DNA of 64,000 nucleotides, from assembly GCF_009914755.1 (NCBI RefSeq), contig NC_060928.1; one strand, given 5' to 3'. The notes below the pieces were generated by a model, which worked only from the letters and a program-made list of their open reading frames with translations, was not told the DNA's origin and searched no databases. The stretch comes from the human T2T-CHM13v2.0 reference genome, Homo sapiens. A program made the position numbers and the translations under genes. Below, piece by piece: positions 1-64,000 of this stretch; position 1 is the first letter of the stretch; each line of letters starts with the position of its first letter.

Positions 1-95
1 CCACTTTTCGTTGGAAATTTTTGAACAATGTGCATTTCTTTGAATTGAAGTTCTTTAGTATAAAAGGGGAGACGGTGATGGCCTGGGGTGCTTTT

Positions 96-377
96 TCTTA
101 TACATTTAAGGGGTACAGTGCAATTTTGTTACTGGTATAGTGATAACCTGTGCTTCTAGGGTATCCATCTCCCTAGTAATGTGCATAGTATCCATTAGTT
201 TTTCATGATCCACTCCCATTACCCCTTGACCCATCACCCATGACCCTTCTGAGTCTCCAATGTCTGTAATTGCACACCCTATGTCCATATGTACACATTA
301 TGTAGCTCCCATTTACAAGCGAGAACAGGTATTTGACTTGCTGTTTCTCAGTTGTTTCACTTAAGATAATGGCCTCC
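96..377 (-). mobile_element. L1MA3-like 3' end fragment
   Basis: TTTAAGGGGTACA...TAGCTCCCATTTACAAGCGAGAAC...CACTTAAGATAATGGCCTCC. Degenerate TSD TGGGGTGCTTTT (84-95) / TAGAGTGCTCTT (378-389). Empty sites at ~27290 and ~42430. Confidence 0.8.
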
Positions 378-654
378 TAGAGTGCTCTTGCTGGGAGGTT
401 TTAATTTTGTATTCATTTGGTTCCCTGGGCCACCTGTATATCTTACACCTACTTCCTGCGATTTCAGACAATCTTGATAAGAACATTGAAAAAATGGATT
501 AATTGAATGGAGTTCATAATATGCACTTCCCCTAGAGACTGTAAAACAAGTCCCACCTTTATTCTTGATAGAAATAATTGGGCATTTTCAAATGGATGAA
601 TCATGCCAGTAGAAGAATAGTTAAGATTCTTATCTGAAGTGAGACCCAAGTATC

Positions 655-870
655 TGCATATGGATATCCTAAATTCAGATCCTGAGACCTATGTTTGAGG
701 TAGAAAGGCTTGTGAAAGTGACTCCAGGAAACATGGAGGAGTAATGAAGACAGGGTAGGAAGAGCAGCCAGACCTGGGAGAGCATTGAAGAGGTCACCTC
801 TATGCTGTGTGCAACTCAGTCTCCCTGGGAATCCTCTAAAAACCCACATGGAAAATGATGTCCCAGAATC
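655..870 (-). mobile_element. LTR33-like ERVL LTR remnant, copy b of the unit (paralogs ~27585-28085, ~42725-43215)
   Basis: GGAAGTGATCCCAG(G/A)AA...GAGACA...GCAGCCA...CTCAGT.CC.CTGGGAA resembles the reverse LTR33 consensus as recalled. Confidence 0.55.
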
Positions 871-2762
871 TCATTCCTAGGATTGCCTACCACATCCAAC
901 CTACATCTTTAAGGGTAGTATTCTTTTTGTACTGCAGACGTGTACCTTGGTGCTTGAGGCTGATGTGCCTTGGGTGATTTTAGAGAGCCAGTACAGTGAG
1001 AATTTTGATAGACTCAGCAGTTCTACCTGAAGCATGATATATATTTTGGCAACTAAACTATCCTGCTTCAATAACGAGTGGTAACCCACGTTGGGATCTT
1101 ATTAGGGCCAGGTGAGGCTTGGGGCTAAGAGCCAGCCTGATGGCACCTCCTCAGGGTCCTGCTGAGTGTTGCCCACCATCCAGTGAGCAGCTCTACACTG
1201 GCAGGTGCTTCTGAGGTTTCATCCTGAATGTTCTCATTCTTCCAGGCTGCTTCATCTATGCAGGATAATTCCACAGCCTGGGGCCAGGAATCTAGCACCG
1301 ATCCAGAGACTGAGTCCACTGTAAGGATAACTCACTGCAAGCTGCCGGTGCTGTGAGGCCTGTACCTAACCCCAGCCTCTAACCTTCAGCTTCATTTGGG
1401 CTGGAAGTGGCCATTTGTGGTGAGAGCTGAAAACAACACCCTTCCTTTATGACTGGACGAGGAACAGCTGCCTTGTCAGTGTCACTAGGGCTGGTCCACT
1501 GCTTATCTAAGGTTAAGGAGAACTAAAAATGGGATGTCCTGCACATCTGGACCTCATGGACTCTAGAGGAAAGCCAGACACTCCTTTCATGCCTGGAGAC
1601 TGTTGTGACTTCAGTGTTACTTATTTGACCCATGCTCACATGGAGTGGCTATCTGATTCTGTTTCTTCCCCACAGACTGTTGAGCAGAACACATTTTCCT
1701 GAGTGATTTTTCACCTTGAAAGGAACAAGTAGTTCCATCCAGTGATTTAAACCTGCTCTGGCAGTTTCTCAGAAAGGTCAATGATAGATGCACAGCTTAA
1801 ACTCACCCAGAGGTGGTGAAGGACTGAGCGCAGAATGCGTGGTGCTGGAAACCTTTGCTTTTCTTACGGCTTGTGCAAACCATTGAAACGTGCTGTTCCG
1901 CAAATTCTGTGTGCAGTGCTGATTGCGGTCATGTCAGCAGCTTTGCTGCACAAGAAAGGCTCAGTAGTCTTGAATCCAAGAATCCTGTTTCTGACTCCAT
2001 GTCCATCACCAGGGTGTGAAAGTGCTTGGCTGTCTGGCTCCTGGGGCCCAAGAGTGAACCAAAGGGCTCTCTTGATGTGGAAGCAGCTGCTGGTCTTGCT
2101 TTCCAGGTCTTAGCTATTTTCAGGTTCTGGGGAAGTGTTTCACAGAGCCTGGAAGGTGGCTGCCACAGGGGAGGGTGGAGGAAGCTTGGAGCAGTGTGTC
2201 AGGACAACTATCCTGGGTGCTGGGTGAGGAATGTTCTGCCTCATGGGAGCTATGCTGACTTTACAGATCATGGACAGCAGGGACCTCGTGGCCCACTCTG
2301 AAAGGGGATTCTCTCTAGGATGGAGAATTTAAGCACCCAGTTATCTAAGTCCACCTAGTTAGGAAAGAATGCCGTTTTTAAGATGTCTGACTTGGATTTG
2401 AAACAATCTGCATATTATATATTTCTACCTTAGCTGGTGGTAGAATCTAGTGTGGAAATGGCCTGGGCCTAGAGCAAACTTGGAAATTTTGATTTAGCTT
2501 CCGTCGTTGAAAATCTGTTCTCTTTTGTTTGAATCTGTATCTTTTAAGGCATTTCTGTTTGACACATTTGACAAATAAATGGCTACTCTAAATTTTTCCA
2601 ATATCTCTACCCTGGAATGCTAAGATTCATTACAATTTTCTTTGCCTGCCTTTCTTGATCCAGGGTTGCCAGAGAAACAGATCTGAGGGCTCCTATATAA
2701 AATACAAGGAAAAACAAAGACGATTCTGGATTTCCATGAATGTTGAAACTAAATTTGACAGG

Positions 2763-3230
2763 TGCTATATTTTGTATGGTGTTGCAAATGACTTAGGAGC
2801 TCAAATCAACTTTCTTACAGTTTTAGAAATCAGAAGTTTGAAATAGGTTTCATTTAGAGAAAACAAAGTTGTTAGCAAGGTTGTATTTCTTTCTGGCTGC
2901 TTCAGAGATCACTTTCCTCACTTTAGACCCCATATAAAACATGACTTGTGGCTTCTTAGTTAATCCTCAGTCAGGACCTTCATTGGTGTTGAGTCAGCAC
3001 CATGCTCTGATTTTTTTCTTCTGACTCTTGCCTCCAATTCTCAGTCTTCCTCTTTATCATGTTAAGCTAAGATTACCCTGGGTTTGGCCAGGGGGCCCAC
3101 TGTCAGCAAGGTGATTAAAGTCAGCTGACTACAACCCAATGCCTTGGGTCCTAATTCACCCTTGCTGTGTAGCATGTATTCACAGGTTCCAAGGATGGGG
3201 ACATGGGTATTAGAGGACTGTCTCTGGCCG
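2763..3230 (-). mobile_element. MLT1C/D MaLR LTR, ancestral to the unit (paralogs ~14957-17647, 19795-20317, 31385-31885, 45885-47035, 59255-59643)
   Basis: TCTTACAGTT.TAGA..TCAGAAG...AGCTGATTAGCAACC...ATTCACAGGTTCCA.GGAT..GGACATGG, at the same position in every unit. Confidence 0.8.
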
Positions 3231-3244
3231 CTTTCCTTGGTACT

Positions 3245-3560
3245 TCACCTGGAAGTGATGCCGTGAACACCAGAGGACAATGGTGAATCCGTGAGTGGGT
3301 GGCAATAGCAGCTTCTAGTGGGATAGGATTGAGCTGGTCACTTAGCGGTGACCAAGGCTCAATCCTGATGGGGGGGAACCTGCAGGAGCCATGAATACTG
3401 CATGCAGAATATCTGTCTTGGGGCTAAGAGTCTGTTACCCACCAACTCTGTTGAAGCTTCCCCTTGACCTAGGGTAACACTTTCCCCTGAGCTACTGAGC
3501 TATGACTCTCCATGAAAACCATGGACCCAGAGGGTGAGGGTGTGGCCTGGAGCAGCCCAG
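3245..3560 (-). mobile_element. LTR33-like remnant, copy a of the unit (paralogs ~17660, 20330, 31890, 47050)
   Basis: GGAAGTGAT.CC...CCAGAGGA...GCAGC...TGAGCTGGTCACT...GGCTCAATCCTG.TGGGG...ACCCACCAACTC. Confidence 0.55.
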
Positions 3561-5768
3561 TCATTCAAGTAGAATGGGATACAACCTGGGTCTCCCCGTT
3601 TTTTAAATATCTCAGGATGCAGAAAGTGAGAAAGGTTAACTTGTTCGATGAATGACTTGTCTTTAAATCTCATACTTTCTCCCCCCACAGAAAATAGGTG
3701 AGATTATATAAATAGAGCTAAACCTTCATCTACCTCCTGTTGTGTGTCATGTTGCCAATGTGACAACTGCTGTAGAAATGTGCAAAACTCATTGGGGGTA
3801 TAATGCAGGTTATCGGTTAGACTGCCACATGGAGCATATTGTATGTCACCTATTGCTTTTCATTGCCACATACCATACCTTGTTTGAGAACAAATACGAT
3901 CTAAACTGTTACATTTTCTTAAGATGTGCTTTTGTCCTGTATTTGAGCTTCTAAGAACAGTTGGCATCCCATTTGAATTAGAGCAACTACAGCTCTAGTT
4001 GTGAAGAATTTTTCTCCTCATCCAACATCGTAGATTTTTCTGCTCCCTCAGATTGTGACCCCAGCCAAACAGAACTCTGACTTCCAAGTAAAATTTGGGG
4101 GACTGAGAAGGAAGAATGAACTGATGTGCACCCCTTCTCTTGCCTGCAGTTCTTGGCAGGCCTAAGCCACGTCCCTGAATTTCCCATACTCGATGCTGTC
4201 TGCCCTTGGAAGCTGCTGGCTAATGTTTGGTTTTAACTGTGCTACCCTCTGCAGGTGGCTTTTTACTTCAATTACCTCAGCCTCTCCACGCAGCCTAGGT
4301 TGTCCTTTGACCCTTGTATGACTGACACTGCTGTTCTGTCTGTGCACAATGATGGTCATTGTCAAATGAGTATTTGGAATGTTCCTGGTCAGGTTGCTCA
4401 CCACTGATCACCTCTGCTGGAGATTTGCTCTGCTTTACACACAGGGAGGTTCCACTGGATGTGGATGGCATGGGCACTGGCTCCAGGCGTGGGCCTGGCT
4501 CACTGCAGTCTGTTCCCCTGGGCTCTAGGTCTGTGGTGTTCAGACTTCTCTGTCATGGGCTCCTTTTGCTGTGTTGTGGGGTGGAGGTTATGAGGCCAGA
4601 AAAATACCCATGCTGCAGGACTGGCAGTCCCATCTCAATGTTTCCCTCCTCCTGATGACGGCAGGCTGAGCCCCCCTGGTCTTGGCAATGTGTCCTCGTT
4701 ACGTACCAGCTGATGCCCTTCAACCTATTCACCCCAAGAAAGAAGAGGTATCTGGCTAGCCAGGGAAACTTGGCTTCATGTTTTTCTAGGATGCCAAATC
4801 AAGGTCCCTAGAGTTGTAGCCTCAGGACAAGTGTCACACAGTGTGTGGTGTGGCAGGTCCGTTCCCCTTGTGATGCCTTTTGTAAAAGTGGATGGAGAGA
4901 CGACTTAAACTTGTTCTATCTGCAAGTCCATCATACAGCCCCACAAGTGCAGAGTCCTGCCAAGATGCCAAAATGAGCTGTTAGATGCACCTGGATTCTG
5001 GGAGTGGCATGGCATGCTTCAGTGCTGACCAGACCAAACTAAAACCCTGCATATTCTAACTTATGGTGCTCACAAAAGCCAATTGTAGGTAGTCCGGAAT
5101 TCTCAACTTAATCTGGATTAAGATTATATTGTGTTTGGTAAGGATGATGTAGTCATAAATATCCTACATCAGTAATGCAGAGAACTGTTCAATTCACCAC
5201 TGCTGTTCTTCGTGGTGATGTCTGTAAGTCACACAATTGGATGAGCTGTCTGAGCGGGGGAGGGGGTCTATAGATGAAGCTCATGTCTTGGGTTGTGGAG
5301 GGCACCCTGAACCCAAATGCCTAAAAGTCCTGTACCTCTCAGCTTGCATTTTGGAGTCGAGGTGAAGTATATTTGATATAAGACAATACTCTATCTCCTT
5401 ATCCTCCTGTTAGCCTTGGTATTTTCCTCTAATCATCACGAAGTCTCCAGGTGATCTTCTGCCATTCATTCCAGTATTTGTCAGGTTTATGATACACTGT
5501 ATGCTGGCTGCACATTTTCACCTGTGTTAAGACTTCAGGGTGCTCCTTTGTTTGTCTAATGTCTGCTCCCTTATCTTGAAAGGTATCAATTCTATGTAAG
5601 TCAGTTTCTTTACCTTATTTTTAACAATTCTCTGTTGAGTAAAGCTTAAAGGGACGGTGCCCTTTAAATGACTAGGACTTTATAGTTCTATGTCTTACTG
5701 TTGCTACACAACAGTGTCCTCTTGGTAGGAAACGTCTATCAAGGATCACTTTTGTACTCTAACTGGCT

Positions 5769-6404
5769 TGAGGCAGGAGAAACGGCGTTTGCAGGCAGGT
5801 AACTTAAAGTAATTTATGCTAAATTGAGGAAAAACGCCAAGGTCGTGGGGGCAGGGAACCTGAGTTCAATCTGTGCTGACTTCCCAAAGCTACATCAAAA
5901 GGAAAACATCTGGGTCTGGGGTCAGGGAACCTAGGTCCCATTAACCACTTCCTAAAGCTAAACCCAAGGGAAAACCCCATCTCCCCCACAAGAGTAGCAA
6001 AGGATCCAAGGCTATTCTCCCTCTATCTTCCCCTGTCCACCACGTGGCAGAGGAAAGGAAGTGTGTGTACTGGCTTGGATGCAGGTTATGCAGGGACCAT
6101 CTGTTTATCTGCAGAGGGTGCCAGTTCACCTCAGTCCTTAATTAGCCATGGACCAAATCCTTTATCCAGATAAGGGGTAACAGATGGGGACCTCAAAAGG
6201 AGAACTTAAAACCCAGAGAACTTTGTAACCCGGCTCTTGTGCCACTTGCTGAGGCCCACTCCCACCCCATGGACGCTTTCTCACTTTGATATTGGCTTTT
6301 GCTGCATCGTTTGTGTTTCATTCCTTTGTTACTTTGCTTCTGTGTTGTGTTAAAAACGCCAAGGACCTGGACAGTTCACTCAAGGCCCTCCTTCCAGTGT
6401 AACA
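5769..6404 (+). mobile_element. MER51-like ERV1 solo LTR
   Basis: TGAGGCAGGAGAA...GGCAGGGAACCT repeats...TAACA. 4-bp TSD GGCT (5765-5768, 6405-6408). Absent from paralogous sites. Confidence 0.85.
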
Positions 6405-7693
6405 GGCTGAGGGGACATTGACCAAGGTTGAAGGTTTTGACATACATCTGTGTTTTCTCCGAAGCTGTTAGGATTCAGGTACTGCTCCTGAAATTTTCGT
6501 CAAGCCATCTGAACACTAGAAGCTTGGGGTTGGATGTTCCCTGTAGTTTCTCTGGATGCCATTGGCACCAATAAAAGTTGTTACAGACAGGGGACAAATG
6601 GGATGATGGTCATTGTGGACAATGCTGTGCCTTCTCTGGGCACCCAGGACGACTCTGGTGGAAAGGCGTTGATCTCTGGAACCTTTACAGTCCCACATGC
6701 TTGCACTGCTGTGGTGACCCGACCCTGTCCCCAAACTGACAGCCAGCTCTGTATCACCGTATTGTAGGTGGGGGAGGCAGCTGTTGGTCATGTCTTGCAG
6801 GTATTCTCTCTGATCTGGCTTTTTCTCAGAGATCCTTTCCTGCTGCTGCTGGGTCACAGCCCCCCTGAAGGTTGGCTACAGTAAGCAAGCAGCAAGAAGG
6901 CTGCCCCTTAGAAGGAATTAGTGTATTGTCTGAGTGGCTGACCCTGAAAGAAGCATTGTTGGGCAGCAGAGCTGCAAGAAGATGCAGGTCCACTCATCCT
7001 TGATGCTGAGAAACAGCTCTGTGAACCTAGGGAGCTCCCAGGCTGGGGATTCTGAGGACTCAGGCATCTTGGTTACTCTGCCAGTGATGCTGGCAAGGAT
7101 GCAGCCAGGGGACCCACTGAGGTGTGTTGGTCCTTGGGGATAAGTCTGAGTCCAGGGTGCTCTGTGGTGAGTACTTCCTGCTCCAGAGGTGAGGCCGATG
7201 GAACCTGGACAGCTATGCAGAGGAGGATAGCAAGCTGCTCATCTCCATAGGGACTGATTTTTGAACTTGTATCTTCTTCCTGGTCTGTAGTAGGTATTCC
7301 ATATCTTCCTTCCTTAGGAAAGAGCAGTGAGCCTGTTTGTGTCAGGTTGGGCTCAGTTGATGATAAAATGGCCCAGACTTGATGATAGCCTCCCATTGGG
7401 GACTTCAACATAAAGTTGTTCTGACTTGATTTTCTACATGGATACCTGCTGGCACCTCATTGGTCCTGCAACAATTGGGGCAGGTTCAACTAGGTTCACC
7501 CTGGATTTTCATCTTCCTCACAACCTCACTTATTCTTGGATCCTATTTCTGGTGACTGTTGATCTTGATGTTCTGGCACATTGAGGGTGAAACTAAGTCA
7601 TCTCCTGCTATAGGGTAAGAAAGTCCCACAGGGAAAACTAACTGGAAGTTGGGTCCTGCCCCATCTTGGTCTCTGAAATCTGTTTTTCAGTAG

Positions 7694-8466
<773 letters not shown>

Positions 8467-9926
8467 TGAACACAGCTGGTTTTCATTGTTTCTACCAGTC
8501 TTGAGCATCTGGGGACTTCTTCCTAGGAGATGTGGCTGTGTTGGGAGAAGTGAGCTGAAGTCATCGTGTCTTGCATCATCCCTTGGGCTTGTAGATGTAG
8601 CCTTAGAGTTCAAACTCTGTACATTACCTGGCATATGACCTTGGCTGTTGGACCCCCCAACTAGTGAGAGATCTCTTAAGTCTCTTGTGTGACTCATGCA
8701 CTAAAAAGAGCTGTCGTGGAATTGAATATCTTCTTGGGTGCTCCTCTATCTCTGACACTTGGGACTCTGAAGGAACATTTCCTGAAAAGCTTAACCACTC
8801 ATGCAGGGAAAAGTTAGCACTAGTGATGTTTCTCCTCTTTACATGGATTCAGCTGCTCTTCCGTACCTTTCTCACCCTACCTTCTAATTATCATTGAAGG
8901 TACCTTGGTGACATAACTACAGCCTTAAAAGGACCCTCCCCTCAGTCTAGGGAGGATTTTGTGCTTTCATTTCATGTGAACAGTTTGCTGCTGCTTGAAA
9001 TCCCTTGGTCAAAGAGAGCTGACGACCATTCCTCCTTGCCCATCTTGCATGAATATGACATCAATGATGAAAGAATGATCTCTTTGCAGAAGACTGAGAT
9101 GAATTTCTGCCTTTGAGGACAAGAATCTTACATGAAAGTAGTGATGAAGGTCCTGTTTCTCCCCACAAAGTCTAAGTGTGTGGTTTCCTTCCTAGTTGGA
9201 TGTCCTTTAGTAGCTGGTAGTGATTTCAGGTCCCAACCTGAGCGCTGAAGGTCATACTTGCTTTCCATTTAAAGTGTTTCAACACATTGAGTTGATATCT
9301 ACAGTTTTTCAGCAGGTACAAGGGTTAAAGGGTATAGTCTAGGAAGAAAATTCTTCAATGAAACAAACCTGTTTCACTCAATATACCTACAACCCACAGA
9401 AAATTTCATGCACTAAAGAGAGCTGTAGTGGAATTGAACAACCCCTTGGGGGTTCCCTTATTTCTCATTGCCACTTGGGACTCTGGAAGGAAACTTCGTG
9501 GAAAGGTTAACCACTCCCACAAGGAAAAGATGGTCCTAGTGACAAGTTACTTATCTGTATCTCCACACAGGAGACTTAAGTGGTCTCTCACTAATGTAGT
9601 GGGATTGAACACCCCCTTGAGTGCTCTTCACATACATCTGCCCTGGACAGGCTGATTCAGGAATGGACCTACAGCAGGAGGCAGCCTGAGGATGGGAGGG
9701 GCTGCTAAGAGAAGTCTGTATTTCCAAAACTTAAGAGAGCACATGGGTCCCCATGATTCATAAGTGAATAACGTTGATTTCTCTACCTCCCAATTAGCTG
9801 GATCCATCTCTATGTACTGTCCTGGGGTGGAAAGGTACTAGGTTAAGTATCATCTGACCTTTAGATCTTTGTTCTTTGATTCTACTGCTTGTGACTAGTC
9901 CAGTTTTAAACCCTCAGAATAAGATG

Positions 9927-10710
9927 ATTACCTTTGCCTTGTATTGCAAGGGATTAATTCTAGGACCTTCAAGTGCTTAAGTCTCTTGTATAAAATGGCA
10001 TGTAACCTGTGCACATAATCCTACATCCTTTAAGCTATCTCTGGATGACTTACAGTCCCTAATACACTTTACATGTTTTGAACATAGTTGCTTCATTTAG
10101 GGGATGAGGACGGCATAGTTCCTGTGACGTCAGTGTATTCAGTACAGCCGTAACTATCCTAGACATAAATATGTAGTTAATGTCGGCAACAAGGGGAACA
10201 GTTCCTTTATCGACACATACAGACTGTTTTCTTCTAGTGATCTGAGAGTTAACACTGACAAAGGCCCTGGCTGGTCTGTCTTGATAACTTTTGTGGGATA
10301 AGGATGATTACTGTATGGGGCCTACTGTGCCCATGGGGTAATATGACTAGCTTCATTGCACTGTAGTGAGATGTCTGCTTAACATGAACCTTCCAGAAGG
10401 ATGTCAGAAGGATCATCTATCTACCTTGGAAGAACAGGTTTCTATTACAGTTGTTAGTGCTTTAGGGGGAGACTTGGCTGAGGATCTTCAACCATGGATG
10501 TTTGAAGCCAATGTTCTGGCAAGAAAAATTGCTACAGGAAACTGTTGCTCTTCATCATGAAATTTTGTGGGGGTTGTAGGCATATATATTGAGTGAAACA
10601 GGTTTGTTCCATTAAAGAATTTTCTTCCTAGACCATTTCCTTTAACCCTTGTATCTGCTGAAAAACTGCAGACATCAACTTGATATTATCGAAACACTTT
10701 AAATGGAAAG
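9927..10710 (-). mobile_element. TcMar-Tigger remnant: MER2-type terminus plus degenerate transposase C-terminus (paralogs ~25970-26345, 36075-36645 + 41178-41420, 52834-53680, 62770-63160)
   Basis: MER2-like GGGGACTGGTTCCAGGA...CAAGTCCCTTATATAAAATGG...ATCTCTAGATTACTTAT. Minus-strand translations VFQQIQGLKEMV*EENSLMEQ (U1) and LKSMIFEYYPFMERRL...YDLQPSTS (U6). Confidence 0.75.
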
Positions 10711-13700
10711 TGACAGTATGGTCTTGAGTGCTCAGGCTGGGACCTGGCATCACTTGATAGGAGAAAGTTTTGACATTTTCTGAAGGCTGTGCTCTAGGAT
10801 GATGAGGTGGGAATTGGGGAAGTATAGACTGGCTCTGTCTTTAGCAGATCCTTGACCTGAAGCCCAGGAAGCTCATGGATGAGGAGCTGAGTTGTGTATG
10901 GGGAGAGAGTGAGGCTTGGCCTGCTGCTGTGGGGAAGCAAAACACCCTGCAGTCCAGAGGGCTTCTAATTTTTCCCTTTGTCTTTGGTATTTGTGTATTC
11001 ACAAGGAATGCGGGTTGTTCCTGATCCACGTGCAACCAATCAATTCTACCTGCTAGAGTGCTTGCCTTTAATTTATAATGCTATACTGGGTGGGTCTTCT
11101 GACTTGCAAGGTCTTTGAAGGAATGGGTGTGTCAAGGACCTGTCTTGGGCTCCTACCTCTACACTGAAGGATGTGCCTCAGGGGCTTTGTATTTCAACAA
11201 TCTTAATTCTGTCTGTCTGGCACAGGCCATCAGGTACTGTACATCATCAGGGACAAGCCCTGCATGAACGTTTGCAGATGGACATTGCAAGTTTATTCTG
11301 CACAGCTCCTTGCTCGTGGTTAGCCTATGACACCGGGCACTGCCTGTGTCTCAGTTTCTCTCTCCTGACACCTGGTAATATGGCATCTTGGCTCTATTTT
11401 GTTCACAGATGTGTGCTTAGTGAGTTTTTCTCTTCAGCCATTGTTCAGCTCATGATTCTCAGGGGAGATCATCTGGACAATGTCCTGTATACTTGGGAAT
11501 CACCATGAGTTAAGGCTCTTCCTGACCCTACCCTCAGCTTTGCTCTACATAGGAAAATGTTCTCATGCAATGCAGAGTTTTACAGCAATTTTCATTATTT
11601 TAGTTTTTTGTGTGTATGGGAGGCCAGGATGAGGACATGGGCATGGTACTGTCCATGGCTGTGTTGCTTTTACAAGGTGGCCTGGAGCAGGTCGCTGAGC
11701 TTCCCAGCCTCTGCTATGCTTGCACACACATTCTGCAAGATGACTGATGATCCTGAGTGTTGGCTTCTGCAGGACAGTCTCAGCCCTTCTGCTATAGGGA
11801 TCATCCAGATTCCATAGCTGAAGCATTCCACATGTATCTTATGGTGATCTTTACCTTCTCCCTTAGCCCCATGGATTCTCATGCAGGCCGACCTGGGAGG
11901 GGAAGTCTTTGCTTTTGAAACACCCAGGGCTGGGTCAGATGAAACAGAGATGCATTTGAAAGCATGGGTCCTGTGTTCATTCAAACATCTCACCTTGGGT
12001 CTAGGTTAATACACCAATGATGTAACATAAATGATTCCAAAGCTACTTTGCTTTCATGTCACCAGCAGGTGCATATGTGGAGTTTGTGACATCATCCTTC
12101 CACCCCTCATGGTCACAGCCTAGGGTGTCCTTTAGCTTGTCTGCCTGATGTTGTTCTTCCTTGTGTATCATGAGTGGGTCCCTCTCCTCAGAGTACTTCA
12201 GACAGGCCTAGTGAGATGCTCTCCCTCTGGATGTTACAGAGCATATTTTACATCTGATTTATCTCCAGACATGTCCACAGGCTGTGACATGAGCAGTGTT
12301 TATCTTGAGCCTGGTTTCTCAGATGTTCTCTGAATATTCACACACCTAGGCTGTGAAATCTCTGGCTCCTCAATATATTGCCATGGGATCATTTCCCTGC
12401 CTTAGTCTTAGAGGTTCTTCCATCAGATAGTAAAAAGATAGAAGCATCAGGTGTCAGCTGCGTTAGATCTGTTGACTATTTCCCATTGGTGGTGGTGGCT
12501 CTGAGAATGAGGGCACAGAGGTTTCTGAACCACAAGTAAAAAGGGCATGGAGGTGACTCTGAACCCAAATGTCTGCAGTCCTGATCACTCTCCACCCTGC
12601 TCTAAGGGGCTACTGCAATTGCGGTGGGTAAGTGAAAAGCAGGCATTACTCCCTTTGGTTTACCTCTTCACTTCTGCAGCTTAGAGGCAGTAAGAACACA
12701 CATGGCTAGGAAAGCAGTGCTTTGAGCAGTCGAGGTTATAGCTGCTCTCTTCCTCTGAGTGTTCTTTGTTGTAAAGATCCTTAAGTCTGTCCCTAGGTTT
12801 CTCCAAGTTGACTCAGTCATGCCCCTTATGGAGCCTGTGTCGCTGGCTGTTTCCCCACCCAGAGAATGTGTGCTGCAGCTCTGAGGGCCTCCTGTGAATC
12901 TCACACTTGATGCCTAAGGGAATGTTCTCAGGCATTGGCTGGTGGCTGTGATTCTGATAGCTGTGGTTGATACCTTCCCGTAAGGTAAACACTCAGTCTA
13001 ATGAGATGGCAGCCCACCCTCCTGGATTCTGTCCTGTTTGTGCCTGTGCTGTTGGGCTAAGTACCTTCTCCCAGGCTGTGACAGCTGTCAGTCTGCTCCA
13101 ACTTACTAAAGAAACTTTTACAGAATTGGCTCTGTGCTGTTTCACGTGAAGTGACACCAATATGATAGGTGGTCAAAATTATGTCTTTGCAGTAATTGGT
13201 GACAACACAAGTTGGGATCTCATAAGGGCCAGTTTGGGGCCTGGATCAAAGAGGCTTATGGAGCTTCCTAACGGGTCCTGATAGAATTGCCAGGCATCCA
13301 ATGAGCTGCTCTGCACTGACAGGTGCTTCCTTAGGTTCTATCCTGAATGTTGTTTCCTTCAAGCTGTACCATGTTTAGAGTAATTCTGTAGCTTGGAACC
13401 AGGAAAATTCTCAGCTCAGTTTCAGGAAATAGGGTCTACTGTAAAGACAAGTCATTTCAGTCTGTTGGCTTTGAGTTCTGTACCCAGCCTACCCTCTGGC
13501 CTGAAATTCCATCCAGCCTTGGCAGAGTGCAGTGCATGCAGAGAGCTGAAAAGCAAATTTCTCCTTTTTGACTAGACAAGGGACAGCTGCCTTGTTAGAT
13601 TCAATAGAGCTGGTCCACCAACCCAATCCTTTTTGGGACCCAGCTTACCATGGGTGTTGAAGGCTAGGGAGCACTGAAGAAATGTACTTTTCTCTTTCTA

Positions 13701-15022
13701 CCTCCTAGACTACACAGGAAGATGATATATATACCTCCCTGATGCCTGGGAAGTGCAACCTGTATCCCCACGGAACTCTTCTCATTCTGTCTCTTCTCCC
13801 TGGATCATTCAGCAGGTCAGGGAGTCTCCTGAGTCACCGTTCACCAGCAAGTAGTTCCTTGTGACAGATTTAAGTATCCTGGCAGTTTCTCAAGTCGGTG
13901 GTAGGTGCAGAACTTTAAGCTCACCTAAAGGAGAAGGACTCAATGCAGAATACTTGGTGCTGGAGGCTTCTGCCTTTTTTTATGGTGCCTGTGGTAATGT
14001 CTGAACGTTGTCCCGGAAAATTTACAGACAATGTTGATCATAGTTGGCAATAGCACCACCTCCTCTGGGTAACAAGGGCTCAGTGGTCTCCTATCAAAGG
14101 GGCAGGATTTTGACATCATTCCCATCCCCATGGGTGGGTGTGCTGGGCCTGCCAGGACCCTGGGGGCACAAACCATGAGCCAGGGTTCTCTTAGATGTGG
14201 AAGCAGCTGGTGGTCTTGCTTTCCACGTGTAGGATTCTTTCAGATTTGTAAGGTGGTAGTTTTTGTGGGGAGGTGGTTCTGACAGCTGGGGGTAGAGGCT
14301 ACCAATAGGGAGGGTGGAGAATATTCGGAGCCATCTGTGAGAAAGACTCACTAATGGTCAGTCCTTAGTGAGAAATTATCAGCCTCTCCTGGTGCTGTGC
14401 TGACCTGCAATTCATGAAGAGCAGGGAACCTCCTGGTCCATCTGAATGGGACCTTCCACATAGTTTAAGGTGGAGAGAATGACAGTGCTTTTGGTTGTTC
14501 TAGCCTGTCAGTCGTGGTAGAGTGACATTTTGAAGACTATTTCCATCTCTTTATGTTTGGAACAACTGATAAGCAACTGGTGTCATATCTGAACTGGTGA
14601 TAGAATCAAGTGGGGAAGTTATTTGGGTAACAGAATACCTTGTAGAAAGTTCTAAATCGTATATTTAGTACACTTCATAGAAAACAAATAATCAGGACCT
14701 ACTCTTGTAAATTTTAATCTGTCTTTCATGCCATTTGTGCCTATACATTTCCCACGTAAATTGAACAAACACATCTATTTATCACACTTAAACACTGAAA
14801 TGCTCAGGATATACTATACGTTGCCTTTAATTTTGTTCTTCATTGATTCTCAGGGTAAGAATAGTTACGAAGACTCTTAGAGGAACTTTCAGGTGAACAT
14901 CAGTGACTGACTCCGGATCCCCCTGACAAAAGAATATTAGGAATGTTGGACAGGTCTTACATTTCTTTCTCTTTCTGCTGTACTAAATGGACATCAAGTT
15001 AGTGCTTAAGTAAAACAGGTTT

Positions 15023-17194
<2,172 letters not shown>

Positions 17195-17734
17195 AAGTAA
17201 AACAGGTTTATCTCACGTTACAGTGGTGATCAATAGACTGAAATTGCTCTCACCTAGACAAAATGAGGCTGTCTACATGGTTGGCTTGTTTTTTTCTAGA
17301 GGACTGTCTGTTTCCTTGACTTCCTTTTCAGCAGCCCACTGGGTTCCTTGACTTCTGGCCCCTTTTTCTGGGCTTCACATGGAGGGATTCCGCCCTCAGC
17401 TTCAGAGCTGGGAGTGCCTCTTGAGATCTGATTCTCATTCTGCTTCTGTCTCCTTCTTCTGCTTAATTTTTTGAATCACCTTTGATGACAAGGGACCCTC
17501 CTGGAGGATCCAGGGTGATCTCTGCACGTTAGCTGATTAGCAACCTCAGTTCTGTCTCCCAAATACCCCCTTGCCATATCAAAAACATGTTCCCAGCATC
17601 TAAGGATTAAGACTTACAAATCTCAGGGGGTCAGTAATCTGCCCATGTTATTGAGTACCTAATTTCAAAGTGTCCTGAGGAAGCCCACAGGAAGATGCTG
17701 AACTGGTGAAAGGGTGGCGAGAATAACCAGTGAA

Positions 17735-17760
17735 GGGGTTGGGGGGGTGGGTGGGGAGGG
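17735..17760 (+). other. Putative G-quadruplex
   Basis: GGGGTTGGGGGGGTGGGTGGGGAGGG: five G-tracts with 1-2 nt loops. Confidence 0.6.
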
Positions 17761-20700
17761 AATTGAGCTTACTTATGGAGGCGACTGGGACTCTATCTTG
17801 CTGTATGTCTTCAGCCAGGGATAATGCATCTCGATCGTCCCTTTGGGATGATGTTCTGGTCACTGTCAACCCTATCAGACATGTTCCTTAGTTTTTCCTT
17901 TATCCTGAAGGCCATGAATTCTTGTCTGAAAGGTGGCTCTGCCTGAAAACAAGTAGACTAAAAAGGTACAGGTGTAGCCCTGAGCAGCCCAGTCATTCCA
18001 GAAGAATGCTAAAGGCTGGGATCACCCTTTCAGCATGTGGGGGATGGGCTCAGGATCCACTGCAGCAGGGAGCTTTCTACTGCCTTCCTGTAATAGGGAC
18101 ACTTCCCTCTCCTAGGAAGAGATTCTTAACATACCCTTGTATGTCATTCAGCTTTCTGTGCCTCACACAGGATGTAAAAAGTTGCATACAAAAATTGACA
18201 AGTCATCCTTTTAATAACTTCTAAGTCTCCTACTTTCTCTTCCACAAAAATGAGATTGTATGCTTAAAGATCTAAAAGTAGTGTTCCTTTAAACGTCAGC
18301 TCTCTGTTATATACCATGAGTTCTAAGATGAACTACTAGAAGGAAGTTACAAACTTCATTCCTTCAGTGGGATGTGAGAGATTTGAGTGTGCAGATTTCT
18401 CATTGTGTATGCATATGTGAATGTGGCATTTTATTGCAATATACTCTAAGTTTAGGTGTAAATAGGATCTAAACTGTTAACACATTTAGTTTTTTTAAAG
18501 AAACTTTTGCATGTGAGCTTTTAAGTCTGCATCTGTTTTTGTGCAACTGGTATATTTTGAAGGAAGAAATGTATTCCTTCCAATGTCCCACATTGTTCGG
18601 ATGCATTGAGTCATAGTGAGAGAGACCAAAGTCACTGCCTCCCAATTACAACTTTTAGGATTGAATGAGCAGGAGTGATGAGATCCTTTGAAACTTTTAT
18701 ACTAACTGTCCCTGGCGGGACTAAACCATGTCCCTGAGTCAACCAGAACCTGTGCTGATTTCTAGTGGAAGCTGCTGCCAAGAGTGTCTGCTGTAACTTT
18801 GCCCAGTTCTTTATAAAGTGCTTTGACACCCATCATCTCTGTCTCTTAGACACAGCCTAGGTTAGCCTTTGATCCTTGTCTGCAGGGTGCTCTTGTTCAT
18901 TTTGTGTTTGTGAGAGTCATTCCCAAGCCGGAGTGCCTGGAATGGTCCAGGTAAAGTGTACAACCACCTGACTGCTCAGAGATTTGACATTTTACTCCCA
19001 GGAAAGTTCCACTGGGTGTGGAGTTTGTGGGCAGTACTGATGGGGGTCTCGGATGTCATGGTCCTTTCTCCTAGTGTTCTCGCTGCTGGTCTTGCTTTCC
19101 ATATCTTAGACCCTTTCACGTTTGTGTTTTGTGTTTCTTTCTTGGAAAGTGATTCTAAGAGCCTGGAAGGCAGCAGACATAGCGGGAAGAGGAAGATGAT
19201 TTAGAGCTGTCTGTCAGGAAGAGCTTGCTGTTGTGAGTGTGCAGTGAGAAATGTGCTAGTTGGGAGCCATGCTGACCTACAGCTTGGGAAAGGCAGGGAC
19301 CTCGTGCTCTCCTGTGAAGTGGGAGCCTCTCTGGGACGCAGAACTTCAGGAAGCACTCGGTTGTCTGTCAGTCTACTTAGTTGCTTGGAAACGGGCATTT
19401 TGAAAATGTTTGGTTTTTGTGTTTGGAATGATTTATATATGATTTCTACTCTGATGGTAGAATCCAGTGAGGAAGATGTCTTGCTCCATAGAATAGTTCA
19501 TTAATGTACTGTGCTGTATATTTAGTTTCCTCCATAGAAAACCAAAATACCGATTTCTTTCATGTTTTAATCTATTTCAAAGCATTTGACACTCACTTGA
19601 AATGAGAACCATCTGTAATATCACTGCAAAATCTCCCTCCTGGGATGCTAAGAGGATGTGTGGCCATTCTTCTTGCCTGTTTTCTGGATTAGGGTCACCA
19701 GAGAGGAGAGTTCTAAGGCCTCCTAGTTGAAATAGAAGGTGAAAAGCAGTGACTTCTGGATTCCCCTGAATGTTGAAGTAAGAATTTTGGACAGGTGCTA
19801 TATTTCCTATGGTATTGTGATAAGTAATCAGTGCATTAGGAGCTTAAATGTAAATAAATTTATTCTATCAGAGAGATGAGAGGTGTTTAGAATGGAGTCA
19901 CTCGGAAAAAATGAAAATGTTGGCAAAGTTGTCTGTCTGCTCCATTGGGCAATTTGTTTCATGCCTTTAGCTATCTTTAGAGACCCCCAGCATTCCTTAC
20001 CTTGTTTCTTCTGTAACCTTCAGTGTGGGGACCCTTTTCTGCCTCAGATGGGACCACCTCTGGCTGCCCAGTGTGCACCCACATCTCGAATTCTGATTCT
20101 CCCCTCCAATTCTCCCTGCCTCTCCCACTTTCACACTTGAATCACTTTCCTGACATTGCTCCCCCTGAGCAATCCCGGGAATCTCTGTACCTTCAAGATG
20201 ATGAGCAACCTCATTTCCGTCTCTCCCCTTCACTCCCTGCCTGCTGTGTAGCATAGCATAATCATGGGTTCTCGGGGCTTGGAGGAGGACTTAAGAGGGA
20301 CCCTTCATCTGCCTACTTTATTGGTCCCTTATTTGAAAGTGATCCAAGGGAGCCCAGAGGAGAGTGAAAGGGGGTGGCAATGTAGAGAGGGCAGCCACTG
20401 AAGAGGGGTTAGGATTGAGCTGGTCACTGATGGAGGTGACTGAGACTCAACACTGCTTGGGGACCCTGGAGGAACCACGAGCAATCCATTTCACAACATC
20501 CCTCCTGGAGGGCTACAGTCCGGTTTAACCCGCTACCTCTAACATTCCACCAATTTTCTCTTTACCCAAGTATCTATTCCCCTGAGCTGCTGGGGTGCCT
20601 CTGCAGGAAAATGAGCTAGCTGAGAGGATGAGGGCATGGCCTGGGGCAGCTCAGTCATTCAAGTAGAATGTGCAGCTGCCTGTGTTTCTGTCTCAGCAGA

Positions 20701-21862
20701 AGACAAATGACCTCAGTGTCTACTGCAGCAAGGAGCTCCCCACTCTTCCTTCCTGTGATGGGGACTTTCTCCTTCTCCTGGGAGAGCTGCTCACACACCC
20801 CTGTCTTTTTCACCCTTGTCGTGTAACTATCTCCTGCAAAGTCTGTTTCTATTAAATTTATCAGAATGAGAATAAAAAATGGAGATGACTGATCATTATA
20901 TTCAAAGGATGTTTTGTCTTTTAAGTCTCATGCTTTCTACCACAGCAAAGAGGTGAGACTGTTTCATTCAAGAGCTAAAATGTCATCTACCTTCTATTTT
21001 ATGTCACTTGTCATATGCTGTTATAATTGTTGACGAAATTTGCAATGCTCAGTCCTTCATGGGGCTGTAATGCATACTTGTAAGAACACGTCAACTTTTG
21101 CTTGTTATTGCTATAGAACATACTACTTAGGAGTAAATAAGATTGCAACTCTTAACATTTAGTTTAGGTGTGCTTCCACATGGTCCTAAGCTGCTAAGAA
21201 CAGTCAGCATCCCATTTGAAATTGAGCCATTGATGATCTTTTCATCAGAATTTATTTTTCCCTCCTCCAGCATTTCCTACTTTTTCCCTTGAGTAGGGGG
21301 TGTGGGGTTGAATTGTGATTCCAGCCAAAAGAACTCTGGCTCCCAATTGAAATGTGTAGGGTTGAATAAGCTGGTGTGGACCCCTTGTCTTGTTTGCAGT
21401 CCTGGCAGGATTAACCCAAGTACCTGTATCCACCATACCTGGTGCTGTCTTCCCTTGCAAGCTGCTCATAAATGTGCTTGGGTTTAATTTTGCAATCCTC
21501 TGTAGCTTTTCACTTCTATTACCTCAGCTTCTGGACAGTTCCTAGGTTGTTCTCTGACTCTAGCGTGACTGGCATTGATACTGTTTCCACATGAGGGTCA
21601 TTATTAAACCAGAGGATTTACAGTGCTCCTGGTGAGGTTTCTCACTACTTTTCTGGTGGAGAAATTCACTCCATTTCATGCCCATAAAATGGACTACATG
21701 GGCAGTATTGATTGGGTCTGGGTCACCAGAGTCTTCCCTCACTGGCTTCTGCATCTTGAGACCTCGGTCTTGGGTATTAAACCTTCCTTGCCATTGCTCC
21801 CTTTGCTGTGGTCAAGGGTAGAGGTTAAAGGCCCAGCAACATCCATGCCATAGGACTGGCCC

Positions 21863-21962
21863 TTCCAAGTCTCACAATCTCTTCTCTCCTCTCCTCCCAA
21901 TGTTATTAGGTTGATTCCAAGTCTCACAATCTTTTTCCCTTCTCCCAGTGTTCTTAGGTTGA
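21863..21962 (+). repeat. ~50-bp tandem duplication
   Basis: TTCCAAGTCTCACAATCT...TAGGTTGA occurs twice (21863, 21915). Confidence 0.9.
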
Positions 21963-23884
21963 GCCCCAAATACAGCTGCCCATGGTCATAGCAGTCTGTC
22001 CTCTTTATAGACCAGCTCTGATTTTCTTTCTTGGTGTGAGTGGGTTGATGAAGTATGTGGCTAGTTCGGAAAACTCCTTGGTTCATGCCTTGGACACAGA
22101 ATCAAGGTTTGAGTTCTGGCTCCAGGACACAGTTGCACAGCCTATGCTGTGACAGGTGTGGCAGGTCAGGCAGTTCCCCTTATGATGCCTTCTGCAAAGG
22201 TAGATGGGATCCACTTTGATAATGTTCTATGTAAAAGTCTTAATACCCCTGTCCTACTGGGTTAAAGCCCTGCCTACAAGAGAAAAATAAGCTGCATTTT
22301 TAGCTAATTTGGATTCTTGGCATAGTACAGCATGCTTCGGGATTGGCTAGATCGAGTCTACCTCACTGGATCTTCCAGATCTGTTTTAGTGGTCACAACA
22401 CTAGTACCTATGTGGTACTGAATTTTCAGATTAATAGGATTCAAAATCTACATTTCAACAGATTTTATTCTGATGGAAATTTTTCTAAACATAATGCAGG
22501 GAAGTATTGAATTATCTGTTGCTGTTCCTTATCATCGCTGTAACTCAGACAGTGGAATGAGCATTCTGAGCAGAGTTCATAGATATTTGAACACCATGTC
22601 CGGGTCCATGGAAGATACCCTGAACTCAAATGCCTGAAAGTCCTGTACCTCTCCAAGCTTGCACTTTGGGGCCCAGGAAGAGGGGGATGTCCAAATTAGT
22701 GGAGCAAATGCGTTCTGTCCATTTATCCTCATTTTAGCCTTCATATTTTTCTCCCATCATCAGAAAAACTCCTGTGATCTTCAGACACATTCATTCTAGA
22801 ATTTATCTCATCAAGTACTATCTTTTGCCTGTATATTTCTATTTAAGTTTATATAACCTTGTCTGCCTGATGTCTGCTCCTATTCCTTTAAGGATATTAA
22901 CTCTCTAAATTTCTTGATCATAGGGTCTTTACTCTGTGAAGTTTTCTTAAAATGATGCCCTTCAGATGACTAGTCTTTGTCCTGTGGTTTCCAGTAGTGG
23001 TGGTAAAGCCTGTGCATCTGTATTGGTGGAAAGGCTCAATCAGGAAACATCACTGTTCTGATAGAGACGTACCCCAGGGTTAAAGGTGATAATGTATATC
23101 TCTGTTTCCTCCAAAGCTGTACCATGTGAGTGCTGCTGCTCAAATGTTCCCAGCAAAATCTGAATTGCTAGAAGGTTGGGGATGTGCATTCCTTGTAGTT
23201 TATCTCTGGATGTCTTTGGCACCAATGGAGATAAAATATTTGCAGATAGGGAACAGACATCATCTTTGGTAATACTGTGCCTTTGCTGGGCAACCAGGGT
23301 CCATCTGGAAGACTTGGAAGTGAATTCTGAAACCTTGACAATCATGCAGTGTCACACTGCTCCAGTTAGCTGACCCTTGGTGCAAAACCGGGAGCAAGTA
23401 ACATTTCCTGAGAAATGGCAGCTGTTGCTCATGCCTTTTATGCATTCATCCTTGCTGGCTTTTTCTAAGATAATTTTCTGCTGGCACCGGGTCCAGAGTT
23501 ACGTCCTGGGGGTCAGTTGTAATAGGAAAATAAACCATGCTAGGACTTTTCCTCGTAATGAATTTCTTAGTCCATTTGTAAGCTGTAGCTTCTGGCAGGA
23601 AGAAGCACTGTTGGTCAGCAGAGCTGCAAGGAGATGTGAAACTCCTCACCCATCATACTGAGAAATGATATCAAACATGTTGAGCTCCCGGTCAGCTTGG
23701 AAGTCTGAGGACTTGGGTATCTTACTTCCTTTGGCAGTGAAGCTAGTGAGAATTCAAGGTGTGAACTGCCTGAGTCTTCATGGTCCTCGGGGATGATGAG
23801 CCATGTGAGTCCAGGGTGGTCTGATTGACTACTGAAAAGGTGAGGTCAATTCAGCTAGGACAGATTTGCAAATTGCTAATTATC

Positions 23885-24687
23885 AAAGGATGTGAACAGA
23901 CCCTCCTCAGAGGGAAGACATTTATATGGCCAACAAACATATGAAAAATCACTGATTATTAGAGAAATGCAAATCAAAACCATACTGAGATACGATCTTA
24001 TGCCAGTCAGTGGTGATTATTAAAAGTCAGGAAACAATAGATGCTGGTAAGGCTGTGGAGAAAGAGAGATGCTTTTACACTGTTGGTGGAGTGTAAATTA
24101 GTTCAACCATCGTGGAAGGCAGTGTGGTGATTCCTTAAGGATCTAGAACCAGAAATACCATTTAATCCAGCAATCCCATTACTGAGTATATGGCCAAAGG
24201 ATTATAAATCATTCTGTAAAGACACATGCACATGTATGTTTATTGCAGCACTATTTACAATAGCAAAGACTTGGAACCAACCCAAATACCCATCAATTAT
24301 AGCCTGGATAAACAAAATGTGGTACACGTACACCTTGCAATACTATGCAGCCATAAAAAATGAGCTGTCCTTTGCAGGCCCATGGATGAAACTGGAAGCC
24401 ATCATCAGCAAACTAACACAGGAACAGAAAACCAAACACCGCATGTTCTCATAGTGGGAGTTGAACAATGAGAACACATGGACACAGGGAGGTGAACAAC
24501 ACACACTGGGGCCTGTCGGGAAGTGGGAGGAAAGGGTAGGGAGAGCATTAGGACAAATACCTAATGCATGTGGGGCTTACAATCTAGATGACGGGTTGAT
24601 AGGTGCAGCAAACCACCATGGCACTTGTATACCTATGTAACCTGGACATTCTGCACATGTATCCCGGAATTTGAATTTTTTTTAAAA
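23885..24687 (+). mobile_element. L1PA7/8-like 3' fragment
   Basis: ORF2 end (MFIAALFTIAKTWNQPK) plus 3'UTR. TSD AAATTGCTAATTATC / AAAATGCTAATTTTC. Confidence 0.9.
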
Positions 24688-27600
24688 AAAATGCTAATTT
24701 TCTCTATAGGAACAGATTTTTGAACTTGTACTTTCATGTACAATACTCAATTAAAATATACCCAGACTCAGTCATGACAGCCCACCAATGAGGAGCACTC
24801 CAACTTAGATGCTTCTAGTTTTTCTTGTTGTTGTTGATTGATCACTGCTGGTGTCTCATTAGCTGGCCAACAGAGCAGGTTAACCTCCTTCCCCTTCTGG
24901 TTTCCATCATTACTTGTCTCATGATCCTTAATTATATTACTGGTGACTGGTCACCTTGCTGATGTGCCACACTGAGAAAGACAGTTTTTTTTATTGGCAT
25001 AGGGTGGAGAAAGTCTTCCAGTAACAATGAACCAAGGTTTCAGCCACCCTATTTTCTCTATGAAATCATTCAGTACAAGATGAGTTATTTTTCTGTTTAA
25101 AGGTGAAGTAATGCAGGTTTGGGTTCCTTAAGCAGGAAGATAGACCGAGGAGCTCATCTGCAGTCCCTACACATCAGCATCCCCAGATGGGGCTCCTGAA
25201 ACACTCAGGGTCAGGTGAGCAATGCTCAATACCTGGCTCACTGGGGGTCTCAGTTACTATGGGAAAAACCCTGGTTTAGAAGACATTCAACAGATTGTGT
25301 GACTTAAAGATTAAAAAATTAGAGACAGGAGCCTGTCTGCATAAAAGACAGATTTCTGAAAATCCCAGACAGGAATCTGGGGGAACAGATTTGGGTTACC
25401 CTCCGATAGAACACAGCTGTTCTTCCCAATTTCATCCAGTCACAGGGAAGCTAATGATTCAATGCTCAGATAACAGGAGTGCGCTGGGAACAGTCAGATA
25501 TCATCTTGTTTTAGCTCATTCCATGAACCCATAGAGATCTTTGAGTTCACACTCTGTGAATCTCTTGGCATATGACATTGGCTGTTGGTTCTCAGCTTAG
25601 AACTAGTAAGTCTTGAGCATGGTCTATTCATTAAAAAGGGCTGTAGTAAAATATATCCTTTGGTTCTGACCTCTCACTGCCTGTTTAGGTTGTGGAAGGA
25701 AGCACTTTATTGGGAGCTTAACCTATCATATGAGGACAAGTTTATGCTAGTGATAAATGTCATTCTTGCTTGTCATGAGAAAGTAGCTGTTTTCCCTCAC
25801 CTAGTTTTATCTTCTCTGCTAATTAGCATTGAAGGTACTTTTGGGGACATTACTATGGTCTTAGACGGATCCTCCACTGAATACTATATGGAGAATTGTC
25901 TGCTTTAATTTCCAGCTTAGTAGTCTGCTTGTTCTTGGAATTCTTCCTTGGATGAGGCAGGTAATGGCTAGTCTCACATGAGGCTAATGTGAACCTTCTC
26001 CCAGATATCACAAGGATCATCTACATTGGAAGACTCAAGTTCATTGCAGATGTTGGTGTTGTGGTGGAGATCCAAGAATATTGTCAGGATCTGGAGAGAT
26101 TGGGGGATCTTCAAGCTTTAAAAGTCCAGGCTTTGTAATCGCTGATACTTTTAGATACGTTGTTATAGCAAACTGTCTTTGTATATTTATAAATCTTACA
26201 ATGCTTGTAGGCCTATTACTTTCCCTTAGTTTACAGAACCCTTGATCCACAAAGGATAGTACATCAGGATCATACCCTGTAACACTTGTGCCTCTTGCAA
26301 AATGGCTACAAAGATCATCTGGATACTTCGAAACACTGCAAATGGAAAGCGTGAGTGTGGCCTGGAGTGGCCAGGTGGGGACCTAGAATGATGTGACAAA
26401 GGAAGTTTTCGTATCTTGAAAAGCCTGTGTTCTGGAGAGAACAGAAGAACATAATTGTATCCTCTCCAGACCCTTGACCTGAAACTCAGAATACTTGGGG
26501 CTGAGAAGGTACTGACACTGGTCCCAGGGGAGGGAGCAAGGCTTTGTATGCTGCTGTATGAAAACTCTCTACTCCAGAAGATTGATACTTTTTTTTTTCT
26601 TTACATGTGTCCTGAGGGGTGCGGCTTGTTCCTTATTGATGCATGCTACTTGATGTGGAACTATTGTTGAATTCCTTAAATCTATTGAACCAAGGATGCA
26701 TCTTTGGTTCTACTAGCTGTGTCAGCAGCCTTGCAAGGTATTTGTGGGGGGAATGAAGGAATGGGGTGCGTACAGACTTATCTGGGGGTTCTGTCTCTGT
26801 TCTGATAGTCACCTCAGTGTCTTTGCATCTCAACAGCTCTAATCCTGTGGTTGAGGCACAGGTCATCATGGGTGTTAAACCTACAGGGAAGACCACTGCA
26901 TTAGGGAAAAAACTTGAAGAGGGACATGGCCTGTCTCTCCTTCATAGCTCTCTGCTTATGGCTACCCGGTGTTACTGGGCACTGCCTAACATCTCTGCTG
27001 ACCCATGGTGAATTTCTTTGGCTTGACTCCTGGTGAAACTCCTCAGGGGGTTTGTTTCCACTTCAGGCCTTGTTCATCTGGTGATTCTCAGAATAGCGGA
27101 TTTGATTTAGTGTCCTGGAAATTTGGCAATCACCATGAATGAGGCTGTCTGCTTCTAGCCTGAGTTATCCTTCAAATCTGAAAATGTGTCAATGAAATGC
27201 AGCCTACTGCAACAATTTCTGAGTTGTTTTTCTTAGGGGATGTCTAGAATAATTTGCAACTTTTCTGTATAGAGGAAGAGAAGAGGCTTTGGCCAGTACT
27301 GGTGCTGGAAGGATTAAATTACAGAATCACTGTTACAAAGTTAACCTGTAAACATCCCATATCTTCTAGAGAAAAGTTTGCTAAGCTGTCTTTCACGTAT
27401 TAACAAAAATAACTTTGGAATGTAAATTAATGAACAGAGCTTATTATGTAGTTGTAATTTCAATTAGAAATGCAAAAATGTGCCTCGATTTATTTGTGAC
27501 GTAAGTAATCTGGCACTTACATCTTGACCATGCCAGTGAAAGAAGAGTTAAGGTCCTCTCCTTTTCAATATGAAGGGAAATTACGGTGTTTTAGTTTAGA

Positions 27601-30600
27601 CTTCCTAAATTCCAAACCCAAGTGCTATATGTCTTAGGTAGATGATACTGTGGAAGTGATCCCAGAAACCCAGAGCGTGAAATGGTGAGAGACACGGTGA
27701 GGACAGCAGCCAGAGGTGGGCAGAGCACTGAGTTGATCACAGCTAGGCTGCGTGTGGCTCAGTTCCTCTGGGAATGCTTGACAGAACCACATCAAATGCA
27801 TCTCAGAATGCCCTAGCTAGAAACAGGTGGTTCCATGACTCACTCTCCAACTTGGTCCATCCTGATGATGATTAATGTCTACACACTGAAATGTCCCCTT
27901 GTGCCCAAGGCTGGGCTGCCTTTGTTGAATTTGGAGAAAGCTCTAGGGCTCTCACATTGAGGAAGGGTCATAGGAAAGTTTTCTGGTGGGATAGGGCTGC
28001 AAACCTGATGCCATTCTGTATAGCTGTGCAGATAACGTGGAGGTCACTAAGATGTCACTGAGCTCCCCAGCCTCTGCCGCACCTGCCTACACATTCCAAA
28101 AGATTCCCAATACTCCTGGGTTTTCCTTTAAGTAGGAAAGGGACAAAATTAGTCCTTCTATAGTATGACTGTTCATGTTACATAGCTGAAGACTGACATC
28201 CATCCTCTTGTGAAGGGTTGTTACCTTGTGTCAAGCCCTGTGGATTGTAATAAAGGCTGGCTTTGGGATGTGACATCTTTAGAAACACCCAAGACTGCAT
28301 CAAAGCAAAGAGGTGTGTTTGGAACCATGGTCCTGCATTCACTGCAGTGTCTAACCTTTGGTCCAGGTTGTTTTTGACACAAAGGTCAAGGTGGTTTTAG
28401 ATGGAACAAGGAGAGGGATTCCAAGGCTACTTTGATTTCACTTTCCAGCAAGTATTTATTGGTTTTGTGTAATCTGGATTCTGCCAAACCCTCGTAGTCA
28501 TAGCCAGGATGTCCCTTGTCTGCCTGATACTCTTGCTGCTTATGTTTTGTCAGGGGTTCTTCCCTTCCCTGGGTATCTGACATGGTCCAAGTGAGGTTCT
28601 CACCCTCTGGATGTTATGGAAGAGGCTTTGGTTCTGATTTCCCTCTAGGTATATCTGTAGGGTGTGGTTACAAGGTCAGTGTTGGTGTGAGCCTGGCCTC
28701 ACAGATCTCCACCCAAGACTCACATGGGTTGTCAAATCTCTGGTTCTTCCCTAAGTTACCACAGGGTCATCTCTCAGGGGCTGTCTTCAAGGTAAGTAGA
28801 TGGAGTCCCTTAAAGTAGCAGATCCTTCAGGTGATAGTGCTTTCCATCTTTTAATTTCCCATTGGTTGTGGTTGTTTGAGAATGAGGACGCGTGTTTGAT
28901 GCACAAGTACAGTGTAGGGATTTAACCCTGAGCCCAAATTCTTTGAAGTCCTGATGACCCTCCACCCTGCTCTGAAGGGCCCCTAGGAAGAATGTGGTTG
29001 AGAAATTGAAATGCAAACACTTACCCCTTTTGATTACCTTGCCATTTTTTCTGCAATTACAGAGGCAGTAGGAATGCCAATCATTAGGAAAAGTGCTTTT
29101 TATCTTCCATGTTGTGTAGTCATCCTTCTCCCTGAATGCTGACGTTCAAAGATCCTCTCGCCTGACCCTGGGTTCCTCCCTGGTTGACCCATAGTCAAGC
29201 CCCTCATGGAGTCTGTCACTGGAATCCCCCCAGCCATAGGATGTCTGCAGCAGCTCTGAGTGGCTCCCATGAATCCCATGCATGTATCAGGCAACGTTCT
29301 CAGGTACTGGCCTGTGCGGCTGTGACTCTGATGGCTATGATTGATATGTTCCTGTAAGAGCACCACTGAGTCCAACCAGGCAATTGCTGTCCTGTAGTGT
29401 CTAATTTGTGCCTGCTCTTCTGGGCTTGAATTTTTATCTAGGCTGAGAAATATCTGAGCCAGCACACTAAAGGACACTGACAGAATCGGCTATCATATGC
29501 TGCCTTGTGTGAAGTTACCATGATACAACGGACAGATAAAAAATACCTTATCTATTCAGTCACCAGAAGAAACATGTGTTGCGATCTGATAAGATCCAGG
29601 TGAGGCCTGGGGCTGAGGCTCATGGAGCTTCCTTAGAGTCCTCAAAGTTGCCCAGTGTCCAGTGAGCAGCTCTGCAGTAACAGATACTACTTTGGATTTC
29701 ATGCTGAACATTCTTCTGCCTTCAGGCTGCTTCATCCAAGCAGGTTAATTCCACAACTGGTGCAAGGAGAGTTCTCAGCAGCCCAGATTCGGATACCGGG
29801 TCTTCTCCAGGGAGAACTTGGTTCAGGCTGCCTGCACTGTGGTGCCTGTGTCCAACCCACCCTCCAGCCCAAAAGTCTGTCAGATCAGGGGAAAGTTTTG
29901 GAATGTGTAAAGAACTGAAAACCAAACTGTGCCTTTCTGGCTAGCAAAAAGAACGACTGCTTGGTCAGTTTTAGTAGGGCTGGTAAACTGGCCCTATTCC
30001 TCCAGCATGAGCTCTGCTTGCAGAAGCATCTAAAGTTAAGGAGCTCTAAGGGCATGCGATGTCCCCTGGCTACTTCATAGTCCCTAGAGAGGAAGATACT
30101 CGTCCCTCGTGCCTGAAAACTGAAGTGTTCTGTTAAGTATATGCCTCACATCTACATAGAGCTCTTCAGTGACTGTCTTCTCTGGAATGTTCAGAAGAGC
30201 CTGAATTCTATTGAATCAGTGTTTACCTTGAAGTGAGTAGGGAGTTTCCTGTGATGACAGCTTTAAATCTGCTGTGGCAGTTCCTCAAGGCAGTAGTAGG
30301 AGTAATATTTTAGAAACTAACCCAGAGGAGATAGGACTTAAATACACAATACATAGTTCTAGAAGCTTGAGCTTTGCTTTTCTGGTGCCTTGATATCCAC
30401 AGAAGCTTGTTTTCTCAGGGAGTCTGGGGATGGTGCTCATCAAGGCAACATAAGCACAGTCTCTTTGGGGAAGGAAAAGCTCAGTAGTCTCTGATCCAAT
30501 GGGGCCTGATTTGAAATTATTCTCATCCTTGTGTTGTCTAAATGCTAGGGCTGCCTAGCTCCTTGAGGCACAAGCATCAGCCAGATTTGTCTTCTGTGAT

Positions 30601-32678
30601 CTGAAAGCAACTGCTGTTTTTTGTTCTCCAAGTCTGGAACCCTTTTAAACGTTTACTTGCAGATAGCTTTTTTTGAGAGGAGGTGATTGAGGCAGCCATA
30701 TAATGGCTCCATAAAGGGAGAGTGGAGAGGTTTAGTGTTTGTGAGAAAGACTTGCTGGTTACCAGTCCTCAGTGAGAAAGGGTCTGCCTCTCCTGGTGCT
30801 ACACTGACCTGCACCTCATGAAGAGCAGGGAGCTCATGTTCCACTCTGAAATGTGATCATCTCCTAGTCCTAGCCTCTCTGGAGTGGAAATGATGAGAAT
30901 CCTTACTGCTGTTTTAGTCCGCTTGGTTGTCAAGACAGGGTGATATTTTGAGAAATGCTACCATTTTTTATATTGTCTGGAATAACGGGTTATCTTTTGA
31001 CTGGTGGAATCTAGTGAAGTTATTCCAACCACAGAATTTTTTTTTTTTGGGGGGGTGGATGGTTTTTTAAATTATATATTGAGTTTCTTCCATAGAAAAC
31101 AAATAATCAGAATCTATTTTTCTCCTGTAAAATGTAAGATGTATCCTTCATGGCATTTATGCATGTTTATTTCAAATACAAAATTACATGAATGCATTTA
31201 ATGCATAAAACATGTCTACTGGGATGCTAGGAGAATGACACTAATTTTACTGCCTTCAAATTTTTCCTGATGAGTTTTCTCAGGGAAGGATGAGTTATGG
31301 GTACTTAGATAGAACGGAAATATCTATGACTTATTCTGGTTACCTTCAAAGTAGGTTATAAAATAAGTATTCTGGACAGGACTTGCATCAACTTCCTATT
31401 TCTGTGGTAACAAATGAGCACCAAGTTACGTGCTTAAATTAGAGTGGTAGAGATCCAAAGATAGAAGTTGATTTCACTTAGACAAATTAAGGTGTAGTCA
31501 TAGTTAGATCTTATCTGGCCTTCCAGTGGACAGTCTGTTTCCTTGGCTCTTCTCCACCTTTTAGCAGCCCTTGATTCTTGGCTTTTGGCTCCATTTTTGG
31601 CTTCAGAAGCTGGGACATCCCGTCAGCTTCAGAGATGCTCTGCGTCTTGAAATCGGATTCTCATTCTGCTGCTTCCTCCATCTTCTGCTTTCTCAGTTGA
31701 ATCACCTTTGGATGACAAAGGACCTCCTGTGTAATATAGGAATAGTTCTGCATCTTAGCTGATTAGTGAGGTTACTTCCATCTGTCCCCTGACTTCCCCC
31801 TTGTTATGGCCCAAAACATGTTCACAGCTTCTAGGACTAGCATATGGAAACCTTAAGAGTTAATGAATTTGTGGCATTCAATGCCTCATTTGGAAATGGG
31901 CTGAGGAAGTACAGAGGAGGAGGGATGTGAAACCGAGGACATGGAGAGAGCAGCCATTAGAGGGGGTAGGATTGAGTTCCTCCTTTGTGGAGGTGACTGA
32001 GGCTCAACCCTGCTGGGGACCTTTGAGCCAAGAGTAATGCAACTCAGAATGTCCTTCTGGGGTGATATTCTGGTCATTGACCATCAACCTTACTAGTCAT
32101 TTTTTCCCTGCCCCAAGCCATGAATTTTTTTTGCTCAGCCAAAATATGGCTCTGCATAAAAGCAAGTGGACCTAGAGGATGAAAATATGGCTTGCGGCAG
32201 CCCAATCATTCAAGAAGGCAATGCCTGGATCTCCCTCTCAGATGGACAGGCTCTTCCCTACTCCATCTTCCTGGGATGGGGGCTTTTTCCCTCTGCTGGA
32301 AAAGATTTTCTTTCTGAGCTGGAAGAGATTCTTTACACACCCCTGCATTTCATTTACCCTTAACATCTCTCCCTCCCACAGGATGAGAAAAATCTGAGGA
32401 TAAAAAAATCAACTCATTCTTTAAATATAACAGAAGTTCATTTAAGTTTCATTCTTTCTCTCACACAAAGGGAGATTGTGTCTTTAAAGATCTAAAATTA
32501 GTGTTCCTTTGAATGTCAGATCTCTCATGTCATGAGTTCAATTGTAGAGGGAATGTACAAATCTCATTCCTTCAAGGGGATGTAGTAGAGGTTAGGGTGT
32601 GTTAGTACTCCATGTACATGTGAGTACTATACGTCAACCATTGCTTTTTTATTGCTGTATGCCCTCTCTTGCTGTAGC

Positions 32679-32991
32679 TTTTTTATTATTTTTTATTATA
32701 CTTTATGTTCTGGGGTACATGTGCAGAACAGGCAGTTTTGTTACATAGGTATACACTTGCCATGGTGGTTTGCTGCACCCATACTTCTCACCTGTATTAG
32801 GTATTTCTCCTAATGCTATCCCCACCCCCTGACAGGCCCCGGTGTGTGATGTTCCTCTCCCTGTGTCCATGTGTTCTCATTGTTCAGCTCCCACTTATGA
32901 GTGAAAATGTGCAGTGTTTGGTTTTCTGTTCTTGTGTTAGTTTGCTGAGAATGATGGTTTTCAGCTTCATCCATATTCCTGCAGAGGACAT
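32679..32991 (-). mobile_element. L1PA (about PA8) 3' end fragment
   Basis: T-rich tail followed by ATACTTTATGTTCTGGGGTACATGTGCAGAAC...CTCCCACTTATGAGTGA. Confidence 0.9.
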
Positions 32992-35900
32992 AGAGTTTTG
33001 TTACAATATTCTTTCTGTTTTTTGAGCTTTTGTGGACACTCTGTCATTTGTTCTTGATCAAATGGTGTTTTCTGTTGAAGAATTTATTTCTTGAACACTC
33101 CATGTCTTTTCTGCTGACTTGAATTCTAGTAACTCTAGCCAGTGTGACTGCCTTTCGATTAAACTTCTTAGGATTGAATGAGAAGAAAGGAAGAATGAGA
33201 TTGTCGAAAACGTTTCTCCCATGTGCAGTCACTAACAGGACTAACCCGTGTGCCTGGGTCAACCAGACACAGAATATTTACCTGTTTTGATTTCATATTC
33301 TTAAATCCTCTTGCCAGTGTCCTCACTATATCTTTGAGGACATCGACCCGAGCTCATTCACCTCTGGTGAAAGCTGCTGCCCAAGGGTATTTGGCTTTGA
33401 CATTGCCCACTTTCTTGTATAGTGTTTGGCTCTCATTATTCCAGCTGGACACAGCCTGGGTTATCCTTCGAGCCTTCTCTGCCTGACTCTCCTATTCCAT
33501 GTGTTCCTACGGAATTCCTTCCTAAGCCAAAGTATTTGGAATCGTCCAGGTAAAACGTTGCTCAACCTTATTGCTCTGGGGGTCATTGCCTGTATTTTTA
33601 CCTTCAAGGAAACCCCACTGGATATAGATTATTCGGGCAGTAGTTATGGGGGTCTGGGCTGTCATGGTTCTTCTGAGCACCCACATCCATGGGTCTCAAG
33701 TAGTCAATCTTCTCTGCATTGGGTTCCTTTTGTTATGATCAACAGTTTAAGGAATTGGCATCCTCACTGCTGTGCAGGGCTGGCCCTCTGGTAGATCCTA
33801 TTTCTGATAGACAAACTGTTCCCCTCCGCCCTAGTGGCCTCTTAGGCTTAGCTCCATATACATGGTTGCCTATAGGTCAAGACCCAGGTGCTTTGTCTTT
33901 GTGGAATCGCACTGATTTTCATTGTTGGAGTGCGTTGCATGGTGAAACTGAGGAATTGATCCACTAGGAAAACTTGCTCAATACTGTATGTTATAGGAAT
34001 AAGGTCTGTAGCCTTCTGACAAGTCACACTGCAGGGTGGCTATGACAGGCATCCTATTTCATTCTTTCCTGTCTCGGTGGCTTCCTCTTGTGCTGCCTAA
34101 GATTTGAGTTCTGTTTGGGGTTTATTCTCCAAGTTTTCACATTGTAGTTGTTCTGCATTCAGGGTCTTCCTAGAACTGAAAAGCAGATATGAGCATTTCG
34201 TGACCCTGTGAGCTGTCTAGCAGGATTCCAGATTTACTAGATGGGAATTCAACACTGAATATTTCAAGTCTTCTTTCAGTCCTTATGAAAGCCAATTGTC
34301 TTAATGTACTAAATTCCCCATTGGATTTGGATTAAAATTTGCATTCTATTAGACCCAATATTTTAGTTTTGAGAATTATCTAATGTAGAGATTAACTTGT
34401 CTGTTACCTAGTTCTATTCCCTATGATGTCTTCTGTGACTAGGATTATGGGATGTGCTCTGTGAGCAGGGTCCACAGACAATAGAACCACTTATCCAGGG
34501 CCATGGAACATACCTTAAATTCACATGCTAAGATTCTTATGCTTCTCCTTTCCATGCATTCATGCAACCCAGGAGGATGGAAATAGTTGACTGACTAAAA
34601 TGAATGTTTTGTGTCTTTGCCCTTTAAGATTTTGACTTTTCCTAATGCTTTCAGGTATTAGGAAATCTTCATTTTATATCTAACCACACTTTTTGTCCCA
34701 TATATTGTTACCCACTACTATGTTACATGCTGACTTATTTGTTTTGGTTTCATATCCTTATATTGTCTTGCTAATGTTCTCACTATATTTTTGAGGACAC
34801 CAACCACGTATTTAATATTATTTGATACTTGTCTTCAATTAGCGTATCTTCAGTTTTCTTAGATTGTTCCCTTGATGTGACATTCTGCATTGTATGAGTT
34901 CATGCTGTGGCTATTTTCCTTAAGCATAAATATGTATGGTCAACACCTGAGAAATATTTCAGTATTTGAAATATTTTTACAGGTGGCATCTACCTCAGCT
35001 GAAGAACTTTTGTATTTAACTTGATTTGCTCTTATAGCTATGATGTCTCTGGCATTGGTCCTTAAATTTTCTCCATATAAGAAGTTTAAATGTTGAAGTT
35101 AAAGTTGAACTTCCCGTGCAGGTTTTTCTTATAGATGTACTTGGCACCAACAGAAATATGATTTATCAGAAGGCTGGGATTCTGTGCTTACTGTGGGTGA
35201 CATGGTACTTCTCCTTGATATCCAGTGCCCACCTGGGATTTACCTTCTGCCCAAAGCCTGAGCAAGAGATTTTATGGGATTGAAAAGCAGCTGTTGGTTG
35301 TGTTTTCTAGACATTAGTCCTCTTTGCTTTGTTTTTGGAGATGTTCAAATAATCTTTGGAGACTGAGTTTTGTTGCTGTGTACCAACCCATATATCAAAG
35401 GGGAATACCCTCTCAAGCTCAACCACTCTTTTAGCAATAAGTCTAAACGACTTACCATGTCTTGCCCTTCTGTAGCTACCTTCTGTCACCTATGGTTTTA
35501 CTCATAACTCTGATTTTGAAAAACGTTGCCATCATGACCCTTGTCCTTGTTAGGAATTTCCATCAGTGTATGGAGAATGTCAACTCTAGATGTGGGTTGG
35601 TGGCCATAAGAAGCTGTGTGTTTATAGGATTTTTTTTTTTTTAAGAAATGGTTATAGAATTGACTAGGAGTCAGTAAATTCTCTTTGCAGGAAAAGTGAA
35701 AAGTCTTTGTGAAAAGTCCGTCCTCTTCCATATAAGCCAACAATCCTGCCCTGAAGAAATGAGGGTTATATCTCTCATCCCTACTAAAAGTTAGTAATAC
35801 TCATATTAGACACTGGTGTGACCTTAATACTGACATGTCTAATGAAGGGATGCACAGGAATGTCGTGCGTTCTGCAGTGGATTTCTCCTTCAGCTGCTTT

Positions 35901-38900
35901 GTTGCTCATCTTCCCTGTGCTGCCTAATCCAGGAGAGTCTACAGTGGTAGCTGATCTAGGGAGCATGCTGTAGAGATAAGCCATAATTATAAGCCAGTGT
36001 TCCAGTGATAATTCTCTTGGGAGATTGTTTCTGAGGTCTTGGAGGCTTGATGCTACAGGTGGAAAACAAGAGTAGAGTCAACCTTTGGTTTCCATGGGGG
36101 ACTGGTTCCAGGATTACAGGCTGATATCAAATCAGTGGATGCTCTAGTCCCTTATGTAAAGTGTCATAGTGTTTGTATATAATCTATGCATATCCTGTTG
36201 TATACTTAAGCTCATCTTGATATTATAATACCTACTAAATGTACATGCTCTGTATGTAGTTGTTATACTGTAGTATTTAGGAAATGACAAGGAAAAAATT
36301 TGCATGTGGTCAGTACAGATGTAACTATCCAAGGTCTGACTCCATAGTACATATCAGCACCAACATAGCATTTTCTTTAACACTTAGACAACTTTTATTT
36401 AGTGACCTGGATGTGTGTGTTAATACTCACCAAAACTTTGGTTCTTCCCTCCTGTTGCATCATGATGACGATGAATATTGTATGATGCCTACAGTCGCCA
36501 TGTTTTGTGGTAAAGTGATGTATGGTACTGTAGTAAGCCATAAGACAGTAGTCTAACTGGAACCCTGACATGACAGGGACCATCTATATCTGAAGAAACA
36601 GGTTCCAATTGCAGATGCTGATGGTTTATACGAGGCTCGATAGTACTGTCCATTTGCATGGAATATCTTTTTCCATCCTTTTAACTTTACGTGAGTCCTT
36701 ATGTGTTAGTTCACCAAGTATCTTGCCTTCAAGAGACTCACCTATCTATTGTCATTCTGTATCTCTTAAGTGAATCATTTAGATCATTTACATTCAATGT
36801 TTTGAGATGTGAGGTACTATTCTATTCATCATGCTAGTTGTTGCCGGAATACGTCTTTTTTTCATTGTGTTACTGTTTTATAGGCTCTGAGATGTGTGCT
36901 TTAAAAAGGTTCTGTTCTGGTGTATTTCAAGGTTTTGTTTCAAGATTTAGACCTCCTATAGCAGTTCAATTTAGCTGGCTTGGTGGTGGCGAGTTCTCTC
37001 AGCATCTGTTTGTCTGAAAAAGACTTTATCTTTCATTTATGAAGCTTAGTTTTGCTGGATACAAAATTCTTGGCTAATAATTGTTTTAAGGATGCTAAAG
37101 ATAAGACCCCAGTCTCTTTTAGCTTGTAGGATTTCTGCTCAGAAATCTGTTAATCTGATAGGTTTTCTTTTACAGGTTACCTGATGCTTTTGCCTCACAG
37201 CTCTTAAGATTCTTTTGTCTTGACTTCAGATAGCCTGATGACTATGTGTCTAAGTAATGTTTTTGTGATGAATTTCCTGAGCATTCTTTGAGCTGCTTGT
37301 GTTTGGACATCTAGATCTCTAGCAAGGTCAGTGAACTTTCCCTTGATTGTTTCCTCATAAGTTTTCCAAACTTAGATTTCTCTTCTTATTCAGGAACACC
37401 AATTATTCTTAGGTTGGTTGCTTAACATAATCCCAAGCTTCTTGGAGGCTTGCTTTTTTGCTTTTGTCAGATGGTGTTAGTTTGAAAGCCTTGTCTTCAA
37501 GCTCTGAAATTTTCTTCTACTTGTTCAATTCTGTTGTTGAAACTTCCCAGCATAATTTGATTTAAGAGTATCTTTCATTTCCAGAAGTTTTGGTTATTTA
37601 TGCTATCTTTCTCCAGAGATTTTTTGTCCATATCCTGTATTTTTAACATTTTTAAGTTTTCACCTTTCTCTGGTACCTCCTTGAGTAGCTTAATCAAGCT
37701 TCTGAATTCTGTTTCTGACAGATTTTTTCTTTGATCAGATCCATTGCTGATGAGCTAGTATGATCTTTTGGGGGTGTTAAAGAAACTTGCTTTGTCATAT
37801 TACCAGAATTGCTTTTCTGGGTCCTTCTCATTTGGGTAGACTTCTCCAGGGAAGATCCTGGGGTTCAAGGCTGCTTTTCGGATTATTTTATCGCATGCAG
37901 TGCTCCCTTGATGTGATGCTCTTCCCTTTCCCCTAGAGGTGGGGCTTCCTGAGAGCCGAACTGCAGTGATTGATGTTGCTCTTCTGGGTCTTGCCACCCA
38001 GTGGAGCTACCAGGCTCTGGGCTGGTACTGAAGAGTGCCTGCAAAGAGCCCTGTGATGTGATCTGTCTTCAGGTCTCTCAGCCATGGATACCAGAACCTG
38101 CACCAGTGGAAGGAGGAAGCAGGAAGGTGAAATGGACTCTGTGGGAGTTCTTGGTGGTAGTTTTGTTGAGTGTGCTGATTCTCTCGAATGCTGGTTATGC
38201 TAGCAGTGAAGTTGTCATGTGGACGGACTCAGAACCTCTGGTTAGCCAGGATGTTACGGGTGGTGAAATCAGCAGTTTTCTCCTTTCTTGGAGTAGGACT
38301 GTGCTGAGTTGCTGTAATTGCTTGAGTTGGTTGGCCTCCAGCCAGGAGGTGGCACTTCCAAGAGAGCATTAGCTGTGGTAGTATAAGTAGTTACAGGGGG
38401 AATACAAGCTTGCCCTAAGGTTGCCTGGATAAGTGTTTGGGTTTCTCAGGTGATGGGCAGGGCCATAAGGCTCCCAAGAGCTTCTGTTTTAAGCTACCAG
38501 GGCAGGTAGAGAAAGAGCATCAGGTGAGTGCAGGGTCAAGCATGTCTGAGCTCAGACTCTCCTTTGGCAGGACTTGCTGTGGCTGCTGTGGGGGATGGGG
38601 GTGTGGTTCTCAGGCTGATGGAGTTATGTTCACAGGGGGATTATGGCTGCCTCTGCTGTGTCATACAGGTCACCAAGGAAGTGGCGGAAAGCTGTCAGTG
38701 ACAAGCCTCACCCAGCCCACATGCAGCCACCAACTCCAGTCTCATTCCCACTATGCCCCACCAACAGCACCAAGTTTATATCCAGGCCCCCAGTGTACAG
38801 GGCAGAGATCTTGCTACAGGCTACATGCCTCCCCACTGAGAAAGCAAGCAGGGCTTTCAGGCCCCACCCCTCATCACCTTCCCAGGCTTCTGTGTCTGTA

Positions 38901-38901
38901 T

Positions 38902-40248
38902 TGTTACAGGTAATGAGACAGGCATGAGCAGAGCAGGAGAGGCCTCTTCCACCCAATAGGAATGTCAGGTAATTGTTTGGCAATGATCACATCACCACTC
39001 TAAAAGTGATAAATTGGCAGCAGGTGCCAGGAAAAGGCCATTTCCTGATGGTCCACACCTGTTGCACTAAAGTGTTAATTGAATGCAGGAACCAGGGAGA
39101 AGCAGATTCCCTGTGGCATATGTATTAGGAGACAAAATGGTGGACTAGGACCTTCTGGGATGTCAGGTTCACAACTACACAAAAGGTCATGTTGAGGTCT
39201 GGAGGGGGAGTGGGTGGATGAGCAGAAAGAACACTCGGGGCTGTAGACAGGTGAAGGATTTTATTCAGTAGTAGCTCTCATCAACAGCTTTCTCACATTA
39301 GCTGTTTTACTCAGCTTACTTAAACTAGCTCTCTCATGAGCAGCTTTTCTTACACTGCCCACTTTTATCTTGGCTGTCTGCTCTGGCTCTGAGGTTCCTG
39401 CTGCCCCCATACCTGCAGCTGCATGGCCACCTCTCCCTTGCCTTCAGGGTCAGCAGTTTAACTCTTTACCTCTTTGGGCAAAAGCAAGCCACGCTGGGTC
39501 CTGTCTCCCTGCTGTCCATCTACAAGATGGTTCTCTGTCCATCTGCAAGATGGTTCTCTCTCTCTCTCTGTGCATCTACAAGCTTTGGTTCTCTTTCTCT
39601 GGGGGCCAGTACTCCCACCATGTCAAGCCATGTTGAGCTGAGCCAAGCCCCCAAGGACCCCCTGGGCAGCATCAGCAGGACACTTATACCTTCTACAGAC
39701 AATACTGGCTTTGAGCCAAGTATGAACTTACACAAACAGGTTATATAACAAATGGAGATATGCGCTTGTGCACCAAGCTCACTGAATCATGCAGGCCTGG
39801 ATATCCACCTTGACTTACTCCTTGACCAAATCACAGCCATTACCTTACACAGGGGTATACCACTGGAAAAGGGAAGAAAGCCTCAAGTGGGCGCGCATAC
39901 AACTTCTGAAACGCACTGTGCATGTTCACAAGGGTAAGGAGGGCCCTGTGCATGCGGGCAGCCCACCCTAAGGGGAGAACCATGGGAAAGGGGCCAGCCT
40001 ACAAAGTCTTAGGATCAAGGTTAAACACAGCACTTGACCTTCACGTGCCCACTTGGGTCTCTTCCAAATGAACTTTTTCTCTCCTGCTCTAAAGCCTTTT
40101 TAAGCTGTCATTCCTGTTGTGAAAATTTTCCTCAGTCTCTTTCTGCCTATGCCCCTCAGTAGAATTCTTCTGAGGAGGCAAGAACTGAGGTTGCTGCAAA
40201 CCCATACAGATTTGCCACTGGTAGCTCAGATAACTTCCATAGGTAAGA
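38902..40248 (+). mobile_element. MER50-like ERV1 LTR, interrupted by LTR18
   Basis: GGCCATTTCCTGATGGTCCACACCTGTTGCACTAAAGTGTTAATTGAATGCAGG. TSD GTAT (38898-38901, 40249-40252). Confidence 0.85.
39161..39849 (-). mobile_element. LTR18-like ERVL solo LTR nested in MER50
   Basis: Reverse strand begins TGTAAGGTAATGGCTGTGATTTGGTCAAGG...GGATATCCAGGCCTGCATGATTCAG and ends GAACCTGACA. Flanks CTGGGA / CAGGGG form a degenerate TSD. Confidence 0.75.
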
Positions 40249-40728
40249 GTATCTGTACTTCCCATTTGCCACCCTCAGCCCCCTGATTCTGCCCAGGAAA
40301 ATGTGTGTGCAAAGTTATCACAAAGTTCAGTTGGAAGTCTCCTTTTCCCTGCGGTCCTTCCCCAATTCTGCTGGTAGCCTTCCCCCAAGGAACCCTGTGA
40401 GATAAAGTCAGAAATGGCTTCCCTGGGGACCAGGAGTGCCCACAGGGCTCTTCCCACTGCTGCTCGTTTTTATATTTTGCTCAGCTCTATTTTAATTCTA
40501 GGTAAGGTTAAATCTTTCTCCCATGATCTGTATTTTCTGGTTCTGCAGTGAGAGTGTGTGTTTGAAGGTGGACTTTCCCCATTCACACTTTAGGCACTCA
40601 GTTTTTCAGTTGTCTCAGAGTTTGCAGTGAAGAGCCACTTCTTTCAAAGGGTCTGAATTCTTTTGGTTTTCCTGGTAGATTCTGCAGTAGTTCTTGGAGC
40701 AAAAGTTCATTATGTGAGTCTCCACACA

Positions 40729-41133
40729 GTTTTTTTAAATAAGATTTTTATATGCATCTTAGGCATTTTTAACCTATTTGTCACCTGTGCTTTTGCGTAT
40801 ACTTTTGGAGTACTTCAGAGAACTCATGTTCAAGAATGAAGTGATACCAAAAGCAATTGTTTCAATACTCCAAGAAATCAGGCAACCCAGTTAATCATTT
40901 AGGGAAGAATCAAAAGATATGTATTTTATTTTTTACAAGTTATGGGGGTACAGGTGGTGCTTGGTTTCATAAGTATTTTAGTTGTGATTTGTGAGATTTT
41001 GGTGCACCCATCACCCGAGCAGTATACACTGCACCATATTTGTAGTCTTTTATCCCTCGTCCCTCTTCCATTTTTCCCAAGTCCCCAGAGTCCATTGTAT
41101 CATTCTTATGCCTTTGCAACCTCACAGGTTAGA
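40729..41133 (-). mobile_element. L1PB 3' end (40923-41133) with candidate 3' transduction (40737-40922)
   Basis: L1PB-type 3'UTR, A-rich tail, ~185 bp of unique sequence, then a second A-tail. TSD TCCACACA (40721-40728, 41134-41141). Confidence 0.7.
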
Positions 41134-44100
41134 TCCACACACTGTTCTCTCAATCCAAGTGGGAGCTGCAAGTTAGGATCTTCAAATGTATGAGATTGAA
41201 GCTTCATAATTGAAGATGCTGTAATTAGAAACATTGCCATAGGAAGCTGTTTTGCATCATCAACCAAATCTTGCCCTGGTCATTGGCATGTCGCTATCTC
41301 TCAGGGGACATGGAGGCTTCCTTCAGTCGAAGGATTTTCCTCCTGGATCATACCCTGCTAAACTTGCAACTATTGAGAAAATGCAAATATCAACTTGATA
41401 TATGGAAGAGCTTTAAACAAAAAGCGTGACTGACTATGGCTTTTAGTGTGCAGGTTAGGATATGGAATCCAAGGATAGAAGGAAAATCTTGCATGTGTTT
41501 AAAAGCCTGTGATCCTAGAGAGGTGTAAGTACTTGGGAAAGGCTAAGTTTAGACTATGTCTTTCCCCCTATAGAGCCTTAACTTTAAGTTTAGGAAACTC
41601 AGGATTAAGGAGGAATTGGCAGTGGTGTCCGGGGAGGGAGTGAGCAAGAATTACACAGTGCTGTGAGGAAGCTCAGCCCTCTGCATTGCACAAGATTTCT
41701 AATTTATTTCCCTTTGTATTTGTTTGCATTATAAGAGATGGGTAGGTAGCTTGTTCCTGATATGTGTGTAACTGGATACCTTCCTATTGTAGATCTTGAC
41801 TTGAGTTTATAAAATATTACCAAGGACCTTCTATTAGATGGACCTGCAGCCTTGCAGGGTGTCCCTTGGGTGAAGAAATGAGTATGTGCAGCCCTATCTT
41901 GGAGTCCTCTCCTTAGTCTGAGGGACACATTTCAATGGCCTTACATTTCTCCATCCCTAGAACTGTATGGTTGGCACAGTCTGTCAGGGATGACCACTGT
42001 GCTGGGACTTGACAATTTGAAGATGGATGTTGTCTGTCTCTTCTTCACACGTTCTTACCACTAGCCTTTGATAATGGGCACTGCCAGGCATCTGAGCCAC
42101 AATGAGTTTCTCTGGCTTTCCCCCGCATGACATTATGTAGCATACTGACCATGTGTGGTTATTTATAGATGTGTCCTCCATGAGGAAGTTCTACCTTAAA
42201 GCCTTGTTCAGTTGGTGAATCCCAGAATAGTGGGGGTAAGTTGGATATTGTCCTGAGACCTTGACAATCAACATGAATGAGGCTCTGTCTGCTTCTACCC
42301 TGAGCTTTGTTTCAAATCTCAAAACATGCCAATAGAATGCAGCCTCCTGCAAAAACCTGGAAAGCAGTATTTTTTGTCTGAAAGAATTTATAGTTCATTA
42401 GTATAAAGATAGAAACAAAGAGGCATTGGCCTGTGGTACTATTGGTGGGAGGTTTAAAATGATGAAAGCCTGTATATCCCATATCTGCTTTTTGTGCAAG
42501 GTTTGCCAAGTCATTTTTTAGGTATTAGCACAAATAACATTAGAATGTAGATTAAGGGAACAAAACTTAGACTCATATTAACTTGAATTAGACTATAACT
42601 TCAATTAGAGACTCTATGCTCCAACTTTTCTTCCTGATATGAGTAATTTGGCATTTTGATATTGGTCATTTGTGGTAATGAAAGAATAGTAGAGAGTTAC
42701 ATTGAACTATGAAATGTAACTTGTATATCTTAGTTTGGGTTCCCTGAACTTAGAATCTGAGCTCTATGCTTGGGTGTGTAACATTTTGGAAGTGGTATCA
42801 GGAAACCAGTAGCATGGAACAGTGAAAGATGGGGTGGGGATAGCAGCCTGGAGATGGGCAGAGCGTTGAGCAGGTCACTTCTGGGCTGTGTGTGGCTGAG
42901 TCCCGCTGGGAAAACTTACAGGAAATATTTCAAAATCACCTGAGAATGTGCTTCCTAGGAAACGGTTTATTCTGGGATCCACTCAAACTCTGATAAACCC
43001 ATAGGTTGAGGTTATTCTTCTCTCTGAAAAGCTGAGTTTCCTTTAGTGCCTTAGGCTGAACTGTCCCAGTATAATTGACAGAAAGCTCTAGGACAGTAAC
43101 CAAGTGATCACGGGAAAGGGTCTTGGTCAGGTGGGGCTGCAGGCATGGTTCTGTCCTCCCCAGCTATGCTGAAAACATCAGGTTGGCAGATGTTGAGCTC
43201 CGAGTCTCTGCCACGCATGCCCACTTTCCAGAAGATTCCCAATGTTCCTGGAGACTCATTTTCACTGGAAAGGGATGGCCTCAGTCCTACTGCAGTAGTC
43301 ATGTCCAAAGAGTTCCATAGCTGAAAACCATGAAACATCCATTATCTTGTGATGGTCTTTAGCTCCTTTCAGCCCTGTGGATTCTAATGAAGGCTGCTCT
43401 GGGAGGTGATGTCTTCTCCTTTGAAGCAGACACACCTAGATCAGAGGGAAGAATGAAATTTGTTTGATACCATGGTCCTGCTGCATTCGTTGCAAAGCCT
43501 AGCCCTTGGTTAAGCCTGTTTTAGAAACTAATGCCCAAATAAGGTGAGGGATTCCAAGGCTACTTTCTTTTCACTTTGTTGGCAGGTATCCATGGGTTGT
43601 ATGTGATCCTCATCCTGCAAACTCCTCATGGTCATAGCCAGGACATCCTTTAACTTGTCTGCATGATGCTCTTGTTCCCTATATGTCGCAAGTGGGCCCT
43701 TCCCATTGGAGTATTTGAGGTGATCCATGTGAAGTTGTTGTATTCCGAGTGTTGTAAAAGATACTTTGATTTCACTCCAGACATATCCACAGGCTGACGT
43801 TCATGAGCAATGCTTGAGCCTGGACTCTCATCTCAAGATTCATACATCTGGGCTCTCTCATCTTTAGCTCTTCAATATGCTATGGGATAATCTGCTGGGA
43901 TAGTCTTCAAGTTGGGACTTCCGATCAGTTTTGACAGAGGTAGAACCTTCAGCTGACAGCCTTCTTTGACCTGTTGATTTATTTCTTTGGTTGTGGTTGC
44001 TCTGAGAATGAGAACACATAGGTGTTTGAACCACATGTAAAGGGCATGGAAGGCGGCTGAGGCCAAATGTCTGAAGTCCTGACTACCCCCTACCCCCTGC

Positions 44101-45964
44101 TCTGATGGGCCCCTTGGAATGGGGTATTAGATTGAAATGCAAACATTCTGTCCCTTTTACTTGATCTTTTCTTTGACTATAGAAGCAGTAGAAACACACA
44201 TAGTTAGGAAAGCAGTACTTTGTATAACCAGTGTTATACCTGATCTTCTCCCCTGAATTCTGTGTCGATTCTCTGGTCTGCCCCTGGGTTCCTCCCAGAT
44301 TCAGTCAAAGCCTTCATGGAGCCCATCCCCCTGGAGGCTGCTACATACTCCCCACCCCCAACAGAGCATGTGCACACCAGCTGGGTGGTCGCTATGTTCC
44401 TGTAAGCACTGAGCGAGCCCTGTACCCAGCCCACCCTCTGGCCTTCCAATTGCATCAGGACTTGGCAAAGTACCTGTTCATGAACAGCTGAAAACCAAAC
44501 CCTTCCTTTACGACTAGATGAGAGACAGCTGCCTTGTTAGTAGGGCTGGTCCACTGGCCCAATCCTTTTTGAGACCCTGCTTTTATCTGGGTATTGAAGA
44601 CTAAGGAGTCCTTAGGAAATGCAGTTTTCCTCCTCCTACCTCTTAGACCACAGGAAGACATACCTCCCTGATGCCTGGGAAGTGAAGTTTCCTCAGTATT
44701 AACTATGCAACTTGTATCCTCATGGAATTCTTTCTCCTTTTGTCTCTTCCCCTTGGATTGTTCAGCAGGTCATGGACTTTCTTGAGTCACTTGTTCACCA
44801 GCAAGTAATTCCTCATGGTGGCAGATTTAAATCCCCTGGCAGTTTCTCAAGTCAGTGATAGGTGGCAGAACCTTAAACTCACCTAGAGGAGGTGAAGGGC
44901 TAAATGCAGAACACTTGGCGCTGGAGGATTCTGCTTCTCTCTTTTGGTGCCTTTCGTAACAAGTAAATGTTGTCCCAGAAAATCTAGAGACAGCGTTGAT
45001 TATGGTGGCAATAGTACCACCACCACTGGGCAGAAAGGGCTCAGCTGTCTCCCATCAAAGGGATGGGTTTCTCATATCATTCCCATCCCCTGGTGTTGCT
45101 AGTGCTGGGCTTGCCAGGCCCCTGGGATGCAAGTATGAGCCAGGGTTCTCTTCTGTGATGTGGAAACAGCTGCTGGTCTTGATTTCCAAGACCCTTTCAC
45201 ATTTGTGTCACTTTTCTGTGAAGTGCTTCAAAAAGCCTGAAATGCAGATACCATGAAAAGAGATTGGAGAAAGTTGAGAGCTCTTTGAGACAAAGCTTAG
45301 TGTAGTGGCTATTTGGTGACTTGGGAGCTATGCCGACCTACAGCTCATGAAAAGTGGGAGTCTTGTGCTCCACTGTAAGATGGGAGTCTCTAGGATGGAG
45401 AATTTGAGAATCCACTCATTTGTCTAAGTAAATCCATTTAGTTGATCGGACTGTCATTTTTAAAAATGTCTGGTTTGTATGTTTGGAATAATTTGTATAT
45501 GGTTGGTATATTTCTACTTTGGTGGTAAAATCCAGTGTGAAAGTTATCTGGGCCCATAGAATACTTGGAGGGAAGATATTTTGTTGTCTTAGTTTCCTTC
45601 ATAGAAAACTGAAAATATCCTATTACATATTTTAATCTACCTCAAGGCATTTGTGCCTATATGTTCAACACAATTTAAATGAGCATTGTCTGTAGTGTTT
45701 CTAAGTCTCAATGCTGGGATGCTAAGAAGATATGTGGCCTTTTTTGTTGCATTTATTTTATTCTGGATTAGGGTTTCTAGATATGGGATAGTTCTGAAGA
45801 CTCCTACTTGAAATACAAGGCAAGCAATGTGATTTATACTGTATTTCCCCTAAATGTTCAAACTTGAAACAAGAATTTTGGATGAGTACCATTTTTCTAA
45901 GATGCTGTGATAAGTGAACAATGAGTTAAAAACTTTTATAGTTCTAAAGAAGTAAGAAGTTTGA

Positions 45965-46351
<387 letters not shown>

Positions 46352-46471
46352 GCTCCTTCTCTTTAGTCACCTTTAGAGACCCCTGCACTCCTTGACTTGT
46401 GGCTCTTTCTGCAACCTTTAGTGTGGGGACCCTCCTCAGCCTCAGAGATGGGGGACCGCAGAGTTAGCAAT

Positions 46472-46810
46472 TGTTTTTGTTCATTTTCATGCTGCTGATA
46501 AACATACCCGAGACTGGGAAGAAAAAGAGGTTTAGTAGACTTACAGTTGCACTTGGCTAGGGAAGCCTCACAATCATAGCAGGAGACAAGGAGGAGCAAG
46601 TCATGTGTGTTACATGGATGGCAGTAGACAAAGAGAACTTGTTCAGGGAAAGAAAGTCCCCCTTACAAAACCATCAGATTGCATGAGACTATCATGAGAA
46701 CAGCATGGGGAAGACTTGCCCCCATGATTCTATTACCTCCCACCAGGTACCACCCACAACACCCGGGAATTCAAGATGAGATTCAGTGGCAACATAGCCA
46801 AACCATATCA
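46472..46810 (-). mobile_element. THE1B/C solo LTR
   Basis: CATACCCGAGACTGGG...CAAGATGAGATT...CCAAACCATATCA. TSD GCAAT / GCAGT. Confidence 0.9.
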
Positions 46811-49800
46811 GCAGTACACCTTAATCTTTTTCTCACCTCTGATGCTCCCTCCTTCTCTCACTTTCTTTTCCGACAGTGATCCCTGGACCATCCACGGTAA
46901 CTTTTGTGTACCCTGAAGTCAGCTGATTATCAACCTCAATTCCATGTGTTGCCCTCATTTTCCCCTTGTCATGTAGTATACCAAGTTCATGGGTTCTAAG
47001 GATTAGAATGTTAGAGGACCATTAATCTGCCTGCTTTATTGGTTTTTAATTTGGAAGTTGTCCCAGGAAACCCAGAGGAGGAAAGTGAACAGGAGGTGGG
47101 GTGGAGAGAAGAGTCACTGGGTTGTTCGGATTGAGCTGGTCACTTTACAGAGCTGACCAGGGCTCAGTCCTGATGGGAACCCTTGAGCAGAATGAATAAT
47201 ACGTCTTAGAAAATTCCTCCTGGGAACAAGTCTGTTTTTACCCACCAATTCTATTTCCACTGTCCTTGAATTTTCTCCAAGACCTCACTTCCCCTGCACT
47301 GCTGAGATTTGCCTCTGAAAATAAGCAGGCCCCTCTGCAGGTGGAAGGTGTGGTGTAAGGATCCCAGTCATTCTAGAACAATGTTCAACAGGCTGGGTCT
47401 CCCCATCAGCAGAAGATGGTTGGACTGAGCGCCTACTGAAGCCAGGATCTCTCTACTTCATCTTCCTGTGACAGGCACTTTTCTTCCTCTCCTGGAATGA
47501 AATTGTTTTCACACCCCTGTATCTCAGTCAGCCTTGTCCCTTGTCTGCCTCCTGCAATGTCTGTTTCTATTAAGTACCTAAGAGTTTTTAAAAAACACTG
47601 AGAAAAATAGAGCTGAACATACTTTATATTCAAAGGAGGATTTGTCTTTTAAATCTCATGCTTTTTTTTCTTCCACAAATATAGGTGGAAATGTATGCTT
47701 AAAGAGCTAAAACTTCATCTACCTCCCATGTCAAATCACATATCATATGCTGTTTTCATAACAGATGTAGAAGAAATTTTCAACACTTAGTCCTTCATTG
47801 CGATGTAATGCAGGATGTAGGGTTAGATTCCCACTTGGGGGAATATAGTACATCACACATTGCTTTCTTTGCTACTTAATCTATGTCCTGTAGGGATAAA
47901 CAGGATCTAAACTACCTAAACATTGAGTATTGTTCAGGTGTACTTCTACCCTGTTCTTGAGCTTCTAAGAACGGTCAGCATCTCGTTTGAAATTGAGTGA
48001 TTAATGCTTTTTTGGTGGGAAGAACTTTTCCCCTCCAACGTGGTATTTCTGCTCCCTTGAAATGGCAGTGACTCTGGCCAAAAGAACTCTGGCTCCCAAG
48101 TCAAATGCATAGGGTTGAATGAAGAAGGAAGAATGAGCTGGTGTGCACCCCTTCTTTCTTGCAGTCCCTGGTGGGAATAACCCAGGTGCCTGGATTCCCC
48201 CCCCCCCATACTAGGTGCTGCATTCCCCATGGAAGCTGCTGGCTAACGTGATTGGTTTTAACTGTGCTAACTTCTGTATGTGGCTTTTTACTTCAATTAC
48301 CTCATCCTGTCCACACAGCCTAGGTTGTCCTTTGATCGCTGTCAGATACAGCTGTTCTGTGGGTGCATGATGGTAATTATCAAAGGAGTATTTGCAGTGC
48401 TCTTGGTGAGGTTTCTCACCACCTAACTGCTCTGCTCCATTTTATCCACAGGGAGGTTCCACTGGATGTGGATGGCATGGGCAGTATTGACTGAGCCTGG
48501 ATCAGTGCAGTCTTTCCTCTCAGGATCCCACATCCAAGGCTCCAATCTGGTGTTCAGGCTTCTCTGCCATGAGCTCCCTTTGCTGTGGTGAAAGTAGAGG
48601 TTGAGGGCCCTGTGGCGTTCATGCTATAAGACTGACCATCCCAAGGCCCTCAGTGTTTTCCTCCACCTCTCAATGACCTTCAGTTGAGCACCAGACACAT
48701 CTGCTTGTGGTCTTCAGAGTCTGTCATCTTTATGGGCCAGCTCTGATTTTCTTTTGTGGGATGAGCTGGTTGAAGGTAACATATTTGGCTAGCTCACAGG
48801 ACTCCTTCATGTTTTCTGTGATACAGAATCAAGGTCTGTAGAAGCCTGGCCTCAGGATAGTCACACAGGTGACTGTGACAGGTGTGGCAGGTCAGTTCCA
48901 TCCTTTATGACTGGGCAGTTCCTCTTGTGATGCCTTTGGGAAAAGTGGATGAGATCCACCTTGATCCTGTTCTGCCTGAAAGTCTTAATCCCATAGCCCT
49001 AACTCTTTAAAGTCCTGCCTAAAAGAGAAAATAAGTTATTCTTTCAGGTATCTGAATGTTGGGAGTGGCATAAAATGTATTAAATTTGACTACATCAGTA
49101 ATACAACACTGTATGTTCCAGGCCTATTTGTTAGTGCTCGCAAAAGCCAATGATTAGGAAGTCCTGAATTCTCAATGTAATCAAGGTCATAGTCTATGTT
49201 CCAATTCACAATATTTTATACTGATGGAAATAATTGTTTCCTATATACATAATGCATGGAACTGTTATCTATTGTTCCTTGTGATTTTGATAAATCATAC
49301 AGTTGGATGAGCTGTCTGGGCACAGCAGGGTCCGTAGGTTTGAACCTCACGAAGAGTGCTCTGAACCCAAATGCCTGGAAGTCCTATTCTTCTCTCTCCT
49401 TACACTTTGGGCCCAAGGAGGAGGGCAATGTTTGAATGATTGAAGTAAATAAGTTCTGTTTCCTTGTCTTCATTTTAGCCTTTGTACTTTCCTCTGATCA
49501 TCAGGAAATCTACCTGTTCTCTTCAGCTCTGTTCTAGAATTTATCCTACCTATTTTTAAACAGTAGTATTTGGCTTAATATTTTTCTGTTATGACTTCAT
49601 GTTGCTTTGTTTGCTTAATGCTTGCTCTTCTTTGAGGATGTCAACTCTATATGCCAACTTCTTGATCTTATTTTCATAATTCATTAAAGTTTTCTTAAAA
49701 TGTTTGTCCCCTTTAAATTACTCATCTCTTTATCCTGTAGTTCTGGTAGTGGCTACAAAACCTGTCTGTATGTATTGGTGAGGAGGCTCTTTCAGGAAAG

Positions 49801-51314
49801 GTTTCTGTTCTGTAATTGAGGCGGCATTCATCAGGATGGAGGGTCTATAACCTACATCTGTGTTTCCTACAAAGTTGTAACATTTCAGGTGTCGTTCCCA
49901 AAACTTCCCTAGCAAAATCTGAGTGGTGGAAGTTTGGGCCTGAATGTCCCCTGTAGTTTATATCTGGATGCCTTTGGCACCAATAAAAACATGACTGTGG
50001 CCCAGGCAAGGGAAGGTTTTCATCATGGGGCAACGTTGTGCTGAATTCTGATACTTTTCTAGTTCCACGATGTCGTACGGCTGCAGTTAACCCTTAGGTC
50101 AGAACTGGATCCAATGGTGTTTGCTGGGTGGGAGAGATGGCTATTGGTCTTCCAGGCCTGAGATTTGGTCACTTTTTTCCCCCAAAGAAATTGACATACA
50201 GAGTTGATAACCTCCAAGACGGGGGAGCAGACATTAAGCAAACGAAGCAACAATACAAAGTCATAACACAGATGACATGATGAATTTGTCTTAGTCCACT
50301 TGTGAACTGAGACAAGTACCCTTGGTCAGCAGAGGGTTCAGCAAGCATGAGACCCTTCATCTTTTACACTGACAAACTTCCCTGTGAAGCTCCAGGAGCT
50401 TCGTTGCCAGCTGGGAAGTCTGAGGATTTGGTGTCTTAATTCCTCTGGCTGTAAAGCTGGTTCAAGCTGTGTACTTACTGAGTCGTCTTGGTCCTCAGGA
50501 ATGAATCCAAGTGATTCCAGAGTGGCCTGTGTTAACCACTCCTATTAAAGAGGTGAGGTCAGTTCAGTCTTGACAGTTTTTCAGAGGCTGATATCATGTT
50601 GCCAATCATTTCTGTGGGAACAGATTTCTGAATTTGTGCCTGCTTCTTTGGATGTATTGTATATTCCAGATATTTCTTCCTTCCTTAGAAAACAAAGCTA
50701 TAAGCCTGTTTGATTCAGGCTGTACTCAAATGATTGGTGGTAAAATATGCCCAGACTTGATTATGACAGCCTAGCACTAAAGACTACTCCAGGTAAGGTG
50801 CTTGCAGTTGTATTTTTTGTTATCTTTGCTGGCATCTCATTAGTCATTCAATACTTGGGGCAGGCTCAACTACTTTCCCTTCTAGTTTTCTTCCTTCATT
50901 AGACCTGTCTCTTGCTTTTTGATCCTAGTGCTAGTGAATGGTCACCTTGATGTTGAGATGCATTCAGAATGGAACTTAGTTCTTTCTTGGTATGAGGTAG
51001 AGCAAGTATTGTAGTAGAAAAAGGAAGGTTGTGGCTGCCTGAGTCTATTCTCTGAAAGCTTTCAGTGTAAAACAAGTCTTCTGTCTAAAGCTGGTATGCA
51101 ATGGGGGCTTGGGTCCCTTCAGCAAGTTATGAGAACAAGCTCATTCCCACTTACTATGCATCATCAATAACCCACATTCCTAGAAGGGTCTCCTGAAACA
51201 CTCGTGGTCAGGGAGTGCTGTTCAATACTGGGTCAATGGAGGTCTCAGATTGTGAAAAAAAATCCAGGTTTGGAAGACACTCAATAAACTGTCACTTAAA
51301 GAGAAAATATCAGA

Positions 51315-51620
<306 letters not shown>

Positions 51621-54600
51621 AGATCAGAGATAGCCTTTTTGCCCAAAACACACATTCCTGAAAATCCCCATTAAACAGGAGTCTGTGGGAGCAGGTCTGG
51701 GTTGGCCTCTGCGGGAACATAGTGTTTCCTCCAGGCACAGGGCATCTGAGGACCTACTGCTCAGGTGACATGGGTGTGTTGGAATCAGTGAGATGTCACC
51801 TTGTTTCAGATCATTCCATGGACCCACTGATGGGACCTTAGAGTTTAAACTGTGTATACATTACCTGCCATGCCATTGGTTATTAGTCCCCAACTAGATA
51901 CATCTCTTAAGTTTCCTATGTGGTTCATGCTCTAAAAAGAACTTTAGTGGAATATAACACCCCTTTGGGTGCTCCACTATCTCACACTACCACTTTAAAT
52001 TGTCAAAGGAGCACTTCCCCGGAGGCTTAACCACTCATGCAAGGACCAGTTAGCACTACTGATAAATTACATTTTTCCTTGTGTGGATTTAGCTTTCTTT
52101 CCTTGCCTCTTTTTACTCTACCTGCTAATTATCATTGAAAGTTCCTTGGTAACATAACTACAGCCTTAAAAGTGCCCTCCACTAATACTCTATGGAGAAT
52201 TTTGTGCTTTTGAGGTTAATGGTTTGCTGCTGCTTGGAATTCTTTGCAGGTCAACTGTGTTGATTAGAGTGATCTGAGGGATGTCACTGAGGTGGGATGT
52301 CAGCTTATGGTGGTTATTCCCCATTTTGCATGAATATCATGTCTTGTCAATGAGAGAATAAGTTGTCTTTGCAGAAGAATAAGAAGAAATTGATTTCCTT
52401 TTTCATATGAAGACAATAATATACTAAGGTAGGAATGAGGGTTATGTGCCTCCTACCCCAAAAATCTTAGAAATGTGTCGTTCCCTTCCAGGTTGGACAT
52501 CCTGGTCCATTAGCTTGAGTTGCTGTATCTGCCCTGGGCAGGCTGATCCAGGAGTAGATGGTGATGGTAGCTGGCCTGAGGAGGGGCTGCAAACTTCTAA
52601 AAAAATATAGGTTCCTTTGATCCTACAGGAGCTGAAGTCCTCAGGATTCATCTGGAATAAAGTGATTTCTGTGCTAACTCCCAATTAGTTGGGTACATCA
52701 CTGCCCTTTCTGTTCTGGGGTATGGAGGTATTAGCTTGAGTAACAACTGACCTTTAGGATCTTGTTCCTTTGGTTCTGCTATGTGTGACTGGTCAACTTG
52801 ATAGTGTGTAACATTCAGAATGAAAAACGGGTACTGTTGTCCCTTTATATGTGGGGTCTATTTTCAGGACCCTCTGCAGATGCTCAAATTCCTTACACAA
52901 AATAGCTTAGTGTTTGCCTACTATAACCTATGCACATAATCCTGTGTCTTTAATCTCTAGATTACTTATGATACCAATTGCCATGTACATGTGATGTAAA
53001 TGGTTGTTACACTGTATTTATGGAATAGTGACAAAGTCTAAAGTGCTTACATATCCCATAGATAGGCAACCATGCTAGCTGAAAGTATGTAGTATACATC
53101 AGCAGTAATGTAACATCCTTCAACACTCTAGCTGTTTTTATGGAGTTACCTGAGAGTGTGTTAACACTCCCCAAAACCCTGGTTCTTCTCTCCAAGTAAC
53201 CTTTTTGTGATGATCCTTGCTGTATGGTGCCTACAGTGCTCACAGTGAGGTGACAAGATGTGTGTTACTGTACAAAAGCAATGAGACATCAGCCTAAATT
53301 GAACCTTCTAACAGGACACGAGAAAAATCACCTATGTCAGAAGACCCAGGTTGGGGTTGCGGACGTCGATGTTGTCGTTGGAGATTCCATAATACTTAAT
53401 GTGAAGATAGGAGGAGGAGGGCTGAGCATCTTCAAGTACTGACTGTTGAGGCTTCACAAATGCTGAGACTGTCGTTAGAAATGTGGTTATGGGAAGCTGT
53501 TTCTCTTCCTTGCAACATCACAGAAATCCTTCCGTGCTTATAAGTACATTCTTCCTCAGATGACAGAGGCTTCCCTCCACTGAAGGATGGTGCTCAAGAA
53601 TCATACCTTCTAACTCATGTGCCTGTTGAAAACATACTGTAAATATCAATGTGATTATTTTGCAATGCTCCAAATAGAAAGTGCAAGGTGTGGTCTTGAA
53701 TGCACAGGTTGGGACCTGAAATCAAACAGGTAAGAAGTAAATGTTGATGTGTTTCCAAACCTGTGATCTAGAGAGGTAAGTTTGAAGAGGAGGTGGGAAT
53801 GGCTAAGTTTAGACTAGGTCTGTCTTGTCCATATCTTTGACGTGAAGCTTCAGGAAAGTCATGGGTATGGAGAAACTGGCAACAGTGTCCAGGGAGTGAG
53901 TGAGGCTTTCTATGTTCCTGTGTTGAAGTTCAACCCACTGTATTCCAGAGGCTTTCTAATACTCTCTACCTCCTCTTTGTGTGTTTCCTAAGGGTAAGGA
54001 TGGAGCTTGTTTCTGATCCATGTGTGACCAGATCTATTCTACCTACTTTGGACCTTGCCTTCAATTTATAAAACCCTGTGTTAACAAGGACTTTACTACT
54101 CTAAGTCTTGTGGAGTCTTCTTGGTAAATGAATGGGGGTATGTAGACCTATCTTGGGGTCGTACCTGGACTCTGAAGGATACAGTTCAGTCTTTGAGTTT
54201 CAACAGCCCCAGTCCTGTGTTTCTAACAGTCTTCCAGGTATGAAATACCATCAAGGGATAACCACTGCCCTGGAACATAAATGCTGGGAGAAGGACACTG
54301 CCTGCTCCTCCTCCATAGCTCCTTGTTCATGGTTGACATTTGGTACTGGGCACTACCCCCATATCTGCTGAGACAGTGAATTTCTCTATATTGTCCCCTC
54401 ATGTAGCATATTGGTCACATCGGCCTGTTTTCACAGCTGTGTTTTCAGTGAGTTTGATTCTTTAGGCCATGTTCAGATGGTTTTCAAAATGTAGTTGTCT
54501 TGAGGAATGCCTTGAGAACTTGGCCATCATCATGAGTGAGGCTTTTTCTACCCCTATCCTGAGCTTTCCTTCAATGGGAATATATTTCAATGTAAATGCA

Positions 54601-54687
54601 GTGTTCTGCAGGAATTTCGGTATGGTTTCTTTCATAGTATTTTATAGTCAGGATGGGGCCACAGGCATGATGCTGACCTCAGCAGCT

Positions 54688-54966
54688 GTGTTGATTGTTG
54701 TGATCTGTGGGATGTCACTGAACTTCCCAGACTCTGCTTCACCTGCCCACACATGGCAGAATAAAGAATTCCATGGCTCCTGAGGTTTTTAAATAGCAGG
54801 AATGGGACAGGATTAGTCCTTCTGCAGTGTGTTGGAGTGATATGGGGAATGTCACTGAACCACCCAACCTCTGATTCACCTGCCCACACGTGGCAGAAAT
54901 AAAGAATTCTATGGCTCCTGGGGCTCTTAAACATCAGGAACCGGGACAGGATTAGTTCTTCTGCAG
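54688..54966 (+). repeat. ~138-bp tandem duplication specific to U5
   Basis: ATGTCACTGAAC...TTCACCTGCCCACAC.TGGCAGAA(A)TAAAGAATTC.ATGGCTCCTG...GGGACAGGATTAGT.CTTCTGCAG occurs twice. Confidence 0.9.
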
Positions 54967-55697
54967 CAGGACTGTTCATGTTCCATAGCTGAAGATTCTT
55001 CCTTCCATCATCTTGTGATGGCCTCTACCTTCTTCACCCGTGTGGATTCTAGTGAATACTGTCCTGGGAAGTGATATATTCTCCTTTAGAACAGCCAGGA
55101 CTGAATGAAATGGAAGAGAAATATGTTTGACATGGTCCTGCTGCATCCATTGCAATAAATCCTTGGTTAAGGTGGTTCTAGAAACTGATGGGACAATGTG
55201 AGCGATTCCAAAGCTATTTTGCTTTTGCTTTGCCGGCAGGTATGTATGGGTTTCCTGTGATCCTCATTCTCCCACCCAGTCATGACCACAGCCTGGAATT
55301 TGCTTTAATGTGTCTGCCTGATACTGTTGCACCTTAGGTGTTGTAAGGAATCCTTCCCTGGGTATTCGAGGTAGCCTATGTGAGGTTCTCAGCCCTAGAT
55401 ATTGTGGTCGAGACTTCAGCTCTAATTTATCTAGACACGTGCACAGAATATTGTCACATGGGCAGTGTTTATTTTGAGCCTCATTTCTTAGATCACTGAG
55501 TGTCAATATTGAGCCCACATTTACACACACGACCTCTGTTCTCTGGCTCTTCAATAAGCTGCCATGAAATTAACTCCCAAGTGGTGTTTTCAAGGCACAC
55601 AGATTTAGTATTTAAAGTGGTGGAACTTTCAGATGACAGCTTTTAAGAAATCTGTTTCCCACCCTGCTGTTGGTTTTGGTTGCTTTGAGAATGAGGA

Positions 55698-56090
55698 TGT
55701 TGCAGAATTTTTTTCCTTAGTTCAGCTAAAACTAGGTTCTTTTTACATGACCAGGAAAATTTAGGCATGCAGACACACTGAAGGGTGAATAGGGCAAGAT
55801 TTTATTGGGTGAAAAAGGAAAAAAAGAAAACTCAGCAAAGCGAGATGGAGTCCTGCTAACAGGTCCCCTGCCCCCACCCCACAGGACACACCACAGGAAC
55901 TGCAGAGGCCAGGCTCCTCCCTCTGCCTGTGGCTCCACCCCAGTCCCCCAGTGCGCATGTGGGCAGGCTCAGACAAGGCCCTGGGCAGGTTCCCTCATCT
56001 GCACAAGAGCATCTGATGTAAACACTTGTGGGGCAGGTCAGAGATTTGCCAGGGACCCCTTAGTATCTACCTAAGCATTTGGTTGTCTCA
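55698..56090 (-). mobile_element. MER61-like ERV1 solo LTR
   Basis: TGTTGCAGAATTTTTTTCCTTAGTTCAGCTAAAAC...GGTTGTCTCA. TSD AGGA / AAGA. Empty sites at ~12505 and ~44005. Confidence 0.8.
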
Positions 56091-56587
56091 AAGACACATG
56101 GGTGTCTGAGCCACAAGTAAAGGGCAAGGAGGTGACCCTGATTCGAAATGCCTGAGGGCTTGACCTTTAACCCTGCTCTGAGAGGCCTTTGGGAACAGGG
56201 TGTCTGAGTGAATGACATGTTAATTTCTTTCCCATTTGTTTACCTTGCTATTTTTTCCATTACGGAGGCAGTAAGAATGTCAGGGATTAGTACAGTGGTT
56301 TTTATCATTCATGTTATAGGCATTCCTATCTCTGAATGCTCTGTGGCTTGGAGATTCTCTGGCCCACACAGCTGCAATTCTGACTCTGTGGTTCATGTTT
56401 CCATAAGATCACCCTTCAGTTTCATCAGATGAGAGCTCTCACAGTGTCTAATTTATGCCTCTGCTGTTGGGGTGAGGAACTTATATCCAGATTGAATTGT
56501 TGATCTTATCCAACATACTAAGGGGATTTTGACATAAACAAGTATTCTCTTCTTGATGTAAAGTTATAACAATAAGATGAATGTTAA

Positions 56588-57512
56588 GGCACCCTACAGA
56601 ATGGGCAAAAATTTTTGCAATCTACTCATCTGACAAAGGGCTAATATCCAGAATCTACAAAGAACTTAAACAAATTTACAAGAAAAAAATCAAACAACCC
56701 CATCAAAAAGTGGGCAAAGGATATCAACAGACACTTCTCAAAAGAAGACATTTACGCAGCCAACAGACACATGAAAAAATGCTCATCACCGCCCATCAGA
56801 GAAATGCAAATCAAAACCACAATGAGATACCATCTCACACCAGTTAGAATGGCCATCATTAAAAAGTCAGGAAACAACAGGTGCTGGAGAGGATGTGGAG
56901 AAATAGGAACACTTATACTCTGTTGGAGGGACTGTAAACTAGTTCAACCATTGTGGAAGTCATTGTGGTGATTCCTCAGGGATCTAGAACTAGAAATACC
57001 ATTTGACCCAGCCATCCCATTACTTGGGTATATACCCAAGGGATTATAAATGATGCTGTTTAAAGACACATGCACACGTATGTTTATTGCAGCACTATTC
57101 ATAATAGCAAAGACTTGGAACCAACCCAAACGTCCAACAACGATAGACTGGATTAAGAAAATGTGGCACATATACACCATGGAATACTATGCAGCCATAA
57201 AAAATGAGTTCATGTCCTTTGTAGGGACATGGATGAAGCTGGAAACCATCATTCTCAGCAAACTATCACAAGGACAAAAAACCAAACACCGCATGTTCTC
57301 ACTCATAGGTGGGAATTGAACAATGACAACACATGGACACAGGAAGGGGAACATCACACATGGAAGCCTTTTGTGGGGTGGGGGGAGGGATAGCATTAGG
57401 AAATATACCTAATGTAAATGACAAGTTAATGGGTGCAGCACACCAACATGGCACAAGTATACATATGTAACCTGCATGTTGTGCACATGTACTCTAGAGC
57501 TTAAAGTATAAT
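56588..57512 (+). mobile_element. L1PA 3' fragment
   Basis: ORF2 C-terminus ([22 protein letters not shown]) plus 3'UTR. 13-bp TSD AGATGAATGTTAA (56575-56587, 57513-57525). Poly(A) essentially absent. Confidence 0.95.
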
Positions 57513-60500
57513 AGATGAATGTTAAAATATTATGTCCATTCAATATCCTGTCTATTCAAGAACCAGAGGTAATACATGTTGGGTTTTCATAAGGGCCAGG
57601 TGAGGCCTGGGGCTAAAAGGCTGCTGGAGTCCCCTAAGGGGTCCTGATGAGTTTCCCAGCATCCAGTGAGCAGCTCTGCAGTGACAGGTGCTTCCTCATG
57701 TTTCATCCTGAACATTCTCCTTCAAACTACTTCATCTCTGCAGGATAATTCCACAGCCTCAAGCCAGGAAACTCCTCAGCAGCCCAGTTCCAGTGACTGA
57801 GTCCACTTTGAAGACACCTTGTTGTGGGCTGCCCATACTGTGAGGCCTGTACCCAACCAGCCCACTGGCCTTCAGTTCCATCAGGACTGGAAGCACCTGC
57901 ACACAGAGCTGAAAAGCAAACCTTTTTTATGACTGGACGTGAACATGTGCCGTGATAGCTATGGTAAGGCTGGTATGCTGACCCTGATTAATGTGCCTGA
58001 GCCCTGTGTACAGGGGCTTATAGGGTTGAGAAGCACTAATGGACTAATATTTTCTATTTCCACCTCAAAGACCCCAGCCAGTTAGGAAAATACTCCTCCC
58101 CAATGCCTGGGAACTGATGTTAATTATGCAACCTACACTCACATGGAGCTCTGCCCGGATTCTTTCTCTTCCCTTGGACAGTTAAACAGAATAGACTCTG
58201 CAGAGTCAGCTTACCCTTAATGTATCAGGTAGCTGCTTGTGGTGACTGAAATCTGCTCTGGCAGTTTCTCAAGTCCATGGTAGGTAGAGCTCCTTAGAAA
58301 CTCACCCAGAGGAGGTGAAGGAGTAAACGCAAAGTACATGGTGCTGGAAGCTTGTCATTCTCTTTGATGCCTTTGGTACAAAGTGAATGCTGCCCGAGAA
58401 AACTGAGGGGTATTGCTGATTATGGTCACAACCACACCTTCTCTGGGCAGGAAGGCTCGATAGTATTTAAGAATGAGGATTCTGAAATAATTCCCATCAT
58501 CACCGGTGGGAGTGTTGGGCCTGCCAAGCTCCTAGGGGTCACAACTGTGAACCTTCCAACATTTGTACTTTGTGTTAATATATATATATTTTTAAGCAAG
58601 TGTGACTCTAAGAGCCTGAGAGATTCACAGCTGTTGGTGACGAAGAGCTTGCTGTAGCGGGTGATTGGTGAGAAATGGTCTTCCTCTTGGGAGCTGTGCA
58701 GATTGACTGCTGATAAATAGCAGCAATCTCGTGCTCCACTGTGAAAGAGGAGCTTCTCTAGGATGGAGAATTTGAGAATGCGCTGGGTTGTCTAAGTCAA
58801 TCCACTTAGTTGATTGGGAAGAGTGTCATTTGGAAAAATGTGTTTTTAAAATATTGTTTGGAATAATTAGCATACAATTGGTGTATTTCTCCTTTAGTTG
58901 GTGGCAGAATCCAGGAGGAAGATATTTCATGGTCTATTTCATTTCCTTCATAGGAAATCTATTTTGTTTCTTTCATAGGAAATCTATTTTTTCTTTATGT
59001 ATCAGTCTATATTAAGGCAGTTGTGCCTATGTATTTGACACTTAAATGTGTACAAATGTGTCCATAATATGACTCGCACATGTCTGCACTGGGATGCTAA
59101 GAGGATATGTGGGGATTTTTATTGTATTTTTCTTCTCACTTAGTGTTTCCAGGTAAAGTTATGAGGACTTTTGTTAGTAATACAAGGTTAAGAACACCTT
59201 ATTGTGGACAACCCTGAATGTTGAACTTAGACTTTCAATTTTCAAACAGGTAGGTTCTTTATTTCCTATCGTGCCATCATGAATAAGTATTGAGTTAGGG
59301 GCATAAAATTAATTTTCTTAATTAAAGAGGTTAGCAAATTGGAAATGGGGTCACTTGGAGAAAATGAACGTTGTTGGCAAGGTGGTGTTTCCTTCTGGCT
59401 GCTCTATGAATTGATTTGTTCCCTCTCTTTACCCAGTTTTAGAGACCCTTGCATTCCTTGCCTCATGGCTCTGTATGTATCTTTCAGTGTGGAGACCTTG
59501 TTCGATGTCAGTGAGAGGCAGGACTCCCTTTGGCTACAGAATCGGCTCATGTTAATCTGATTGTCATCTCCATTTCCCCTTCCCTGTTCTTTTTTCTCTT
59601 TAATCACTTTTCTGACAGTGGTCTCCCTGGACAATCCAGGATAAGGATGATATTTTATATTGATTGTAACAAATTATTTTCTAAATATGCAATGAAGAGA
59701 ACTGTTTACTGCCATTTCTTATAGTGATTTGGATAACGGCGACAGTTTCATGGGCTATCTGAGCAGGGCAGGGTCTATAGGTGTTCAAACTCCACGTCCA
59801 GGGTCATGGAGGGTGCCATGAACCCAAATGCCTGAATGTCCCTACCTGTACTTCACAGGGCCAGGAGGAGGGGCTTGTTGCAATGATCAAAGCAAATACA
59901 TTCTGTTCTCTCGTCCTCCTTATTTTAGCCTTTTGATTTTTCTCTGGTCATCAGGAAATCTCCCTGTGGTCTTCAGCCATATTCTTTATAGCATTCATTT
60001 CACATATTTTTATGTAGTATTTTTTGGCTAAATATTTGTCTTACATTATTTGCCTAATGCCTGCTCCCATAACTTTGAGGATATGAACTCTATATACATC
60101 AGTCTCTTGATTTAAATTAACACTTTTGATTGAGTAAGATTTTGTTAAAGTTACTCTAAGTGGCTAGTCTCTTTGTCCTTTGGGTTCTTGTAGTGAATAT
60201 AAAACATGTCCATATGTATTAAACAGGCTCTTTCTGGAAATGTTTCCGTTGTTTACTTGGTGGGGATGTTCAGGATTGAAGGTCATAATGTATATCTATT
60301 TCCTCCCAAGTTCTGATGTCTTTGGTGCTGCTCCTGAAAATTTCCCACAGGAATTTGAATACTAGAAGGTTAGAGGTGGAGGTATGTTGTAGCTTATCTC
60401 TGGATTCCTTTGGAATGAATAAAAATTGTTGCAGACAGGTGCGGGATGGTCATCATCATGGGCAATATTGTGCCTTCTTGCTGAGTATCTAGGGCCCATC

Positions 60501-61474
60501 TAGGAGGCCTGGAGTGAAATTCCAAAACCTTTATAGTTGCATGGTGCCACGCTGCTACAGTTCACTGATGCTTAGCTAAACACTGTAAGCCAGTGGCACT
60601 TTCTGGGTGGAAGAGGCAGCTATTGATAATGCTTTCCAGCCATTAGCTTTGGTTTTGCTTTTTCTTGGAAAGCTTTCCTGATGGCATCAGGTCAGAGGTT
60701 GTAGGAGATGGTAATAAGAGGAAAATAAACAACTCCAGGTCTTCTCATAATGAATTGCTTTCTTAGCCACCCTGCAGCTCGCAAACGGACTGACTGAAGG
60801 AAGCTCAAGAAGACATAGAACCCCTCATCCTTCACACTGAGAAGCAGGCTTCCGAAACACACGGAGCTCCCTGGCCAGCCGGGAAGTCTGGGGATGTGGG
60901 CATCTTATTCTGGCAGTAAAGCTAAGAATTCAGGTTGTGTACTTACAATCTTCATGGTCCTCACGGATGAGCCCATATGACTCCAGGGTGCTCTGTGTGG
61001 TACTTTCTAGTAAACTGCTTGTAGTCTTTTTATGTTGGTCTTTGCTGCTATCTCATTAGTCATGCAACAATTGGGGCATGTTTAACTTCCTTCACTTTGG
61101 GTTTTCATCTTCATTACTTGTCTCAATCCTTGTTCCTATTGCTGGTGAATGGTTGTCTTGATGCTGTGACAAAGTGAAGATGAAACTTCGTTCTTTTTTG
61201 GTATAAGGGTGAAGAAAATCTTACAGTAAAAATGAACAGGAAGGTTGTAGCCATTCCATCTTGCTCTCTGAGCTCTGTATTTGAACAGAAGAGTCCTATT
61301 CTGTCTAAAACTGGGCATGGGTACTTCACTTCAGCAGCAAAGTAGAAGAGCAAGGAGCTCATTCCCAGTCCCTACACATCAATAAACCACATCTCCAGTA
61401 GGATCTCTTGAAACACTTGTGGTCTTGTGAGTGTTGTTCAATAACTGGCTCAAAAGAGGTCTCTTGGTTACTGT

Positions 61475-61506
61475 GGAAATTCTAAAACTGGGAAATTCTA
61501 AAACTG
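61475..61506 (+). repeat. Perfect 16-bp tandem duplication
   Basis: GGAAATTCTAAAACTG x2. Confidence 0.9.
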
Positions 61507-61892
61507 GGAAGACCCAGGTTTAGAAGACACTCTATATTGTGTGTCTCTTAAAGATAAAAAAAAACATCATAAAAGAGCCAGTTTGAATCTTTCCTCCCAA
61601 AACACACATTCCTGGAAATCCCAATTAGGAGTGTATTGTGGGACAAGATCTGCGGTAGTCTGGGACTATGTAGCTGGTTTCCCTGTTTCCTTCAGGAACA
61701 CAGCATGTGAGAGTGCTAAGCACTACTCAGATGATGTAAGTTGGAAACAATTAGATGTCACCATGTTTTGAATCATCCCATGGTCCCGTAGATAGAGCCT
61801 TAGTTTACATTACCTGGCGTATGAAATTGGATGTTGGTCCTCAACTTGTTAGAACCCTTAAGTCTCATGTATGGTTCATGCATTAAAAGGGC

Positions 61893-62190
<298 letters not shown>

Positions 62191-62267
62191 AGGGGTATAG
62201 TGGAATATAACACCCCCATTGGAGCTGAAGGGCATTTCATTGGAAACTTAAACATTGATCCAGTGGC

Positions 62268-62603
<336 letters not shown>

Positions 62604-63265
62604 TTACCTGTTTTTACACTACCTGCTAACTAGCATTGAAGGTATCCTTGGTGACCTTACTACAATCTTAAAAGGACCCTCCACTAAATATTATATGGAA
62701 AATTGCATGTTTTAATTTCCTGGTTAGTAGTCTGCTTGTTCTTGGAACTTTTCCTTAGTTGAGACAGATGACTAGTCTCACACCAGGTTAAAGTAGAGCT
62801 GCTCACAGATGTCACAAGGATCATCTACAGTGGAAGATCAAGGTTTTGATTGTAGATGTTTTAGCTGTGGTAGAGGCTCGTTAATACTAATGTCAAGATC
62901 TATGGATGTTGAGGGCTGGAGATCGTAAAGCTTTCCTAGTTGACGCTTCATAACTGCTGATGCTTTAGTCAGAAAAACAGTTACGGAAAAGTTTTCCTTT
63001 ACATCAAATCTTGCAGTAGTGGTAGGCATGTTACCTGTAAAATGACACAGCCTTCTTTCCATGAAGGGATAGTACTCAAAGATCATACTCTTTAAAACTT
63101 ACACCTGTCATGCAAACTGCAAATGTCAGCTGGATATTTTGAAATACTGCAAATGGAAAATGTGTGGTCTTGATTATCCAGGTGGGGACCTGGAATGATG
63201 TGACAGGAAATTCCTATATCGTTAAAAGCCTGTGCTTCAGAGAAGTATAATACAGAGGGGAAGAA

Positions 63266-63322
63266 TTATATGGTTTGACCCTGTCCTCACCCAAATCTCA
63301 TCTTGAATTGTAATAATCCCCA
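63266..63322 (+). mobile_element. THE1 LTR 5' end, interrupted by microsatellite
   Basis: ATATGGTTTG...CACCCAAATCTCATCTTGAATTGTAATAATCCCCA. Confidence 0.8.
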
Positions 63323-63482
63323 TATATATATATATATGTATATGTATGTATGTATGTATATATGTGTATATGTGTGTATATATATGTGTGTGTATGTGTA
63401 TGTGTGTGTATGTGTGTGTATATATGTGTATATATGTATATATGTATGTGTATATATGTGTATATATGTGTATATATGTATA
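63323..63482. repeat. (TA)n/(TG)n compound microsatellite
   Basis: Read directly from the sequence. Confidence 0.95.
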
Positions 63483-63567
63483 TCCTGAGATGATTCTGAA
63501 ATATTTCCTGTCGGCATTCCCAGTAAGACTGAACCACAACAGCCTAGAGGCAAGCAGCCCAAGGCTC

Positions 63568-63570
<3 letters not shown>

Positions 63571-63624
<54 letters not shown>

Positions 63625-64000
63625 CCCCATATATTTATATATACACTCATATGTACACATGCGTGCACATACGTACACATACATACACATACGTACACAT
63701 ATACACACATACATACATATACACACATATACACACATACACACATATACATATATACACACATACATACACATATACATACACATACACATACACACAT
63801 ATACACACACACATGCACACACATACACATACACACACATATACACACATACACACACACATATATACACATATATGCACATATATACACACATATACAC
63901 ATATATACACATACACACACACATATATACACACATACACACATGTACACATATATATACGTATATAATATATATACACATATACACATATATACACATA
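63571..64000. repeat. (AT)22 followed by (CA)/(TA) compound microsatellite
   Basis: Perfect AT run at 63571-63614, then TACA/CACA repeats. Confidence 0.95.

What the first reader, a model, noticed from the sequence alone, without database searches (positions are those of the whole stretch)
9219..9630. Four-piece templated insertion that creates a ~190-bp inverted repeat
Seen: this ~410 bp block is absent from the paralog (52490-52530) and is a patchwork of nearby sequence. 9219-9410 is the reverse complement of 10556-10754 (about 85% by eye). 9407-9542 is a direct copy of 8695-8826, joined through a shared CATG. 9565-9593 is the reverse complement of 8662-8690. 9595-9629 is a direct copy of ~8712-8746. 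Established: serial template switching with microhomology is the FoSTeS/MMBIR or Pol-theta signature. Inference: a transcript could fold a ~190-bp imperfect stem with a ~1.15 kb loop over the Tigger transposase remnant, making it an ADAR or endo-siRNA substrate.
Basis: partly seen in the sequence, partly recalled or inferred. Interest (0 to 1): 0.7.

Follow-up and report, generated by a model that had tools for sequence, protein, structure and literature searches.

The report
Old DNA-repair scar copying four neighbours
A 417-base patch on human chromosome 4 is stitched from four copies of nearby DNA; it is likely a harmless scar of one copying error in an ancient primate germline, and its inverted repeat is predicted to pair as RNA only if the region is transcribed, which nothing here shows.

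Summary
Block 9219-9635 holds four copies of DNA lying 0.4-1.1 kb from the original site: A (inverted, 84%), B (direct, 78%), C (inverted, 27/30) and D (direct, 27/35). No better donor turned up in the genome search or in the surrounding repeat array. A and B group with their own unit's donors (100/99, 96/95), and both paralogous units that keep the site lack the block.

Refinements: 13 bases of the original target survive between B and C, so nothing was deleted. Two junctions share 5 bases (one needs a 7-base gap). The B and C donors start back-to-back. Divergence is uniform across the pieces (pooled 0.16), fitting one event about half as old as the array duplication.

Tracts of 30-190 bases fit FoSTeS/MMBIR-type template switching better than typical polymerase-theta joining. 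If transcribed, 175 of 192 arm bases would pair, but no transcript is annotated, no selection is seen, and three similar local inverted copies lie within 224 kb. The loop holds a non-coding transposon fragment, not a transposase.

Verdict: a real, ordinary, probably neutral member of a known class. Side finding: the surrounding array carries decayed, apparently intronless MX1 copies.

The parts
9187..9221 (+). Left flank of the original target site; ends in AGT (9219-9221), which is also the first 3 bases of piece A
   Evidence: aligns to paralog 52484-52520; AGT overlap inferred through the paralog
9219..9410 (-). Piece A: inverted copy of 10556-10754; left arm of the inverted repeat
   Evidence: 84.4%, E 5e-57; groups with own-unit donor 100/99
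9406..9542 (+). Piece B: direct copy of 8694-8826, joined to A through TCATG (9406-9410)
   Evidence: 78.3%, E 5e-25; tree 96/95; junction
9545..9557 (+). Retained original target sequence between the two halves of the block
   Evidence: 12 of 14 columns vs paralog 52518-52531; 10 of 2000 shuffles
9558..9563 (+). Six bases that nearly repeat 9552-9557 (likely slippage); no other donor found
   Evidence: read from the sequence; 9543-9563 has no ungapped local donor above chance
9564..9593 (-). Piece C: inverted copy of 8662-8691
   Evidence: 27/30; 0 of 1000 shuffles
9589..9629 (+). Piece D: second direct copy of the B donor (core 9595-9629 = 8712-8746); probably starts at CACTA shared with the end of C (8699-8703), followed by a 7-base gap
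   Evidence: 27/35; 0 of 1000 shuffles; gapped alignment
9636..9662 (+). Right flank of the original target; ATCTG occurs both here and at 9553-9557
   Evidence: 25 of 27 vs paralog 52527-52553
8662..8826 (.). Donor patch for C (8662-8691), B (8694-8826) and D; C and B begin back-to-back at 8691/8694 around a TGACTCA quasi-palindrome
10556..10754 (+). Donor of A; right arm of the inverted repeat; 187 bases overlap the RefSeq silencer 10568-10862
   Evidence: silencer from the hub's annotation table
9929..10160 (+). Fragment of a roughly 340-base dispersed element whose full copies end in ACTG-TA and start with a related CAGT-like word; shared with paralog 52828-53075; MER2-like by recall only
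   Evidence: 40 matches among 40 scored of 55 candidates, 39 elsewhere at 69-81%; extent and ends

Best explanation
The block is an insertion of four pieces copied from DNA within about 1.1 kb, likely made in one germline event when a stalled or broken DNA end switched templates several times (FoSTeS/MMBIR-like), and it is likely a neutral scar. Inferred path on the top strand: synthesis left the target at AGT and copied 192 bases from the opposite strand about 1 kb downstream (A). It then jumped through TCATG to a patch 0.4-0.55 kb upstream (B) and returned to the target for 13 bases. It slipped, copied the same upstream patch on the other strand (C), switched strand again through CACTA (D), and rejoined the target at ATCTG with no net loss. 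Shown: donors, orientations, absence in paralogs, own-unit origin of A and B, one exact 5-base overlap. Inferred: single event, order of copying, polymerase, age (roughly 40-65 million years, from recalled primate rates) and neutrality.
For: Donors are local. The genome search gave 4 matches of 4 candidates: self, the two local donors, and a paralog at 74%. In 224 kb of array, paralogs reach at most about 70-74%. Trees group the inserts with own-unit donors at 100/99 and 96/95.

Donors are intact and one donor was copied twice (B and D), so DNA was copied, not moved. Divergence does not differ among the 4 pieces (chi-square p 0.23; pooled 57 of 389, JC 0.16, 95% range 0.12-0.21) and is below the unit-to-unit distance of 0.28-0.44 in 4 stretches. 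B, C and D come from one 165-base patch on both sides of the retained target, which favours one event.

The chance of an overlap of 5 or more bases at a random local junction is 0.006. Complex multi-template germline insertions are a described class: 33 of 103 and 26 of 99 calls in two people (PMC8421209, section 10 part 1).
Against: Only one junction (A|B) has an overlap readable without assumptions. C|D needs a 7-base gap. Flank|A and B|target give about 3 bases inferred through a 25-30% diverged paralog (chance of 3 or more: 0.057). Target|C and D|flank show none.

B is only moderately closer to its own donor than to the paralog (p 0.17-0.21 vs 0.31). D alone is equidistant from donor, B and paralog (0.31 each).

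No excess of changes in the copies, which error-prone synthesis would predict: 32 vs 23, p 0.28. Sequence alone cannot name the polymerase. No ortholog or RNA data could be examined.
Confidence: 0.68

Rival explanations
1. Polymerase-theta end joining at clustered breaks. The broken end made repeated abortive primings on resected overhangs, including both ends of a second break near 8692, before final joining.
For: C and B start back-to-back at 8691/8694 and run outward, as copying from the two ends of one break would give. Overlaps of 3-5 bases and a 6-base slippage repeat are present.
Against: Reported theta templates are typically under 10 bp and within about 20 bp of the end (PMC11541566 passages; that assay under-detects insertions over 20 bp). 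Here tracts are 30-192 bases and 0.4-1.1 kb away. The donor at 8692 is collinear with its paralog, with no obvious scar.
Confidence: 0.14
2. Two separate insertions, [A+B] and later [C+D], 13 bases apart.
For: Original target sequence survives between the halves, and each half is bounded by a short duplicated word (AGT; ATCTG).
Against: Both halves use the same 165-base donor patch, and divergences are homogeneous (p 0.23), although the test is weak for 30-35-base pieces.
Confidence: 0.08
3. The inverted repeat is a working RNA duplex (ADAR substrate or small-RNA source).
For: Folding 9200-10780 pairs 175 of 192 arm bases on the + strand and 177 of 199 on the - strand; the longest unbroken helices are 31 and 47 pairs.
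Against: No annotated transcript covers it; the only lncRNA in the window spans 40895-61582. G:U-tolerated changes show no strand bias (9 vs 7, p 0.80), and the 92% core is not significantly better kept than the rest (p 0.18). No Rfam match in the window. A longer inverted Alu-like pair in the window gives a stronger duplex (-449 vs -259 kcal/mol), and a 93.5% unique inverted repeat lies 72 kb away.
Confidence: 0.04
4. The event matters at DNA level because it placed an inverted second copy of most of a silencer element 1.1 kb from the first.
For: 187 of the 295 bases of the RefSeq silencer 10568-10862 lie in the donor of A (hub annotation). Template-switch events were reported enriched in factor-binding sites and super-enhancers (PMC7954356 passages).
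Against: No silencer is annotated on the copy. The copy carries more derived changes than the donor (14 vs 7). The nearest protein-coding gene listed is over 110 kb away. The assay behind this silencer record was not identified.
Confidence: 0.05
5. The block is a transposon, a retroposed piece, a copy from a distant locus, or ancestral sequence lost from other units.
For: Only 2 paralogous units keep the target site; units at about 25.9 kb and 62.8 kb lack the whole region.
Against: No better match genome-wide (this search skips very common words). No poly(A) tail or long target duplication. Inserts group with own-unit donors, so they postdate the duplication.
Confidence: 0.01

Closest known systems
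Complex germline MMBIR templated insertions (MMB-TI, 'complex' class; PMC8421209, passages and section 10 part 1 read)
   Same: Several nearby templates, mixed orientation, short shared bases at junctions, return to the original chromosome without larger rearrangement.
   Different: Those were sought among inverted templates within 100 bp and within read length, as present-day variants. This one is 417 bases long, uses templates 0.4-1.1 kb away, and is 12-18% diverged from its main donors.
Local n-jumps and cycles or bridges of templated insertions in cancer genomes (PMC7025897, passages read)
   Same: Copy-and-paste of local segments with a mix of inverted and direct junctions, donors left in place.
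   Different: Somatic and mostly far larger; here a small, old germline event.
Polymerase-theta templated insertions (PMC11541566, passages read)
   Same: Short shared bases, fold-back and direct copies, iterative synthesis.
   Different: Templates typically under 10 bp and within about 20 bp of the break.
Short-range template switches in great ape genomes (PMC7954356, passages read)
   Same: Evolutionary record of strand switching in the primate germline.
   Different: One inverted tract, median 12 and maximum 128 bases, with signal fading at 1-2% divergence; here four tracts at about 16%.

Membership tests
FoSTeS/MMBIR-type complex templated insertion | Inserted DNA copied from nearby templates that remain in place | tested here: met
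FoSTeS/MMBIR-type complex templated insertion | Two or more template switches with mixed orientation | tested here: met
   A inverted, B direct, C inverted, D direct
FoSTeS/MMBIR-type complex templated insertion | Microhomology at junctions | tested here: inconclusive
   1 of 6 junctions exact at 5 bases, 1 at 5 bases with a gap, 2 at about 3 bases inferred through a paralog, 2 with none seen
FoSTeS/MMBIR-type complex templated insertion | Single event | tested here: inconclusive
   homogeneous divergence p 0.23 and shared donor patch; orthologs not available
FoSTeS/MMBIR-type complex templated insertion | Origin at a stalled or collapsed fork; polymerase dependence | not testable with these tools
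   ancient event
Polymerase-theta end joining scar | Short templates taken from within tens of bases of the break | tested here: not met
   30-192 bases from 0.4-1.1 kb against PMC11541566 passages
Polymerase-theta end joining scar | POLQ dependence | not testable with these tools
   none
ADAR substrate or endo-siRNA hairpin | Arms can form a long duplex | tested here: met
   predicted 175 of 192 bases paired
ADAR substrate or endo-siRNA hairpin | One transcript spans both arms | not testable with these tools
   none in the hub's RefSeq table; no RNA data available
ADAR substrate or endo-siRNA hairpin | Editing or 21-23-nt reads | not testable with these tools
   no read data
ADAR substrate or endo-siRNA hairpin | Selection to keep pairing | tested here: inconclusive
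   9 vs 7 strand test and core test not significant; low power
Tigger transposase remnant (loop) | Transposase coding remnant | tested here: not met
   0 Pfam families in 12 frames at E up to 1; longest stop-free frame in 9636-10555 is 82 codons; 10200-13100 matches only array copies. A very decayed remnant could be missed.
Tigger transposase remnant (loop) | Related non-autonomous element with TA ends | tested here: inconclusive
   4 unlinked copies of about 340 bases end in ACTG-TA, with weak inverted ends; the family name MER2 is recalled, and no repeat library was available

The most novel reading that the evidence does not exclude
One template-switch event copied two-thirds of a silencer in inverted orientation into the upstream flank of a unit of an old MX1-retrocopy array, creating an element still active today, either as a transcribed 175-pair duplex that is edited or diced, or as a doubled repressive element.
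Probability: 0.06. Interest if true: 0.6.

Novelty: new member of a known kind. Interest (0 to 1): 0.2.

Why it matters
As it stands it is a clean fossil of a known mutational process. It is unusual only because a paralog preserves the empty site, so the path of copying can be read tens of millions of years later. It shows that multi-template insertions of several hundred bases can be fixed in the germline and create long inverted repeats outside transposons. It does not open a long-standing question unless RNA or regulatory activity is found. The surrounding array of decayed MX1 copies may deserve more attention than the insertion.

Tried and rejected
(1) Distant donor: none in the genome searches for the block and for the B-donor region.

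(2) Transposase in the loop: none. The genome-wide DDE_1 search scored only 150 of 6577 candidates and says nothing about this locus.

(3) Donor B as an MX coding remnant. One frame of 8405-9200, picked by eye, scored above 499 of 500 shuffles against an MX1 exon peptide. It had no DNA-level support (107 of 200 shuffles as good) and no support in 6 frames of 2 paralogs, and gave no MX hit among solved structures. Rejected as chance.

(4) Hypermutation of the copies: 32 vs 23, not significant.

(5) Structure within the block alone: z -1.49, 11 of 100 shuffles as good. No Rfam family in the window.

(6) Inversion of the loop between the arms: none; the loop is collinear with the paralog.

(7) Source assay of the silencer: not identified. 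That 295 bases is a tiled reporter length is recalled only.

(8) Orthologs in other mammals could not be examined, and the full MX1 gene was not compared; only 3 MX1 exon regions and 1 MX2 exon region were. Whether array units share MX1 intron or promoter sequence stays open.

(9) Literature on this locus or the MX1 pseudogene array: four searches (listings and abstract starts only) and passages of PMC4687636 (12 of 18 places) showed nothing on it. No supplements were read, and supplementary lists of variants or pseudogenes could mention it.

Full report
OBSERVATION. The four pieces are real. A (9219-9410) is the reverse complement of 10556-10754 at 84.4%, E 5e-57, and B (9406-9542) copies 8694-8826 at 78.3%, E 5e-25. 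C (9564-9593) matches the reverse complement of 8662-8691 at 27 of 30, and D (9595-9629) matches 8712-8746 at 27 of 35; 0 of 1000 shuffles of either reached these scores in the local 4 kb on both strands. The arms of the inverted repeat are 1145 bases apart, and a 96-base core is 92% complementary.

CONTEXT. The window is part of a very old tandem array with units of about 12-16 kb at 60-72% identity. Matches to unit 1 extend from about 77 kb before the window to about 7 kb after it. A genome search with the block returned 4 matches of 4 candidates: itself, the two local donors and one paralog at 74%. That search skips very common words, so it gives a lower bound. Trees place insert A with the unit's own donor (100/99; 6 rows) and insert B likewise (96/95; 4 rows), so the block postdates the unit duplication. 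Two units keep the target site and both lack the block: 52484-52553 clearly, and a distant unit in L008 on a weaker alignment. The units near 25.9 kb and 62.8 kb have lost the whole region and are uninformative.

ANATOMY. Against the paralog, the left flank aligns up to AGT (52518-52520), 9545-9557 aligns to 52518-52531 (12 of 14 columns; 10 of 2000 shuffles), and the right flank resumes at 52527. So the original site is cut twice, 13 bases apart, with AGT and ATCTG each present twice and no net deletion.

JUNCTIONS. Flank|A shares AGT (inferred through the paralog). A|B shares TCATG exactly. B|target shares about 3 bases with a few extra letters. Target|C has a 6-base near-repeat and no clear overlap. 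C|D shares CACTA if a 7-base gap follows. D|flank is unclear. A random local junction shows 5 or more shared bases with probability 0.006 and 3 or more with 0.057. C and B begin back-to-back at 8691 and 8694 and run outward on opposite strands, around a short quasi-palindrome. This fits either a primer able to land on both strands there or a second break (inference).

AGE. Mismatch rates of the four pieces do not differ (p 0.23). Pooled, 57 of 389 sites differ, JC 0.16 (0.12-0.21), against 0.28, 0.37, 0.44 and 0.30 for four stretches of unit 1 vs unit 4. The event is thus about half as old as that duplication. Using primate neutral distances recalled from memory, this points to roughly 40-65 million years, on or near the branch to simians; no ortholog was examined. 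Copies carry 32 derived changes against 23 in donors, with 8 ambiguous, which is not significant.

MECHANISM. Intact donors, one donor copied twice, alternating strands and short overlaps indicate synthesis with repeated template switching. PMC8421209 (passages; section 10 part 1 of 2) reports 33 of 103 and 26 of 99 germline calls as complex multi-template insertions, with up to five templates. PMC5120786 (passages) and PMC7025897 (passages) describe the same logic at larger scale. PMC11541566 (passages) finds polymerase-theta templates typically under 10 bp and within about 20 bp of the end, with a stated bias against insertions over 20 bp. The present tracts are longer and farther, so I favour a replicative FoSTeS/MMBIR-like route (0.68) over theta joining (0.14) or two events (0.08). 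The enzyme cannot be named from sequence. PMC7954356 (passages) notes that such signals fade at 1-2% divergence for short events; this one survives because its tracts are long.

FUNCTION. Folding 9200-10780 pairs 175 of 192 arm bases (+ strand) or 177 of 199 (- strand), with longest helices of 31 and 47 pairs, so a transcript would form a duplex. Against a role: the hub's table lists no transcript here; Rfam finds nothing in the window; and G:U-tolerated changes split 9 to 7 between strands while the core is not significantly better kept (low power). Local inverted copies with no repeat matches in the fetched region occur 4 times in 224 kb, counting this one, among 33 plus 7 local repeat pairs listed, many of which look like transposon pairs and were not all classified. 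One of them has 185-base arms at 93.5% and is single-copy genome-wide. The donor arm overlaps 187 of 295 bases of a RefSeq silencer; the copy is not annotated, and the source assay was not identified (PMC8744684 passages).

THE LOOP. No Pfam family was found in 12 frames over 1000-13103. About 9929-10160 belongs to a dispersed element (39 matches elsewhere among 40 scored). The full copies are about 340 bases long and end in ACTG-TA, and the fragment is shared with unit 4. It resembles the non-autonomous Tigger-family element MER2 by recall. It is not a transposase remnant.

SIDE FINDING. RefSeq pseudogene LOC100422639, upstream in the same array, matches Dynamin_M (E 7e-6) and solved Mx1 chains (E 7e-18, 4 sequences at E up to 0.01), and its best match off chromosome 4 is an MX1 exon at 79%. 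The match runs on across what are separate exons on chromosome 21, so it looks processed. MX-coding fragments lie at about nine places from 78 to 20 kb before the window. Window units keep only the 5' flank (7140-7335, 50486-50726; 23735-23874 weakly). The block therefore sits about 2 kb upstream of where the MX frame would begin. Four paper searches (listings only) and passages of PMC4687636 showed no description of this array; RefSeq already lists some of the pseudogenes.

VERDICT. Observation confirmed and refined; origin by local template switching well supported; RNA function unsupported; transposase claim not supported. New member of a known kind, interest 0.2. The most novel reading not excluded, a working duplex or doubled silencer, has probability about 0.06.

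Noticed in passing
L005-L014 (chr4 about 10.214-10.272 Mb) and window 7140-7335, 23735-23874, 50486-50726: The ancient tandem array holds about nine decayed, apparently intronless MX1-like coding fragments (LOC100422637-9 among them); several break at the same point within one exon. Window units keep only the 5' flank. Tandem amplification of an antiviral retrocopy suggests it may once have been functional (inference).
   Followed up: partly
L016:7527-7711 and 8172-8356 (chr4:10373527-10374356): Single-copy inverted repeat, 185-base arms at 93.5%, about 460 bases apart: a younger and better duplex candidate than the focal one.
   Followed up: partly
window 50185-50268 vs 49587-49663: Inverted local copy at 77% in unit 4, probably an older templated insertion; the donor unit is ambiguous (75.5% to 5518-5611).
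   Followed up: partly
L010:9173-9255 vs 9575-9658: Inverted local copy, 84 bases at 82%, in an upstream unit.
   Followed up: no
window about 8722-8728: The donor shows about four C-to-T changes within six bases relative to copies B and D and the paralog (read); possibly a mutation cluster, untested.
   Followed up: no
window 10568-10862: RefSeq silencer overlapping the donor of piece A by 187 bases; source assay not identified.
   Followed up: partly
window 54700-54827 and 54837-54966: Near-tandem 130-base duplication at 85% in unit 4.
   Followed up: no
window 7857-8402, 51316-51619, 61893-62531: Alu-like elements (family by recall) sit at nearly the same unit position in three units, with unit 1 opposite in orientation to the other two; the unit 1 element is interrupted by a piece matching the end of the repeat at 15035.
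   Followed up: no
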